A stretch of DNA of 56,069 nucleotides from Bulleidia sp. (GCA_016293365.1 JAEDEK010000001.1:1-56069), one strand, 5' to 3'. Numbered from the stretch's first letter, positions 1-56,069 are shown. The notes: generated by a model from the letters alone, not told the origin. Numbers and translations are program-made.

Positions 1-327
1 ATCCATTTTGGTAACTTTTTTGTGTTTGTTCATAAAACACTTTATTGTGCATTCATCACAGGAAAGGAAGCATATATGGGATTCAGAAAAGAGTTTTAAT
101 GGAGCGGAAATGGTGTCTGTTTCCATTCTGGTGAATCTGATTGCGATGACAATCAGGAAGTACCAGTATGAGCTTGTCAACAAAACCGGTCAAACAATAT
201 ATGTGCTGATAGTGCATATATTGTTCTTCAAGGAAAATGTCACATGGACATAAACAGCCGTAAATGGTGCTGACATGTAAAAGAAGATCTGTTTTTCAAC
301 CTTATTATATATACAATCTGATATATC

Positions 328-355
328 AAAAAACAGCACTCTTTACGAGTGCTGT
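328..355 (-). terminator. Intrinsic terminator of cspA
   Basis: On the minus strand ACAGCACT-7nt-AGTGCTGT followed by a T run, just downstream of the cspA stop. Confidence 0.8.
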
Positions 356-381
356 GTGGTTAGAAGCCTGATTTGAAAGTA

Positions 382-582
382 TCAGTTCTTTGAAACATTT
401 GAAGCCTGAGGACCGCGATTGGATTCCTTCACTTCAAATGTAACGGAATCCCCTTCTTCCAGAGTTCTGAATCCATCACACTGAATTGCAGAATAATGTA
501 CAAATACATCTTTTCCTTCTTCTGTGGTAATGAACCCATAACCCTTTTCGGCATTAAACCACTTGACCTTGCCTGTTGCCAT
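382..582 (-). CDS. cspA: Cold-shock protein (CSD family)
   Basis: 66 aa; [15 protein letters not shown] (RNP1) and DVFVHYSAI (RNP2); SD AAGGAG upstream. Confidence 0.97.
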
Positions 583-920
583 TATGATGATCTCCTTTTT
601 CTAAGTTGTATCCACAATTAAAACAATGGGGACTTTAATATGTATACACCATTATGATATTCGGAAGGATAAAAAAAAACAAGAAAAATGTCATAAATTG
701 CATACTGATTGTTACATTTTGTGTAACAACATCCTATTTTTATAATTTGCAGTTGATGTATCAATATTCATATATATGGTGAAAAAGGATGATTCGGGGA
801 TTTTCTGCTCCAATGCACCATTTTTGTATTTCCAAAGATGAAATTCATCCGTATAATGTTAACAGCGTAAAACATGGATTTCCCTATATATTATATGGAA
901 ATCAGAACAGGAGGCACCAT

Positions 921-2864
921 ATGAGTGAAAACAAGGGACCGTATTATATTACAACGGCGATTGCATACACATCCGGAAAGCCTCATATCGGAAACGTATA
1001 TGAGATTGTTCTGGCAGACAGCATTGCCCGTTATAAAAGAATGGTAGGTTATGATGTCCGTTTCCAGACAGGTACAGACGAGCATGGCCAGAAAGTCGAA
1101 GAAAAAGCAAAGGCTGCAGGCAAAACACCGAAGCAGTTTGTTGATGATGTATCTGAAATCATCAAGGGTCAGTTTGACTGCATGAACATTGATTATGACA
1201 AGTTCATTCGTACAACGGATGAATACCATGAAAAGCAGGTTCAGAAGATCTTCAGAAAGCTGTACGATCAGGGTGATATCTATAAGGGACACTATGATGG
1301 TCTGTATTGTCAGGAATGTGAAGCATTCTACACACCATCCCAGATTACAGAAGATGGAAAGTGTCCGGTATGTGGCGGTGAACTGAAGCCGATGCAGGAA
1401 GAAGCTTATTTCTTCAGAATGTCCAGATATGCAGACCGTCTGATGCAGTATATCCAGGAACATCCTCATTTCATCCAGCCGGAGAGCCGTAAGAATGAAA
1501 TGATCAATAACTTCCTCAAGCCTGGATTACAGGATCTGTGTGTATCCCGTACATCCTTCAAGTGGGGTATTCCGGTAGACTTTGATCCAAAGCATGTCGT
1601 CTATGTATGGATTGATGCTCTGACAAACTATATTACCGGTCTTGGCTATGACTGTGATGGAAATCATGATCCATTATATGAAAAGTACTGGCCTGCAGAT
1701 CTGCACCTGATTGGTAAGGATATTGTCAGATTCCATACAATTTACTGGCCGATCATGCTGATGGCACTGGATGTACCACTTCCAAAGCAGATCTTCGGTC
1801 ATCCATGGCTGCTGACAGGTGACTCCAAGATGTCCAAATCCAAGGGTAATGTCATCTATGCAGATGATCTGGTATCTCTTTTCGGTGTGGATGCAGTACG
1901 TTATATCATGATTCATGAAATGCCGTTTGCACAGGATGGTCATATCACATATGATCTGATCATTGAAAGAATCAATTCTGATCTGGCTAACAATCTTGGT
2001 AATCTGGTTAACCGTACACTGTCCATGCAGAACAAGTACTTCAATGGCCTGCTGGCAAATCCACATGTGGATGCACCGGTGGATGAAGATCTCAAGCGTG
2101 TTGTATCTGAAACCGTCAGAAAGGTGGATGAAAACATGGATACACTGCATGTGGCAGATGCTGTTCAGAATATTCTGGATCTGTTCTCCCGCTGCAACAA
2201 GTATATCGATGAAACAGAACCATGGAAACTGGCAAAGGATCCTGATCAGAGCGGCAGACTTGCTACTGTACTGTATAACCTGCTGGAATCCGTACGTATT
2301 GCAGCTGTTCTGTTACGACCATATCTGACAGATACAAGTGCGAAGATTCTTGCTTCTTTGAATACAGAACATACTTCCTATGATTCCGTATTCACATTCG
2401 GACTTCTGGAAGAAGGTAACCGTATCACAGAAAAGCCTGAAATCCTCTTTGCAAGACTGAATGAGAAGGAAGTCATGGAAAAGGTAAATGCAATCCAGGA
2501 TGAGCAGAAGAAAGCTGCGAAAAAAGCACAGGAAACAAAACCTGTTATAGAAATCGGTGATTTTGAAAAGCTGGATCTGAGAGTCGGTAAGGTTGTATCC
2601 TGTCAGAAACATCCTTCTGCAGACAAGCTGCTTGTACTGCAGGTAGACCTTGGTGAAGAAAGCCCACGTCAGATCGTATCCGGACTGGCACAGTGCTACA
2701 CACCTGGTCAGGTGATCGGAAAGAATGTAGTTGTTATTGCCAACCTCAAGAGCACAACACTCAGAGGTGTGGAATCCAACGGTATGCTTCTTGCCGGTAA
2801 ACAGGGTAAGGATATTGAACTGGTTGAAGTCAACGGACTTGAACCAGGATGCAGAATCTCCTGA
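921..2864 (+). CDS. metG: Methionine--tRNA ligase with C-terminal OB-fold tRNA-binding domain
   Basis: YYITTAI..PHIGN, GTDEHG, CxxC zinc knuckle, VWIDAL, KMSKS, C-terminal LDLRVG..GVESNGM domain; start moved from 789 to ATG 921, which follows SD AGGAGG. Confidence 0.96.
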   Translation: MSENKGPYYITTAIAYTSGKPHIGNVYEIVLADSIARYKRMVGYDVRFQTGTDEHGQKVEEKAKAAGKTPKQFVDDVSEIIKGQFDCMNIDYDKFIRTTDEYHEKQVQKIFRKLYDQGDIYKGHYDGLYCQECEAFYTPSQITEDGKCPVCGGELKPMQEEAYFFRMSRYADRLMQYIQEHPHFIQPESRKNEMINNFLKPGLQDLCVSRTSFKWGIPVDFDPKHVVYVWIDALTNYITGLGYDCDGNHDPLYEKYWPADLHLIGKDIVRFHTIYWPIMLMALDVPLPKQIFGHPWLLTGDSKMSKSKGNVIYADDLVSLFGVDAVRYIMIHEMPFAQDGHITYDLIIERINSDLANNLGNLVNRTLSMQNKYFNGLLANPHVDAPVDEDLKRVVSETVRKVDENMDTLHVADAVQNILDLFSRCNKYIDETEPWKLAKDPDQSGRLATVLYNLLESVRIAAVLLRPYLTDTSAKILASLNTEHTSYDSVFTFGLLEEGNRITEKPEILFARLNEKEVMEKVNAIQDEQKKAAKKAQETKPVIEIGDFEKLDLRVGKVVSCQKHPSADKLLVLQVDLGEESPRQIVSGLAQCYTPGQVIGKNVVVIANLKSTTLRGVESNGMLLAGKQGKDIELVEVNGLEPGCRIS

Positions 2865-2870
2865 TGATTC

Positions 2871-2905
2871 AGGGAATCGGATGATTGTATTCCGATTCCT
2901 TTTCT
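2871..2905 (+). terminator. Intrinsic terminator after metG
   Basis: AGGGAATCGGA / TCCGATTCCTT stem followed by TTCT. Confidence 0.7.
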
Positions 2906-3127
2906 GTTTGATCAGCTGATTCTGCAGGCAGGGGAAGTCCTCGTTTCCTCCCGGGAGTTTTCGATATAGAAAACATAAGATCCGATAGAGACCATTTCTA
3001 AGAAGTGAATACGGATGATATCATGTGCGGCAATTCTGTTATCCCTGCTTCTGGAACAGAACAGGAAGGTGATACAGGCAGGAAAGATCAGGATAAATGG
3101 TGTATACTAGACAAAAGGAAACAGAAG

Positions 3128-3901
3128 ATGAAGAAATATGCAATCGTAGCACGTCCGGATGAAGTATCGGAAAGACTGGAAATCCGGGCAGATCACTATC
3201 TGACATCGAATGGTTTTATTCGTGACGATGAACATCCGGATACGGTTGTTGTCATCGGCGGAGATGGCACATTTATCCTTGCGGTACACAGGTACATGCA
3301 TTGCCTCAATGAAGTCTGTTTCTTTGGGATTCACACTGGCACACTCGGGTTCTATTCCGATTATCTGGACAAGGATATTTCCGAATTTCTGCATGTTCTG
3401 ACGGATGGTACGGGACAGGAAAAACAGTTTCAGGTACTGCAGGCAAAAACATCAAAGGCCACCTATTATGCAATCAATGAGATCAGAATAGAAAATGCCG
3501 CAAGAACTCAGGTGCTGGATGTCTATGTGGATAAAAAACTGTTTGAGACCTTCCGTGGTACGGGAATGTGTGTATGCACACAGCTAGGCAGTACTGCCTA
3601 TAACAGATCACTTGGCGGTGCGGTCATTCAGGAAGGGCTTGATCTGATTGAACTTGCCGAAATATCCGGTATTCATCACTCACGCTATCGCAGTCTGGAT
3701 GCTCCGATTGTCCTGAAGGCGGAAAGTGTCATTGATCTTGCGTCTGTATCCTTTACAGGAGCACTGCTGGGAGCAGATGCAGAAGTGTTTGAACTGGATG
3801 GTGAAACCAATGTAGAAATCTCTGTCTGTAAAGACAGACAGATCCGCGTTCTGCGGGGAAGAGATATTTCCTACTTTGATCGTTTGAAGAGTTTGTTCTG
3901 A
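3128..3901 (+). CDS. nadK: NAD kinase
   Basis: GGDGT motif, GTLGFY, NE motif, GSTAYNRSLGG; start set at ATG 3128 after AAAGGA. Confidence 0.93.
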   Translation: MKKYAIVARPDEVSERLEIRADHYLTSNGFIRDDEHPDTVVVIGGDGTFILAVHRYMHCLNEVCFFGIHTGTLGFYSDYLDKDISEFLHVLTDGTGQEKQFQVLQAKTSKATYYAINEIRIENAARTQVLDVYVDKKLFETFRGTGMCVCTQLGSTAYNRSLGGAVIQEGLDLIELAEISGIHHSRYRSLDAPIVLKAESVIDLASVSFTGALLGADAEVFELDGETNVEISVCKDRQIRVLRGRDISYFDRLKSLF

Positions 3902-3910
3902 GAGGTAACT

Positions 3911-5452
3911 ATGCGAAACTGGCATTCTTTATATGAAATATTGAAATTTCCACTCCAGATGGTCATGCTCGCACTGATTCTGTGCGGGATCGGAAATCTG
4001 ATTGTTAATCCTTCCTATGGCATCTGTACATTTGTCAGCCATGATGTTCTGAAAATGACAGGACAGATTATTCAAAGAGCAGGTACGTTCCTGATTTCCA
4101 ACTTCCCGCTTGTGTTTCTGATCAATGCTGTGATCAAAAAAGGCTCCAGTGGAATTACGGTTATCTCTGCACTGTTCGGTTACGTATCATTTCTGGTTAC
4201 CACGATGGTACTGGCCCCATCCAATCTGACTACAAATGCTTACAGTTCCATCTTTGGCCTGTCCTTTACCACAAATTATGCATTTTCTTCCAGTGTGACA
4301 AAGTATCCGCTGCAGACAGGATTTGTCGGTGTGTTGATTGTTACCTTTATCACACTGTTCATGTTCGGTGTTTCCAAAAAGAAAAATGAGTATGGCTTTT
4401 TCTCCTTTATTTCCAAGGAAATGTTCTGTGTCATCGGAACGGTTGTTCTGTCTGTTCTGTGTGGTGCTGCTGTATCATTTCTTTGGCCGATGTTTATTTC
4501 TTTTATTCAGCGAATCGTAAACTTCATTGCGACAGATACGACAAATCCAGTCAATATGGCACTGTATGGAATCATGGACCGCATCATGAACATGCTGAAT
4601 CTGAGTGCACTGATCCGTCAGCCGTTCTGGTATACAATTCAGGGTGGAAGCTGGATGTCTCTGACGGGCGCTTCTGTTACGGGTGATGTCAATATCTGGA
4701 CAAGTCAGATTGCTTCTTCCAGTGTGACATCCATTTCCGGCAGGTTCATTACACCTTATTATGTTCTTAATATCTTTGCGGTACCGGGAATGCTTCTGGC
4801 TCTGTATTCCCTTTGTACAGAACCTGTGACAAAACACAGATATACAGGTGCTCTGATTGCAGGTACACTTGTTTCTCTGCTGTGCGGTACACTGCTGCCG
4901 CTGGAAATGATGCTGTTGCTGCTGTGTCCGGTACTGCTGCTGATGCATCTTGGATTGACAGGCATTCTGTTTGCAGTACTGCAGAGTCTGCATATCTATC
5001 TTGGTTATAACTGTTCTTCCACACTGATCCTCTCCGCTCTTCCAGGAACACTTCCTGAGTTTCTTTCCTATATCGGCAGCCCATCGCTTCGTCCGACACT
5101 GCTGATGATTCTGATTGCCGGAATCATTACCGCAGCCATCTATTTCCTTGTTACAAGGCTTTATTTCACAAAACTGTCCGTCGATCTGTTCCGTACGGGA
5201 GATCTGGAAAGATGTGTTGCTGCAGTGATCAAGGGTGTTGGTGGATTGGATAACATCCGGGTGACACAGGCATCATTTGATTCTCTGACAATATCCCTGT
5301 ATGATCCGACAAAACTGCGTCCATCCCGCTTCAGGAGTCTGGGTGTATTCCGTATTTACGATACCAGATCGGGATTCCGCATCAATCTTGGTGCAGGCTC
5401 AATCATGGTTAAAAATGAAATCGAAAAGCAGATCCGCTCAACGGTCAGATAA
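3911..5452 (+). CDS. Glucose-family PTS EIICB-like membrane protein with degenerate functional motifs
   Basis: Multi-TM EIIC-like region (LQTGFVG, FWYTIQGG, GRF..IFAVPG) and a C-terminal EIIB-like domain (GGLDNI); expected CxTRLR reads ASFDSL and GITEP reads GTLLP. Confidence 0.8.
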   Translation: MRNWHSLYEILKFPLQMVMLALILCGIGNLIVNPSYGICTFVSHDVLKMTGQIIQRAGTFLISNFPLVFLINAVIKKGSSGITVISALFGYVSFLVTTMVLAPSNLTTNAYSSIFGLSFTTNYAFSSSVTKYPLQTGFVGVLIVTFITLFMFGVSKKKNEYGFFSFISKEMFCVIGTVVLSVLCGAAVSFLWPMFISFIQRIVNFIATDTTNPVNMALYGIMDRIMNMLNLSALIRQPFWYTIQGGSWMSLTGASVTGDVNIWTSQIASSSVTSISGRFITPYYVLNIFAVPGMLLALYSLCTEPVTKHRYTGALIAGTLVSLLCGTLLPLEMMLLLLCPVLLLMHLGLTGILFAVLQSLHIYLGYNCSSTLILSALPGTLPEFLSYIGSPSLRPTLLMILIAGIITAAIYFLVTRLYFTKLSVDLFRTGDLERCVAAVIKGVGGLDNIRVTQASFDSLTISLYDPTKLRPSRFRSLGVFRIYDTRSGFRINLGAGSIMVKNEIEKQIRSTVR

Positions 5453-5474
5453 GATCCGGGCGGGTCTTTTTTCT
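5451..5474 (+). terminator. Intrinsic terminator after nadK-EIICB
   Basis: AAGATCCG / CGGGTCTT stem followed by a T run. Confidence 0.65.
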
Positions 5475-5496
5475 GTGCGGGACGCATATGAGACTG

Positions 5497-5505
5497 TGCT
5501 ATAAT
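5497..5505 (+). promoter_or_regulatory. Extended -10 promoter for mutS-uvrA
   Basis: TGcTATAAT about 20 nt upstream of the mutS ATG. Confidence 0.6.
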
Positions 5506-5526
5506 ATGCAGGTTACGAGGTTGTTT

Positions 5527-8058
5527 ATGGCTAAGGAAAAAACACTTTCACCAATGATGCAGCATTATGTTTCCATCAAGGAAAAATATCCGGATACACT
5601 TCTGTTTTACCGTGTTGGCGATTTCTATGAGATGTTCATGGATGATGCGGTTACCGCATCAAAGGAACTGGATCTTGTTCTGACGGGAAAGAGTGCCGGA
5701 CTGGATGAGAAAATACCGATGTGCGGTGTTCCACATCATGCTGTCAGAACCTATCTGACTCGTCTTGCCGCCAGAGGATTCAAGGTGGCGATCGTAGAAC
5801 AGGTACAGGATCCGAAAGAAGCCACGGGTCTTGTGGAAAGAGATGTCATCCGTGTGATTACACCTGGAACAGTCATGGATGAAATCACGGATGAAAAACA
5901 GTCGGTTTATCTTGCTGCGGTGGAAGACTATAAATATGGATATGCGGTTGCTCTGTGCGAAGTGAGTACAGGAGAAAACACCGTTGAGACATGCAGTCAT
6001 AAGGAGAATGCGCTGCTGCAGCTTATTTTGAAAAACAACGCAAGAGAAGTTGTTGTCCGCAGAGGATTTAATGAGCGGCTGATCCGCCGTCTGCGCGAAA
6101 TGCAGGTTGTGATTTCCTATTGTGATCATGATGAGGTTCATCCGGAATATGAACCTCTGACCGGAGAACTGGATAAAGAATATGAAAAGACATGCTATGG
6201 TCTTCTTCTGAATTATCTGGAAGCAACCCAGAAACATGCTCTGTCTCATCTGCAGACATGTCATGTGCAGGAAGAAAATGCCGTACTGTATATGGACTAC
6301 TCCACACAGGCAAATCTGGAACTTACGGTTCCACTGCATGATACCGGCAGACAGATTACCCTGTGGTCCTTTCTGGATTGCTGTAAGAGTTCCATGGGTT
6401 CCAGGCTACTGCGAAAGTGGATTGAAAAGCCATTGATTTCACAGAAAAGAATCGAAGCAAGACTGGATCGGGTAGCCTGGTTGATGCGCAGTTTCATGGT
6501 CAGAAATACAGTGCGTGAAGCACTTTCCAATGTCTATGATCTGCAGAGACTCATCGCCAGATGTGCACTCAACACTGCCAATGCAGTGGATATCCAAAGA
6601 CTGACGAAAACACTGGAACAGGTCCCGGTCATTCAGAAGAAGCTGGATCCGAATCTGTTTTCAGAAGTTGTCAGTATTGATCCCCTGCAGGATCTGTATG
6701 GAAAACTGAAGGACGCATTCTATGATGAACCTGCATTGACAACCGGTGAAGGCGGTATGTTCAGGGATGGCTATAATGAACAGCTTGACGAAGTGCGCTC
6801 CATACAGCGCCATGGAAAGGAATTCATCGCATCCCTGGAAGCAACCGAGCGTGAACGTACGGGATTCCGTACACTGAAGATCGGTTACAACAAGGTCTAT
6901 GGCTATTACATTGAGATTTCCAAGCTGCAGGCAAAGGATGTCAGAGAAGAATGGGGTTATATCCGCAAGCAGACACTCACAAATAATGAACGTTTCATCT
7001 CTCCGGAACTGAAAGAAAAGGAAGATATGATTCTGCATGCCAATGAACGGGCCATTGCGATTGAAAAACAGCTGTTTTCACAGCTGATGGATACCATCCG
7101 CTCCTGTCTGCCGAAACTGCAGAAAATCGCCACTGGACTTGCTTTGGCAGATGTATACTGTGCGCTTGCGGAAGACAGTGCAAAATACGGATATGTACGT
7201 CCTGTCTTTACAGATGGAACGGTGGATATCAAAGGTGGCAAACATCCGATTCTCGATGAACTGATGAAAGATCCGAAATATGTATCCAACAGCCTGTATC
7301 TGGATGATCAGGAAAACATCCTTCTGATCACCGGACCGAACATGGGCGGTAAATCCACATACATGCGCCAGACTGCCCTGATTGTCATCATGGCTCAGAT
7401 CGGCTGTTATGTCCCGGCTTCCTCCTGTCAGATTCCTGTATTTGACAAGATCTTTACCAGAATCGGCGCAAGCGACGATATTCTCTCCGGCCAGTCTACT
7501 TTCATGGTAGAGATGAACGAAGCCAACAGAGCTCTGCAGGAAGCAACAGATCATTCTCTGATTCTGTTTGATGAAATCGGAAGAGGTACAAGTACATATG
7601 ACGGCATGTCTTTGGCTCAGGCAATGATTGAATACATTGCTTCTGTCATTCATGCCAAGACATTATTCAGTACCCACTATCATGAACTGACTGCACTTAC
7701 GGATTCGGTTGGCTGCGTCAGAAATGTGCACGCTGCGGTCAAAGAAGAAGACAAACAGGTCACCTTCCTGTATAAGATAAAGAAAGGACCGGCAGAACAG
7801 TCCTATGGTATCAACGTTGCCAGACTTGCCGGACTGCCGGGGTCCGTACTGGAAAGGGCTGCAGACATCCAGAAAGAACTGGAATCCAAAAAAAGAGTTG
7901 TTCAGCAGTCATTCCAGCTTGTGGAGATGAAAAAGGAAGATCCTTTCAAGGAAAGCATTATCGAACAGATCCGTTCGGTATCCATAGATGATCTTTCTCC
8001 ACGTGAAGCATGGAATATGCTGAATGATCTGTATGAGGAGGTAAGGAAACATGGCTGA
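5527..8058 (+). CDS. mutS: DNA mismatch repair protein MutS (MutS1)
   Basis: SPMMQHY, RVGDFYEMF mismatch-binding motif, TGPNMGGKSTYMRQ, STFMVEM, DEIGRGTST, SYGI.VA; start set at ATG 5527 after GAGG. Confidence 0.97.
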   Translation: MAKEKTLSPMMQHYVSIKEKYPDTLLFYRVGDFYEMFMDDAVTASKELDLVLTGKSAGLDEKIPMCGVPHHAVRTYLTRLAARGFKVAIVEQVQDPKEATGLVERDVIRVITPGTVMDEITDEKQSVYLAAVEDYKYGYAVALCEVSTGENTVETCSHKENALLQLILKNNAREVVVRRGFNERLIRRLREMQVVISYCDHDEVHPEYEPLTGELDKEYEKTCYGLLLNYLEATQKHALSHLQTCHVQEENAVLYMDYSTQANLELTVPLHDTGRQITLWSFLDCCKSSMGSRLLRKWIEKPLISQKRIEARLDRVAWLMRSFMVRNTVREALSNVYDLQRLIARCALNTANAVDIQRLTKTLEQVPVIQKKLDPNLFSEVVSIDPLQDLYGKLKDAFYDEPALTTGEGGMFRDGYNEQLDEVRSIQRHGKEFIASLEATERERTGFRTLKIGYNKVYGYYIEISKLQAKDVREEWGYIRKQTLTNNERFISPELKEKEDMILHANERAIAIEKQLFSQLMDTIRSCLPKLQKIATGLALADVYCALAEDSAKYGYVRPVFTDGTVDIKGGKHPILDELMKDPKYVSNSLYLDDQENILLITGPNMGGKSTYMRQTALIVIMAQIGCYVPASSCQIPVFDKIFTRIGASDDILSGQSTFMVEMNEANRALQEATDHSLILFDEIGRGTSTYDGMSLAQAMIEYIASVIHAKTLFSTHYHELTALTDSVGCVRNVHAAVKEEDKQVTFLYKIKKGPAEQSYGINVARLAGLPGSVLERAADIQKELESKKRVVQQSFQLVEMKKEDPFKESIIEQIRSVSIDDLSPREAWNMLNDLYEEVRKHG

Positions 8059-10894
8059 TCATGATAAAATCGTGATTCGTGGTGCAAAAGAAAACAATCT
8101 GAAAAATGTTTCTCTGGAGATTCCGAGAAACAGACTTGTTGTCATGACGGGGCTATCAGGAAGTGGTAAGACTTCTCTGGCGTTTGATACGATCTATGCT
8201 GAAGGTCAAAGAAGATATGTGGAATCTCTTTCCGCCTATGCAAGACAGTTTCTGGGTGGCGTGGAAAAGCCGAATGTAGAGTCCATTGAAGGACTTTCTC
8301 CAGCGATTTCCATTGACCAGAAGACAACTTCCAATAATCCAAGATCAACCGTCGGTACAGTAACGGAAATTTATGATTATCTGCGTCTTCTCTATGGAAG
8401 AGTCGGTGTGCCATACTGTCCGAAGCATGATGTTCCAATCAGTGGACAGACCATTCCGGAAATGTGCCAGGCAATCATGGAAATGCCTGACCACTCCCGC
8501 CTGACAGTACTTGCACCGATTGTAAAAAACAGAAAAGGAACTTTTAAGGATACATTTGCCAGACTGCTGAAGGAAGGCTATATCAGAGTCAGATGTGATG
8601 GCGAAATGCGGATGCTGGAAGACGATATTGTCCTGGAAAAAAACATCCGCCACGATATTGAAGTCGTGATTGACAGAATCATCAAGACAGAGGATTCCCG
8701 CAGCCGCATCAATGATTCTCTGGAAACAGCACTACGGGTAGGGGAAGGAAGAGTCATTGTATCAGACGGCGAAAAGGAAACGATGTTCTCTTCCAGCTAT
8801 GCCTGTCCGGAATGCGGATTTTCCATTCCCAATCTTGAACCTCGTCTGTTTTCCTTCAATGCACCACTTGGGGCATGTGAAAACTGCAAGGGACTTGGTT
8901 TTACAGAAGAAGTGGATATTGATGAACTGATTCCGGATCGTGAAAAGACAATCCGCCAGGGTGCAATCCGCTACAATAAAAATATCGTCGATACGGAAAA
9001 CATCGAGTGGCAGACATTTGAAATTCTCTGCCGTCATTATGATATTTCACTGGATGTGCCGGTGTCATCGTTAAGTGAAAAGCAGATGGACATCATACTG
9101 CATGGATCAGACCGTCCGATTTCATATCAACTCAGATCATCATCCGGCAATGAATATAAACGCAACGATTATATTGAGGGAATCAAGGATCTGATTGAAC
9201 GCAGATACAGAGATACCTCTTCCAGCATGGTCAAAGACTGGCTGCATTCCTTCATGAAGGAAACGAAGTGCCCTGTATGTAAGGGAAAACGCCTGAATCC
9301 ACAGGCTCTTTCCGTACGGGTCGGGAATAAGAATATCTCCGAATTCACTGCATTGTCTGTTGTGAATGCAAAGCAGTTCATCTCCAGTTTATCGCTGGAT
9401 GTAGAAAAAGCGAAGATTGCTGATCTTGTAATTAAGGAAATCGATAACAGACTTTCATTCCTGCACAACGTCGGCCTGGATTATCTGACGCTGGACCGTC
9501 TTGCGGGTACACTGTCCGGTGGTGAGGCACAGAGAATCAGACTTGCTACCCAGATCGGATCAAGGCTTTCCGGTGTCCTGTATGTCATGGATGAGCCATC
9601 CATCGGTCTGCATCAAAGAGATAATTCCAAGTTGATTGCAACCATGAAGGATATGAGAGATCTAGGCAACTCTTTGATCGTTGTTGAACATGATGAGGAA
9701 ACCATGATGGAAAGTGACTGGATCATTGATGTCGGACCTGGAGCTGGCGTACATGGCGGTCAGATCATGGCACAGGGTACACCACAGGAAGTCATGCAGT
9801 CGGAAAACTCCATAACAGGAGCATATCTTTCCGGTAGAAAGATCATTCCATTACCGAAAAAAAGAAGAGAAGGAAATGGAAATCTGATTGAAATCAAAGG
9901 GGCATCAGAACATAATCTGAAAAACATCAACGTGAAGATTCCTCTTGGGAAACTGGTCGTCGTAACCGGTGTTTCCGGAAGCGGAAAGTCCACACTTGTC
10001 AATGATGTGTTCATGAAGGCGGTTCAGCAGAAGCTGGGCAGAGTCAGAGTATATCCAGGCAGATTCAGATCCATATCAGGACTTGAAAACATCGACAAAC
10101 TTGTTCAGATAGATCAGCAGCCGATCGGACGTACACCACGCTCCAATCCTGCAACATATACTGGAGTATTTGATGATATCCGTGATGTCTATGCAAAAAC
10201 GCCGGAAGCACGTATGAGAGGTTACGATAAGGGCAGATTCTCCTTCAATACAAAAGGGGGAAGATGTGAAGCCTGTCAGGGAGATGGTGTCAAAGTCATC
10301 CGCATGAATTTCCTGCCGGATGTCTATGTACCATGTGAAACATGTCATGGTCGAAGATACAATGACGAAACGCTTGCCTGCACATACAAAGGAAAGACCA
10401 TCTATGATGTACTGGAGATGTCAGTGGAAGAGGCACTGCAGTTTTTCTCCTCGCATCCAAAGATCCGCAACAAGCTGCAGACTTTGTATGATGTAGGTCT
10501 TGGTTATATGAAACTGGGACAGTCTTCCACCACTCTTTCCGGTGGTGAAGCACAGCGTGTCAAACTGGCAAGTGAACTGCAGAAAAGAGCTACCGGTAAA
10601 ACCGTTTATATTCTGGATGAACCTACAACAGGTCTGCATACGGATGATGTCAGAAGACTGATTGAAGTACTGCAGAGAATCGTAGACAATGGCGATACAG
10701 TGGTTGTGATTGAGCATAACCTGGATGTGATCAAATGTGCCGACTGGATTATTGATCTTGGTCCGGAAGGTGGCGATGAAGGCGGAACGGTTGTTGCTTC
10801 AGGTACACCTGAAAAAATCGCTCAGGTGAAGGAATCCTGGACAGGCCAGTATCTGGCAAAAACACTTTCCTGGACAAGGGAGAGAATGAAATAA
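8051..10894 (+). CDS. uvrA: Excinuclease ABC subunit A
   Basis: Two ABC ATPase domains ([24 protein letters not shown] twice) and zinc-finger Cys motifs; overlaps the mutS stop. Confidence 0.98.
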
Positions 10895-10898
10895 GGCA

Positions 10899-10936
10899 GA
10901 CGGGTGTTCCCTGGGTGAAATGGGCATCCGTTTTTC
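10899..10936 (+). terminator. Intrinsic terminator after uvrA
   Basis: GACGGGTGTTC / GGGCATCCGTT stem followed by a T run. Confidence 0.65.
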
Positions 10937-11009
10937 AGATGACTGTAAAAAAGAAATCATGTGATGTTTTGGGATTTACCAGAACATGCGTGAAGGAACA
11001 ACGGTTGCG

Positions 11010-11018
11010 TGGTATAAT
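11010..11018 (+). promoter_or_regulatory. Extended -10 promoter for hprK
   Basis: TGgTATAAT ending 9 nt before ATG 11028; no SD between. Confidence 0.6.
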
Positions 11019-11027
11019 TGTGCCACT

Positions 11028-11999
11028 ATGGAAGACAAACACTACACAAAGAAATGTACAATCCGTGAGATTGTTGATTTTTTCAAATTTGAACAGGTCA
11101 CTGGTGACGAGAGGGCACTGGATCGATGGACTGTTGTATCCGATGTCAACCGTCCAGGCTTTGAACTGTGCGGTTTCAATAAGATAACCGAGCCAAGAAG
11201 AATCGTCATTATTGGAAACAAGGAATCTGAGTTTATTCTCAATAACATGACAGAACAGCAGCAGAGGGAGCGTTTCCCGATGATTACAGATGGTCTTACA
11301 CCATGTGCCATCATCACAAAGGGAAATGAAGTTCCGCCGATTCTGAAAGAGGTCGCACAGCAGTCAAACTTCCCGATTCTGCTGACACATCTGGAAACAT
11401 ACCGCTGCATGACAGACCTGATCACGTTCCTGGATGAAAAGCTTGCACCGGAAGATACGATGAGCGGTGTATTGATGTCCATTCATGGAGTCGGTGTCAT
11501 GCTGACAGGTGAAAGCGGCATGGGTAAGTCCGAAGCTGCGATGGAACTGATCCGTAATGGTAATGTCATCATTTCTGATGACCGTGTGGATGTCATGCGT
11601 GTTCATAACAGCATCATCGGCAAAGCACCTGAAATACTGTACGGACTTCTGGAAATCAGAGGTATCGGTATCATCGATGTCGAAAAGATGTTCGGTGCCA
11701 TGGCAAGTGCCAGACAGGAGGAGCTGAAGCTTGTCATTCATCTTGTTCCATTTGAGCCGGATGCGGAATATAACAGAATCGGCGATGAAACAGTCCGGTA
11801 TACAAGAATTCTGGATGTGTTGATTCCAACGCTTGTTCTGCCTGTATCTGCCGGCAGAAATACAGCAGCTCTGATTGAGAGTGCCGTATCAGAATTCAAG
11901 CTGAAGATGGCAGGATTCAACAGTGCTGAAGAAATCAGACGCCGTTTCTATGAATATACAAAGAAACAGAGTGAAATGAATAAAGGAGACGCTCAATGA
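11028..11999 (+). CDS. hprK: HPr kinase/phosphorylase
   Basis: NRPGFEL N-terminal domain, Walker A GESGMGKSE, DDRVDV, signature LLEIRGIGII, PVSAGRN. Confidence 0.94.
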   Translation: MEDKHYTKKCTIREIVDFFKFEQVTGDERALDRWTVVSDVNRPGFELCGFNKITEPRRIVIIGNKESEFILNNMTEQQQRERFPMITDGLTPCAIITKGNEVPPILKEVAQQSNFPILLTHLETYRCMTDLITFLDEKLAPEDTMSGVLMSIHGVGVMLTGESGMGKSEAAMELIRNGNVIISDDRVDVMRVHNSIIGKAPEILYGLLEIRGIGIIDVEKMFGAMASARQEELKLVIHLVPFEPDAEYNRIGDETVRYTRILDVLIPTLVLPVSAGRNTAALIESAVSEFKLKMAGFNSAEEIRRRFYEYTKKQSEMNKGDAQ

Positions 12000-13342
12000 G
12001 TTTTTTTCCAGATCCATCAACGATTGTAAGTATCGGGGGTGTATCCCTGAAGTGGTCATTACTGACAACTGTACTTGGATGTATTCTTGGATTTCTGATG
12101 ATCTCAAGAAACTTCCGGAAAAACGGATATAAACAGACAACCACGGATGATCTTCTGATCCTCAGCGGAGCTGGCTGTATCATCGGTGGAAGAGCGGTAT
12201 GGGTGGTTGAAAACTGGCATTCCTATTCTCTGTATGCGTGGGGAATTCTTGAATTCAGTGATGGTGGATTTGATTATGCGGGAATTCTGCTTGGAATCCT
12301 GGTGGCGGTCGGATGTTATACATTCACACATCGCATGTCCTATCGAAGAACATGTGATGCGATTCTGCCAGGCGCCATTACAGCCATTGCTTTCTCACGC
12401 ATCGGAAAGATTCCGGAAGCGGAAAACATGTGGATGATTGTTGCCATGGATGCGGTGGTACTGCTGATCCTGTATTTCGGGGTACGTCCATTCCATGAAG
12501 GTAAGCGCAGAGGAGATATGACCTCAGTGGCATTGATGCTGGCGGGAATCGTCCAGCTGATCAGCTGTACATTTCACCTTGATCCATCAACCAATTCCAG
12601 TGTCATCGCACCTAGCCTTGCCATGCTTTCTGGTCTTGGCATGTATCTGGCAACACATTCATTGCCGATTGTAAAGCCGGTCGTTCTGTTTGATTTTGAC
12701 GGAACGTTAATGGACAGTGAATATCTGGTCATTAACGGGTTTGCCTATCTGTTCAAAAAACACAGAACACTGGAAGAATTTACCCGAGAAATCCAAAGGG
12801 AAGTTTTTCTTCATCCTCTTCGAGAAGAACTGGCAAGACTGTTTCCGGAGGAAAATACGGAAGTACTTGCCCGTGAATACAGAAATTATATGAAAGGAAT
12901 TCAGGGAAGACATCTGGTGGAAACGCTACCGCATGTCAGAGAAACCCTGAAGCAGCTGAAGGACTCAGGATATGTCCTGGGGATTGTTACAGGCAGATAT
13001 ACGGATTCGTGTATGATGTGGCTGGAAGATCTTCTGATTGACCAGTACTTCGATATTGTGGCAGGTACGGAAACATACCGTCACACAAAACCTTCTCCTG
13101 ACGGTATTCTGCATACCTGCGAAATGCTGAAGGTGGGACATGATTCTGTTGTCTATGTAGGAGATGGTGTCAAGGATGTACAGGCAGGAAGAAATGCCGG
13201 TGTCTATACAGTTGCCTTTGTTACAAATGAAGATAAGCGAAACGCGCTGGAGAAGGCATCTCCAAATGCTGTGATGAACTCCTTTGATGAACTGCCGGAA
13301 ATCCTTTCCAAGCAGAATGCATGGAGTGCAGATCTTTACTGA
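11996..13342 (+). CDS. Fusion of a degenerate Lgt-like membrane domain and a HAD-family phosphatase (PpaX-like)
   Basis: N-terminal about 225 aa resembles Lgt (IIGGRAVWV, DGG, D...PG......SRIG); C-terminal HAD domain has FDFDGTL, VTGR, KPSPD, GDGVKD; sits at the usual hprK-lgt-ppaX locus. Confidence 0.8.
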   Translation: MSFFPDPSTIVSIGGVSLKWSLLTTVLGCILGFLMISRNFRKNGYKQTTTDDLLILSGAGCIIGGRAVWVVENWHSYSLYAWGILEFSDGGFDYAGILLGILVAVGCYTFTHRMSYRRTCDAILPGAITAIAFSRIGKIPEAENMWMIVAMDAVVLLILYFGVRPFHEGKRRGDMTSVALMLAGIVQLISCTFHLDPSTNSSVIAPSLAMLSGLGMYLATHSLPIVKPVVLFDFDGTLMDSEYLVINGFAYLFKKHRTLEEFTREIQREVFLHPLREELARLFPEENTEVLAREYRNYMKGIQGRHLVETLPHVRETLKQLKDSGYVLGIVTGRYTDSCMMWLEDLLIDQYFDIVAGTETYRHTKPSPDGILHTCEMLKVGHDSVVYVGDGVKDVQAGRNAGVYTVAFVTNEDKRNALEKASPNAVMNSFDELPEILSKQNAWSADLY

Positions 13343-13348
13343 ACAGAC

Positions 13349-13377
13349 AAAAGAGATCTTTCACGGGTCTCTTTTTC
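13349..13377 (+). terminator. Intrinsic terminator after the hprK operon
   Basis: AAAAGAGATCT / GGGTCTCTTTT stem ending in a T run. Confidence 0.7.
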
Positions 13378-13447
13378 TGATATATATTGAATAAGGACAG
13401 GGAAAATATGTTTCCTTATTCATGGAACAAAGGTAAAATAGGGACGG

Positions 13448-14329
13448 GTGATGATGATGGAAAATATGAAACGCGTAATACTTGTAACAGGAATGAGCGG
13501 TGCCGGAAAGAGTACCGCAACAAGAATTCTTGAAGACATGGGATATCATGTCATTGATAATTATCCGGTTCAGCTTGTATCACTGCTTGTTGATATGATT
13601 GAAACAAGCACGGATCCAAGGTATTCCTTTATCGCACTTTCCACTTCTGCACAGGATTTCCCGGAATTTCTGCGGGGACTCAAGGGACAGAACATATCCG
13701 TATCTGTCATGTTCCTGGATGCGGCGGACTCTGTTCTTCTGCACCGCTATAAGAGTACAAGAAGAACCCATCCTCTTCTGTTGAGCAATACATGCAACAC
13801 ACTGGATGAGGCGATTTCTGTGGAACGTCAGATGTTTACATCCGCAATCAACAGCTCCTTTATCACCATTGATACATCCTTTCTGAGTGAAAAGGAATTC
13901 AAGAAAAAGATTGAACAGATGTTCTCGAGGAATTCCGTTCCTTCTTTTTCCATTTCCTTTGAATCATTCGGTTATAAATACGGCGTGCCGATGGATGCGG
14001 ATCTGATGGTGGATGTCAGATTTCTTCCGAACCCGTTCTGGGAAATTACATTGCGTCCATACAACGGAAATGATGCCTGCGTATATGACTACGTCATGGA
14101 AAAACCTGAAACAAAGGAATTCCTGAAAAGACTTTCTTCTTTCCTGGACTATGCTTTTGAGCAGTATGCCAATGAAGGAAAGAATCATTTTACTGTAGCG
14201 ATCGGTTGCACAGGTGGTCAGCATCGATCCGTCTCCATTACAAACTGGCTGTATGACCACTATAAAAACAGTTACAACTGTTATAAGCAGCATAGAGAAG
14301 AAAAGATGTGGATAAGAGATGAAGCATAA
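13448..14329 (+). CDS. rapZ: RapZ/YvcJ-family nucleotide-binding protein
   Basis: VTGMSGAGKS, TRRTHPL, SFGYKYG, DVRFLPNPFW, IGCTGGQHRSV; exact start uncertain (GTG 13448 or an ATG between 13451 and 13466). Confidence 0.93.
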   Translation: MMMMENMKRVILVTGMSGAGKSTATRILEDMGYHVIDNYPVQLVSLLVDMIETSTDPRYSFIALSTSAQDFPEFLRGLKGQNISVSVMFLDAADSVLLHRYKSTRRTHPLLLSNTCNTLDEAISVERQMFTSAINSSFITIDTSFLSEKEFKKKIEQMFSRNSVPSFSISFESFGYKYGVPMDADLMVDVRFLPNPFWEITLRPYNGNDACVYDYVMEKPETKEFLKRLSSFLDYAFEQYANEGKNHFTVAIGCTGGQHRSVSITNWLYDHYKNSYNCYKQHREEKMWIRDEA

Positions 14330-15269
14330 ACATATCGTTGTGATCGGCGGGGGACATGGTCAGTCGGCGATCTGCAGGGGAATCAAGAATATTCCTGATG
14401 TGGATATTTCCGCGATTGTAACAGTGGCGGATGATGGTGGTTCCACCGGCAGACTCAGACGCCGTTTTCATATTCCTGCCATGGGGGATATCCGTAATGT
14501 CATGATTTCACTGGCTGAAAGTGAGACTCTGATGACGGATATCATGAACTACAGATTTGATGATCCGGATGGTTCTGAAACAGATATTTCCGGGCATAAT
14601 CTCGGCAACCTGATTCTGACTGCCCTGACCCAGCAGACAGGCTCTTTCATGGAGGCAGTCAGTGAGATTCAGAAGGTTCTGAATGTCAGAGGCAAGATCA
14701 TTCCAGCTACAAGCCAGGTCATTACCCTGCTTGCGGAAATGGAAGATGGTGTTGTCGTCAAAGGTGAGGCAAATATTCCAACACGCGCCAACCGTATTTC
14801 ACGTGTTTTTTATGATCAGCCGGTTCATGCGGAATCGGAAGCAATTGAAGCAATCCGTCAGGCTGACCTGATCATCTATGGTATCGGCTCTGTGTATACA
14901 AGTATTCTGCCGAACGTCATCATTCCTGAAATTCAGCAGGAACTGATGAAGGCAAAGGCACGCAAGGTTTATTTCTGCAATGCGATGACACAGCCTGGAG
15001 AAACAGATGGGTACTGTCTGGAGGAGCATGTGGCTGCTCTGAGAAGTCATGGGGTACCGGTTGATGCGGTGATCACATCAACAGAAATCATTCCAGAGGA
15101 CATCCTTGTCAGTTATTACAGGCAGGGAAGTACTCCAGTTTATATTCGTGATGGTCAACACGATTATGAAATCATCCGCAGATCTCTTCTGATTTTCAAA
15201 GACGGACTCATCCGTCATGATCCGAAGCAGATTCAGGCGGTCATATCAGACCTGGTAAAGGAGTTGTAA
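14319..15269 (+). CDS. yvcK: YvcK/GlmR (UPF0052) UDP-GlcNAc-binding protein
   Basis: VVIGGGHG, VTVADDGGSTG, GDIRN, GHNLGNL, NAMTQPGET; conserved position between rapZ and whiA. Confidence 0.93.
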   Translation: MKHKHIVVIGGGHGQSAICRGIKNIPDVDISAIVTVADDGGSTGRLRRRFHIPAMGDIRNVMISLAESETLMTDIMNYRFDDPDGSETDISGHNLGNLILTALTQQTGSFMEAVSEIQKVLNVRGKIIPATSQVITLLAEMEDGVVVKGEANIPTRANRISRVFYDQPVHAESEAIEAIRQADLIIYGIGSVYTSILPNVIIPEIQQELMKAKARKVYFCNAMTQPGETDGYCLEEHVAALRSHGVPVDAVITSTEIIPEDILVSYYRQGSTPVYIRDGQHDYEIIRRSLLIFKDGLIRHDPKQIQAVISDLVKEL

Positions 15270-15270
15270 G

Positions 15271-16248
15271 TTGTCATTTTCCGCTGAAGTGAAACAGGAA
15301 GTTGCTTCCAAAATCATGGAAGGCAACGATGCGAGAGCTGAGCTGTCAGCTCTGATTCAGATGAACTCCTCCCTTTCTTTTTCCAGCCAGGGCATGACGA
15401 TTCTTGTTACAGTGGAAAATGCAGCTGTGGCAAGAACGATTTATCGTCTCGTCAAGGAGAGGTACGGGGGAGAGATTTCTCTGTTTGTCAAACGCAAGAT
15501 GAATCTGAAGAAAAACAGAGTCTATGGACTGCGTATTCTTTCCGGTGCACCGGTCATTCTGACGGATCTTGGACTGTATTCCAGTCGTGGACTTCTGGAA
15601 AGACCGCTGCGCAGAATCATCGAAACAGATTCCAATGCCAGAGCTTATCTTGCCGGGGCATTTCTGGCTTCAGGTTCCGTCAATCCGCCGGAAACCACAA
15701 ACTACCATCTGGAAATAACGGCTGCAGGGCCTGAACAGGCAGATTTCATGGTGGAACTGATGGAGCGTTTTGATATCCATGCCAAAGTGACACAGCGGCG
15801 TGGCAAGTCTGTTGTCTATGTCAAATCAGCTGAAAAGATTGCGGATTTCATGCGAATCATCGAGGCATCTCAGGCGGTGATGAATTTTGAAAACATCCGT
15901 ATTTCCAGAGATTTCACCAACAGCATTACACGTCTGAACAATGTGGATATCGCCAACGAGATGAGAGTGCGTGTTGCAGCGGCTGAGCAGCTGGAAGATA
16001 TCCGTTATCTGGAAGAAACAGGCCAGGTAGATCTGCTGCCTCGCACACTGAAGGAAGCTGTGGTATTACGTAAGGAATTTCCGGATAGTTCCTACACGGA
16101 ACTGGCGGAAATATATAATGAAAGAACCGGAAGTTCTACAGGGAAATCCGGTATCAGACACAGATACATACGTCTGCATGACCATGTGCAGAAACTGAAA
16201 GAAGGCAGGAAAGGAAGTGAGATGAATGATCGTAAAGGCAGTCGCTGA
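15271..16248 (+). CDS. whiA: WhiA-family DNA-binding protein
   Basis: MSFSAEVKQE start (TTG after AAGGAG), AYLAGAFLASGSVNPP..YHLEI, C-terminal HTH. Confidence 0.93.
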   Translation: MSFSAEVKQEVASKIMEGNDARAELSALIQMNSSLSFSSQGMTILVTVENAAVARTIYRLVKERYGGEISLFVKRKMNLKKNRVYGLRILSGAPVILTDLGLYSSRGLLERPLRRIIETDSNARAYLAGAFLASGSVNPPETTNYHLEITAAGPEQADFMVELMERFDIHAKVTQRRGKSVVYVKSAEKIADFMRIIEASQAVMNFENIRISRDFTNSITRLNNVDIANEMRVRVAAAEQLEDIRYLEETGQVDLLPRTLKEAVVLRKEFPDSSYTELAEIYNERTGSSTGKSGIRHRYIRLHDHVQKLKEGRKGSEMNDRKGSR

Positions 16249-17140
16249 GCAGATTCCGGAAATCAGACAGGTGTGGAAAACATGCTTTCCGGAAGAAAAC
16301 ACCGGTTATATTGATTTCTATTTTAAAAACTGTTTCAGGCCGGAAGACTGTTTTGTGATGATAAAAGAAGGAAAGATCGTTTCCATGGCGGTCCGGGCAC
16401 CTCATGCCCTTATGTTCAATGGCAGAGTATTACGGACAAGCATGATCCTTGGTGTAGCAACCCTTCCGGAATACCGTCATCATGGATATATGCATGATAT
16501 TCTGAATATCATCATGGATGCCTGCGAACATACGGAACTTGTCACTCTGATCAGAACAGAAACACCTGCTTTATATGAACCGTATGGATTCCGTTATATC
16601 TATTACCGTACACAGTACAGGCTGCAGCGTTCCGACGTGCACAGAGTCACCAACTTCGGCTGTGCCTATGATCCCGGTTCACTTGATCTGATGAAGGTAT
16701 ACAGTGCCTTTATCAGAAGATTCAATGGTTTCTACCCAAGAGATCTGGACTATTTCATCCGTTTGAAAAAGGAAGTCAATGCACGGGGCGGAAAGATTGT
16801 AGCCTATTACAACGGCAGGGATCAGATCCAGGGATATATCGTCATGATTCCTGCTGGAGATCAGATCATGGCAGAGGAAATCGTCTATCTTGATTCTGTC
16901 GCACTGCTGAAACTGTGTAATGCAGCACTGGCAGAAAAGAATACTGTCAATCTGTTTGTATCTGCTGCAGAGGATCTTTCCGTTGCCTTTCCAAGAGCGC
17001 AGAAAACAACATTCCCGTCTACGATGGTCAGATTGAATGATGCATCGCTGTTTTCCAAGGTATTCCATGCGGAAGTCAGTGATGTGGAATCAGCGTTTGC
17101 TTTGACAAAACGGCCGCTGAATCTCAACGAGTGGGAGTGA
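16226..17140 (+). CDS. GNAT acetyltransferase (Eis-like tandem GNAT)
   Basis: GVATLPEYRHHGYM acetyl-CoA motif and LYEPYGF; second GNAT-like half; overlaps whiA by 23 nt. Confidence 0.75.
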   Translation: MIVKAVAEQIPEIRQVWKTCFPEENTGYIDFYFKNCFRPEDCFVMIKEGKIVSMAVRAPHALMFNGRVLRTSMILGVATLPEYRHHGYMHDILNIIMDACEHTELVTLIRTETPALYEPYGFRYIYYRTQYRLQRSDVHRVTNFGCAYDPGSLDLMKVYSAFIRRFNGFYPRDLDYFIRLKKEVNARGGKIVAYYNGRDQIQGYIVMIPAGDQIMAEEIVYLDSVALLKLCNAALAEKNTVNLFVSAAEDLSVAFPRAQKTTFPSTMVRLNDASLFSKVFHAEVSDVESAFALTKRPLNLNEWE

Positions 17141-17149
17141 AACTGAAAC

Positions 17150-17184
17150 GGGATATGCATGCAGTTTGTGCATATCCTTTCTTT
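17150..17184 (+). terminator. Intrinsic terminator of the rapZ operon
   Basis: GGATATGCA / TGCATATCC stem followed by TTTCTTT. Confidence 0.75.
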
Positions 17185-17228
17185 TCCGGAATTATTTGTG
17201 AAAAAACAGATAAATGAAAGATTGTGAA

Positions 17229-17257
17229 TTGACGATGGTTCGGGGAAATTCTATAAT
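17229..17257 (+). promoter_or_regulatory. Sigma-A promoter of gap
   Basis: TTGACG-17nt-TATAAT. Confidence 0.85.
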
Positions 17258-17293
17258 TAACATGCAACATAAGGAGGTCTATAAAAAGACAAT

Positions 17294-18325
17294 ATGACAG
17301 ATGTAAGAGTTGCTATTAATGGTTTTGGCCGTATTGGCCGTCTTGCTTTCAGACAGATGTTTGAAGCTGAAGGATATGAAGTTGTTGCTATCAACGACCT
17401 GACATCCCCACACATGCTTGCTCACCTTCTGAAGTACGACTCCTCCCAGGGCCGTTACGTTGGAATCGGACATGAAAGCGATGTTACAGCTGATGACGAA
17501 GCTGGAACAATCACAGTTAAGGGCAAGACAATCAAGATCTACAAGGAACCAGATGCAAACAACTGCCCATGGGGTGAACTGAATGTAGACGTAGTTCTGG
17601 AATGCTCCGGTTTCTACACATCCAAGGCAAAGGCACAGGCTCACATCAATGCTGGTGCTAAGAAGGTTGTTATCTCCGCTCCTGCAGGAAATGACTTACC
17701 AACAATCGTTTACAATGTAAACCATGAAACACTGACAGCTGATGACAAGATCATCTCTGCTGCATCCTGCACAACAAACTGCCTGGCTCCAATGGCAAAG
17801 GCTCTGAACGACCTTGCTCCAATCGAATCCGGTATCATGTGCACAATTCACGCTTACACAGGTGATCAGATGATCCTCGACGGACCACAGAGAAAGGGCG
17901 ACCTGAGAAGATCCAGAGCTGGTGCAGTCAACATCGTTCCTAACTCCACAGGTGCTGCAAAGGCTATCGGTCTTGTAATTCCTGAACTGAACGGCAAGCT
18001 GATCGGTGCTGCTCAGCGTGTTCCAACTCCTACAGGATCCACAACACTGTTATTCGCAGTTGTTGACAAGGCTGTAACAAAGGATGAAATCAACGCTGCT
18101 ATGAAGGCTGCTGCTACAGAATCCTTCGGTTACAATGAAGAAGAAATCGTATCTTCCGACATCGTTGGTATGACATACGGTTCCCTGTTCGATGCTACTC
18201 AGACAATGGTTTCCCCATTAGCTGACGGCAAGACACAGGTTGAAGTTGTTTCCTGGTACGACAACGAAAACTCCTACACATCTCAGATGGTTCGTACAAT
18301 CAAGTACTTCGCAAACGTTAAGTAA
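17294..18325 (+). CDS. gap: Glyceraldehyde-3-phosphate dehydrogenase (type I)
   Basis: [17 protein letters not shown] active site, SWYDNE; strongly biased codon usage; SD AAGGAGGT. Confidence 0.99.
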
Positions 18326-18342
18326 TTGTTCATTTGTACACG

Positions 18343-18374
18343 AAAAGACGGTTCTTTATGAACTGTCTTTTTTT
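18343..18374 (+). terminator. Intrinsic terminator of gap
   Basis: AAAAGACGGTTC / GAACTGTCTTTT stem followed by a T run. Confidence 0.85.
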
Positions 18375-18378
18375 ATGT

Positions 18379-18407
18379 TTGAAAAACGCATGATTTCCCA
18401 ATAAAAT
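18379..18407 (+). promoter_or_regulatory. Sigma-A promoter for the XRE-RCC1/GYF_2 unit
   Basis: TTGAAA-17nt-TAAAAT, followed by SD GAGGAGGAG. Confidence 0.6.
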
Positions 18408-18429
18408 ATAATATTGAGGAGGAGTCATT

Positions 18430-20571
18430 ATGAATAAACTGCCTGAAAAATTGACTCTATTAAGAAAATACAATCAGTTTTCACAGACTGATGTTGCCGG
18501 GAAACTCAATGTACCGGTAACGGAATATATGAACTGGGAAAACGGAAACTGTATCTGCAGAATTGACCAGTTGAAAATTCTTGCGGAAATGTTCGGTGTA
18601 TCGATTGACGCACTGCTTGACAACAATAAAACCATTGTCATTCCGGAAGAGGAACTGATGAAAAGCGCACAGATTCCATCCTTTTCATCCAATGCATCGG
18701 AAAAGACACAGCAGATGAGTACACTGGCAGAAGCAGGTACGATTCAGATGAATACAGTTGCGGATGCGGCGCAGGAAACAAAAGTGATCACACAGCAGCC
18801 ACTGTCTTCTGTAGCGCAGGCTGAGCCTCAGGAAAAAACAATGGATCCTGAAGAAGAGGAAGTGCAGGAAGAAGAACCGGTTTCCCACAGAAAGGCCACA
18901 GTCAGAACGGATGGAGGAAAGAAGAAAAACACACTGATCATTCTTGGTGTTATTGCCCTGCTCATCATTGCTGCAGCGGCATTCCTGCTGCTGATGGGAG
19001 GTTTTCATTCCGTGGCATTATCCAAGGAAAACAGACTTGCCGCAGGAGATACATGGACGATGTATGTCGAGCAGAATGGTAAGATTACTGTCAGAGGTGA
19101 ACTGGAAGGTGCCTCATCCTTCAGTGAAGGTGTTCAGGTCAGTGGTTATGGAAGTCATGCAGCAGCTTTGAGTGATAAAGGCAAAGTGACAGACAACCGG
19201 TTTTCTTCCGAAGTATCTTCCTGGAATAAAGTGGATTATATTGCTGCGGGAAAGAATCATATTGTCGCTGTAACAGATGAAGGCAAGGTGCTTTGTGCAG
19301 GAAGTGAAGAAGCATGTCAGGTAAGTTCCTGGAACAATATTGAAAAGGTGTATGCCGGCAATGAAACTACAGTCGGTATTACCAATGACGGTCAGATCAA
19401 AGTTGCCGGTAATGGTGAATTCCTGTCTTCTGTTACTGGTATCAGTGATATTTCCATGAGTGATAATCTGGCTGCCTACGTAAGATCAGACGGTACGGTT
19501 GCTGTATCCATGCTGGGATCCGGAAATGTTCTGGATACTTCTTCCTGGGTGGATGTTCGAAATACGGCAGTTGGTTCTGATTATGTGATTGGTCTTACAA
19601 CAGATGGTTCCATTCTGTGTGAATCTGCTGATGAGGAATTCAAGGCGGAAGTTACAGGCTGGAAGAATATCCGTTATCTGGCTGCTTCAGATCGTACTGC
19701 TGTAGCGATTGACCGTTCCGGAAACATGCATGGTGCCGGTGATAATTCCTGTAACCAGTATGAAAATCAGAATAAAAAGGATGATGAAAATCAGGAAGAT
19801 GAACAGCTGGAAGCCCCAAAGAACATAACGGTCACAGAATCAACAGCCAATGTTGTCATTAAATGGGATACAGTGGAAAATGCTGATTCCTATGTTGTTT
19901 CCATTTCCGATATCGGAGAACTGCCGGAAACCAAAAACAATCAGGCATCTCTCTCCGCAAGCAGCTTTACGGATGGTGAAACGTATTCCATTACGATTAC
20001 AGCAAAGCCAAAAAGCAGTTCCAAGGCAAAGGAATCTTCCACAACAATGGAATATACGTATGCGGCAAAGAAGGTTCAGCTGACAACTCCAACAGGTATT
20101 ACAGCTTCTACAGATGCCAAAGGATGGACAATTCAGTGGGGTGCAGTTGATCATGCGGATTACTATGAAATCAGTCTGGATGGATCACAGCCACAGCGTG
20201 CCAATACAAATTCCTATATATATGACACTTCTCAGATCATCTCTGTAGGCAATCATACCATCACAATAAAGGCGTTCAGTGTCAACAGCACCTATACGGA
20301 ATCTGAAGAAGGCAGTGGTGTTGTACAGTATGAACCACAGCTTAAGACGATTCCTGTCATGTATATTCAGGGTGAATCCACATATGTGGATTCCGGTAAT
20401 CCGACTGTGGATGTATATGTCGGTATGGATTATACATACCAGGATCTTGACAGCATGGCTGGTGGATTTGCGGCAGCGTCACAGAGAACACTGCAGGATC
20501 CGACAGGTACAGTGCATATCTACGATACAACTACATCCATTCAGATTTATCTGAATGAACAGGAGTCTTAA
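18430..20571 (+). CDS. Single-pass membrane protein: XRE-family HTH, linker, TM helix, RCC1/BLIP-II-like repeats, two FN3-like domains
   Basis: N-terminal HTH (SQTDVAGKLNV..WENG..LAEMFGVSIDAL); KKK followed by a hydrophobic helix at about aa 168-190; repeated W....IAAG..H.V....DG.V...G units; LEAPKNITV..W and LTTPTGITA..W FN3-like starts. Confidence 0.8.
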   Translation: MNKLPEKLTLLRKYNQFSQTDVAGKLNVPVTEYMNWENGNCICRIDQLKILAEMFGVSIDALLDNNKTIVIPEEELMKSAQIPSFSSNASEKTQQMSTLAEAGTIQMNTVADAAQETKVITQQPLSSVAQAEPQEKTMDPEEEEVQEEEPVSHRKATVRTDGGKKKNTLIILGVIALLIIAAAAFLLLMGGFHSVALSKENRLAAGDTWTMYVEQNGKITVRGELEGASSFSEGVQVSGYGSHAAALSDKGKVTDNRFSSEVSSWNKVDYIAAGKNHIVAVTDEGKVLCAGSEEACQVSSWNNIEKVYAGNETTVGITNDGQIKVAGNGEFLSSVTGISDISMSDNLAAYVRSDGTVAVSMLGSGNVLDTSSWVDVRNTAVGSDYVIGLTTDGSILCESADEEFKAEVTGWKNIRYLAASDRTAVAIDRSGNMHGAGDNSCNQYENQNKKDDENQEDEQLEAPKNITVTESTANVVIKWDTVENADSYVVSISDIGELPETKNNQASLSASSFTDGETYSITITAKPKSSSKAKESSTTMEYTYAAKKVQLTTPTGITASTDAKGWTIQWGAVDHADYYEISLDGSQPQRANTNSYIYDTSQIISVGNHTITIKAFSVNSTYTESEEGSGVVQYEPQLKTIPVMYIQGESTYVDSGNPTVDVYVGMDYTYQDLDSMAGGFAAASQRTLQDPTGTVHIYDTTTSIQIYLNEQES

Positions 20572-20572
20572 C

Positions 20573-20767
20573 ATGGAAAAAGTATGGTATTACATGAAAC
20601 CGGACAGGTCAAAATACGGACCGTATTCCGATGATGAACTTGCAGCATTGATCCGACAGGAAATACTGGATGGAGATGACTACATCTGGATGCCGGATAT
20701 GGCTGGATGGCTGAAAATCAGAAATTCCATTTACTCCATCTACATGCCGGAAAGTGAAACGGAATAA
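20573..20767 (+). CDS. Standalone GYF_2 (DUF4339-like) domain protein
   Basis: WYY.......YGPYS...L..LI....L....YIW...M.GW pattern; ATG 20573 after SD CAGGAG, 1 nt after the upstream stop. Confidence 0.8.
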   Translation: MEKVWYYMKPDRSKYGPYSDDELAALIRQEILDGDDYIWMPDMAGWLKIRNSIYSIYMPESETE

Positions 20768-20771
20768 CTTC

Positions 20772-20800
20772 AAAGAAGAGGGGATCGACTCCTCTTTTTT
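20772..20800 (+). terminator. Intrinsic terminator closing the XRE-RCC1/GYF_2 unit
   Basis: AAGAGGGG / CTCCTCTT stem followed by a T run. Confidence 0.75.
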
Positions 20801-20825
20801 CAATGTGTGGTGAATGGTACATGGT

Positions 20826-20854
20826 TTGACGGAATTGCTTTTACGAATTATACT
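20826..20854 (+). promoter_or_regulatory. Sigma-A promoter of the cysS leader
   Basis: TTGACG-17nt-TATACT. Confidence 0.8.
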
Positions 20855-20859
20855 AATGC

Positions 20860-21061
20860 GGTAAACCACAGATCGGAAGAAGTAACAGAAACAGTCATAT
20901 ACAGAGAGAAACGGATCTGCTGAAACCGTTTTTATGAGTGTCTGTGAACTGCACCCGTGAGGGTCCCCTAATCGGGAACGTGAATCCGCGTTAAGGATCA
21001 GAGCATAACAGAAAAGTGGAACCGCGCAAGACGTCTTTTTGATCAGGCGTCTTTTATTTTT
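20860..21061 (+). ncRNA. T-box riboswitch (Cys-specific)
   Basis: AGAGAG box, GCTGAA loop, specifier GAAcTGCA with UGC (Cys) at 20950-20952, T-box AAGTGGAACCGCG, terminator AAGACGTC/GGCGTCTT plus T run before cysS. Confidence 0.92.
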
Positions 21062-21074
21062 ACAGGAGGAAATC

Positions 21075-22412
21075 ATGATCAGACTTTACAATTCAAAGAC
21101 ACTGCAGATTGAACCGTTCAGACCGGTAAAGGAAGGACACGTCAGCATGTATGTGTGTGGACCAACCGTCTATAACTATGCCCATATCGGAAATGCCAGA
21201 CCGATGGTTGTTTTCGATGTGCTGAAAAGACTGTTTGAAGCAGAAGGCTATACGGTTACCTATGTATCCAACTTCACGGATGTGGATGATAAGATCATCA
21301 ACAGAGCCATCGAGGAAAACACAACCGAAGCTGTCATTGCCCAGCGGTATATCGATGCTTATCAGGCACTTCGTGTACAGCTGAATACACAGATTCCTGA
21401 TATCACACCAAGAGTTACGGAAACAATGGATGATATCATTGCGTTCATTCAGGAAATGGTGAACAACGGAAGTGCCTATGTATCTGAAAACGGAGATGTT
21501 TACTTCTCTGTTGAAGCAGATGAAAGATATGGTGAAATCTCACATCAGAATCTGGATATGCTGGAAGCAGGTGCACGTATTGATGTCAATCAGGGAAAGA
21601 AGAATCCATATGACTTTGCTCTGTGGAAAAAGACAGACAAGGGAATTCAGTGGGATTCCCCATGGGGAAAGGGAAGACCTGGATGGCACACGGAATGTGT
21701 TGTCATGATCAATAAGAACCTGGGTGAAATCATCGATATCCATGGTGGTGGTATGGATCTGAAGTTCCCGCATCATGAAAATGAAGCAGCCCAGCAGGAA
21801 TGCACACATCACAATGCACTTGCCAACTACTGGGTACACAACGCAATGATCAATATCGATGGACAGAAGATGTCCAAGTCCCTCGGTAATACTCTTTGGG
21901 CAAAAGATATCATCGATCAGCTTGGAACTGGACTGACAAGATGGCTGATGAGTTCCGTACACTACAGAAAGGAACTCAACTTCTCTGAGGAAACGGTGGA
22001 AACTGCACGTAAGGAGCTGGAAAAGGTTCTGAATCCTCTGAAGCAGGCAGATATCAGAATTTCCCTTGCCCAGGCAGAAGTAACAGATGAAAAGGATGAG
22101 GAATCCTTCCGCAGCTTCCTGGATCAGCTGGATGATGATCTGAATACACCAAATGCCTATACGGTCATTTTTGAAACAGTCAAGAAACTGAATCAGTCAC
22201 TGCGTGTCAGAGAAATTGATTATGCTTCTGTCAACAGAATCAGAAATGCAGTAACAGCCATGCTGGATGTTCTGGGTATCAATGTTGAAAGAACAGTACT
22301 GAGTGAAGAAGACAGAGAACTGTTCCGTGGCTGGAACGAAGCAAAGAAGGCAAAGGACTGGGGAAAAGCGGATACATACCGTAATGCATTAAGCGGAAAG
22401 GGTCTTCTTTAA
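21075..22412 (+). CDS. cysS: Cysteine--tRNA ligase
   Basis: MYVCGPTVY, HIGNAR, GRPGWHTEC, DIHGGG.DLKFPHHENE, KMSKS; start set at ATG 21075 after AGGAGG. Confidence 0.98.
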   Translation: MIRLYNSKTLQIEPFRPVKEGHVSMYVCGPTVYNYAHIGNARPMVVFDVLKRLFEAEGYTVTYVSNFTDVDDKIINRAIEENTTEAVIAQRYIDAYQALRVQLNTQIPDITPRVTETMDDIIAFIQEMVNNGSAYVSENGDVYFSVEADERYGEISHQNLDMLEAGARIDVNQGKKNPYDFALWKKTDKGIQWDSPWGKGRPGWHTECVVMINKNLGEIIDIHGGGMDLKFPHHENEAAQQECTHHNALANYWVHNAMINIDGQKMSKSLGNTLWAKDIIDQLGTGLTRWLMSSVHYRKELNFSEETVETARKELEKVLNPLKQADIRISLAQAEVTDEKDEESFRSFLDQLDDDLNTPNAYTVIFETVKKLNQSLRVREIDYASVNRIRNAVTAMLDVLGINVERTVLSEEDRELFRGWNEAKKAKDWGKADTYRNALSGKGLL

Positions 22413-22795
22413 TGAAAGTCAATGAGTGTTCCGGAAGAGCACTGGCATTTCTTGGGGATGCTGTGTGGTCACTTGCGGTAAGAAAATATCTGCTGGAAAA
22501 AGGGGAAGGAAAAGGAAAGGAACTGCAGAAACAGTCCATTTCCTACGTTTCAGCAAAATCACAGGCGCATTTCTATCAGGTTATGCACGAACAGAATTTT
22601 CTGAGTGAAGAAGAGGAAGCCATCTTTCATCGTGGCAGAAACGGTAACAGTGGCGCTGTTCCGAAAAATACGGATGTCCTGACCTATCGTGCTTCTACTG
22701 GATTTGAAGCAATTCTTGGTGCACTCGAACTGGAAGGAAAACAGGACAGAATCCGCCAGCTGTTTGAAAAGGCACAGGAAATTATGGGAGATTGA
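22412..22795 (+). CDS. mrnC: Mini-ribonuclease III
   Basis: LAFLGDAV, RGRN, YRASTGFEAILG; lies directly after cysS. Confidence 0.93.
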   Translation: MKVNECSGRALAFLGDAVWSLAVRKYLLEKGEGKGKELQKQSISYVSAKSQAHFYQVMHEQNFLSEEEEAIFHRGRNGNSGAVPKNTDVLTYRASTGFEAILGALELEGKQDRIRQLFEKAQEIMGD

Positions 22796-22797
22796 AC

Positions 22798-23517
22798 ATG
22801 TCACAGTATTTCTATGGTAAAAATGTTGTCCGCCAGCTTCTGGAAGATCATGCGGAAGTCAGGATGGTATGGCTTGCGGTGAACGATCGCCAGCTGGAAT
22901 CCCTCTGCGAGCGGAATCATGTAAAAATCCGCAGAACGGATAAAAAGTACATGACAAAACTCACCGGCAGCGATAGACACCAGGGTGTGGCTGCTGAAAT
23001 GCCGGATTACAGGACATATTCCCTGGAAGAGATGATGAACAGTGTACCAAAAGGTAAAAACGGTCTGATTATCCTGCTGGATCAGCTGGAGGATCCGCAT
23101 AATCTTGGCGCAATCCTGCGTACTGCCGATGCAGTCGGTGCAGATGGTGTGATCTTCAAAAAGACACATGCGGTGGGATTGACCCCGACGGTTGCCAAGG
23201 TTTCCGCCGGTGCGATTGATACGGTGAAATGCTGTGCGGTTACCAATTTGTCCCGTGCTCTTGAAACGCTTCAGAAAAACGGTTGGTGGGCAGTCGGTAC
23301 GGATATGGATGGGCAGGATTACCGCACACTGAACTATGATTTCAATACGGTACTTGTGATCGGAAATGAAGGGGATGGTATTTCCAGACTGATCCGTGAA
23401 AAATGTGATTATGTCATTTCTCTTCCGATGGTCGGAAAGATCGAATCCCTGAATGCTTCTGTATCTGCAGGTATTCTCATGTACCAGATCTTTTCTACAC
23501 GTCATCCACTTGGATAA
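22798..23517 (+). CDS. rlmB: 23S rRNA (guanosine-2'-O)-methyltransferase RlmB (TrmH/SpoU family)
   Basis: HQGV, EDPHNLGAILRTA, IGNEGDG, ESLNASVS. Confidence 0.93.
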   Translation: MSQYFYGKNVVRQLLEDHAEVRMVWLAVNDRQLESLCERNHVKIRRTDKKYMTKLTGSDRHQGVAAEMPDYRTYSLEEMMNSVPKGKNGLIILLDQLEDPHNLGAILRTADAVGADGVIFKKTHAVGLTPTVAKVSAGAIDTVKCCAVTNLSRALETLQKNGWWAVGTDMDGQDYRTLNYDFNTVLVIGNEGDGISRLIREKCDYVISLPMVGKIESLNASVSAGILMYQIFSTRHPLG

Positions 23518-23534
23518 TCCACAGATCATATGTG

Positions 23535-23572
23535 AAAAGGGCATGTTTTCCACAATGGAAGCATGCTTTTTA
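23535..23572 (+). terminator. Intrinsic terminator after rlmB
   Basis: AAAAGGGCATGTTTTCC / GGAAGCATGCTTTTT stem. Confidence 0.7.
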
Positions 23573-23662
23573 TGTGAAATCGATGATGAAAGACGGTTGA
23601 AACATCGGGCGTCGAATGGATGACAGTGTGGGATGATGTTTCTGTCGAAAAGAGGTATATGT

Positions 23663-24265
23663 ATGGAAGACAACATCTATGAAATCATCTACATGGTAAG
23701 AATGGGAGATCCTTCAGCCCTGAACATTCTGATGGACAGCTTTCATGAAACAATTGCCTGTCATGTCAGAAGATTCTGCAAGGATCATCCTTATGAGCAG
23801 TTTGAACAGGATGATCTGATCCAGGAAGGTATGATCAGTCTGTATGGTGCAGCAGGCACGTATCGATATGACAAGTGCAGTTCCTTTGATACATATGCTT
23901 ACCTTCTGTTTGAAAACAGACTGAAAAACATCAGCCGCCATGCCCGTACCAACAAGGAAGCATCTGTCATGAATGTGTATCATCTGAATGAAATTGTCAG
24001 AGGCTTTGATGTGGAGATGATCGAGCTGATTGAACAGTCGGACTGTCTGTCAATGCCTGAATACGTATTTGCAATGAAAGAAGCTTATGACTTACTTTGC
24101 GAAACAGTAATGGAAATGACGGAGAAACAGAAAATGGCAGTTGCGGACTGGGCACATGAGATATGCCTTCACCCATATGGGAAAAACGGAACGAAGGAAG
24201 ATCGGCGCAGACAGGCGATGGTCCACAGGGTAAGACAGATGATCCGTAACGCTCTGGAAGTATAA
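23663..24265 (+). CDS. SigH/ComX-like alternative sigma-70 factor
   Basis: Region 2 DDLIQEGMISLY.A...Y......SFDTYA; occupies the conserved rlmB-sigH-rpmG position; region 4 is atypical. Confidence 0.8.
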   Translation: MEDNIYEIIYMVRMGDPSALNILMDSFHETIACHVRRFCKDHPYEQFEQDDLIQEGMISLYGAAGTYRYDKCSSFDTYAYLLFENRLKNISRHARTNKEASVMNVYHLNEIVRGFDVEMIELIEQSDCLSMPEYVFAMKEAYDLLCETVMEMTEKQKMAVADWAHEICLHPYGKNGTKEDRRRQAMVHRVRQMIRNALEV

Positions 24266-24293
24266 TAACCTGTATTTGTTCACATTCGCATAA

Positions 24294-24323
24294 TTGACGA
24301 TGGAAACGGTTCTATGATAGAGT
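24294..24323 (+). promoter_or_regulatory. Probable promoter of rpmG-secE-nusG
   Basis: TTGACG-18nt-TAGAGT with an upstream TG extension. Confidence 0.5.
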
Positions 24324-24352
24324 ATATAGGCGTTTGAAGGAGTTTTTTCGTA

Positions 24353-24508
24353 ATGGCAAAAGATGATAAGGCGATCCTCGCATGTGAGGAATGCCTCGCT
24401 CGTAACTACACGACCCATCGTTCCAGGAAGAACAACAGAGAAAGACTGGAGTTAAGAAAGTTCTGCCCGCACTGCGGAAAGATGACACTCCATAAAGAAA
24501 CGAAATAG
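24353..24508 (+). CDS. rpmG: 50S ribosomal protein L33, zinc-binding form (not in the ORF track)
   Basis: Manual translation [51 protein letters not shown] (51 aa); SD AAGGAG. Confidence 0.96.
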
Positions 24509-24520
24509 GAGGATTTCCTG

Positions 24521-24772
24521 ATGAGTGAAAACAAAACTGAAAAACAGAAGAAAACAAAGGCTCCAAAGGATCACTGGTTTTCTTTCAGTGGTATCCGCAA
24601 AGAAGCAAAGCGCGTCAGATGGCCGCACTGGAAGAGTGAAGGTTCTTCCAAGCCGGGCATCCTTCAGAATACAGCTGAAGTTGTCATCTTCACAGCTTCA
24701 TTTGCCCTGTTCTTTGTATTATGCGAATTCATTATTACCTATCTTCTGAAGTTAATTGGAATCGGAGCGTAA
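24521..24772 (+). CDS. secE: Preprotein translocase subunit SecE
   Basis: KEAKRVRWP motif plus one TM helix; between rpmG and nusG. Confidence 0.9.
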   Translation: MSENKTEKQKKTKAPKDHWFSFSGIRKEAKRVRWPHWKSEGSSKPGILQNTAEVVIFTASFALFFVLCEFIITYLLKLIGIGA

Positions 24773-24776
24773 ACCT

Positions 24777-25349
24777 ATGAGTGAGACACAGAAAATGACA
24801 AATGATCAGGATGAAAAGCTCTGGTATGTAGTCAATACATATTCCGGACATGAAAACAGAGTAAAGGAAAATCTTGAAAAAAGAGTTGAGACAATGGGAA
24901 TTCAGGACTGCCTGTTCCGCATTGTTGTCGCTGAAGAACCTGAAATCGAAATCAAGAACGGCAAACAGGTGGAAAAGATGCATAATCTGTTCCCAGGCTA
25001 TGTCTTTGTTGAAATGAAGATGACAGATGAAGCATGGTATGTTGTCCGTAATACACCAGGTGTCACAGGATTCATCGGTTCTTCCGGTGGCGGTGCCAAG
25101 CCGTTCCCGGTAGCACCGGATGAAATGGAATCCATTCTCAGAAGAATCGTACAGAAGGATCAGAAGGTTGTTGTTGACTTTAAGGTCGGTGACACAGTCA
25201 GAATTCTTTCCGGTCCGTTCTCTGGAATGGAAGGAACAGTCAGTTCCATGAACGACCAGACTCAGGTTGCAAATGTTCTGACAATGCTGTTTGGTCGTGA
25301 AACACCGACTGATATGAATTACAAGGATCTGAAGAAGGTGGAAGAATGA
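24777..25349 (+). CDS. nusG: Transcription elongation factor NusG
   Basis: WYVVNTYSGHE, FPGYVFVEM, VRNTPGVTGFIG, KOW domain, FGRETP. Confidence 0.98.
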   Translation: MSETQKMTNDQDEKLWYVVNTYSGHENRVKENLEKRVETMGIQDCLFRIVVAEEPEIEIKNGKQVEKMHNLFPGYVFVEMKMTDEAWYVVRNTPGVTGFIGSSGGGAKPFPVAPDEMESILRRIVQKDQKVVVDFKVGDTVRILSGPFSGMEGTVSSMNDQTQVANVLTMLFGRETPTDMNYKDLKKVEE

Positions 25350-25783
25350 GTGAAGAACAGACAAAAATTCTGATGACATATGCTGTCGTCGCTGTTGTAT
25401 GGTATGTTGTACAGACAGTTGGATGCATGTTCCTGTTTAAAAAGACAGGTACATCCAAAGGTATGGCATTTATTCCACTTCTTCGTGAAAAGGCACTGTT
25501 TGATGTGTCTATCAACAACAAGAAGGCTGGACTTGTATGGCTGATTCTTGCGGTAGCAGGACTTGCATGCTTTTTTACAGGAAGTTTCATGTCCATCCAG
25601 ATTCTTGCATGGGTCGGCTTTGCTGCAATGATTCTTGCGGTTGTGCTTGCTGTATATCGTAACTTCAAGGAAGCCAAGGCATTTGGCCGAGGTGCAGGTA
25701 CTGCAGTGATTCTGACACTGTTTGATCCACTCGGAAACCTGATTATCGGAAAAGGCGTATCCGAATACAAAGGAAAGATGTAA
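25346..25783 (+). CDS. Small multi-pass membrane protein (DUF5684-like)
   Basis: LFKKTG....AFIP and AKAFGRGAGTA..L.LF pattern; ATGA overlap with the nusG stop. Confidence 0.6.
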   Translation: MSEEQTKILMTYAVVAVVWYVVQTVGCMFLFKKTGTSKGMAFIPLLREKALFDVSINNKKAGLVWLILAVAGLACFFTGSFMSIQILAWVGFAAMILAVVLAVYRNFKEAKAFGRGAGTAVILTLFDPLGNLIIGKGVSEYKGKM

Positions 25784-25807
25784 AAAAAGCAGGAAACTGC
25801 TTTTTTT
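25782..25807 (+). terminator. Intrinsic terminator, potentially bidirectional
   Basis: AAAAAAAGCAG-GAAA-CTGCTTTTTTT. Confidence 0.85.
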
Positions 25808-25809
25808 CG

Positions 25810-25838
25810 TTGACGATAGAGGGGAATGATTATACAAT
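25810..25838 (+). promoter_or_regulatory. Sigma-A promoter of rplK-rplA
   Basis: TTGACG-17nt-TACAAT. Confidence 0.8.
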
Positions 25839-25867
25839 CATAACGCACGTGAAAACGTGACTTTATT

Positions 25868-25909
25868 CATGCGTGGGAGGATGTAAACCATCTGCTTAAC
25901 CACTGCATG
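25868..25909 (+). promoter_or_regulatory. L1-binding autoregulatory RNA element in the rplK leader
   Basis: CATGCGTGG-GAG-GATG..CATC..TAA-CCAC-TGCATG; resembles the GGGAG internal-loop hairpin bound by L1. Confidence 0.7.
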
Positions 25910-25938
25910 TGATTTTCTGAAATAAGGAGGAAAGCCAC

Positions 25939-26358
25939 ATGGCAAAGAAAAAAATTACAAAGATTTCCAAGTTGCAGTTCCCTGCCGGCGGCGCTAAACC
26001 AGGTCCGGCTTTAGCAGCTGCAGGTATCAACATGCCAGCATTCTGCTCTGACTTCAACGACAAGACAAAGGATCGTAAGGGTGATATCGTTCCTGTTATC
26101 ATCACTGCGTATGAAGACAAGAGCTTCGATTTCGTTCTGAAGACAACTCCAGCTGCAGTTCTGTTAAAGAAGGCTGCCGGTGTAGCTAAGGCTTCCGGAA
26201 CACCTAACACTGTAAAGGCAGGTAAGGTTACAAAGACTCAGATCAGAGAAATCGCTGAGTACAAGATGCCTGACCTCAACGCAAATGACGTTGAAGCAGC
26301 AATGAGAATCATTGAAGGAACTGCCCGTAATATGGGTATCGCAGTGGAGGGTGAGTAA
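25939..26358 (+). CDS. rplK: 50S ribosomal protein L11
   Basis: [41 protein letters not shown]. Confidence 0.98.
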
Positions 26359-26360
26359 GC

Positions 26361-27038
26361 ATGGCAGGAAAGAAGTATAACGCAGCGCTCGCTCTGGTCG
26401 ATCGCAACAAGACATACAGCTATACAGAAGCTGTAGCACTGGCAAAGAAGACATCTGTTACAAAGTTTGACTCTTCTGTTGAAGTATCTTTCTACCTCAA
26501 CGTTGACCCAAGACAGGCTGAACAGAACATCCGTGGTGCAATGGTACTTCCTAACGGAACAGGCCGTACTCAGAGAGTTCTGGTCATCACTCAGGGTGAA
26601 AAGGAAGAAGAAGCAAAGAAGGCAGGAGCTGATTTTGTCGGCGGTGCTGACATGATTGAAAAGATCCAAAAGGGTTGGTTCGACTTCGATGTTATCGTAG
26701 CTACACCAGACATGATGGGTCAGCTTGGTAAGCTCGGTAGAGTTCTGGGTCCTAAGGGCCTGATGCCAAACCCAAAGACAGGTACAGTTACAATGAACGT
26801 AGCTGACGCTGTTGATCAGATTAAGAAGGGTAAGATTGAATACCGTGTTGACAGAGATGGCAACATCAATGTTCTGATCGGTAAGTGCTCCTTCACTGAC
26901 GAAGCTCTGGCTGAAAATTTCAAGACACTGTACAACCAGCTGCTGAAGGTTAAGCCTGCTACAGTCAAGGGTGCATATATCAAGGGCATCACTGTTTCCA
27001 CAACAATGGGTCCTGGTATCCGTGTTACAGTTGAATAA
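26361..27038 (+). CDS. rplA: 50S ribosomal protein L1
   Basis: [33 protein letters not shown]. Confidence 0.98.
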
Positions 27039-27049
27039 TTGTAATCCTG

Positions 27050-27079
27050 AAAGAGTCCGGTAAAACGGATTCTTTTTTT
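27050..27079 (+). terminator. Intrinsic terminator after rplA
   Basis: AAGAGTCCG / CGGATTCTT stem followed by a T run. Confidence 0.8.
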
Positions 27080-27113
27080 GTGCTATCATGGTATGCAGAT
27101 TGAGGTAAAGAAT

Positions 27114-28187
27114 ATGCTGCGAAATGATCGAGTAAACAATGTCATGGAAAGACTGTCCTGTGATCAGCTTCTGATCTGTGATCCACTTTCCATATATTAT
27201 CTTTGTGAAAAGATGATTCATCCAGGAGAAAGGTTTCTCGGACTGCTGTTAAGAAGAAACAGAACACCGATCCTGTATGTCAATGAACTGTTCCGTTTTG
27301 AAGAGGAACTTGGTGTTGAAAAGAAATACTACAGCGACATCGATGATGTGGCTCAGCTTGTTGGAGTGGATACCGACCATTCTGCTGTCCTTGGTGTGGA
27401 CAAAATATTGCCGGCTCGTTTCCTTCTGCCGTTTATGGAACAGGGCATCGCTTCTGGATTCATGAACGGATCTGTTGCTGTGGATCATACAAGAGCAGTC
27501 AAGGATTCTGTTGAAATTGAACTGATGAGAGAGTCATCCCGCATCAACGATGCTGCAATGGCTCAGTTCAAAGGGCTGATTCATGATGGCGTCAGTGAAA
27601 AGGAAGTCGCAGCGCAGGTAATGGATATTTATCGCAGCCTTGGTGCGGAAGGTCTTTCCTTTCCTGCAATCGTGGCATTTGGCGTCAATGCGGCAGATCC
27701 GCATCATATGCCGGATGACACTGTTATAAAAGAAGGGGATGCGGTTTTATTTGATGTAGGCTGTGTCTATCATGGCTACTGCTCTGATATGACAAGAACA
27801 TTTTTCTATAAAAAAGGGCCGTCCAAAGAACAGGAAATTATCTATAATCTTGTGAAAAATGCCTGTGAAAGTGCAGAAGAATACGTACAGCCAGGTAGAA
27901 GGCTCTGCGATATTGACTCCATCGCAAGAGATATCATCACAGAAGGTGGATACGGGCCTTACTTTACCCATCGCCTTGGCCACTTCATCGGGCAGGAAGA
28001 TCATGAATATGGAGATGTTTCACAGGGATTTAAAGAAGTGACAGTTCCCGGCAATATCTTCTCGATCGAACCCGGCATCTATCATCCATCGATTCTTGGC
28101 TGCAGAATTGAAGATCTGATTCTTGTAACGGAAGATGGACATGAGGTGTTGAATCACTATCCAAGAGAAATTGAGATCATTGGCTGA
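27114..28187 (+). CDS. pepQ: Xaa-Pro peptidase (M24 family, PepQ-like)
   Basis: Creatinase-like N-terminal domain; metal ligands in FDVG..GYCSDMTRT, HRLGH.IG..DHE, SIEPGIY, RIED; start set at ATG 27114 after GAGGT. Confidence 0.88.
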   Translation: MLRNDRVNNVMERLSCDQLLICDPLSIYYLCEKMIHPGERFLGLLLRRNRTPILYVNELFRFEEELGVEKKYYSDIDDVAQLVGVDTDHSAVLGVDKILPARFLLPFMEQGIASGFMNGSVAVDHTRAVKDSVEIELMRESSRINDAAMAQFKGLIHDGVSEKEVAAQVMDIYRSLGAEGLSFPAIVAFGVNAADPHHMPDDTVIKEGDAVLFDVGCVYHGYCSDMTRTFFYKKGPSKEQEIIYNLVKNACESAEEYVQPGRRLCDIDSIARDIITEGGYGPYFTHRLGHFIGQEDHEYGDVSQGFKEVTVPGNIFSIEPGIYHPSILGCRIEDLILVTEDGHEVLNHYPREIEIIG

Positions 28188-28223
28188 TACCGCTGACTTG
28201 ATAAAACTGAAAAGAAATCTGCA

Positions 28224-28257
28224 GGGAAGATCAACGGACTGGATTGATCTTCCTTTT
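28224..28257 (+). terminator. Intrinsic terminator after pepQ
   Basis: GGAAGATCAA / TTGATCTTCC stem followed by TTTT. Confidence 0.75.
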
Positions 28258-28263
28258 CCATAT

Positions 28264-28285
28264 AAAAAACTGCCCACAGGCAGTT
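28264..28285 (-). terminator. Intrinsic terminator of pip
   Basis: On the minus strand AACTGCC-TGTG-GGCAGTT followed by TTTT, overlapping the stop codon. Confidence 0.7.
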
Positions 28286-29159
28286 ATCCGATATCATCCA
28301 GGAAATTCGTCAGGATGGCAATGTAGTGATCATTCTGTTCCGCAAAACACATATGGCGTGCACCGGCAAACAATTCCCATCGGCTGTCAGGGATCCGATC
28401 ATACATCGTTTTGGCAACAAGCGGCGTGCAAAGATCATCTGTTCCGGAAACAATCAATGTCGGTACATGGATTTCATGCAGGCGTGATGTATATTCATAG
28501 TTACGCAGAGTTCCTTCCGGCGTAAATTCATTGGGACCCCATCCGATCAGATAGGATTCAGATCCGGATTTCTTTTCCCGTCGCAGACATTCCGGATCAT
28601 CGTCCTGAATATCTGCACAGTGTCGTTTCATAAAATGATCCACGGCTGTTATCGCTTCCGGGGTGTTCCAGTTGCCGCTGCGTTCTGCACAGGCAATTGC
28701 CTGCTGATCTTCGGGTGACATCATCGCAATATTTCTGTGCTGTTCTTTGGACCACAACGAAGCGGATGACAGTGTACTGGAAAGAACAAGGCCTTTTACA
28801 CCGGCTGGCTTGCGGTCAAGCACATACATGATCGCAAGCATACCACCCCATGACTGACCAAGCAGAATCACTTCCTGCAGTTTCAGATGGTTCCGCAATG
28901 CTTCCAGCTCATCCAGCCATGTATCCTGATTCCATAGATCCGGTCTATGATCGACGTAACTGTTACCACAGCCAAGCTGGTCATACATGATGACATCTCT
29001 GCCGGTATCGGCAATGCTGTCGAGCAGTTCAAAATAGTTGTGGGTAGAGCCTGGACCTCCATGCAGCAATACAATCGGTGTTCTGACTCCACCTTTTACG
29101 ATACGGTAGTACGTTCTGTACTTTAGAAACGGCATATAGCCTTCGATTACTTTTCTCAT
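28284..29159 (-). CDS. pip: Proline iminopeptidase (alpha/beta hydrolase, S33)
   Basis: LLHGGPG, YDQLGCG, nucleophile motif GQSWGG, GPNEF, catalytic Asp (DDLCTP) and His (RHM); start moved to ATG 29159 (MRKVIEGYMPF). Confidence 0.92.
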   Translation of the reverse strand: MRKVIEGYMPFLKYRTYYRIVKGGVRTPIVLLHGGPGSTHNYFELLDSIADTGRDVIMYDQLGCGNSYVDHRPDLWNQDTWLDELEALRNHLKLQEVILLGQSWGGMLAIMYVLDRKPAGVKGLVLSSTLSSASLWSKEQHRNIAMMSPEDQQAIACAERSGNWNTPEAITAVDHFMKRHCADIQDDDPECLRREKKSGSESYLIGWGPNEFTPEGTLRNYEYTSRLHEIHVPTLIVSGTDDLCTPLVAKTMYDRIPDSRWELFAGARHMCFAEQNDHYIAILTNFLDDIG

Positions 29160-29213
29160 GCATTCATGATATACCTGAACTGCGTAAAAATCGATGAAAT
29201 TCATGAATTTGAG

Positions 29214-29242
29214 TTGACATGAAAACAGCGCACTGCTAATAT
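29214..29242 (+). promoter_or_regulatory. Sigma-A promoter of rplJ-rplL
   Basis: TTGACA-17nt-TAATAT with a TG extension. Confidence 0.75.
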
Positions 29243-29254
29243 AATGGACGTTAT

Positions 29255-29360
29255 CAAGTACCATAGACAGTAACGGCGGAAGCTTAATCATGTTACCGAG
29301 GTAGGAGAAGTTGAACAGTTGACTTTTGCGCCCTCGTGAATTCCGCGAGGGTTTATCTTA
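29255..29360 (+). ncRNA. L10 leader (ribosomal protein autoregulatory attenuator)
   Basis: AGACAGTAAC..GCTTAAT..GTTACCGAGG core followed by the CCCTCG/CGAGGG hairpin and a T-rich tract upstream of rplJ. Confidence 0.85.
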
Positions 29361-29394
29361 TGTGTATGCGATAACAAGATAGGAAGGTGAAGAA

Positions 29395-29949
29395 ATGAAT
29401 CAGACTGTTTTAGAGTCAAAAAAGGGTGTCGTTTCTGAAATTTCAGAAAAGTTCACGAATTCTTCTTCCACCGTTGTCGCAGAGTATCGTGGCCTCAGCG
29501 TAGCTGAAGTTACTGAACTCCGTAGAGCACTCAGAGCTGAAGGGGCAGAGATGAAGGTCTATAAGAACACTCTGGCTTCCAAGGCTGCTGACGCTGCAGG
29601 CTTTGGAGAACTGAAGGATGTCCTTACAGGTCCTAATGCCATCGCATTTGGTGGAGATGAAACAGGAGCTGCACGTGTTATGGCTAATTTCGCCAAGAAG
29701 CACGACGCACTCAAACTCAAGGGCGGTATTGTTGAAGGAAAGGTTGTAGATTGCGCTACAATCAATGAACTCGCTGCACTGCCAAACAGAGAAGGCATGC
29801 TCTCCATGCTGTTATCTGTACTGAACGCTCCAGTATCCGCATTCGCACGTGCTGTCAATGCTGTTGCTGAAGCAAGAGCTAACGGTGAAGGAACACCGGC
29901 TGAAGAACCAAAAGAAGAAGAAAAAGCTGCAGAGGAAGCAGCTGCCTAA
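29395..29949 (+). CDS. rplJ: 50S ribosomal protein L10
   Basis: [33 protein letters not shown]. Confidence 0.98.
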
Positions 29950-29963
29950 GGAGGAAAATTAAA

Positions 29964-30332
29964 ATGGCAAAGTTAACACAGGAAGAAATTCTTGCTTATT
30001 TAGATGAAGCTACAATTCTCGAACTCAACGAACTCGTAAAAGCAATCGAAGACAAGTATGGCGTATCTGCTGCTGCTCCAGTTGCAGTTGCAGCTGCTGC
30101 TCCAGCTGAAGAAGCTGCTCCTTCCACAGTTACAGTAGTACTGAAGGAAGTTGGTGCTTCCAAGGTTGGCGTTATCAAGGTTGTTCGTGGTATCACAGGC
30201 CTTGGTCTGGTTGACGCTAAGAAACTCGTTGACGGCGCTCCAGCAGAAATCAAGAAGGACATCTCCGTTGAAGAAGCTGAAGACATCAAGAAGCAGCTCA
30301 CAGACGCTGGTGCTACAGTTGAATTCAAATAA
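29964..30332 (+). CDS. rplL: 50S ribosomal protein L7/L12
   Basis: [11 protein letters not shown], Ala-rich hinge, [20 protein letters not shown]. Confidence 0.98.
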
Positions 30333-30362
30333 TTCACTACTGAAATCTTATTAAAACAATGA

Positions 30363-30393
30363 TGAAAGGCCGGATTACTGATTCGGCTTTTCA
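30363..30393 (+). terminator. Hairpin/terminator after rplL
   Basis: TGAAAGGCCG / CGGCTTTTCA stem. Confidence 0.65.
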
Positions 30394-30416
30394 GCCCTAG
30401 AAAGGAACCAGGTTAT

Positions 30417-31016
30417 ACGGCACACTATTATACCGACAACCGAAATCTGATCAAAAACCGGAAGGATCATTCTTTCCGGTTTTCGGGGCATCTGTTCACT
30501 TTTACGACAGACAATGGAGTTTTCTCGAAAACGGAAATTGATGAAGGGAGTGAAATTCTTCTTTCTGTCGTCTGTGAAAGAGGCATTCACGGGAGTGTTC
30601 TGGACCTTGGATGCGGCTATGGTGTCATCGGCATTACGTTGAAGACACAGTTTCCAGACACATCTGTCACAATGGCAGATATCAATCCCCGTGCAGTGGA
30701 ACTGGCACGGATTAACTGTGTGCAGAACAGCGCTCCATGCGAGTGCCTGATTTCTGACGGATTTGAAATGATCCAGGATACATTCGATTATGTCATTACA
30801 AACCCTCCGATCCGGACGGGTAAGAAAAACATATATGGAATGTTCGAGTCCGCATACCGGCATCTGAACCAGGATGGTGAGCTGATTGCGGTCATTCGAA
30901 GAAAGCAGGGCGCAGAAAGTGCTGTGAAGAAGTTTCAGGAAATCTTCGGCAACTGCACGATTCTTGAAAGAGATCGTGGTTTCTGGGTAATCCAGGGGCG
31001 GAAATTGACGGATTGA
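30417..31016 (+). CDS. RsmC/YbxB-like class I SAM-dependent methyltransferase with a probable non-canonical ACG start
   Basis: Frame is open from ACG 30417: xAHYYTDN..FTTDNGVFSK..ID..LDLGCGYG..DIN..SDG..TNPPIRTGK; 199 aa; conserved position between rplL and rpoB; the ORF-track start at 30639 omits the SAM motif. Confidence 0.85.
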   Translation, partial: TAHYYTDNRNLIKNRKDHSFRFSGHLFTFTTDNGVFSKTEIDEGSEILLSVVCERGIHGSVLDLGCGYGVIGITLKTQFPDTSVTMADINPRAVELARINCVQNSAPCECLISDGFEMIQDTFDYVITNPPIRTGKKNIYGMFESAYRHLNQDGELIAVIRRKQGAESAVKKFQEIFGNCTILERDRGFWVIQGRKLTD

Positions 31017-31034
31017 ATGAAACCGTGTTAATAT
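31005..31034 (+). promoter_or_regulatory. Promoter of rpoB-rpoC
   Basis: TTGACG-18nt-TAATAT with a TG extension. Confidence 0.65.
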
Positions 31035-31118
31035 ATTAAATTGTAAAAAAGTCGAATTAAACAGGGGTAAACTGCCCTTTTTCGGCGTTAAGCAATGCAG
31101 GCGAAAGGATGGCGAAAT

Positions 31119-34100
31119 ATGGACACAAAGCAGACATACCACGTTGTGCATTACGGCAACAAAGCTGTTCGCAGAGATTATTCCAAAGTATCTTCCGGTC
31201 TTGAAATGCCGGATCTGACTGAAATTCAGACAGACTCTTTTGACTGGTTTCTTAAGGAAGGAATCCGTGAGGTATTTGAAGATATTTACCCGATTTCCAA
31301 CTATAACGGAAACATCCGTCTGAAGTTCCTGGATTATGAATTCGGTGAGCCTAAGTACACAATCAATGAATGCAAGTACAAAGAGATCAACTATTGTGCT
31401 CCTTTAAAGGCACGCATGGAGCTCGAAGTTGTAGATCCGGAAACAGGTGAAGTCCTGACAAAGTGGGAAGAAGTGTTCCTCGGAGACTTCCCTCTGATGA
31501 CACCAACCGGCACATTCATTATCAACGGTGCGGAACGCGTTATCGTTTCACAGATCGTACGTTCTCCTGGTGCTTACTTCGATATCGTCAACGAAGAAAG
31601 AACAGGTAAGGATACATACACATGTGAACTGATCCCAAGCCGTGGTACATGGCTGGAATTCATGAGTGATGACAAGAAGGCAGCGCTTGGTCGTATTCTC
31701 AATGTATCAATCGACCGTAGAAGAAAGATTCTTTCCTCTATTCTTTTCAAGGCTATCGGCATGTCCCTCAATCACGAAAAGGGCGACGATGCATTTGATA
31801 CAACCGGCATGAAGAAGTTCCTCAAGGCTCTTGGCCATGAGGTATATGAAGATGTTGTTGTGCCGGAGGAAACCCGCGAATATCAGAACGACTACATGCT
31901 TCTGTATACATCTGTATTCGGAAACTATGAAGAAGTGAAGAATACTCTTGCGGCAGATAAGACAAATACAACACAGGAAGCGTTATTAAGTGTATATGAA
32001 AACCAGAGAGCAGATGAAATTGCTACTGTGGATGGTGCACTTAACCTGATGGACGCAAAGTTCTTCGATTATCGAAGATATGACCTGACAAAGGCAGGTC
32101 GTTACAAGGTCAGAAAGAAGCTGAACATTCTGGATCGTATGGAAGGCAATATTCTGGCTGAAGATCTGATCGGTGCCAACGGCAGACTGCTTGCCAGAAA
32201 GGGTACTGAAGTAACAAAGGAAGTACGCAACCGTCTTCGCGACGAAATCAACAGAGGTATCAATATGAGAGCTCTGCCTTTCGTCCACAGATTCTCTCAT
32301 CCTACTGTTGCAACTGTAACAGTCAAGGGAAATGAAAGCTGCCTGGTCGGCCGTGTTCTTGCGGAAGATCTGGAAGGTGAATCCGATCGCGCAAACAGCG
32401 AAATGGGTACTGTTCTGACAGAAGAAGATGTAAAAGCAATTGCTGCTGAATTTGAAACAGTTGATATCTACACAGGCATCTATGCACAGCCTGTAAAAGT
32501 AAACAACAACAATGTCAACGCCGTTCTGAACTATGGCAACCGTCTGTATGTGATCGCCCGAGCAACAAAGGATGATCTTGATATCACGAATGAAGAAGGT
32601 GAACTGCTCGTTTCCCGCTACATCCCTGATATGGAACTGGATGTTCTGACTGTTGCAGGTAAGGAAGCTGTTACAGCAGCTGCTACAAAGGAAGAAGGCG
32701 TTACACTGTGGCTTGTCGGTGCAGCTGTTCAGGAAATCTATGTGGAGACAATTGACGGTGCACGTGTCAAGCTGATCGGTATCGATCCGCTCAATGACAA
32801 GCATACAATCACAATGAGTGACATGTATGCACTGTATGACTATGAACTGACAATGCTGGATGGTGTCGGAAATCAGGATGACATCGATATGCTTGCCAAC
32901 AGACGTATCCGTACGGTTGGTGAATTGATTCAGAACCAGTTCCGTATCGGTCTTTCCCGTATGGAAAGAGTCGTCAAGGAAAGAATGTCCATTTCCGAAG
33001 TGGCAAGTCTGACACCAAAGCAGCTGACAAATACACGCCCGCTGACTGCTGCAATCAAGGAGTTCTTCTCCTCTTCCCAGCTGTCCCAGTTCATGGACCA
33101 GGAAAACCCACTGGCTGAGCTTTCCAACAAAAGACGTATCTCCGCCCTTGGTCCTGGTGGTCTGACACGTGAAAGAGCAAGCTTTGAAGTACGTGATATT
33201 CACAACTCTCACTATGGTAGAATCTGTCCGATTGAAACACCGGAAGGTCCGAACATCGGTCTGATCAACTACCTGACAACATATGCAAAGGTCAATGAAT
33301 ACGGCTTCCTGGAAACACCTTACCGTAAGGTGGAAAAGGACGGCACACTGACCAACGAAATCCGCTATATGGATGCAGCTGAAGAATACGATCATGTCAT
33401 TGCCCAGGTCGATGAAATCGTCGATGGAAAGCTGGTCGGTGATCAGGTGGTTGCCCGTATTGCCGGTGAAACAGTCATGGTTTCAACAGATGAAGTTGAC
33501 TATGCGGACGTATCCCCTCGTCAGACAGTATCTGTCGCTACCGCATGCGTTCCTTTCCTGGAAAACGATGACGGACACAGAGCTCTGATGGGTGCCAACA
33601 TGCAGCGTCAGGCCGTACCGCTTCTCAATCCGCATTCTCCATATGTAGGAACAGGTATGGAATATGCTGTAGGCCGTTATTCCGGTGCAGCGTGCGTCGC
33701 CACAGCGGAAGGTACAGTCACATATGTGGATGCAAGGACAATCATTACAGAAGATGACAACGGTAAGGAAACCGTTTATCAGCTGACAAAGTATGACCGT
33801 TCCAACTCTTCAACATGTCTGAATCAGAAGCCGATTGTATGGCAGGGCGAAAGAGTCAGACCTGGTGACATCCTTGCGGATGGTCCATCCATGGAAAACG
33901 GAGAACTTGCACTTGGTCAGAACGTTACAGTAGCCTTCATGACATGGCATGGTTACAACTACGAAGATGCTGTCATCATGTCTGAAAGAATGCAGTCTGA
34001 AGACTTCTATACATCTGTTCATATCGAAGAATATGACATTGAATGCCGCAGCACAAAACTCGGTGATGAAGAAATCACACGTGATATTCCGAATGTATCC

Positions 34101-35291
34101 GAAAGTGCATGCCGTAATCTGGACTCCCGTGGTATTGTCATGGTTGGTGCAGAAGTCCGTGAAGGTGATATCCTTGTCGGAAAGGTCACCCCAAAGGGAC
34201 AGTCCGAAGCCACACCAGAAGAAAAGCTGCTGCTTGCCATCTTCGGTGAAAAGTCCAGAGAAGTCCGTGATAACTCCCTGAAGGTACCTCATGGCGGTGC
34301 CGGTACAGTTCACAGCGTCCGCGTCTTCAACAGAAAAGACAAGGATACAGAACTGGCACCTGGTGTCAATGAAGTCGTCAAGGTCTATATTGTTCAGAAG
34401 AGAAAGATTTCTGAAGGTGACAAGATGGCCGGCCGTCACGGTAACAAGGGTGTCATTTCCAAGATCAATCCGGTCGAAGATATGCCATATATGGAAGATG
34501 GTACACCGATCGATATCATGCTGAACCCATTCGGCGTTCCTTCCCGTATGAACATCGGTCAGGTGCTTGAACTCCATCTTGGTATGGCAGCCAAGGCATT
34601 AGGCGTCAAGTTTGCTACACCGGTATTCGATGGTGTATCCAATGAAGACCTCAGAGACATCATGGCTGAAGCAGGCGTATCTGCCGATGGCAAGTATGTT
34701 CTGCATGATGGTATGACTGGTGAAGCATACGATGAACGTATCTCCGTCGGTGTCATGTACATGATCAAGCTGGCGCACATGGTCGACGACAAGCTGCACG
34801 CACGTGCAACAGGTCCATACTCATTGGTAACTCAGCAGCCGTTAGGTGGTAAGGCACAGAATGGTGGTCAGAGATTCGGTGAAATGGAAGTCTGGGCTCT
34901 GGAAGGCTATGGTGCTGCATATACATTACAGGAAATCCTCACTGTCAAGTCTGACGACATCATGGGTAGAACAAAGACCTATGAAGCGATTGTCAAGGGT
35001 AAGGATCTGCCGGAACCTGGTATTCCGGAATCCTTCCGTGTCATGGTCCACGAACTTCAGGCACTGGCTCTGGATGTACGCATGATGGATGATGAAGGCA
35101 ATGAAATGGATCTCAAGCAGATGGAACAGGAAGAACTCAAGGAAGAAACAACCCTTGATATGTCCCGTCAGAATTACGTCAGCGCTGCAGAAGACATCGA
35201 TGCTCTGACCATCAAGGATGGCCTGGAAGATGATCTGCCTGAAGAAGCTGCAGTCGTCGGTGTCGACGACATGGACTATGGTGAAGAATAA
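31119..35291 (+). CDS. rpoB: DNA-directed RNA polymerase subunit beta
   Basis: [66 protein letters not shown]; start set at ATG 31119. Confidence 0.99.
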
Positions 35292-35306
35292 GGAGGATGC
35301 AGTCAG

Positions 35307-38300
35307 ATGAATATCAACAATTTTACGGCGATGAAAATCGGACTCGCCTCACCTGAAAAAATCCGTGAATGGTCCTATGGCGAAGTAAAGAAGCCTGAAA
35401 CAATCAATTACCGTTCTCAGAAACCTGAAAAGGACGGTCTGTTCTGCGAGCGCATTTTCGGTCCTCAGAAGGACTGGGAATGTGCCTGCGGAAAATACAA
35501 GAAGATCCGTTACCAGGGTGTCGTATGTGACCGCTGTGGTGTTGAAATCACAAAGTCTTCTGTCAGAAGAGAAAGAATGGGTCATATTGAACTGGCGGCT
35601 CCAGTCGCTCACATCTGGTATTTAAGAGGTATTCCATCCAGAATGTCTCTGCTGCTGAACATCCCACCGAAGCAGCTGGAAGAAGTCGTTTACTTCGTCT
35701 GCTGGGTTGTTACGGATCCAGGTGATACAGGTCTTGCATACAAGCAGATCCTGCGTGAAAACGAACTCCGTCATCTGACGGCTGAATACGGTCCTGGCTC
35801 CTTCGTGGCACAGACCGGTGCCGAAGCTGTCAGAACCCTGCTCGAACAGGTTGATGTTCAGGCAGAATATGATGGAATCATGAAGGAACTGGAAGGCACA
35901 ACCGGTGAAAAGCGTAAGAAACTGATCAAGCGTCTGGACACAGTTGAAGCATTCCTGCATTCCGATAACAAGCCGGAATGGATGGTCATGACAGTACTTC
36001 CTGTCATTCCACCGGATTTAAGACCGATGTTACAGCTGGATGGTGGCCGTTTCGCCACATCCGATCTGAATGACCTGTACCGTAGAGTCATTACACGTAA
36101 CAACCGTCTGAAGAAACTGCTGGAACTCGGTACTCCGGCAATCATCGTTCAGAATGAAAAGAGAATGCTGCAGGAAGCAGTAGATGCATTGATTGATAAC
36201 GGACGTCGTTCCAAGCCGATTACAGGTGCAGGTGGACGTGCGCTGAAGTCTCTGTCTCATTCCCTCAAGGGTAAGCAGGGTCGTTTCCGTCAGAACCTGT
36301 TAGGTAAGCGTGTCGACTTCTCTGGCCGTTCCGTTATTGCGATCGGTCCATATCTGAAGATGTGGCAGTGTGGTCTGCCGAAGGAAATGGCATTATCTCT
36401 GTATAAGCCGTTTGTCATCAATGAACTTGTCAATCAGCAGATTGCTACAAACCCAAAGACTGCGGAAAGACTGATCAACCGTCAGGATCCACGTGTCTGG
36501 GACTGTGTGGAAAAGGTCATTGAAGGACATCCTGTCTTCCTGAACCGTGCACCTACACTGCACAGACTTGGTATTCAGGCATTCTTCCCTCGTCTTGTTG
36601 AAGGACGTGCAATCCGTGTTCATCCATTAGTATGTCCAGCCTTCAACGCTGACTTTGACGGTGACCAGATGGCTGTCCATCTCCCACTTGGAGAAATGGC
36701 AAGAGCCGAGACAGAAGTACTGATGCTTGGTGCCAATAACATTCTTGGTCCTAAGGATGGTAAGCCGATCGTTACTCCAGGTCAGGACCTTGTTCTTGGT
36801 AACTTCTATCTGAACATGGAAGAAAAGGCAGAAGAGTTCTATGCCAAGGCTGATCGTCTGGAAGCACTTGGAGAAAAGGTCGAAGCTGAAAAGTGGAGAA
36901 GATATGGTGAAAACGAAGGTCATGTCTTCAAGGATATCAATGAAATCCTGATGGCATATGATACACATGTTGTCCATCTGCACTCCAGAATCGCCGTACC
37001 TGCAAATGCAGTCGGCAAGACATGCTTTACGGAAGAACAGAACGGCAAGTATCTGGTTACTACTGTCGGTAAGATCATCTTCAACCAGGCTCTGCCTGCG
37101 GACTTCCCATATGTTAATGAAGCCAGTGCAAAAGCACTTGTCGCTACACCGGATTCTGAATTCCTGCCGATGGGCGCTGATATCCGCAAGGAAATTTCTG
37201 AACGTCCATTACATGCAGAATTCAAGAAGAAGGACCTGGGAAATCTGATTGCGGCAGTATTTGACAAGTACAAGAACGGTGACGGTTTTGTGGATTCCCA
37301 CATTACAAGAACATCCGATGTCCTCGATAACCTCAAGGATATGGGTTACCTGTACTCTACAGTGGCAGGTATGACTGTAGCTCTTTCTGATATCAAGGTT
37401 GCTCCACATAAGGACGACATGGTTGAAGAAGGTAAGAAGCAGGCTGAAGTACTCAACAGACTCAGAGACAGAGGTCTTCTTACTCCACAGGAATGGGAAG
37501 CTCAGTTCTCCAAGCTCTGGTACGATATCAAGGAACACGTCGGTGATACACTGATGGCTTCCTTACCGAGAATGTCACCGATTAACATGATGGCAGTCTC
37601 TGGTGCCCGTGGTAACAAGAACCACTTTACTCAGCTTGCAGGTATGCGTGGTCTGATGGCACGTCCTACTCAGTCCAAGTCCAAGACATACCAGCCATCC
37701 ATTATCGAAGTCCCGATTTACTCTTCTTTCCGTGAAGGTATGACGGTGTCTGAATTCTTCAACGCATCTCATGGTGTACGTAAGGGTCTGACCGATACCG
37801 CTCTGAAGACTGCTGAATCCGGTTATCTGACAAGAAGACTTGTCGATGTCGCTCAGGAAGTCGTCATCACAGAAGAAGACTGTGGAACAGAACGTGGTTA
37901 TCTGATTGACGGATCTGCTGCATATACTGACCAGCTTGGAAACATCAAACAGGATACATATGGTGCAATCTTCGATAACAAGAACGGTTCCATCATTGAA
38001 TCCATGTTTGACAGACTTGCCGGATATTACACAGCAAGTGATGTCATTCATCCGGAAACAGGTGAACTGCTTGTTGAAGCAGATACATATCTGACAGATG
38101 ATCTGGCAAGAAAGTGCGCAGATGCTCACGCTCTTGTATATATCCGTAACGTCTTCACATGTGAAGCGGAAAAGGGTATCTGCCGTAAGTGCTATGGCCG
38201 TAACATGGCTACAGGCAACCTGGTAGAAGAAGGTGAAGCTGTTGGTATCATGGCTGCACAGGCAATCGGTGAACCAGGTACACAGCTGACAATGAGATCC

Positions 38301-39200
38301 TTCCACGCTGGTGGTGCGGTAACTGCAGGCGGTGATATCACACAGGGTCTGCCTCGTGTCGAAGAACTGTTTGAAGCACGTACACCAAAGGGTGTCGCAG
38401 TCATCTCCAAGATTGACGGTGAAATTACGGATATCCGTGATAACGACACAAATACAGGTCGTATTGTTACTGTTACAAATGAAACAGAATCTGTTGAACA
38501 CAAGTGCGATAAGAACCAGAATATCCGTGCATGGATGAAGGTCGGCACACAGGTTCACGCAGGTGAAAAGCTGACAGAAGGTCAGATTGCACCAAAGGAA
38601 CTGCTCGAAGTAGCTGGTGTCAGAGCTGTTCAGGAATATATCCTGAAAGAAGTCAAGAAGGTTTACGCTACTCAGTCCATTGATATCTCCGATAAGCACC
38701 TTGAAGTCATGATCAAGCAGATGCTCAAGAAGGTAATCGTCATCGAAAGTGGCGAAACAGGACTGACAGCAGGTCAGACATTATCACTGATCCGTATGAA
38801 CCAGATCAATGAAGAAGCTCTGGATGAAGGCAAGGCTCCAGCCAAGTTCACACCGATCATGCTTGGTATTTCCAAGGCAGCGGTTGAAACTGACTCCTTC
38901 CTGTCTGCAGCATCCTTCCAGGAAACAACACGTGTCCTGACAGAAGCTGCAATCCATGGCAAGGTAGACCATCTGGAAGGTCTGAAGGAAAATGTCATTA
39001 TCGGTAAGCTGATTCCTGCAGGTACAGGAAGAGACTTTGATCGTGAATCCTCTAGAATGATCAGAGATGTCGCTGATGAACTGGTTGAAATCAGAAGAGA
39101 AGCCAACAGAGCTCTTGAAGAAGCCAAAGAAGAAGCAACACGTCTTCCGGATGATGTCCTGGGTGATGTCGACGGACGTGAAGCTGACACAATGGAATAA
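35307..39200 (+). CDS. rpoC: DNA-directed RNA polymerase subunit beta'
   Basis: N-terminal zinc finger, catalytic [28 protein letters not shown]. Confidence 0.99.
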
Positions 39201-39212
39201 TCCATAACCTAT

Positions 39213-39240
39213 AAAGGTCTCGTTAGTTCGAGGCCTTTTT
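39213..39240 (+). terminator. Intrinsic terminator after rpoC
   Basis: AAAGGTCTCG / CGAGGCCTTT stem followed by a T run. Confidence 0.8.
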
Positions 39241-39692
39241 CATGTAGCATCTTATGTGATTTTTCGACTGCCACGGTCCGATGCAATTCCTGATTCTTAC
39301 TCGGTTTTTACTTGCGCACCAACCTGCCGTAATAAGAAGAAACAGCCAGGGTCAGTGATTACTTTACAGAGCAGATTGTACTTTTGGAATACGACTGTCA
39401 GGATTCACTGACAATGATATCTTAAGCCTCGGCTGATTTTGCCTGATCGATTTTATAATCAGAAAAACTGCAGTCCTTAATTTTGCTTCCTATAAACATC
39501 CAGGTGGTGGCTTTATTAGGGGAAGTATGGCACAGGAAGAAGCGTTGTGTCATGAGTCATTTCTGTACAATGTACTGAACGCATTTGACGCAACTTTTTG
39601 CGATTATAATCGCACATCATTAGGCGTGATCCTTGTTCTGGATATGTGCATGAAGTTGAGCGATGTATACACAACTACAGATTCAGTAATGG

Positions 39693-39730
39693 TTTTGCTG
39701 TAAAATATAACATTGAATTTTACAACAAAA
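39693..39730. promoter_or_regulatory. Probable toxin-antitoxin autoregulatory operator
   Basis: Inverted repeat TTTTGCTGTAAAAT-10nt-ATTTTACAACAAAA (13 of 14 positions pair) overlapping a TTGAAT -35-like box upstream of the antitoxin. Confidence 0.6.
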
Positions 39731-39767
39731 TATTGTACTTTATATATACGAGGAGGTACATGTTAAT

Positions 39768-40022
39768 ATGCCAAATATCAAACCAATCTCAGATCTTAGA
39801 AACTACAGTGATGTTCTACGTGATGTATCTATAGGAGCTCCTGTGTTTCTGACGAAAAATGGAAGAGGAAGATATGCCATCCTGGATATCCAGGATTATG
39901 AGAAAACAGAAGCAACTCTTCACCTCATGAATGAACTTGAAAAAGGACGTAAATCAGGTGAAGTGAATGGCTGGCTGTCATTAGAAGATGTCGAAAAGAA
40001 ACTGGGTGTAAATAATGAATGA
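39768..40022 (+). CDS. Phd/YefM-family antitoxin
   Basis: IKPISDLRNY..VL......PVFLTKNGRG.YAI; acidic C-terminus; overlaps the toxin start. Confidence 0.9.
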   Translation: MPNIKPISDLRNYSDVLRDVSIGAPVFLTKNGRGRYAILDIQDYEKTEATLHLMNELEKGRKSGEVNGWLSLEDVEKKLGVNNE

Positions 40023-40332
40023 AATCCATTTCTCCCCAGAAGCATTGAATGATTTGGTGAAAATCAAAGAATACATTGAGGAGGATTTACTCAATCCATC
40101 CGCTGCTGTAGAGACAATCAAGAAAATTACTAAAAGCCTACGCATCCTGGAAACTTTTCCTCATTCTGGACCTCTATTATCATCCATAGCCGATGTTAAC
40201 AGCGATTATCGTTTTGTCATTAGTGGTAACTACATCAGTTTTTATCGAGTAAACAATGACGAAGTATATGTGGATCGTATTTTGTATTCTCATCGCGATT
40301 ATATCCGCATACTATTTGGGGATAATGTCTAA
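40015..40332 (+). CDS. RelE/ParE-family toxin
   Basis: FSPEALNDL..I.EYI..L.NP.AA..L.TFP.SG..YRF....NYISFYRV....VYVDRILY..RDY. Confidence 0.9.
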   Translation: MNEIHFSPEALNDLVKIKEYIEEDLLNPSAAVETIKKITKSLRILETFPHSGPLLSSIADVNSDYRFVISGNYISFYRVNNDEVYVDRILYSHRDYIRILFGDNV

Positions 40333-40390
40333 CCAATAATCATCATCTACGCACTTCATTCTTAATTATTAGTCTTCCAAATCACGAAAA

Positions 40391-40443
40391 AAGAACCATG
40401 TATTCTTCTGTATACAAAAGACAGATCGATACATGGTTTTCTT
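40391..40443. terminator. Long hairpin downstream of the toxin-antitoxin pair
   Basis: AACCATGTAT / ATACATGGTT perfect 10-bp stem with inner TCTGT/ACAGA, flanked by A- and T-rich tracts. Confidence 0.5.
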
Positions 40444-40618
40444 CCCTTAGCAACAATATCGGTATCCTGGACCTGCAGTTATAGGACGAAACAGATATGC
40501 ATAGGCTCTTTTCTCGTCACATACTAGCTTATATATAATAAATAAAAGAAAACTACATTTTGATCTCAACCAGGAATATAATATATACATGCAACAGAAA
40601 TTCATGATCAGATAGAAG

Positions 40619-40650
40619 AAAACTGCAGACTCAGTGTTCTGCAGTTTTTT
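40619..40650 (-). terminator. Intrinsic terminator of the marR-ABC operon
   Basis: AAAACTGCAGA / TCTGCAGTTTT stem immediately after the minus-strand stop. Confidence 0.8.
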
Positions 40651-42422
40651 TACTCGAATTGGCTTGCGTACAGCCTGTAATAGTTTTTGTGTGCTTTCAT
40701 TAAAGATTCATGTGTTCCCTGTTCTACAACATCGCCATGTTCAAGAACCAGAATCAGATCCGCATTCTGAATGGTGGACAGTCGATGTGCAATGACAAAG
40801 CATGTTTTATCTTTCATCAGATTACGCATGGCTTTCTGAACTTCTTTTTCTGTATTGGTATCCACGTTACTTGTGGCTTCATCCAGAATCAGCATGTTTG
40901 TATCATATAACATGGCTCTTGCGATTGTCAGAAGCTGTTTCTGACCTTTTGAAATGTTACCGCCATCTTCATGAATGATGGTGTCATATCCATCCGGCAG
41001 CTGCATGATAAAACTGTGAATATGAGCTGCTTTTGCGGCTGCGATGACTTCATCTTTTGTTGCACCCTGTTTACCATAGGCAATGTTATCATATATGGTC
41101 CCTTCAAACAGCCATGTATCCTGTAAAACCATGGCATAGCTTCTGCGCAGACTCTTTCGTGTCAATGTACGTGTTTCATGATCATCCACATAGATGTTAC
41201 CATCATTGACATCATAGAAGCGCATGAGCAGATTGATGATGGTAGTCTTTCCTGCACCAGTTGGCCCTACAATTGCAATGGTCTTTCCAGCATCTGCTTT
41301 CAGATTCAGATTGTGCAGAACGATTCTGTCCTTGAGATATCCAAAGGATACGTTTTCCATACGCACATCTCCTTTGACTTCATCCAGACTGTACGCATCT
41401 ATGATATCAGCAGTTTCCTCTTCTTCATCCAGCAGGCGGAAGATTCTTTCGCTTGCGGCAAGAGCAGAATAGATTTCATTGAAGATATTGGCAATTTCGT
41501 TGATTGGACCGGAGAATTTCCGGGAGTACAGAACAAAACTGGAAATACTGCCAAGACCGACTGCACCATTGAAATACAGAATGGAGCCCCATAAACCGAT
41601 TAAGGCAAGACCGATGTTGTTGATCAGGCCTACTGTTGGACCGGTAATCATACCAAGACCATCTGCTTTGTAATAGGCATCGGCAGCTTTATGATTGATT
41701 TCATCAAATCTTTTACTGACCCCATCTTCATAGGCATAGGCGAGAATGGATTTCTGGCCGGAAAACATTTCTTCTACAAATCCGTTCATCACACCATAGG
41801 CATGACTTCTTCTTGCGTACCGTGGTCTTGTATATCTTCCGATTGTACGTGTGAAAATGATTGCTGCAGGGATCGTAATCAGCATGCATACAACAAGCTG
41901 CAGTGAGATGGAGCACATCATGATGAATGAGCCTATGACTGTAACAAGGCTGGTCATGACCTGTACGACATCTGTCGCAATACATGTCGTAACAACATCA
42001 ATGTCATAGCTGACACGGCTGATGATGTCACCTGCCTGATTCTGATCAAAATAGCGGACAGGCAGTTTCATCAGCTTTTCAAAGATGTCCTGTCGCATCT
42101 GAAATCCGATCTTTCTGGAGATACGGATCATGGATATGTTGACAATGAAATTGAGAATGTTGCTGAAGATGTATACAGCGAGCATCAGTTTGACATAGTG
42201 ATATACCGTAGGAAAATCAACTTTACCAGCTCCTGCTTCCACAGCGGTAATTGCTTTACCGGCAAACTTTGGGCCAAGCAGATTACCGATATTGGAACAG
42301 ATCGCAAATACGATGCATACGAGAATCAGCAGTCTGAAATCACTGGTGTAGTGAAATATACGGGCAAGTGCCTGTTTCGTATTCTTCGGTTTTTCTTTCT
42401 TTTTACCATTATCTCTATGCAT
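40650..42422 (-). CDS. Heterodimeric ABC exporter subunit (TMD-NBD) with consensus catalytic Glu/His
   Basis: Multi-TM domain, GPTGAGKTT, ISKGQKQ, LILDEATS, IAHR. Confidence 0.93.
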   Translation of the reverse strand: MHRDNGKKKEKPKNTKQALARIFHYTSDFRLLILVCIVFAICSNIGNLLGPKFAGKAITAVEAGAGKVDFPTVYHYVKLMLAVYIFSNILNFIVNISMIRISRKIGFQMRQDIFEKLMKLPVRYFDQNQAGDIISRVSYDIDVVTTCIATDVVQVMTSLVTVIGSFIMMCSISLQLVVCMLITIPAAIIFTRTIGRYTRPRYARRSHAYGVMNGFVEEMFSGQKSILAYAYEDGVSKRFDEINHKAADAYYKADGLGMITGPTVGLINNIGLALIGLWGSILYFNGAVGLGSISSFVLYSRKFSGPINEIANIFNEIYSALAASERIFRLLDEEEETADIIDAYSLDEVKGDVRMENVSFGYLKDRIVLHNLNLKADAGKTIAIVGPTGAGKTTIINLLMRFYDVNDGNIYVDDHETRTLTRKSLRRSYAMVLQDTWLFEGTIYDNIAYGKQGATKDEVIAAAKAAHIHSFIMQLPDGYDTIIHEDGGNISKGQKQLLTIARAMLYDTNMLILDEATSNVDTNTEKEVQKAMRNLMKDKTCFVIAHRLSTIQNADLILVLEHGDVVEQGTHESLMKAHKNYYRLYASQFE

Positions 42423-42427
42423 GCTTT

Positions 42428-44164
42428 TTACCCCTCACTCAATTCACCCATCTGACTTTCGTAGATGTTGCGATAGTAGTCACAGCTTTCAAGCAACTGG
42501 CTGTGTGTGCCATGACCGATGCATCTGCCATCTTCCAGTACAAGAATCTGATCTGCATTCTGGATGGAACTGACACGCTGCGCAATCATGATCAGCGTGG
42601 AATCATTGTGATGCTCCGCAATGGCTTTTCTTAACAGTGCATCTGTCTTATAATCCAGCGCACTGCTGGAATCATCCAGAATCAGAATATCCGGATTACC
42701 CGCAAGAGCCCTGGAAATCAGAAGTCTCTGTTTCTGACCACCTGACAGATTGGCACCTTTGATATCAGCCTTATAGTCCAGACCTTCTTTCAGCTGTGAT
42801 ATGTATTCATATGCCTGCGCATCCTGGATTGCCGTAGAAAGCTGTTCGTCGCTTAAGTTTCTTCCAAACAGAATATTTTCTTTCAGAGTATCGTTGAAAA
42901 CAATATCGTTCTGAAATACGGAACCAAACAGACTGTGCAGTTCATCCTTTTCATAACTGCGTACATCTTTTCCGTTGATGTATACAGCTCCTTCATCCGC
43001 ATCATAGAAACGCATCAGAAGATTGATGATCGTAGTTTTGCCACAACCGGTAGGACCGATAATACCAAGGGTTCCACCTTTTGGCATTGTGAAGTCAATA
43101 TCGCTCAGGCAGTTTTCCATGTCTTTATTGGACTGCTGTTTCCGATAGGAAAAGCTGACGTGATCGAAGTGAATGTAGGCATCAGATGAATCTGGTTCCG
43201 TATCAATGATGACCTTTGGCTCATCTTCTGCAGCAAGGACAAGTGCGATTCGATCTGCAGAGGCGGATGCTTTGGATGTCATCATGAAAATACGGTTGAG
43301 TGCCATGACGCTCATCATGATCAGATTGAAGTAGGTCAGGAATGCCAGAATGACACCTGGTTTCATCAGACCGGCATTAACTCTGTACGCCCCGATCAGC
43401 ACAACTAAAGTCAGACCGATATTCAGACTCAGCTGCATGGATGGGCCAGGAATTGCCATGAATGTATTGGCCTGCATATCCTGGTCTGTCATCTTCTGAT
43501 TGATATCACGGAAGCGTTCCGTTTCATACTCCGTTTTGGATAATGCCTTGATGACACGGATTCCTGTGATGTTTTCTCGTAATACTCTTGTTACGTCATC
43601 CAGTCTTGTCTGTACTTTGTTGTAAAGAGGGATACCACGTCTGGATACGGAAAGTACGACAACAAGCAGAATCGGAACCATAATACACAGAATACTGCTT
43701 AATACAGGATCGATTGTAAGAGTGACAATGATCCCACCAACAAGCATGATCGGTGCACGCACACAGATGGTCTGAAATGCCTGTGCAAAGGACTGAACGT
43801 TATAACTGTCACTTGTCATACGGCTTGTAAGACTTGGCAGACCGAATGCATCAAACTGACTGCCGGAAAGATTGATTGTCTTATCAAAAAGATCCTTTCT
43901 GACATTGTAGGAAATATGATGTGCATTGTTGACGGCCTTCCTGTTGGCAAGGATATTGAAGATCCAGCACAACAGTGCTGTAAAGATCATTGCGATACCC
44001 CAGAAGATCACATAAGTGAGATTTCCGGAAGGAACAACATGATCGATCATATGTTCCAGGATATACGGCAATGCAAGTTCAAAGAATGTCGCAATCAGCT
44101 TCAGAAACATCGAAAGGCAGATGGCTGAAGCAAAGGTTTTCATATATCTGAAAATCAGCTGCAT
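42428..44164 (-). CDS. Heterodimeric ABC exporter subunit (TMD-NBD) with degenerate site
   Basis: GPTGCGKTT, LSGGQKQR, ILDDSSS (Asp for Glu), IAQR (Gln for His), as in TM287/288-type exporters. Confidence 0.93.
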   Translation of the reverse strand: MQLIFRYMKTFASAICLSMFLKLIATFFELALPYILEHMIDHVVPSGNLTYVIFWGIAMIFTALLCWIFNILANRKAVNNAHHISYNVRKDLFDKTINLSGSQFDAFGLPSLTSRMTSDSYNVQSFAQAFQTICVRAPIMLVGGIIVTLTIDPVLSSILCIMVPILLVVVLSVSRRGIPLYNKVQTRLDDVTRVLRENITGIRVIKALSKTEYETERFRDINQKMTDQDMQANTFMAIPGPSMQLSLNIGLTLVVLIGAYRVNAGLMKPGVILAFLTYFNLIMMSVMALNRIFMMTSKASASADRIALVLAAEDEPKVIIDTEPDSSDAYIHFDHVSFSYRKQQSNKDMENCLSDIDFTMPKGGTLGIIGPTGCGKTTIINLLMRFYDADEGAVYINGKDVRSYEKDELHSLFGSVFQNDIVFNDTLKENILFGRNLSDEQLSTAIQDAQAYEYISQLKEGLDYKADIKGANLSGGQKQRLLISRALAGNPDILILDDSSSALDYKTDALLRKAIAEHHNDSTLIMIAQRVSSIQNADQILVLEDGRCIGHGTHSQLLESCDYYRNIYESQMGELSEG

Positions 44165-44589
44165 GTTTTTCCCTCACTTTCATTCATGTGTTCATACCAT
44201 TTGGATAACAGCTTTTCCAATGTCTGTTTTTCCTCATCTGTAAAACATTCCAACAGAGCATCTCTTTGCCTGTGGTGCTTTTCTCTGCAGGCAAGAGTAA
44301 GCTCAGTACCTTTATCACTCAGATCAATGACAGTGACTCTTCGATCGTTTTCCGGGCGTGATTTGATGATCAGTCCGTTTTCTTCCATCTTCGACAGTGT
44401 TTCACTGAGTGTTGCCTGCCGGATATTCATTTTTTCCAGCAGTTCCTTCTGTGTCTGCGGTCCGTTTCTGTGCAGTGTACGCAGTATTTCCGATTGTGAG
44501 CTCTTACCACCACACATCTTTGAATGGATAATGGCATGGCATCTGCGGAACAGACGCATGATTCTCATATTCTGATCCAGTTCTTCCAT
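44155..44589 (-). CDS. MarR-family transcriptional regulator
   Basis: SQSEILRTL...GPQTQKEL......QATLSETLSKME.NGLI......DRR.....LS.KG; start moved to ATG 44589 after SD GGGGGA. Confidence 0.92.
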   Translation of the reverse strand: MEELDQNMRIMRLFRRCHAIIHSKMCGGKSSQSEILRTLHRNGPQTQKELLEKMNIRQATLSETLSKMEENGLIIKSRPENDRRVTVIDLSDKGTELTLACREKHHRQRDALLECFTDEEKQTLEKLLSKWYEHMNESEGKTCS

Positions 44590-44610
44590 AATGATTCCCC
44601 CATGAACTGC

Positions 44611-44646
44611 ATTATACACCAAAATACTTAGGTACCTATATAATTT
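44611..44646 (-). promoter_or_regulatory. marR promoter with probable MarR operator
   Basis: Minus-strand TATAAT at 44611-44616; perfect palindrome TAGGTACCTA at 44629-44638 with AT-rich imperfect arms over the -35 position. Confidence 0.6.
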
Positions 44647-44993
44647 TAGAATCTGGAACAGAACAGGGATCAGTTGTATCATCTGATATTCGGTTGTAAT
44701 ATGTCGATTACTTTGCATCACCTGACACGGATTCGGTGATTTGTACAGCAAAGTGTCTTCTGTGTTCCTCTACAAGGTAAGGGCTGTTTTGGCAGCAGAT
44801 TCTTTTTCCAGCTTCATCATTCTGAATGCCAGAACACCTTCTTTGATTTCTGAATTCAGTTTCAGATCAAAGATCTGCTAATTACACAACCATATAGGAT
44901 GGCAGTGTGTCGTGGGTGTGCTGGATACACGGAGTATCCTTTCGACTTTGTACTGAAACATAAATCATATATGCTTGGCAGTTATGTAAAAGT

Positions 44994-45021
44994 ATGACAT
45001 TGACTGAAGTCATGCTATAAT
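44994..45021 (+). promoter_or_regulatory. Promoter of the tmk operon
   Basis: ATGACA-16nt-TATAAT with a TG extension, 7 nt before ATG 45029. Confidence 0.65.
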
Positions 45022-45028
45022 GAAATGC

Positions 45029-45658
45029 ATGAAAAAAGGGTTATTTATCACATTTGAAGGACCTGATGGAAGTGGTAAGACCACGGTTTCCAAAGCAGTG
45101 AGTGAAAAACTGCTTTCTGAAGGATATCAGGTCAGATATACAAGAGAACCAGGAGGTTCTGCCATCTCTGAAAAGATCAGAGATATTATTCTGGATCCTG
45201 CCAATACGGAAATGGATCCCCGTACGGAAGCACTCCTTTATGCAGCAAGCCGTCGTCAGCATCTGGTTGACATTGTATTGCCGCTGATTGAACAGGGAGT
45301 AACCGTGATTTCAGATCGCTTTGTGGATTCTTCCATTGCCTATCAGGGATATGGAAGAGGTATTGGAGCAGAAGAAGTGTTCTCCATCAATGCATTTGCG
45401 ATTGAAAATCACATGCCGGTAAAAACTGTTTTTCTCAATGTCAATGCAGAAACAGGTCTTGCCAGAATACAGGCAAACAGAGCGGTTCTGGACAGACTGG
45501 ACGCGGAGAGTGAAGAGTTCCACAAGCGTGTATACGATGGCTATCAGAAGGTCATTGCACAGTATGGCGATCGTATGATTGTTGTGGATGCGTCCAGGGA
45601 TGTTCATGAAGTCATCGCGGAAGTATATTCCATCGTGAAAGGACTTCTGGATGATTAG
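45029..45658 (+). CDS. tmk: Thymidylate kinase
   Basis: FITFEGPDGSGKTT, TREPGG, EALLYAASRRQH, DRFVDSSIAYQG. Confidence 0.97.
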   Translation: MKKGLFITFEGPDGSGKTTVSKAVSEKLLSEGYQVRYTREPGGSAISEKIRDIILDPANTEMDPRTEALLYAASRRQHLVDIVLPLIEQGVTVISDRFVDSSIAYQGYGRGIGAEEVFSINAFAIENHMPVKTVFLNVNAETGLARIQANRAVLDRLDAESEEFHKRVYDGYQKVIAQYGDRMIVVDASRDVHEVIAEVYSIVKGLLDD

Positions 45659-46664
45659 GGATCTGCTGAAGGAAACACAGCCGATCGTTTACCATGCATT
45701 GGATCACGCAGTGCGTGAAGACAGAATTTCCAGTGCGTGGCTTTTTTCCGGTCCTTCCGGTACACCGAAATATGAAGCGGCGATTCTGCTGGCGCAGTCC
45801 ATTTTCTGTGAAAGCGGGGGACAGCTGGCATGTGAAACATGTAATACATGCCGCAGGGTCAAAGAGGGACTGTATACGGATCTGCTGATTCTGGATGGAA
45901 GAGAGAATACCATATCCAAGGAGATGGTGGACAGCCTGCAGGAACGGTTTTCCAAAACAGCAGTGGAAAAAAACGGACAGAGAGTCTATATCATCCGCAA
46001 CTGTGAAAATGCTACAGTGGCAGCACAGAATTCCATGCTCAAGTTTCTGGAAGAACCAGGTGACGGGATAACAGCCATACTGATTACCGATAACATCAAC
46101 AGAATGCTGCCGACCATTCTTTCCAGATGTACACTGCTCCCTTTTGTGCCGATGCCTGCTGAAAGACTTTGTCGGGCTGCAGTGGAAAAAGGTTTTGATG
46201 AAAAGGATGCAGTTCTTGTATCTCATTTCGTAAAGAATGAAGAGGATCTGGAAAAAGTATGGGATGAAAAGAAGAATGCGCCATCCGCACTTTATCAGCA
46301 TATTATCCTGATGGTGAAGCAGTTTCTGAATACGGATGGAGAAACAAGGCTTTATCTGAGTGCAGATTTTGAATCCAGCTATCTTTCATCATTAAAGGAT
46401 ACAGCGAAGGCAAAAAAGGAGAATCTGTTTCTTCTGAGCGGGTTCTATGAAGTTCTGATGTGGTATTGCCGCTGCGTACTCAAGGGGGCTAAAGAAGGTC
46501 CGTTGTGGTTTGAAAAGGCAGTGGAGCAGTGCCGTTATGATACAAAGCAGCTGACACAGCTGCTGTCCATCCTGAATGAACAGCAGGATGCATGCAATAA
46601 ATACAATGATCTGGGTCTTGTCTTCTATCAGACATTATTCAGAGTGGAGGAATACAGACTATGA
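45651..46664 (+). CDS. holB: DNA polymerase III subunit delta'
   Basis: AWLFSGP.G, zinc module C..C..C..C, AAQNSMLKFLEEP, LPTILSRC. Confidence 0.92.
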   Translation: MIRDLLKETQPIVYHALDHAVREDRISSAWLFSGPSGTPKYEAAILLAQSIFCESGGQLACETCNTCRRVKEGLYTDLLILDGRENTISKEMVDSLQERFSKTAVEKNGQRVYIIRNCENATVAAQNSMLKFLEEPGDGITAILITDNINRMLPTILSRCTLLPFVPMPAERLCRAAVEKGFDEKDAVLVSHFVKNEEDLEKVWDEKKNAPSALYQHIILMVKQFLNTDGETRLYLSADFESSYLSSLKDTAKAKKENLFLLSGFYEVLMWYCRCVLKGAKEGPLWFEKAVEQCRYDTKQLTQLLSILNEQQDACNKYNDLGLVFYQTLFRVEEYRL

Positions 46665-47851
46665 GTGAAATGGAAGAAAAGGTAACGGAAGAACAGGTGC
46701 ACTACCCATATGCGGTCGTGATCCGTTTCCGTGGTGAAGGAAAACCATATTCCTTTGGGGCATATGATGATGACTACCATAAGGGAGACTGGGTTGTTGT
46801 GGAAACACAGCAGGGACAGGAAATGGGGGAAGTTCAGTCGGATGCCATGAAGACGGAACTTGTCTGTGTCCATATGCCGAACAAACCTGTACTGCGAAAG
46901 GCAACCCGTCGTGACATGGATGATTATCACAGCAATATGGTGGCTGAAAAACGTGCTTTTGCGATCTGTAATGATAACATCCGGGAACTTGGACTTGATA
47001 TGAGACTTCTTTCAGCCTCCTATACGCTGGACCGTTCCAAGGTGCTGTTTGTATATGTAGCGGATCAGAGAGTTGACTTCAGAGAACTGCTGAAGCGTCT
47101 TGGTTCCAGCCTGCACTGCAGAATTGAACTACGTCAGATCGGCGAAAGAGACAAGGCAAAGATGTTCGGTGGGATCGGTACCTGTGGTATGGAATGCTGC
47201 TGCAGCAGATTCAAGTCCCATTTTGATGTCATTTCCATCAATATGGCAAAGAATCAGCTTCTCGCACTGAATACGGAAAAGCTTTCCGGTATGTGTGGAA
47301 AACTGAAATGCTGTCTGAAATATGAAGATGATCAGTATAAGGAAGCAATTGAAGGTCTGCCGAAGATGAATTCCCAGGTGGAATATGAAGGTGAGATCTA
47401 TCGTGTCACCTCCATCAATATCATGTCGTCCGAGGCAAAACTGCAGAATCCGGATTCCGTTGTATTCATTTCCCTGGACGATCTGAAAAACAAGACGATC
47501 TCCCGTAAGGGTGTGACAATGAAGCCGAAGAATCCTGAAGAGGGCGGTAGAAAACACATCAAAAAGACAACCGTTCTGACAAACCGTGAGGACCCGAAGA
47601 AGGCAAATCATGTCAGCTATGATCTGGAAGCTCCATCACCAGCTGAGCCGAAGAAGGAAGTCAGAACTTTCTCCTCCCGTAAGCCAAAGGGTGAGCAGAT
47701 GGATAAAAAGCAGAACAGTGAACGTAAGCCGAATCCATCGAAGGACCGTTCCCGCAACACCGGCAATAACCGCAGACGTCCGGAACCGAAACCTACAGGT
47801 AATGTGACGGTCAGAACATTCGGTAAAAAGAAAAAGGAAGAGACAAAGTGA
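46661..47851 (+). CDS. ricT: RicT/YaaT (PSP1 domain) protein with a long basic C-terminal tail
   Basis: RVDFRELLK, RIELRQIG.RD, GTCGMECCC, KLSGMCGKLKCCLKYE. Confidence 0.92.
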   Translation: MSEMEEKVTEEQVHYPYAVVIRFRGEGKPYSFGAYDDDYHKGDWVVVETQQGQEMGEVQSDAMKTELVCVHMPNKPVLRKATRRDMDDYHSNMVAEKRAFAICNDNIRELGLDMRLLSASYTLDRSKVLFVYVADQRVDFRELLKRLGSSLHCRIELRQIGERDKAKMFGGIGTCGMECCCSRFKSHFDVISINMAKNQLLALNTEKLSGMCGKLKCCLKYEDDQYKEAIEGLPKMNSQVEYEGEIYRVTSINIMSSEAKLQNPDSVVFISLDDLKNKTISRKGVTMKPKNPEEGGRKHIKKTTVLTNREDPKKANHVSYDLEAPSPAEPKKEVRTFSSRKPKGEQMDKKQNSERKPNPSKDRSRNTGNNRRRPEPKPTGNVTVRTFGKKKKEETK

Positions 47852-48702
47852 ACCGGCAGAAATCGTTTGAAAATGAGCAGTCCACACTGTATCTTGTCCC
47901 GACCCCGATCGGCAATCTTTCGGAAATGAGTCCTCGTGCTGTGGAAGTGCTGAACAGTGTGGATGTGATTGCATGTGAAGATACAAGAACAAGCGGTACA
48001 CTGCTGAAGCATTTTGATATTCATGCAAAACTGATTGCCTGTCATAACTTCAATGAGGAAAACAGTGCCAAAGGCATTCTTTCCCTGTTGGAGGAGGGGA
48101 AGAATGTCGCATTGATTTCAGATGCCGGGTATCCTTTGATCAATGATCCCGGACAGAGAGTTGTCAGCGACGTGACAGAACATGGATTCAATGTCGTACC
48201 GGTATCAGGGCCAAGCGCCTTTCTTAATGCGCTTGTCGCATCCGGACTGGTTGCACAGCCGTTTCTGTTTGTCGGTTTCCTGCCACAGGGAAATGGGGAT
48301 AGAAAAAAGAAACTGATGGAATACAGGGACTATCCGATGACTATGATTTTCTATGAGGCACCACACCGGATTGACCGTATGCTTCGCACCTGTCTGGAAG
48401 TGCTGGGAGATCGAAAGTGCACACTTGCCAGAGAACTGACAAAAAAACATGAGGAATTCATCCGTGGAACAATCAGTGAAGTACTTTCCATTGTGGATGA
48501 AATCCGTGGTGAAATGGTAATCGTTGTGGAAGGAAAGCAGGAATCTGAACAGGATAGACCACAACAGGAAGATATTCTTTCCATGGTAAATGCCCGGATT
48601 CAGGAAGGCATGTCCACAAAAGATGCCATCCGATCTGTTGCCCAAGCAGCAGGTTTATCTAAAAATGAGGTTTATGACCTTGTTGTTTCACAAAAACAGT
48701 AA
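47848..48702 (+). CDS. rsmI: 16S rRNA (cytidine1402-2'-O)-methyltransferase
   Basis: LYLVPTPIGNL, CEDTR, SDAGYP.INDPG, YEAPHR, RELTKKHEE. Confidence 0.96.
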   Translation: MNRQKSFENEQSTLYLVPTPIGNLSEMSPRAVEVLNSVDVIACEDTRTSGTLLKHFDIHAKLIACHNFNEENSAKGILSLLEEGKNVALISDAGYPLINDPGQRVVSDVTEHGFNVVPVSGPSAFLNALVASGLVAQPFLFVGFLPQGNGDRKKKLMEYRDYPMTMIFYEAPHRIDRMLRTCLEVLGDRKCTLARELTKKHEEFIRGTISEVLSIVDEIRGEMVIVVEGKQESEQDRPQQEDILSMVNARIQEGMSTKDAIRSVAQAAGLSKNEVYDLVVSQKQ

Positions 48703-48743
48703 ATATTTGATATACTTATTCTTGCAGCAGGAGGATACAGAAA

Positions 48744-49343
48744 ATGTTTGATGATCCTAAAATCGTAAAATTAATCATAATCGCCCTGGTCGGCATCATT
48801 GTTGTGCTTACAATCGCGGTCATCTATCTTGCGATTAAGAAGAACACCTATTATGTAGATGAGGACGGAGAAGAAATTACATCTTTTTCCACAAAGAAAA
48901 CACCTGAGCCGGTGGTTGAGGCTCCGGTTGTAGAAGCAGCCGTACCGGTACAGCCATTAAGAGGGTTGGAACTGGATGATGAAGAAAGTGAAGAAGGCGG
49001 AACATTGGAAGTGCCGATGACATCCAGGCCGGCAGAAATCACATCTGTTGAGCTGACAGTCACAGTAGAAGATGAAACATCTTCACAGACACTGACATCC
49101 TTCCCATGCATGGTGGGAAGAGAAACATCCTGTGGACTGGTCATCAGTGAGCCTGCGGTATCCCGCAAACATGCACTGCTAGTCAGTGAAATGGGAGGGC
49201 TCTATATCGAACCTGTATCCGAACATAACGGAACATTCGTTAACGGAATCAGACTTTCTTCACAGGGAAAATCCAGAGTATACGAAGGCGATCGTATTTC
49301 TCTTGGCAGAGCTGAGATTGTCATTGGTACAATCCATCATTAA
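48744..49343 (+). CDS. Membrane-anchored FHA-domain protein
   Basis: N-terminal TM helix followed by KK, acidic Pro/Glu linker, FHA motifs VGR, VSRKHA, NGTFVNG, GDRISLG. Confidence 0.88.
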   Translation: MFDDPKIVKLIIIALVGIIVVLTIAVIYLAIKKNTYYVDEDGEEITSFSTKKTPEPVVEAPVVEAAVPVQPLRGLELDDEESEEGGTLEVPMTSRPAEITSVELTVTVEDETSSQTLTSFPCMVGRETSCGLVISEPAVSRKHALLVSEMGGLYIEPVSEHNGTFVNGIRLSSQGKSRVYEGDRISLGRAEIVIGTIHH

Positions 49344-49357
49344 TCGTCAGTAAGTGG

Positions 49358-49394
49358 AAAGAGTACAGATCAGTGTTATTTGTGCTCTTTTATT
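49358..49394 (+). terminator. Hairpin/terminator after the FHA gene
   Basis: AAAGAGTACAGAT / ATTTGTGCTCTTT stem followed by TATT. Confidence 0.6.
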
Positions 49395-49417
49395 ATATCT
49401 AAGGGAGAGAATACAAG

Positions 49418-52291
49418 ATGAATATCAATGATTTGTTACATGGATTCAGGGTGTTATCCATTCAGGAATGCAGAGATACAGGCGGAGTACTGATCCGCAT
49501 GGAACATGAAAAAAGCGGTGCCCAGTGCATTTATCATGACCGTAAGGATGTCAACAAGACATTTGCGATCACATTCAAGACACTGCCATCAGACAATACA
49601 GGTGTATTCCATATTCTGGAACATTCCGTGCTGAACGGATCCAGGAAATATCCTGTCAGAGAACCGTTTGTGGAACTGCTGAAGGGAAGTCTGCAGACAT
49701 TTCTGAATGCATTTACCTATCCGGATAAAACAATGTATCCGGTATCTACAAGAAATGATCAGGACTTTCTGAATCTGATTTCCGTCTATATGGATGCCGT
49801 ACTGCATCCTGCCATCTATGAAAACCCGAATATTTTCTATCAGGAAGGATGGCATCATGAAATCAGAAGTGCTGAGCAGGAGCCGGTATACAAGGGGGTT
49901 GTCCTTAATGAAATGAAGGGGGCATACAGTTCAGTGGATGAAGGAATTGTGAATACATTGAATCATATCATGTTCCCGGACAACTGCTATCAGTATGAAT
50001 CCGGAGGAAATCCGGAAGAGATCACGGATCTGACCTATGAGAAGTTTCTGGAAACACATCAGAAGTATTACCATCCATCCAATGCAAGAATCTGGTTGGA
50101 TGGAACAATGGATCTTGACAGAGTACTGAAACTGCTGGATGAGGAATATCTGTGTGAATATGACAGACAGAACACGGACTTTACCATTGCGATGCAGAAG
50201 GAAGTGGCACCGGAGGTGAAGACTTTTGAATATGAACTGGGCAGTGATGAAGATGAGAAGAACAGGACACAGATTGCCTTCGGCAGAATTGTATCCACAT
50301 TTGATCAGAGAAAAAAGAATATGGCATGGTCTGTTCTTTCTGCCATTCTTGTTGCCAGCAATGAATCCCCACTGAAAAAGGCGATTCTGGAAAAAGATCT
50401 TGGTCAGGATGTGGAGCTGGAACTGTTTGATGGTATACAGCAGCCATGGGCAGTACTGTGTGTCAGAAATACAGAGCAGAAGAAACTGGATGAAGTCAGA
50501 AATACCATTGTATCCTCTGCACGTGATCTTGTGGAAAACGGACTTGATCATGATCAGATTATTGCCTGCCTGAACCAGATGGAATTCAAATACAGAGAAA
50601 GACATGAGCCTGCCGGTCTGATGTATGGTCAGAGGGCGATGGATACATGGCTGTATGACGGGGATCCGATGCAGAATCTGAATATCGGACATCTGTTTGA
50701 TGAACTCCGCAGGGATGTCAGCAGTCATTACTTTGAAGATGTTCTGGCAGAATTCCTGTTACAGGATGATTTTGTGACAGTTGTTGCGGTTCCTTCCCGT
50801 ACTCTTGGCGAAAGGCGAGTTGAAAAAGAAAAGGAAAAACTGCGGGCATGGAAAGAAAATGAGCCGGATCTTTCCGCAGTGATAGAAAAAAATCTGGCAT
50901 TGGATGCGTGGCAGAAGCAGGGAGATACGGCAGAACAGCTTGCTACACTGCCCCACCTGTCCTTATCGGATGTCGGTGAAAAACCGTTTGTACTGGAATG
51001 TGAAGAAAGAACAATCAAAGGGATTCCGGTCTATCTGCATCCATCTGAAGATTCCGGTATTGTGTACATGAATCTGTATTTCTCACTTGCAGGTATCACA
51101 AAAGAATATCTTCCTTCTCTAGCCTTCTATACAAGTCTGTTCATGAATCTGAGAACCAGGAAATCCACACTGGAACAGCTGCAGCAGAAAATCCGCAGGG
51201 ATATCGGTACATTATCGTTCTTTGTGGATGCCTATACACCGGAAGGCACAAAGGATGCATGTATTCCGGTTCTGGGAATCAGCTGTTCCGTATTAAAGGA
51301 AAAAGTGGACAGTGCAGTGTCCATCATTGATGAAATCATTCACGAAACCGTATATGACAAAGATACGATTCTGCCACTGCTGAAGCAGGATAATGAAGAA
51401 TTCCGTCAGAGCATGATTTCCAATGGACATGCCCTTGCGGCAAGAAGAGCCGGTGCACATTACTGTGCGGAGGGTGTATTCAGGGAATATGTCAATGGAT
51501 ACTCTTCCTACGTCTATGAGAAAAAACTGGAAGAACAGTACGAAACACTGTCAGATGAATTTGTACAGGAATGCGGCTTATATACAGAAGTGCTGTTTTC
51601 CAGAAACCGGATGACAGCTTCCATTACCGGGGAAGAAAACCTGCCGATCATTGAAAAAATGACTGCGTGCATGTCTGATCTGGATGGGATGCGTGCCAGA
51701 GTACATTACCCGTATCTGACAGAAAAGAAGGAATATCTTTCTATTCCAGGCGGTGTATCGTACTGTGTCATGGCAAACAACAGTCTTTCCATGGAAAGAA
51801 AGCCGGATACGAGAATGAATGTCATATCCCATCTGCTGACATATGACTGGTTATGGTCTGAAGTTCGTGTCAAAGGTGGTGCCTATGGAACGGGCATGAG
51901 CTGTTCCGGTACTGGTATGATGCAGGCATATTCCTATCGTGATCCGGATGTGCTGAATTCCATGCGTGCCTTTAAAGGATGTGGAGAATATCTGAAACAG
52001 CTTGTGGAAGAAGGAACAGATCTGACACAGATGATCATCGGTACGATCGCTGAGGCAGAACCGTTACTCTCACCAAATGCCGCAATTCGTGTGGCGGATG
52101 TATGGAAATTCCGTCAGGTGGATGATGAAACACGCTGTGCCAACAGAAAAAAGCTGTTATCCATGAAGACAGAAGATCTTCTGGAGTTTGCAGATCTGTT
52201 TACAGATGGGTTTGCGGATGCATGTATCTGTGTTGTCGGAAGTGAAGAAACAGGTAAACTGCTGGAAGGATTTACAAAAATCAATCAGTAA
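49418..52291 (+). CDS. Insulinase-family M16C metallopeptidase (presequence protease PreP-like)
   Basis: Inverted zinc motif HILEH, FLNAFTYPDKTMYP, QEGWH, KGVVLNEMKG, VRVKGGAYG, SYRDP. Confidence 0.93.
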   Translation: MNINDLLHGFRVLSIQECRDTGGVLIRMEHEKSGAQCIYHDRKDVNKTFAITFKTLPSDNTGVFHILEHSVLNGSRKYPVREPFVELLKGSLQTFLNAFTYPDKTMYPVSTRNDQDFLNLISVYMDAVLHPAIYENPNIFYQEGWHHEIRSAEQEPVYKGVVLNEMKGAYSSVDEGIVNTLNHIMFPDNCYQYESGGNPEEITDLTYEKFLETHQKYYHPSNARIWLDGTMDLDRVLKLLDEEYLCEYDRQNTDFTIAMQKEVAPEVKTFEYELGSDEDEKNRTQIAFGRIVSTFDQRKKNMAWSVLSAILVASNESPLKKAILEKDLGQDVELELFDGIQQPWAVLCVRNTEQKKLDEVRNTIVSSARDLVENGLDHDQIIACLNQMEFKYRERHEPAGLMYGQRAMDTWLYDGDPMQNLNIGHLFDELRRDVSSHYFEDVLAEFLLQDDFVTVVAVPSRTLGERRVEKEKEKLRAWKENEPDLSAVIEKNLALDAWQKQGDTAEQLATLPHLSLSDVGEKPFVLECEERTIKGIPVYLHPSEDSGIVYMNLYFSLAGITKEYLPSLAFYTSLFMNLRTRKSTLEQLQQKIRRDIGTLSFFVDAYTPEGTKDACIPVLGISCSVLKEKVDSAVSIIDEIIHETVYDKDTILPLLKQDNEEFRQSMISNGHALAARRAGAHYCAEGVFREYVNGYSSYVYEKKLEEQYETLSDEFVQECGLYTEVLFSRNRMTASITGEENLPIIEKMTACMSDLDGMRARVHYPYLTEKKEYLSIPGGVSYCVMANNSLSMERKPDTRMNVISHLLTYDWLWSEVRVKGGAYGTGMSCSGTGMMQAYSYRDPDVLNSMRAFKGCGEYLKQLVEEGTDLTQMIIGTIAEAEPLLSPNAAIRVADVWKFRQVDDETRCANRKKLLSMKTEDLLEFADLFTDGFADACICVVGSEETGKLLEGFTKINQ

Positions 52292-52374
52292 ACAATAACA
52301 GATTACAGGAAATGGAGGTGGTACCCGTGTAATACAGGATACCGGGAAAAATGACGATAAAAGAAAGGGGACTT

Positions 52375-54198
52375 ATGAAAAAGGAAAGATTTGATTCACG
52401 TTTCAGCATGGTCATGTACTTTCTGAAAGGATCCATCGGATACTTTGTACTGTTTATTCTTTTTGCATGTCTTGTATCCTTGCTCGATCTGATCAATCCG
52501 AAGATCATTTCCTATACCGTCGATACGGTACTTGGGGATGATCCTGGTACATTACCACTGCTGATTGAAAATATGCTTGTTCCACTTGGTGGGACAGCCT
52601 GGCTGAAAGAGAATCTGTGGGCAGTGGCGTCAGCCGTCATGGCAGTGGCACTTGCTGGTGCAGTATGCCGCTATTTCTTTCAGTATCTCAATGGTGTGGG
52701 CTCAGAAAAACTGGTCCATAACATGCGTAACAGACTCTTTGATCACATTCTTCATCTGCCGTTTTCATGGCATTCAGAAAACCATACCGGTGATATCATC
52801 CAAAGATGTACATCGGATGTGGAAACGATCAAGATGTTTCTGTCAGAACAGCTGACACAGCTGTTCCGTGTCATTGTATTAATCGGGATGGCACTGTATT
52901 TCATGTTCAACATGAATGTACGTCTGACTCTGGTAGTTGTGGCATTCATTCCTGTGATTGTCGGATACTCTCTGTACTTCCATACAAAGATCGGTGATCA
53001 GTTTGAAAAGGTGGATGTGGAAGAAGGCAAGCTCTCCGCCATCGCTCAGGAAAACCTGACAGGTGTGCGTGTTGTCCGTGCCTTTGGCGCAGAAGCCTAC
53101 GAAAGGGCCAGATTTGAAAAACAGAATTCCTACTATACGGATTTCTGGGTCAGACTGATGAAACTGATGAGTGCATTCTGGACATCGTCTGATCTTGTAT
53201 CCTATCTGCAGCTGCTGGCTGTCATGGTATATGGCACAGTGTTATGTGTGGAAGGTGAGATTTCCGTAGGTACATTTATCGCATTCAATTCCTATACCGC
53301 CATGCTGATGTGGCCGATCCGCTCACTTGGAAGAACCATCGCCAACATGTCAAAGGCAGGTATTTCCATTGATCGTCTGCGTTATATCATGAATGCCGAA
53401 ACAGAAGAGGATCATGGTGTCTGCGCAGATGTCAACATGCATGGGGATATTGTCTTTGATCATGTCAGCTATCAGTATGAAAACGGATCCAAGGATATTC
53501 TGCAGGATGTTTCCTTTACCATTCCAGGCGGAAAGACCATCGGTATTCTTGGTGGTACTGGTTCTGGTAAAAGTACACTGATGTACCTGCTTGACCGCCT
53601 TTATGAACTGCCACAGGGCAGTGGTACCATTACCATCGATGGTACGGATATCCGTGATATTCCTTTATTCTATTTAAGAGAAAACATCGGTATGGTATTG
53701 CAGGAACCGTATCTGTTCTCGCGGACACTGGAAGAAAACATTGCGATCGCCAACAGAAGTGCCGGACATGAGGATGTTCTGAAAGCAAGCAGAACCGCCA
53801 GTCTGGATCATGCGGTATCTCACTTTAAGGAAGGGTATCAGACATTTGTCGGTGAAAGAGGTGTTACTCTTTCCGGTGGACAGAAACAGAGAACAGCAAT
53901 TGCACAGATGCTTGTCAGAAAAGCACCGGTCATGATCTTTGATGATTCTCTGTCAGCTGTTGATGCAGAAACTGATGCAAAGATCCGCAATGCATTAAAA
54001 AAGAGTACAGGGGACAGTACGGTAATCCTGATTGCCCATCGTATTACAACATTAATGAATGCTGATGTGATTGTAGTTCTAGAGGATGGAAAGGTTGCTG
54101 AGATCGGCAACCATACACAGCTGATGGAAAATCATGGAATCTATCGACAGATCTATGATCTGCAGTCAAGAAATATGGAAACGGAGGTCATCGCATGA
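52375..54198 (+). CDS. Heterodimeric ABC exporter subunit (BmrC/YheI-like)
   Basis: TM domain, GGTGSGKST, LSGGQKQR, IFDDSLSAVD; start set at ATG 52375 after AAGGGG. Confidence 0.92.
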   Translation: MKKERFDSRFSMVMYFLKGSIGYFVLFILFACLVSLLDLINPKIISYTVDTVLGDDPGTLPLLIENMLVPLGGTAWLKENLWAVASAVMAVALAGAVCRYFFQYLNGVGSEKLVHNMRNRLFDHILHLPFSWHSENHTGDIIQRCTSDVETIKMFLSEQLTQLFRVIVLIGMALYFMFNMNVRLTLVVVAFIPVIVGYSLYFHTKIGDQFEKVDVEEGKLSAIAQENLTGVRVVRAFGAEAYERARFEKQNSYYTDFWVRLMKLMSAFWTSSDLVSYLQLLAVMVYGTVLCVEGEISVGTFIAFNSYTAMLMWPIRSLGRTIANMSKAGISIDRLRYIMNAETEEDHGVCADVNMHGDIVFDHVSYQYENGSKDILQDVSFTIPGGKTIGILGGTGSGKSTLMYLLDRLYELPQGSGTITIDGTDIRDIPLFYLRENIGMVLQEPYLFSRTLEENIAIANRSAGHEDVLKASRTASLDHAVSHFKEGYQTFVGERGVTLSGGQKQRTAIAQMLVRKAPVMIFDDSLSAVDAETDAKIRNALKKSTGDSTVILIAHRITTLMNADVIVVLEDGKVAEIGNHTQLMENHGIYRQIYDLQSRNMETEVIA

Positions 54199-56015
54199 GT
54201 GAAGAAAAAAGCAGATATGATGTAAAGCTTCCGTTATTCGGTATTCCACGTGTTCTTCCTTATTTGAAGGGACATAAGAAGATATTTGTATGGATGATCA
54301 TCACAACAGCACTGGCATCCGTGATTGACTCGGTATATCCACTGTTCAACCAGTATGCCCTGAACCATTTCATTGCTCGACATACACTGGATACGATTGT
54401 GATCTTTACACTTGGGTATATCGTGATGATCATTGCCCAGTGTCTTCTCAATTTTGTGTCTTGTTTCTTCTGCGGAAAGATCGAAATGAACATCAACAAG
54501 GATCTGCGTAATGCCAGTTTCAATCATCTGCAGGAACTGTCTTTTGCCTACTTCAACCAGAACAATGTCGGCTATATTCATGCAAGAGTCATGTCAGATA
54601 CCGGCAGAATCGGAGAAATGGTATCCTGGATTCTGATGGATACCCTGTATCAGGTAACCTATCTGATCTTCGTGTTTGTCAATATGTTCCTGATTGAACC
54701 ACGTCTGGCATTCCTGCTGGCACTGGTTGTACCGGCGGGTGTGCTGATCTCCATGTTCTTTCAGAAGCATCTGGTTGTTCTCAACCGCAAGGTAAGAGAA
54801 ATGAATTCCACCATTACAGGTGACTTCAATGAAGGTATTACCGGCGCAAAGTCTATCAAGACCATGGTCATTGAAGACAGGATCAATGAGGACTTTGATG
54901 AAGATACATCAAAGATGGAAGAGATCTCCATCACAACAAGAAGATACAGAGCACTGTTTATTTCTCTTGTGTCCCTGATGTCTTCTGTTGCTTTGGCACT
55001 GGTATTATGGAAAGGTGGCTCTCTGACATTGCAGAAGGTCATTCTGATCGGTACGTTGTCCGTATTCATGTCCTATGCGATTAATATGCTGGAGCCGGTT
55101 CAGAATATCATCGGTAATATTTCCGTACTGATCTCCACACAGGTTAATATTGAGCGACTGACAAATCTGCTCAATGAAAAATCTGATGTGGCTGACAGTG
55201 AAGAAGTGATTGAAAAATATGGTGATACATTCCACCCAAAGAAGGAAAACTGGGAACCACTGCATGGTGATGTGGAATTCAAGGATGTATCCTTCCGATA
55301 TCCGGATGGAGAAGAAATGGTACTGGAAAACTTCAATCTGGTTGTACCGCAGGGTACCAATGTAGCCATTGTCGGGGAAACCGGAGCAGGCAAGTCCACT
55401 CTGGTCAATCTGGTATGCAGATTCTTTGAACCGACAAAGGGGCAGGTACTGATCGATGGCAGAGATGCGCGGGAAAGATCCCAGTTATGGCTGCATTCCA
55501 ATATCGGTTATGTCCTGCAGACACCACATCTGTTTTCCGGTACAGTCAGAGACAACCTGCGCTATGGAAATCCGGATGCGGATGATGAAACCATTTGGAA
55601 TGCGCTGAAGCTTGTCAATGCGGAAGGTGTCATTGCGAAAATGGATAAAGGACTGGATTCAGAAGTAGGAGAAGGTGGCGATCTGTTATCCACAGGTGAA
55701 AAACAGCTGCTGTCTTTTGCCAGAGCAATTCTTGCAGATCCAAGAATCCTTGTATTGGATGAAGCAACTGCATCCATTGATACACTAACGGAAAAAGCAA
55801 TTCAGGATGCGATCTTTACTGTGATCAAAGGAAGAACATCCTTTGTCATCGCACACAGACTTTCCACCATTGTGGATTCCGATGTCATCCTTGTCGTAAA
55901 GGATGGTAAGATCATTGAACGTGGCAGACATACAGAGCTGATGGCAGCCAGAGGTTATTACTATCAGCTGTATACACGCCAGTATGAAGAAATGGTTACC
56001 AATATGGTGGCATAA
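54195..56015 (+). CDS. Heterodimeric ABC exporter subunit (BmrD/YheH-like)
   Basis: TM domain, GETGAGKST, LSTGEKQL, LDEATASID, IAHR; ATGA overlap with its partner gene. Confidence 0.92.
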   Translation: MSEEKSRYDVKLPLFGIPRVLPYLKGHKKIFVWMIITTALASVIDSVYPLFNQYALNHFIARHTLDTIVIFTLGYIVMIIAQCLLNFVSCFFCGKIEMNINKDLRNASFNHLQELSFAYFNQNNVGYIHARVMSDTGRIGEMVSWILMDTLYQVTYLIFVFVNMFLIEPRLAFLLALVVPAGVLISMFFQKHLVVLNRKVREMNSTITGDFNEGITGAKSIKTMVIEDRINEDFDEDTSKMEEISITTRRYRALFISLVSLMSSVALALVLWKGGSLTLQKVILIGTLSVFMSYAINMLEPVQNIIGNISVLISTQVNIERLTNLLNEKSDVADSEEVIEKYGDTFHPKKENWEPLHGDVEFKDVSFRYPDGEEMVLENFNLVVPQGTNVAIVGETGAGKSTLVNLVCRFFEPTKGQVLIDGRDARERSQLWLHSNIGYVLQTPHLFSGTVRDNLRYGNPDADDETIWNALKLVNAEGVIAKMDKGLDSEVGEGGDLLSTGEKQLLSFARAILADPRILVLDEATASIDTLTEKAIQDAIFTVIKGRTSFVIAHRLSTIVDSDVILVVKDGKIIERGRHTELMAARGYYYQLYTRQYEEMVTNMVA

Positions 56016-56022
56016 ACAACAC

Positions 56023-56051
56023 AAAGGGGCAGAGAGAATCTGCCTCTTTTG
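56023..56051 (+). terminator. Intrinsic terminator after the second ABC operon
   Basis: AAAGGGGCAGA / TCTGCCTCTTT stem ending in a T run. Confidence 0.75.
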
Positions 56052-56069
56052 TAATAAGACATAAAACAT

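Follow-up and report, generated by a model that had tools for sequence, protein, structure and literature searches.

A degenerate Lgt domain fused to a PpaX-like HAD phosphatase downstream of hprK in Bulleidia sp. and the decay of fused Lgt in Erysipelotrichaceae

The fusion gene and its two domains

The window analysed here is a stretch of 56,069 nucleotides from Bulleidia sp. (GCA_016293365.1 JAEDEK010000001.1:1-56069), whose genome, G000, is a 217-contig assembly, 94% complete, with the locus of interest on contig C117. Directly behind hprK it carries one long ORF that joins a domain derived from Lgt to a phosphatase domain of the HAD superfamily (Table 1). The initial annotation had described a single 448-aa ORF overlapping the hprK stop, and this is what the translation gives: the fusion ATG (11996–11998) and the hprK TGA (11997–11999) share the tetranucleotide ATGA, and the sequence AAGGAG lies 7 nt 5′ of the ATG. 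The overlap and the ribosome-binding site suggest that translation of the fusion ORF is coupled to that of hprK. A promoter and terminator scan gave no terminator-like site between the two genes and returned nothing relevant to the fusion ORF exceeding shuffle expectation. The gene order mutS-uvrA-hprK-fusion-rapZ-yvcK-whiA is common to the window and one genome of the same genus. Antisense ORFs, for example 12104–12331 (−), fall within the conserved coding frame of the fusion.

Table 1 Features of the hprK-fusion-rapZ locus (positions in the window)
Feature	Position	Strand	Basis
hprK (HPr kinase/phosphorylase), 337 aa	10986..11999	+	Hpr_kinase_C 187.5 bits, Hpr_kinase_N 102.6 bits
Ribosome-binding site AAGGAG (11983–11988) and ATG (11996–11998)	11983..11998	+	Sequence
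Whole fusion ORF, 448 aa, ATG start, stop included	11996..13342	+	ORF call, Pfam/NCBIfam
Lgt-derived domain, residues 1–228, N-terminal β-hairpin stretch and seven predicted TM helices	11996..12679	+	
Short TM4–TM5 loop, residues 137–144, GKIPEAEN	12404..12427	+	
PpaX-like HAD-IA phosphatase domain, residues 229–441	12680..13318	+	HAD_2, NF009804, HAD motifs
Conserved C-terminal tail, residues 442–448, and stop codon	13319..13342	+	
rapZ (yvcJ) homologue, next gene downstream of the fusion	13448..14329	+	ORF and Pfam

The same architecture, 445–460 aa long, recurs in 27 protein clusters and at 10 genome-contig loci, as well as in the genomes G114, G141, G077 and G134, so the fusion is conserved across relatives. 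We call these proteins, in which the Lgt domain is degenerate, short forms, and the intact Lgt-HAD fusions described below long forms. W443 in the C-terminal tail is invariant in 30/30 short forms, and a tryptophan is also found there in most long forms. Independent assemblies cover the locus in the window as well. A single DNA contig from run X5 extends across 10900–13500 with 4 substitutions and 0 indels, a DNA contig from run X3 bridges the junction of the two domains, and contigs from RNA libraries span 10957–13294 and 12000–13187, that is, both domains, without indels. The assembly artefact that the initial annotation had allowed for was not found in these data.

The N-terminal half of the protein matches the Pfam LGT profile (PF01790) at 54.9 bits (E = 1e-14, cut-off 24.9), and the match is limited to residues 10–137, equivalent to profile positions 3–129 of 240. 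With the NCBIfam lgt model TIGR00544 the score is 52.8 bits, well short of the cut-off (118.9), and a phmmer alignment to E. coli Lgt (PDB 5azb; E = 4.5e-7) ends at chain residue 154. Judged by these scores, the domain is homologous to Lgt and lies outside full membership of the Lgt family. An AF2 model of the whole fusion (pLDDT 86.1, pTM 0.76; pLDDT 82 for the Lgt-derived domain) contains seven helices in this domain, at residues 20–42, 47–72, 94–112, 116–136, 145–162, 174–193 and 204–222. When the N-terminal domain model was submitted to Foldseek separately, 5azb was the sole match with E ≤ 0.001 (E = 6.3e-8), with a TM-score of 0.66 normalised to the query; the search with the whole model gave only HAD structures among the matches listed, so that the Lgt match depended on the separate model. 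Pfam, phmmer and Foldseek thus agree with the earlier assignment of this half to Lgt. The distribution of basic residues, with 7 K/R in ‘inside’ loops versus 2 in ‘outside’ segments, points to an N-out/C-in orientation in the membrane, in which the HAD domain would face the cytoplasm.

According to mutagenesis, the essential residues of E. coli Lgt are Y26, R143, N146, E151, G154, R239 and E243; H103, which the initial annotation counts among the residues that Lgt depends on, is disputed. We located their equivalents by alignment to 5azb and to intact fused relatives, using what we take to be the native E. coli numbering, i.e. the 5azb chain index minus one. In the window protein Y26 corresponds to S21, H103 to A95, N146 to K138, G154 to M147, Y235 to A183, R239 to Q187 and E243 to C191, while R143 is retained as R135 and E151 falls on E143, where the alignment is ambiguous. 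The readings WSL, GGFDYAGI and SRIGKIPEAENMW, which the initial annotation had given for three diverged Lgt motifs, are all present in the translation, well past what chance would produce, and its late Y..R..E motif is unrecognisable at A183, Q187 and C191. The HPSQLYE region, also listed there as absent, corresponds to a 31-column gap after residue 143, where intact relatives carry a loop with the HPSQLYE-like motif PTFLYES; the gap is present in 10/10 of the short-form alignment rows displayed. What is left of GRxGNFxNxExxG (SRIGKIPEAENMW) lies in the loop at residues 137–144, which is also where the 31 residues are deleted relative to intact fused Lgt.

The losses are not peculiar to the window protein. 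Each of 30 short forms has R or K in place of N146, and G154, H103, Y235 and E243 are each retained in 0/30; the equivalents of R143, R239 and Y26 are kept in 26/30, 22/30 and 23/30, respectively. The alignments to 5azb and to relatives therefore bear out the claim that residues needed for catalysis are missing from the Lgt half. Comparing these losses with the mutagenesis of the E. coli enzyme, we infer that the Lgt-derived domain is catalytically dead as a transferase.

The C-terminal half, in contrast to this, scores 144.5 bits with HAD_2 (PF13419; E = 4.8e-42, residues 230–407, cut-off 23.8) and 50.3 bits with TIGR01549 (cut-off 23.3), so that both halves answer to the two profiles, LGT and HAD_2, with which the initial annotation had suggested they be searched. 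All four HAD motifs that it had noted are in place, in invariant alignment columns: D233 and D235 (within DFDGT), T332, K365, and D390 and D394. In the fold search with the whole model, structures of HAD phosphatases match with TM-scores of 0.83–0.85, normalised to the target. Its sequence is what would be expected of an active phosphatase.

A second Lgt and the decay of the fused domain

The G000 genome encodes another Lgt, as the initial annotation had predicted. This standalone protein (C167, 744–1523; 259 aa) matches PF01790 at 181.8 bits over profile positions 3–238, and lspA, for which a search had also been proposed, is present in the genome too. It belongs to a type of about 260 aa with a conserved GRIGCF.AGCC.G motif, and GRIGC..AGCC.G is found in 120/120 homologues. 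It keeps Y26, R143, G154, Y235, R239 and E243, and has cysteine in place of N146 and E151 and tyrosine in place of H103. Because this type is strictly conserved and several genomes (genera g7, g24 and g56) have no LGT-family match besides it, it is probably active, and diacylglyceryl transfer to lipoproteins in this organism would be carried out by the C167 enzyme and followed by LspA. Standalone and fused Lgt domains of the family are 26–32% identical. The nearest Lgt in other families of the class reaches 37–38% identity to the standalone protein in a phylum-level sample of 301 genomes, which may exclude Clostridia; a protein search for a donor gave close kin only.

We then placed the fusion in a sample of 151 genomes of the same family, Erysipelotrichaceae, whose members are not independent of one another. 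In 124/151, a full-profile LGT match (at least 194 bits) lies in a frame of 477–529 aa that also has a HAD match, and GRxGNF and GGxxx[HQY]G are retained in 27/27 long forms from genome contigs. A fusion of PpaX with an intact Lgt is the standard arrangement in Erysipelotrichaceae and the ancestor of the form in the window.

The standalone type occurs in 22/151 genomes, G000 included. Of these, 5 have a degenerate fused Lgt, 3 an unrecognisable form of 405–409 aa in its place and 3 a HAD-only protein; no fused Lgt was found in another 6, and it is intact in the other 5. In 17/22, then, the fused Lgt is decayed, deleted or could not be found. Where the standalone type is lacking (129 genomes), a short form was found in G134 only, which has an intact locus too. 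G134 is probably a mixed bin. In a tree of HAD domains the short forms fall into separate supported clades, and the AU test rejects a single clade for all 31 non-intact rows (ΔlnL = 127.7, p = 4e-63). Decay of the fused Lgt is recurrent, has taken place in several independent lineages and is tied to a distinct subtype of standalone Lgt.

Constraint on the degenerate domain and candidate substrates of the phosphatase

In short forms, dN/dS is 0.045–0.17 for the dead domain versus 0.036–0.09 for the HAD domain, values that are rough because dS exceeds 1 in most pairs. The ratio of dN in the N-terminal domain to dN in the HAD domain is 1.3–1.9 in short forms versus 0.2–1.2 in intact forms. The dead domain evolves under purifying selection, and the constraint on it is relaxed, not abolished. 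As the equivalents of R143 and R239, the two arginines with which E. coli Lgt binds phosphate, are mostly retained in the short forms and dN/dS is well under 1, the Lgt-derived domain may have a role beyond that of an anchor.

The best NCBIfam model for the HAD domain is that of PpaX (NF009804; 128.9–131.2 bits), of which the fusion is the top match in the G000 genome, yet this score is under the equivalog cut-off of 218, so that PPi is a candidate substrate. The domain is encoded in the hprK operon, after lgt sequences, as expected of PpaX, with the same order in relatives, and in one relative (P0053) HprK and HAD are fused directly. PpaX, since the work of Mijakovic in 2002, is said to hydrolyse PPi. 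The operon arrangement around hprK in B. subtilis has been described (PMC12345273), and another source relates the proposal of Mijakovic that dephosphorylation of P-Ser-HPr is stimulated by the pyrophosphatase YvoE, whose gene belongs to the hprK operon (PMC2937029). Pyrophosphate released by HprK/P is the best-supported guess for the substrate, and we put it forward tentatively. Membrane tethering of the HAD domain is not obligatory: a soluble HAD protein adjoins hprK in the same-genus genome G042 and in several MAGs titled Solobacterium.

A different substrate could be presented by the dead domain itself, if it binds lipids of the PG type and offers a lipid phosphate such as PGP to the HAD domain, which would then be a missing PGP or lipid-phosphate phosphatase. 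The genome has pgsA (162.3 bits), and PgpP/YqeG (TIGR01668) was not found in it, the best match reaching 24.6 bits where the cut-off is 89.1. Two genomes of the same genus, G114 (1 contig, 99% complete) and G042, likewise gave no PgpP above the cut-off, nor did G077, G141, G044 and G116, and a search for PgpA (PF04608) found none in G000, G114, G042, G077, G141 and G044. In B. subtilis, PgpP is essential as the PGP phosphatase, and it is reported for virtually all Bacilli (PMC11804483). The retained R143 and R239 equivalents and the purifying selection on the dead domain also fit such a lipid-binding role. However, PgpP exceeds its cut-off in 113/151 family genomes, most of them with the fusion; G039 and genus g9 combine degenerate forms with PgpP, and intact fusions occur in several genera that lack PgpP (g4, g15, g17 and g53). 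Furthermore, the window protein has Q at the R239 position, and the PgpP-less G042 has no membrane domain at all. Three PAP2 genes are present in G000, and the one that lies downstream of pgsA on C14, at a distance of about 1.3 kb, is an obvious candidate for the PGP phosphatase instead. In E. coli Lgt the site for the lipid is open toward the outer leaflet, which is at odds with a HAD domain predicted to be cytoplasmic. We consider PGP or another lipid phosphate an unlikely substrate. A clean anti-correlation between PgpP and the state of the fusion was not seen among the 151 family genomes, and none of the five matches that TIGR01668 gives in G000 at E ≤ 0.001 lies at the C117 locus, which argues against the HAD domain being PgpP itself. 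The lack of PgpP and PgpA in the window genus leaves a gap in PG synthesis that is a separate, testable lead. If a PG- or PGP-binding module did feed the HAD domain in lineages without PgpP and PgpA, the fusion would represent a new class of PGP or lipid-phosphate phosphatase, and the occurrence of Lgt-PpaX fusions throughout the family would then imply that PpaX/YvoE acts in the lipoprotein and lipid pathway, instead of, or besides, removing the pyrophosphate of HprK/P.

It is more doubtful still that the N-terminal domain remains active as a paralogue of Lgt whose active site has been remodelled, perhaps serving a subset of lipoproteins or using another lipid donor. The 7-TM fold, the low dN/dS and the frequent retention of R143 and Y26 equivalents would suit such an enzyme, and the standalone subtype tolerates cysteine at N146 and E151. 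Against this, (i) five conserved positions are gone in 30/30 short forms and the 31-residue loop that bears the PTFLYES/HPSQLYE-like motif is missing, (ii) the window protein is without Y26 and R239 as well, (iii) the LGT profile covers only its first half and TIGR00544 stays far under the cut-off, (iv) relative constraint on the domain is about half that in intact forms, (v) some relatives have lost the domain completely, and (vi) no searched genome has the degenerate domain as its sole Lgt, since G134, where the standalone type is lacking, has an intact fused Lgt instead.

We give hardly any weight to a role of the HAD domain in dephosphorylating heptaprenylglyceryl phosphate in the carrier pathway of lipoprotein N-acetylation (PcrB, YvoF, LhaT), although such a role would explain a fusion with Lgt. 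YpjA/LhaT presumably belongs to DUF1405 (PF07187), which was not found in G000, whereas the B. subtilis control matched. Nor did G000 yield PcrB (PF01884), and the 151 family genomes give only short partial PcrB matches, none of full length (about 50–90 profile positions, at most 25.4 bits); it is because PcrB was not found that we exclude heptaprenylglyceryl phosphate as the substrate. Deletion of yvoE in B. subtilis left lipoprotein acetylation unchanged. In favour of the role, one source states that YvoE may take part in synthesis of the carrier (PMC13068155).

Finally, although the G000 assembly is fragmented and incomplete, an artefactual joining of lgt and ppaX by frameshift or mis-assembly, or a decaying pseudogene, is ruled out by the conserved architecture, the contigs that cover both domains and their junction, and dN/dS far under 1.

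Proposed model and comparison with known systems

Combining these results, we propose that the gene encodes a two-domain membrane protein in which a pseudo-enzyme Lgt domain anchors an intact HAD-IA phosphatase, the outcome of a takeover by the standalone Lgt; we assign this reading a probability of roughly 0.75. The ancestral state would be a bifunctional Lgt-PpaX fusion, as is standard in Erysipelotrichaceae. Once a separate Lgt of the GRIGCF.AGCC.G subtype was present, the fused Lgt would have become redundant, and it apparently lost its original job because the separate gene took over. It would then have decayed independently, into a dead domain as in the window, an unrecognisable hydrophobic domain, or nothing. 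In the window, the product would be a pseudo-enzyme of 228 residues that keeps the 7-TM Lgt fold but has neither the active site for the transfer nor the extracytoplasmic loop that follows TM4, and that survives as a membrane module, setting the cytoplasm-facing HAD domain at the membrane. The HAD domain would be the positional counterpart of Bacillus PpaX/YvoE, and diacylglyceryl transfer would fall to the standalone Lgt (C167), with LspA acting next. The initial annotation, which had arrived at a non-functional Lgt half serving a phosphatase, is supported as a whole, and the computational tests it had proposed all agreed.

The usual picture of Lgt is that of an essential and uniform enzyme, with one domain, in the maturation of bacterial lipoproteins. 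Three points emerge here: throughout a family of gut Firmicutes, Lgt and the PpaX-type phosphatase of hprK operons are joined in one protein; the task of Lgt can pass to a distinct subtype in which cysteine stands at two positions regarded as essential in the E. coli enzyme; and once this has happened, the fused Lgt has repeatedly turned into a conserved pseudo-enzyme domain or vanished. No report of the Lgt-PpaX fusion, of takeover by the cysteine variant or of pseudo-enzyme decay was found among the open-access papers and preprints searched. The set of intact, decayed and missing domains is a natural series for asking which Lgt residues are truly needed, and it bears on the meaning of the long-unexplained hprK-lgt-ppaX linkage. 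Database annotations of these proteins are in error where sources call them ‘prolipoprotein diacylglyceryl transferase’ or ‘HAD-IA family hydrolase’.

Of the known systems, PgpP (YqeG) resembles the fusion as a cytoplasmic phosphatase of the HAD superfamily in membrane lipid metabolism. It belongs, however, to another subfamily, HAD-IIIA. Its absence from the window genus is a gap that a tethered HAD domain could fill in principle, but PgpP and the fusion co-occur in most family genomes. B. subtilis PpaX (YvoE), from the order hprK-lgt-yvoD-yvoE-yvoF, is closer: its model is the best of NCBIfam for the window HAD domain, aligned over profile positions 5–214 of 215, and both are HAD-IA phosphatases encoded directly after hprK and lgt sequences. 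The window HAD domain is membrane-tethered, whereas PpaX is soluble, it scores under the 218-bit cut-off, and neither yvoD nor yvoF lies beside the fusion.

The standalone Lgt of G000 belongs to the same Pfam family as the fused domain, but with full profile coverage. With E. coli Lgt (5azb/5azc), the window domain shares the 7-TM fold, the N-terminal β stretch, DGG, the R143 equivalent and RGD, and the predicted N-out/C-in orientation agrees with the charge bias. Unlike E. coli Lgt, the window protein is without N146, G154, H103, Y235, E243, Y26 and R239, matches the LGT profile in its first half only and has a C-terminal HAD domain added; it is presumably not the working Lgt of the organism.

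The closest parallel is provided by the intact fusions of Holdemania filiformis DSM 12042 (L022), Holdemanella biformis DSM 3989 (L044) and Faecalicoccus acidiformans DSM 26963 (L057). They share with the window protein the domain order, the HAD family and the tryptophan-containing tail, at 26–32% full-length identity, and where gene order was checked, in L010, the intact fusion likewise follows hprK. The intact fusions differ in being 483–502 aa long and in keeping GRWGNFxNQEAxG, GGLAI[QH]G, PTFLYES and Y..R...E; L022 aligns with 5azb across residues 13–285 (E = 1.2e-25), and they are usually the sole Lgt of their genome.

Locus and domain content of the fusion ORF

In the window, an Lgt-derived membrane domain and a HAD phosphatase domain are joined in a single ORF (table below), set in the gene order mutS, uvrA, hprK, fusion ORF, rapZ, yvcK, whiA (ORFs and Pfam). 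The sequence reads AAGGAG 7 nt upstream of its ATG, and a scan of the window found no terminator-like site between hprK and the fusion ORF. Pfam LGT matches residues 10-137 with 54.9 bits, covering just positions 3-129 of the 240 in the profile, and HAD_2 matches residues 230-407 with 144.5 bits. With 52.8 bits, the lgt equivalog model TIGR00544 stays under its cut-off of 118.9. The top NCBIfam model, PpaX (YvoE of Bacillus subtilis), scores 128.9 bits, under its 218-bit cut-off, and by this measure the protein is not a PpaX equivalog. The initial annotation had read the ORF as an Lgt half that is probably no longer a transferase, fused to a PpaX-like phosphatase; its description was right in each detail checked (ORF, Pfam, NCBIfam, sequence).

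The possibility, named there as a refutation, that the fusion is an assembly artefact can be set aside. The stretch was found in 20 public runs from 17 studies, six of the runs being RNA libraries. A DNA contig from run X5, which is near-identical to the window and may be a source of its DNA, crosses 10900-13500 without an indel and with 4 substitutions, and a contig from run X3 covers 10900-12938, crossing the domain junction. Contigs from RNA libraries, which can contain DNA, cover 10957-13294 (X15) and 12000-13187 (X16); the fusion ORF is likely transcribed.

Features of the fusion ORF and equivalents of E. coli Lgt residues in its product
Feature	Position	Strand	Basis
Fusion ORF, 448 aa	11996-13342	+	ORF listing of window
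ATG of fusion ORF, overlapping hprK TGA	11996-11998 (ATG); 11997-11999 (TGA)	+	sequence
Seven predicted helices	residues 20-42, 47-72, 94-112, 116-136, 145-162, 174-193, 204-222		AlphaFold2
E. coli Lgt Y26	S21		alignment
E. coli Lgt H103	A95		alignment
E. coli Lgt R143	R135, kept		alignment
E. coli Lgt N146	K138		alignment
E. coli Lgt G154	M147		alignment
E. coli Lgt Y235	A183		alignment
E. coli Lgt R239	Q187		alignment
E. coli Lgt E243	C191		alignment

The Lgt-derived half

Aligned residue by residue with E. coli Lgt (5azb), the query matches over residues 7-146 and no further. For L022, an intact fused relative titled Holdemania filiformis, the Lgt part covers 5azb residues 13-285 (E 1.2e-25). 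The equivalents in the table use native E. coli numbering, via alignments to 5azb and to fused relatives, with the 5azb chain index taken to be the native number plus 1. Alignment with the intact fused relatives opens a 31-column gap after residue 143, at the site where these relatives have a loop with PTFLYES, equivalent to HPSQLYE, at its end. Because the defining residues were tested and not found, the fusion ORF would not be an Lgt in the functional sense.

The AlphaFold2 model of the fusion ORF (30-row alignment, pLDDT 86.1) begins with a short N-terminal β stretch, followed by the seven helices and the HAD fold. When the Lgt-derived domain was modelled alone (pLDDT 81.9), the sole Foldseek match at E <= 0.001 was E. 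coli Lgt 5azb (E 6.3e-8, query-normalised TM 0.66). E. coli Lgt has an N-out/C-in topology. The inter-helix segments of the Lgt-derived domain carry 7 K/R on the predicted cytoplasmic side versus 2 on the other side, a bias that agrees with this topology and would place the HAD domain in the cytoplasm. The extracytoplasmic face is where the replaced residues and the missing loop are located.

A protein search returned 51 clusters with both LGT and HAD domains, which fall into two length classes. The first comprises 27 clusters of 447-449 aa and one of 437 aa (32-99% identity to the query), and the second about 22 clusters that are 476-486 aa long or truncated (26-33%), some of which carry the source name 'prolipoprotein diacylglyceryl transferase [Erysipelotrichaceae bacterium]'. 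The displayed alignment shows WYA, GGLAI[QH]G, GRWGN[FY]xNQExxG, P[TM]F[LF][YFW]ES and Y..R...E to be kept in 9/9 long rows; all five are absent, and the 31-column gap is present, in 10/10 short rows. At the loci of named genomes, GRxGNF and GGxxx[HQY]G occur in 27/27 long forms, 11 short forms (438-460 aa) match none of three motif patterns, and eight more loci encode the HAD protein alone (213-224 aa).

Despite these losses, the domain remains under selection. In pairs of short forms, the Nei-Gojobori dN/dS of the Lgt-derived domain is 0.045-0.17 and that of HAD 0.036-0.09 (0.055 and 0.036 in L016-L055, the least saturated informative pair), and the ratio of N-domain dN to HAD dN is 1.3-1.9 in short forms versus 0.2-1.2 in intact forms. 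Constraint on the Lgt-derived domain is roughly halved relative to its HAD partner, yet still strong. R66, D89-G-G91, S115, D121 and R172-G-D174 are invariant or nearly so, and R135 is found in 26/30 short forms. Compared with a same-genus genome, the fusion protein is 33% identical and the neighbouring genes 51-75%.

Decay of the fused Lgt beside a standalone Lgt

The initial annotation had asked whether the fusion is conserved and had implied another lgt elsewhere in the genome; both points were borne out. Among 151 sampled genomes of the family, surveyed by profile scores and frame lengths with motifs read separately in aligned and named-genome long forms, 150 have an LGT match, and in 124 an open frame of 477-529 aa contains both a HAD match and an LGT match that spans the profile and scores 194 bits or more. 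On that basis, an intact Lgt-HAD fusion is the normal state of the family. The genome of the window, G000, encodes a second, standalone Lgt of 259 aa outside the window (C167:744-1523; 181.8 bits, profile 3-238), and lspA, also sought at the suggestion of the initial annotation, is on C6.

The standalone Lgt retains the equivalents of Y26, R143, G154, Y235, R239 and E243, and has C in place of E. coli N146 and E151 and Y in place of H103. Its GRIGC..AGCC.G motif is found in 120/120 close homologues, and genomes from genera g7, g24, g56 and g9 have this type and no other LGT-family match; we infer that the standalone Lgt is active. N146 is held essential in E. coli Lgt and is Cys here, for which reason the subtype merits study of its own.

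Standalone-type Lgt (42-100% identity to that of G000, frames of 253-303 aa) was found in 22 of the 151 genomes. The fused Lgt is recognisably degenerate in five of them (G000, G114, G141, G077, G039) and still intact in five (G081, G068, G086, G143, G082). Three of genus g9 (G008, G147, G090) encode fused proteins of 405-409 aa (L124, L125, L126) in which a hydrophobic N-terminus of ~188 residues, without LGT match, precedes the same HAD domain; decay seems to have gone further here. In three (G042, G044, G116) the fused Lgt is deleted and a 217-221-aa HAD is left. The remaining six (G006, G088, G146, G023, G102, G056) have no PpaX-like match (three genomes) or a weak HAD match alone (E 2e-15 to 5e-11; window query, threshold E <= 1e-10). 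As the genomes are related to each other and are a sample, these counts are descriptive and do not amount to a statistical test. Two of the genomes with an HAD-only gene next to hprK also contain what look like leftover LGT-like pieces: a 105-aa frame at G042:C50:492-680 (profile positions 176-238, 41.8 bits) and a 260-aa frame at G116:C163:2961-3560 (weak full-length match, 30.7 bits).

Just one of the 129 genomes lacking the standalone type, G134, has a short form. It carries a short degenerate fusion (L006, C39) and an intact one (L010, C66), each beside its own hprK, and the HAD domain on C39 is nearly identical to that of L012 in the tree; this MAG, recorded as 82% complete with 1% contamination, is probably a mixed bin.

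In a maximum-likelihood tree of 68 HAD domains, whose labels (intact, degenerate, HAD-only) were fixed from motifs before tree building, the window belongs to a clade of 15 (14 degenerate, one HAD-only; support 99), whose titled members are MAGs of Solobacterium, Galactobacillus and Lactimicrobium. Apart from this clade, G141 pairs with G077, and G039 groups with G008, G147 and G090 (support 97), nested among intact forms including Holdemanella and Faecalicoccus (98). A constraint joining all 31 non-intact rows, run after the tree had been inspected, cost 127.7 log-likelihood units (AU p 4e-63). Considering (i) the separate placements and (ii) the rejection of a single clade, the fused Lgt has thus decayed at least three times. 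Four loci from 'cleanbin' assemblies titled Duodenibacillus sp., Waltera intestinalis and Eubacterium sp. (L011, L013, L019, L037) have Erysipelotrichaceae-type genes and group tightly with Erysipelotrichaceae records; their titles look mislabelled or the bins mixed.

Combining these findings, we propose that the fusion ORF encodes a pseudo-Lgt domain joined to a PpaX-like phosphatase, as the initial annotation had suggested and the sequence evidence supports. It would derive from the bifunctional Lgt-HAD fusion typical of the family, in which a standalone Cys-variant Lgt probably rendered the fused Lgt redundant and left it to become a pseudo-Lgt domain.

The phosphatase half and its substrate

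The HAD domain has its complete set of four motifs (D233 and D235 in DFDGT; T332; K365; D390 and D394 in GDGVKD), whose positions are invariant across 30 short forms, except for S/T at 332. Against solved HAD phosphatases, the model of the entire protein gives a TM to target of 0.83-0.85. The protein appears to be a bona fide HAD-IA phosphatase, and no sign of inactivation was seen in this half. A C-terminal tail past the HAD fold (window 13319-13339) is kept in both length classes, with W443 invariant in 30 short forms and EWTYN-like sequence in long forms; the PpaX profile match stops at residue 441 and does not include this tail. One 293-aa cluster (P0026) on a 1005-base contig combines 92% identity to the window HAD domain with a Pfam transposase match (PF00872), and may reflect a truncated call or, in a close relative, insertion of an IS element into the stretch that encodes the membrane domain.

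It seems improbable that the tethered HAD domain fills a gap in PGP phosphatase activity. Profile searches of G000, G114, G042, G077, G141 and G044 found neither PgpA nor PgpP/YqeG, the latter described in PMC11804483 as the PGP phosphatase essential to B. subtilis, and pgsA is present in G000 (C14:2584-3162). Against this reading, most members of the family carry PgpP alongside the fusion (PgpP is over cut-off in 113/151 genomes), the membrane domain is gone from G042, and about 1.3 kb downstream of pgsA in G000 lies a PAP2 gene (C14:4500-4829, with one TAA inside the scored frame) that is a candidate PGP phosphatase. Heptaprenylglyceryl phosphate, for which recent papers (including PMC13068155) suggest YvoE as a possible phosphatase in making the lipoprotein N-acetylation carrier, is excluded here because profile searches found no PcrB in G000 and no real match in the 151 family genomes.

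The location of the phosphatase after hprK and the Lgt sequence points, by analogy, to a PpaX/YvoE role, with PPi from HprK/P as the best candidate substrate. Alongside this reading we list P0053 (534 aa), a candidate direct fusion of HprK to HAD that lacks a membrane domain, represented by one cluster on one contig of 35.9 kb, whose HprK and HAD parts are 50% and 42% identical to the window proteins. The Lgt-HAD fusions offer a natural series for structure-function work on Lgt and are also of value for the unexplained hprK-lgt-ppaX linkage. In B. subtilis, according to PMC2937029, which cites Mijakovic 2002, the PPi that HprK/P generates is proposed to be hydrolysed by YvoE, which would favour P-Ser-HPr dephosphorylation.
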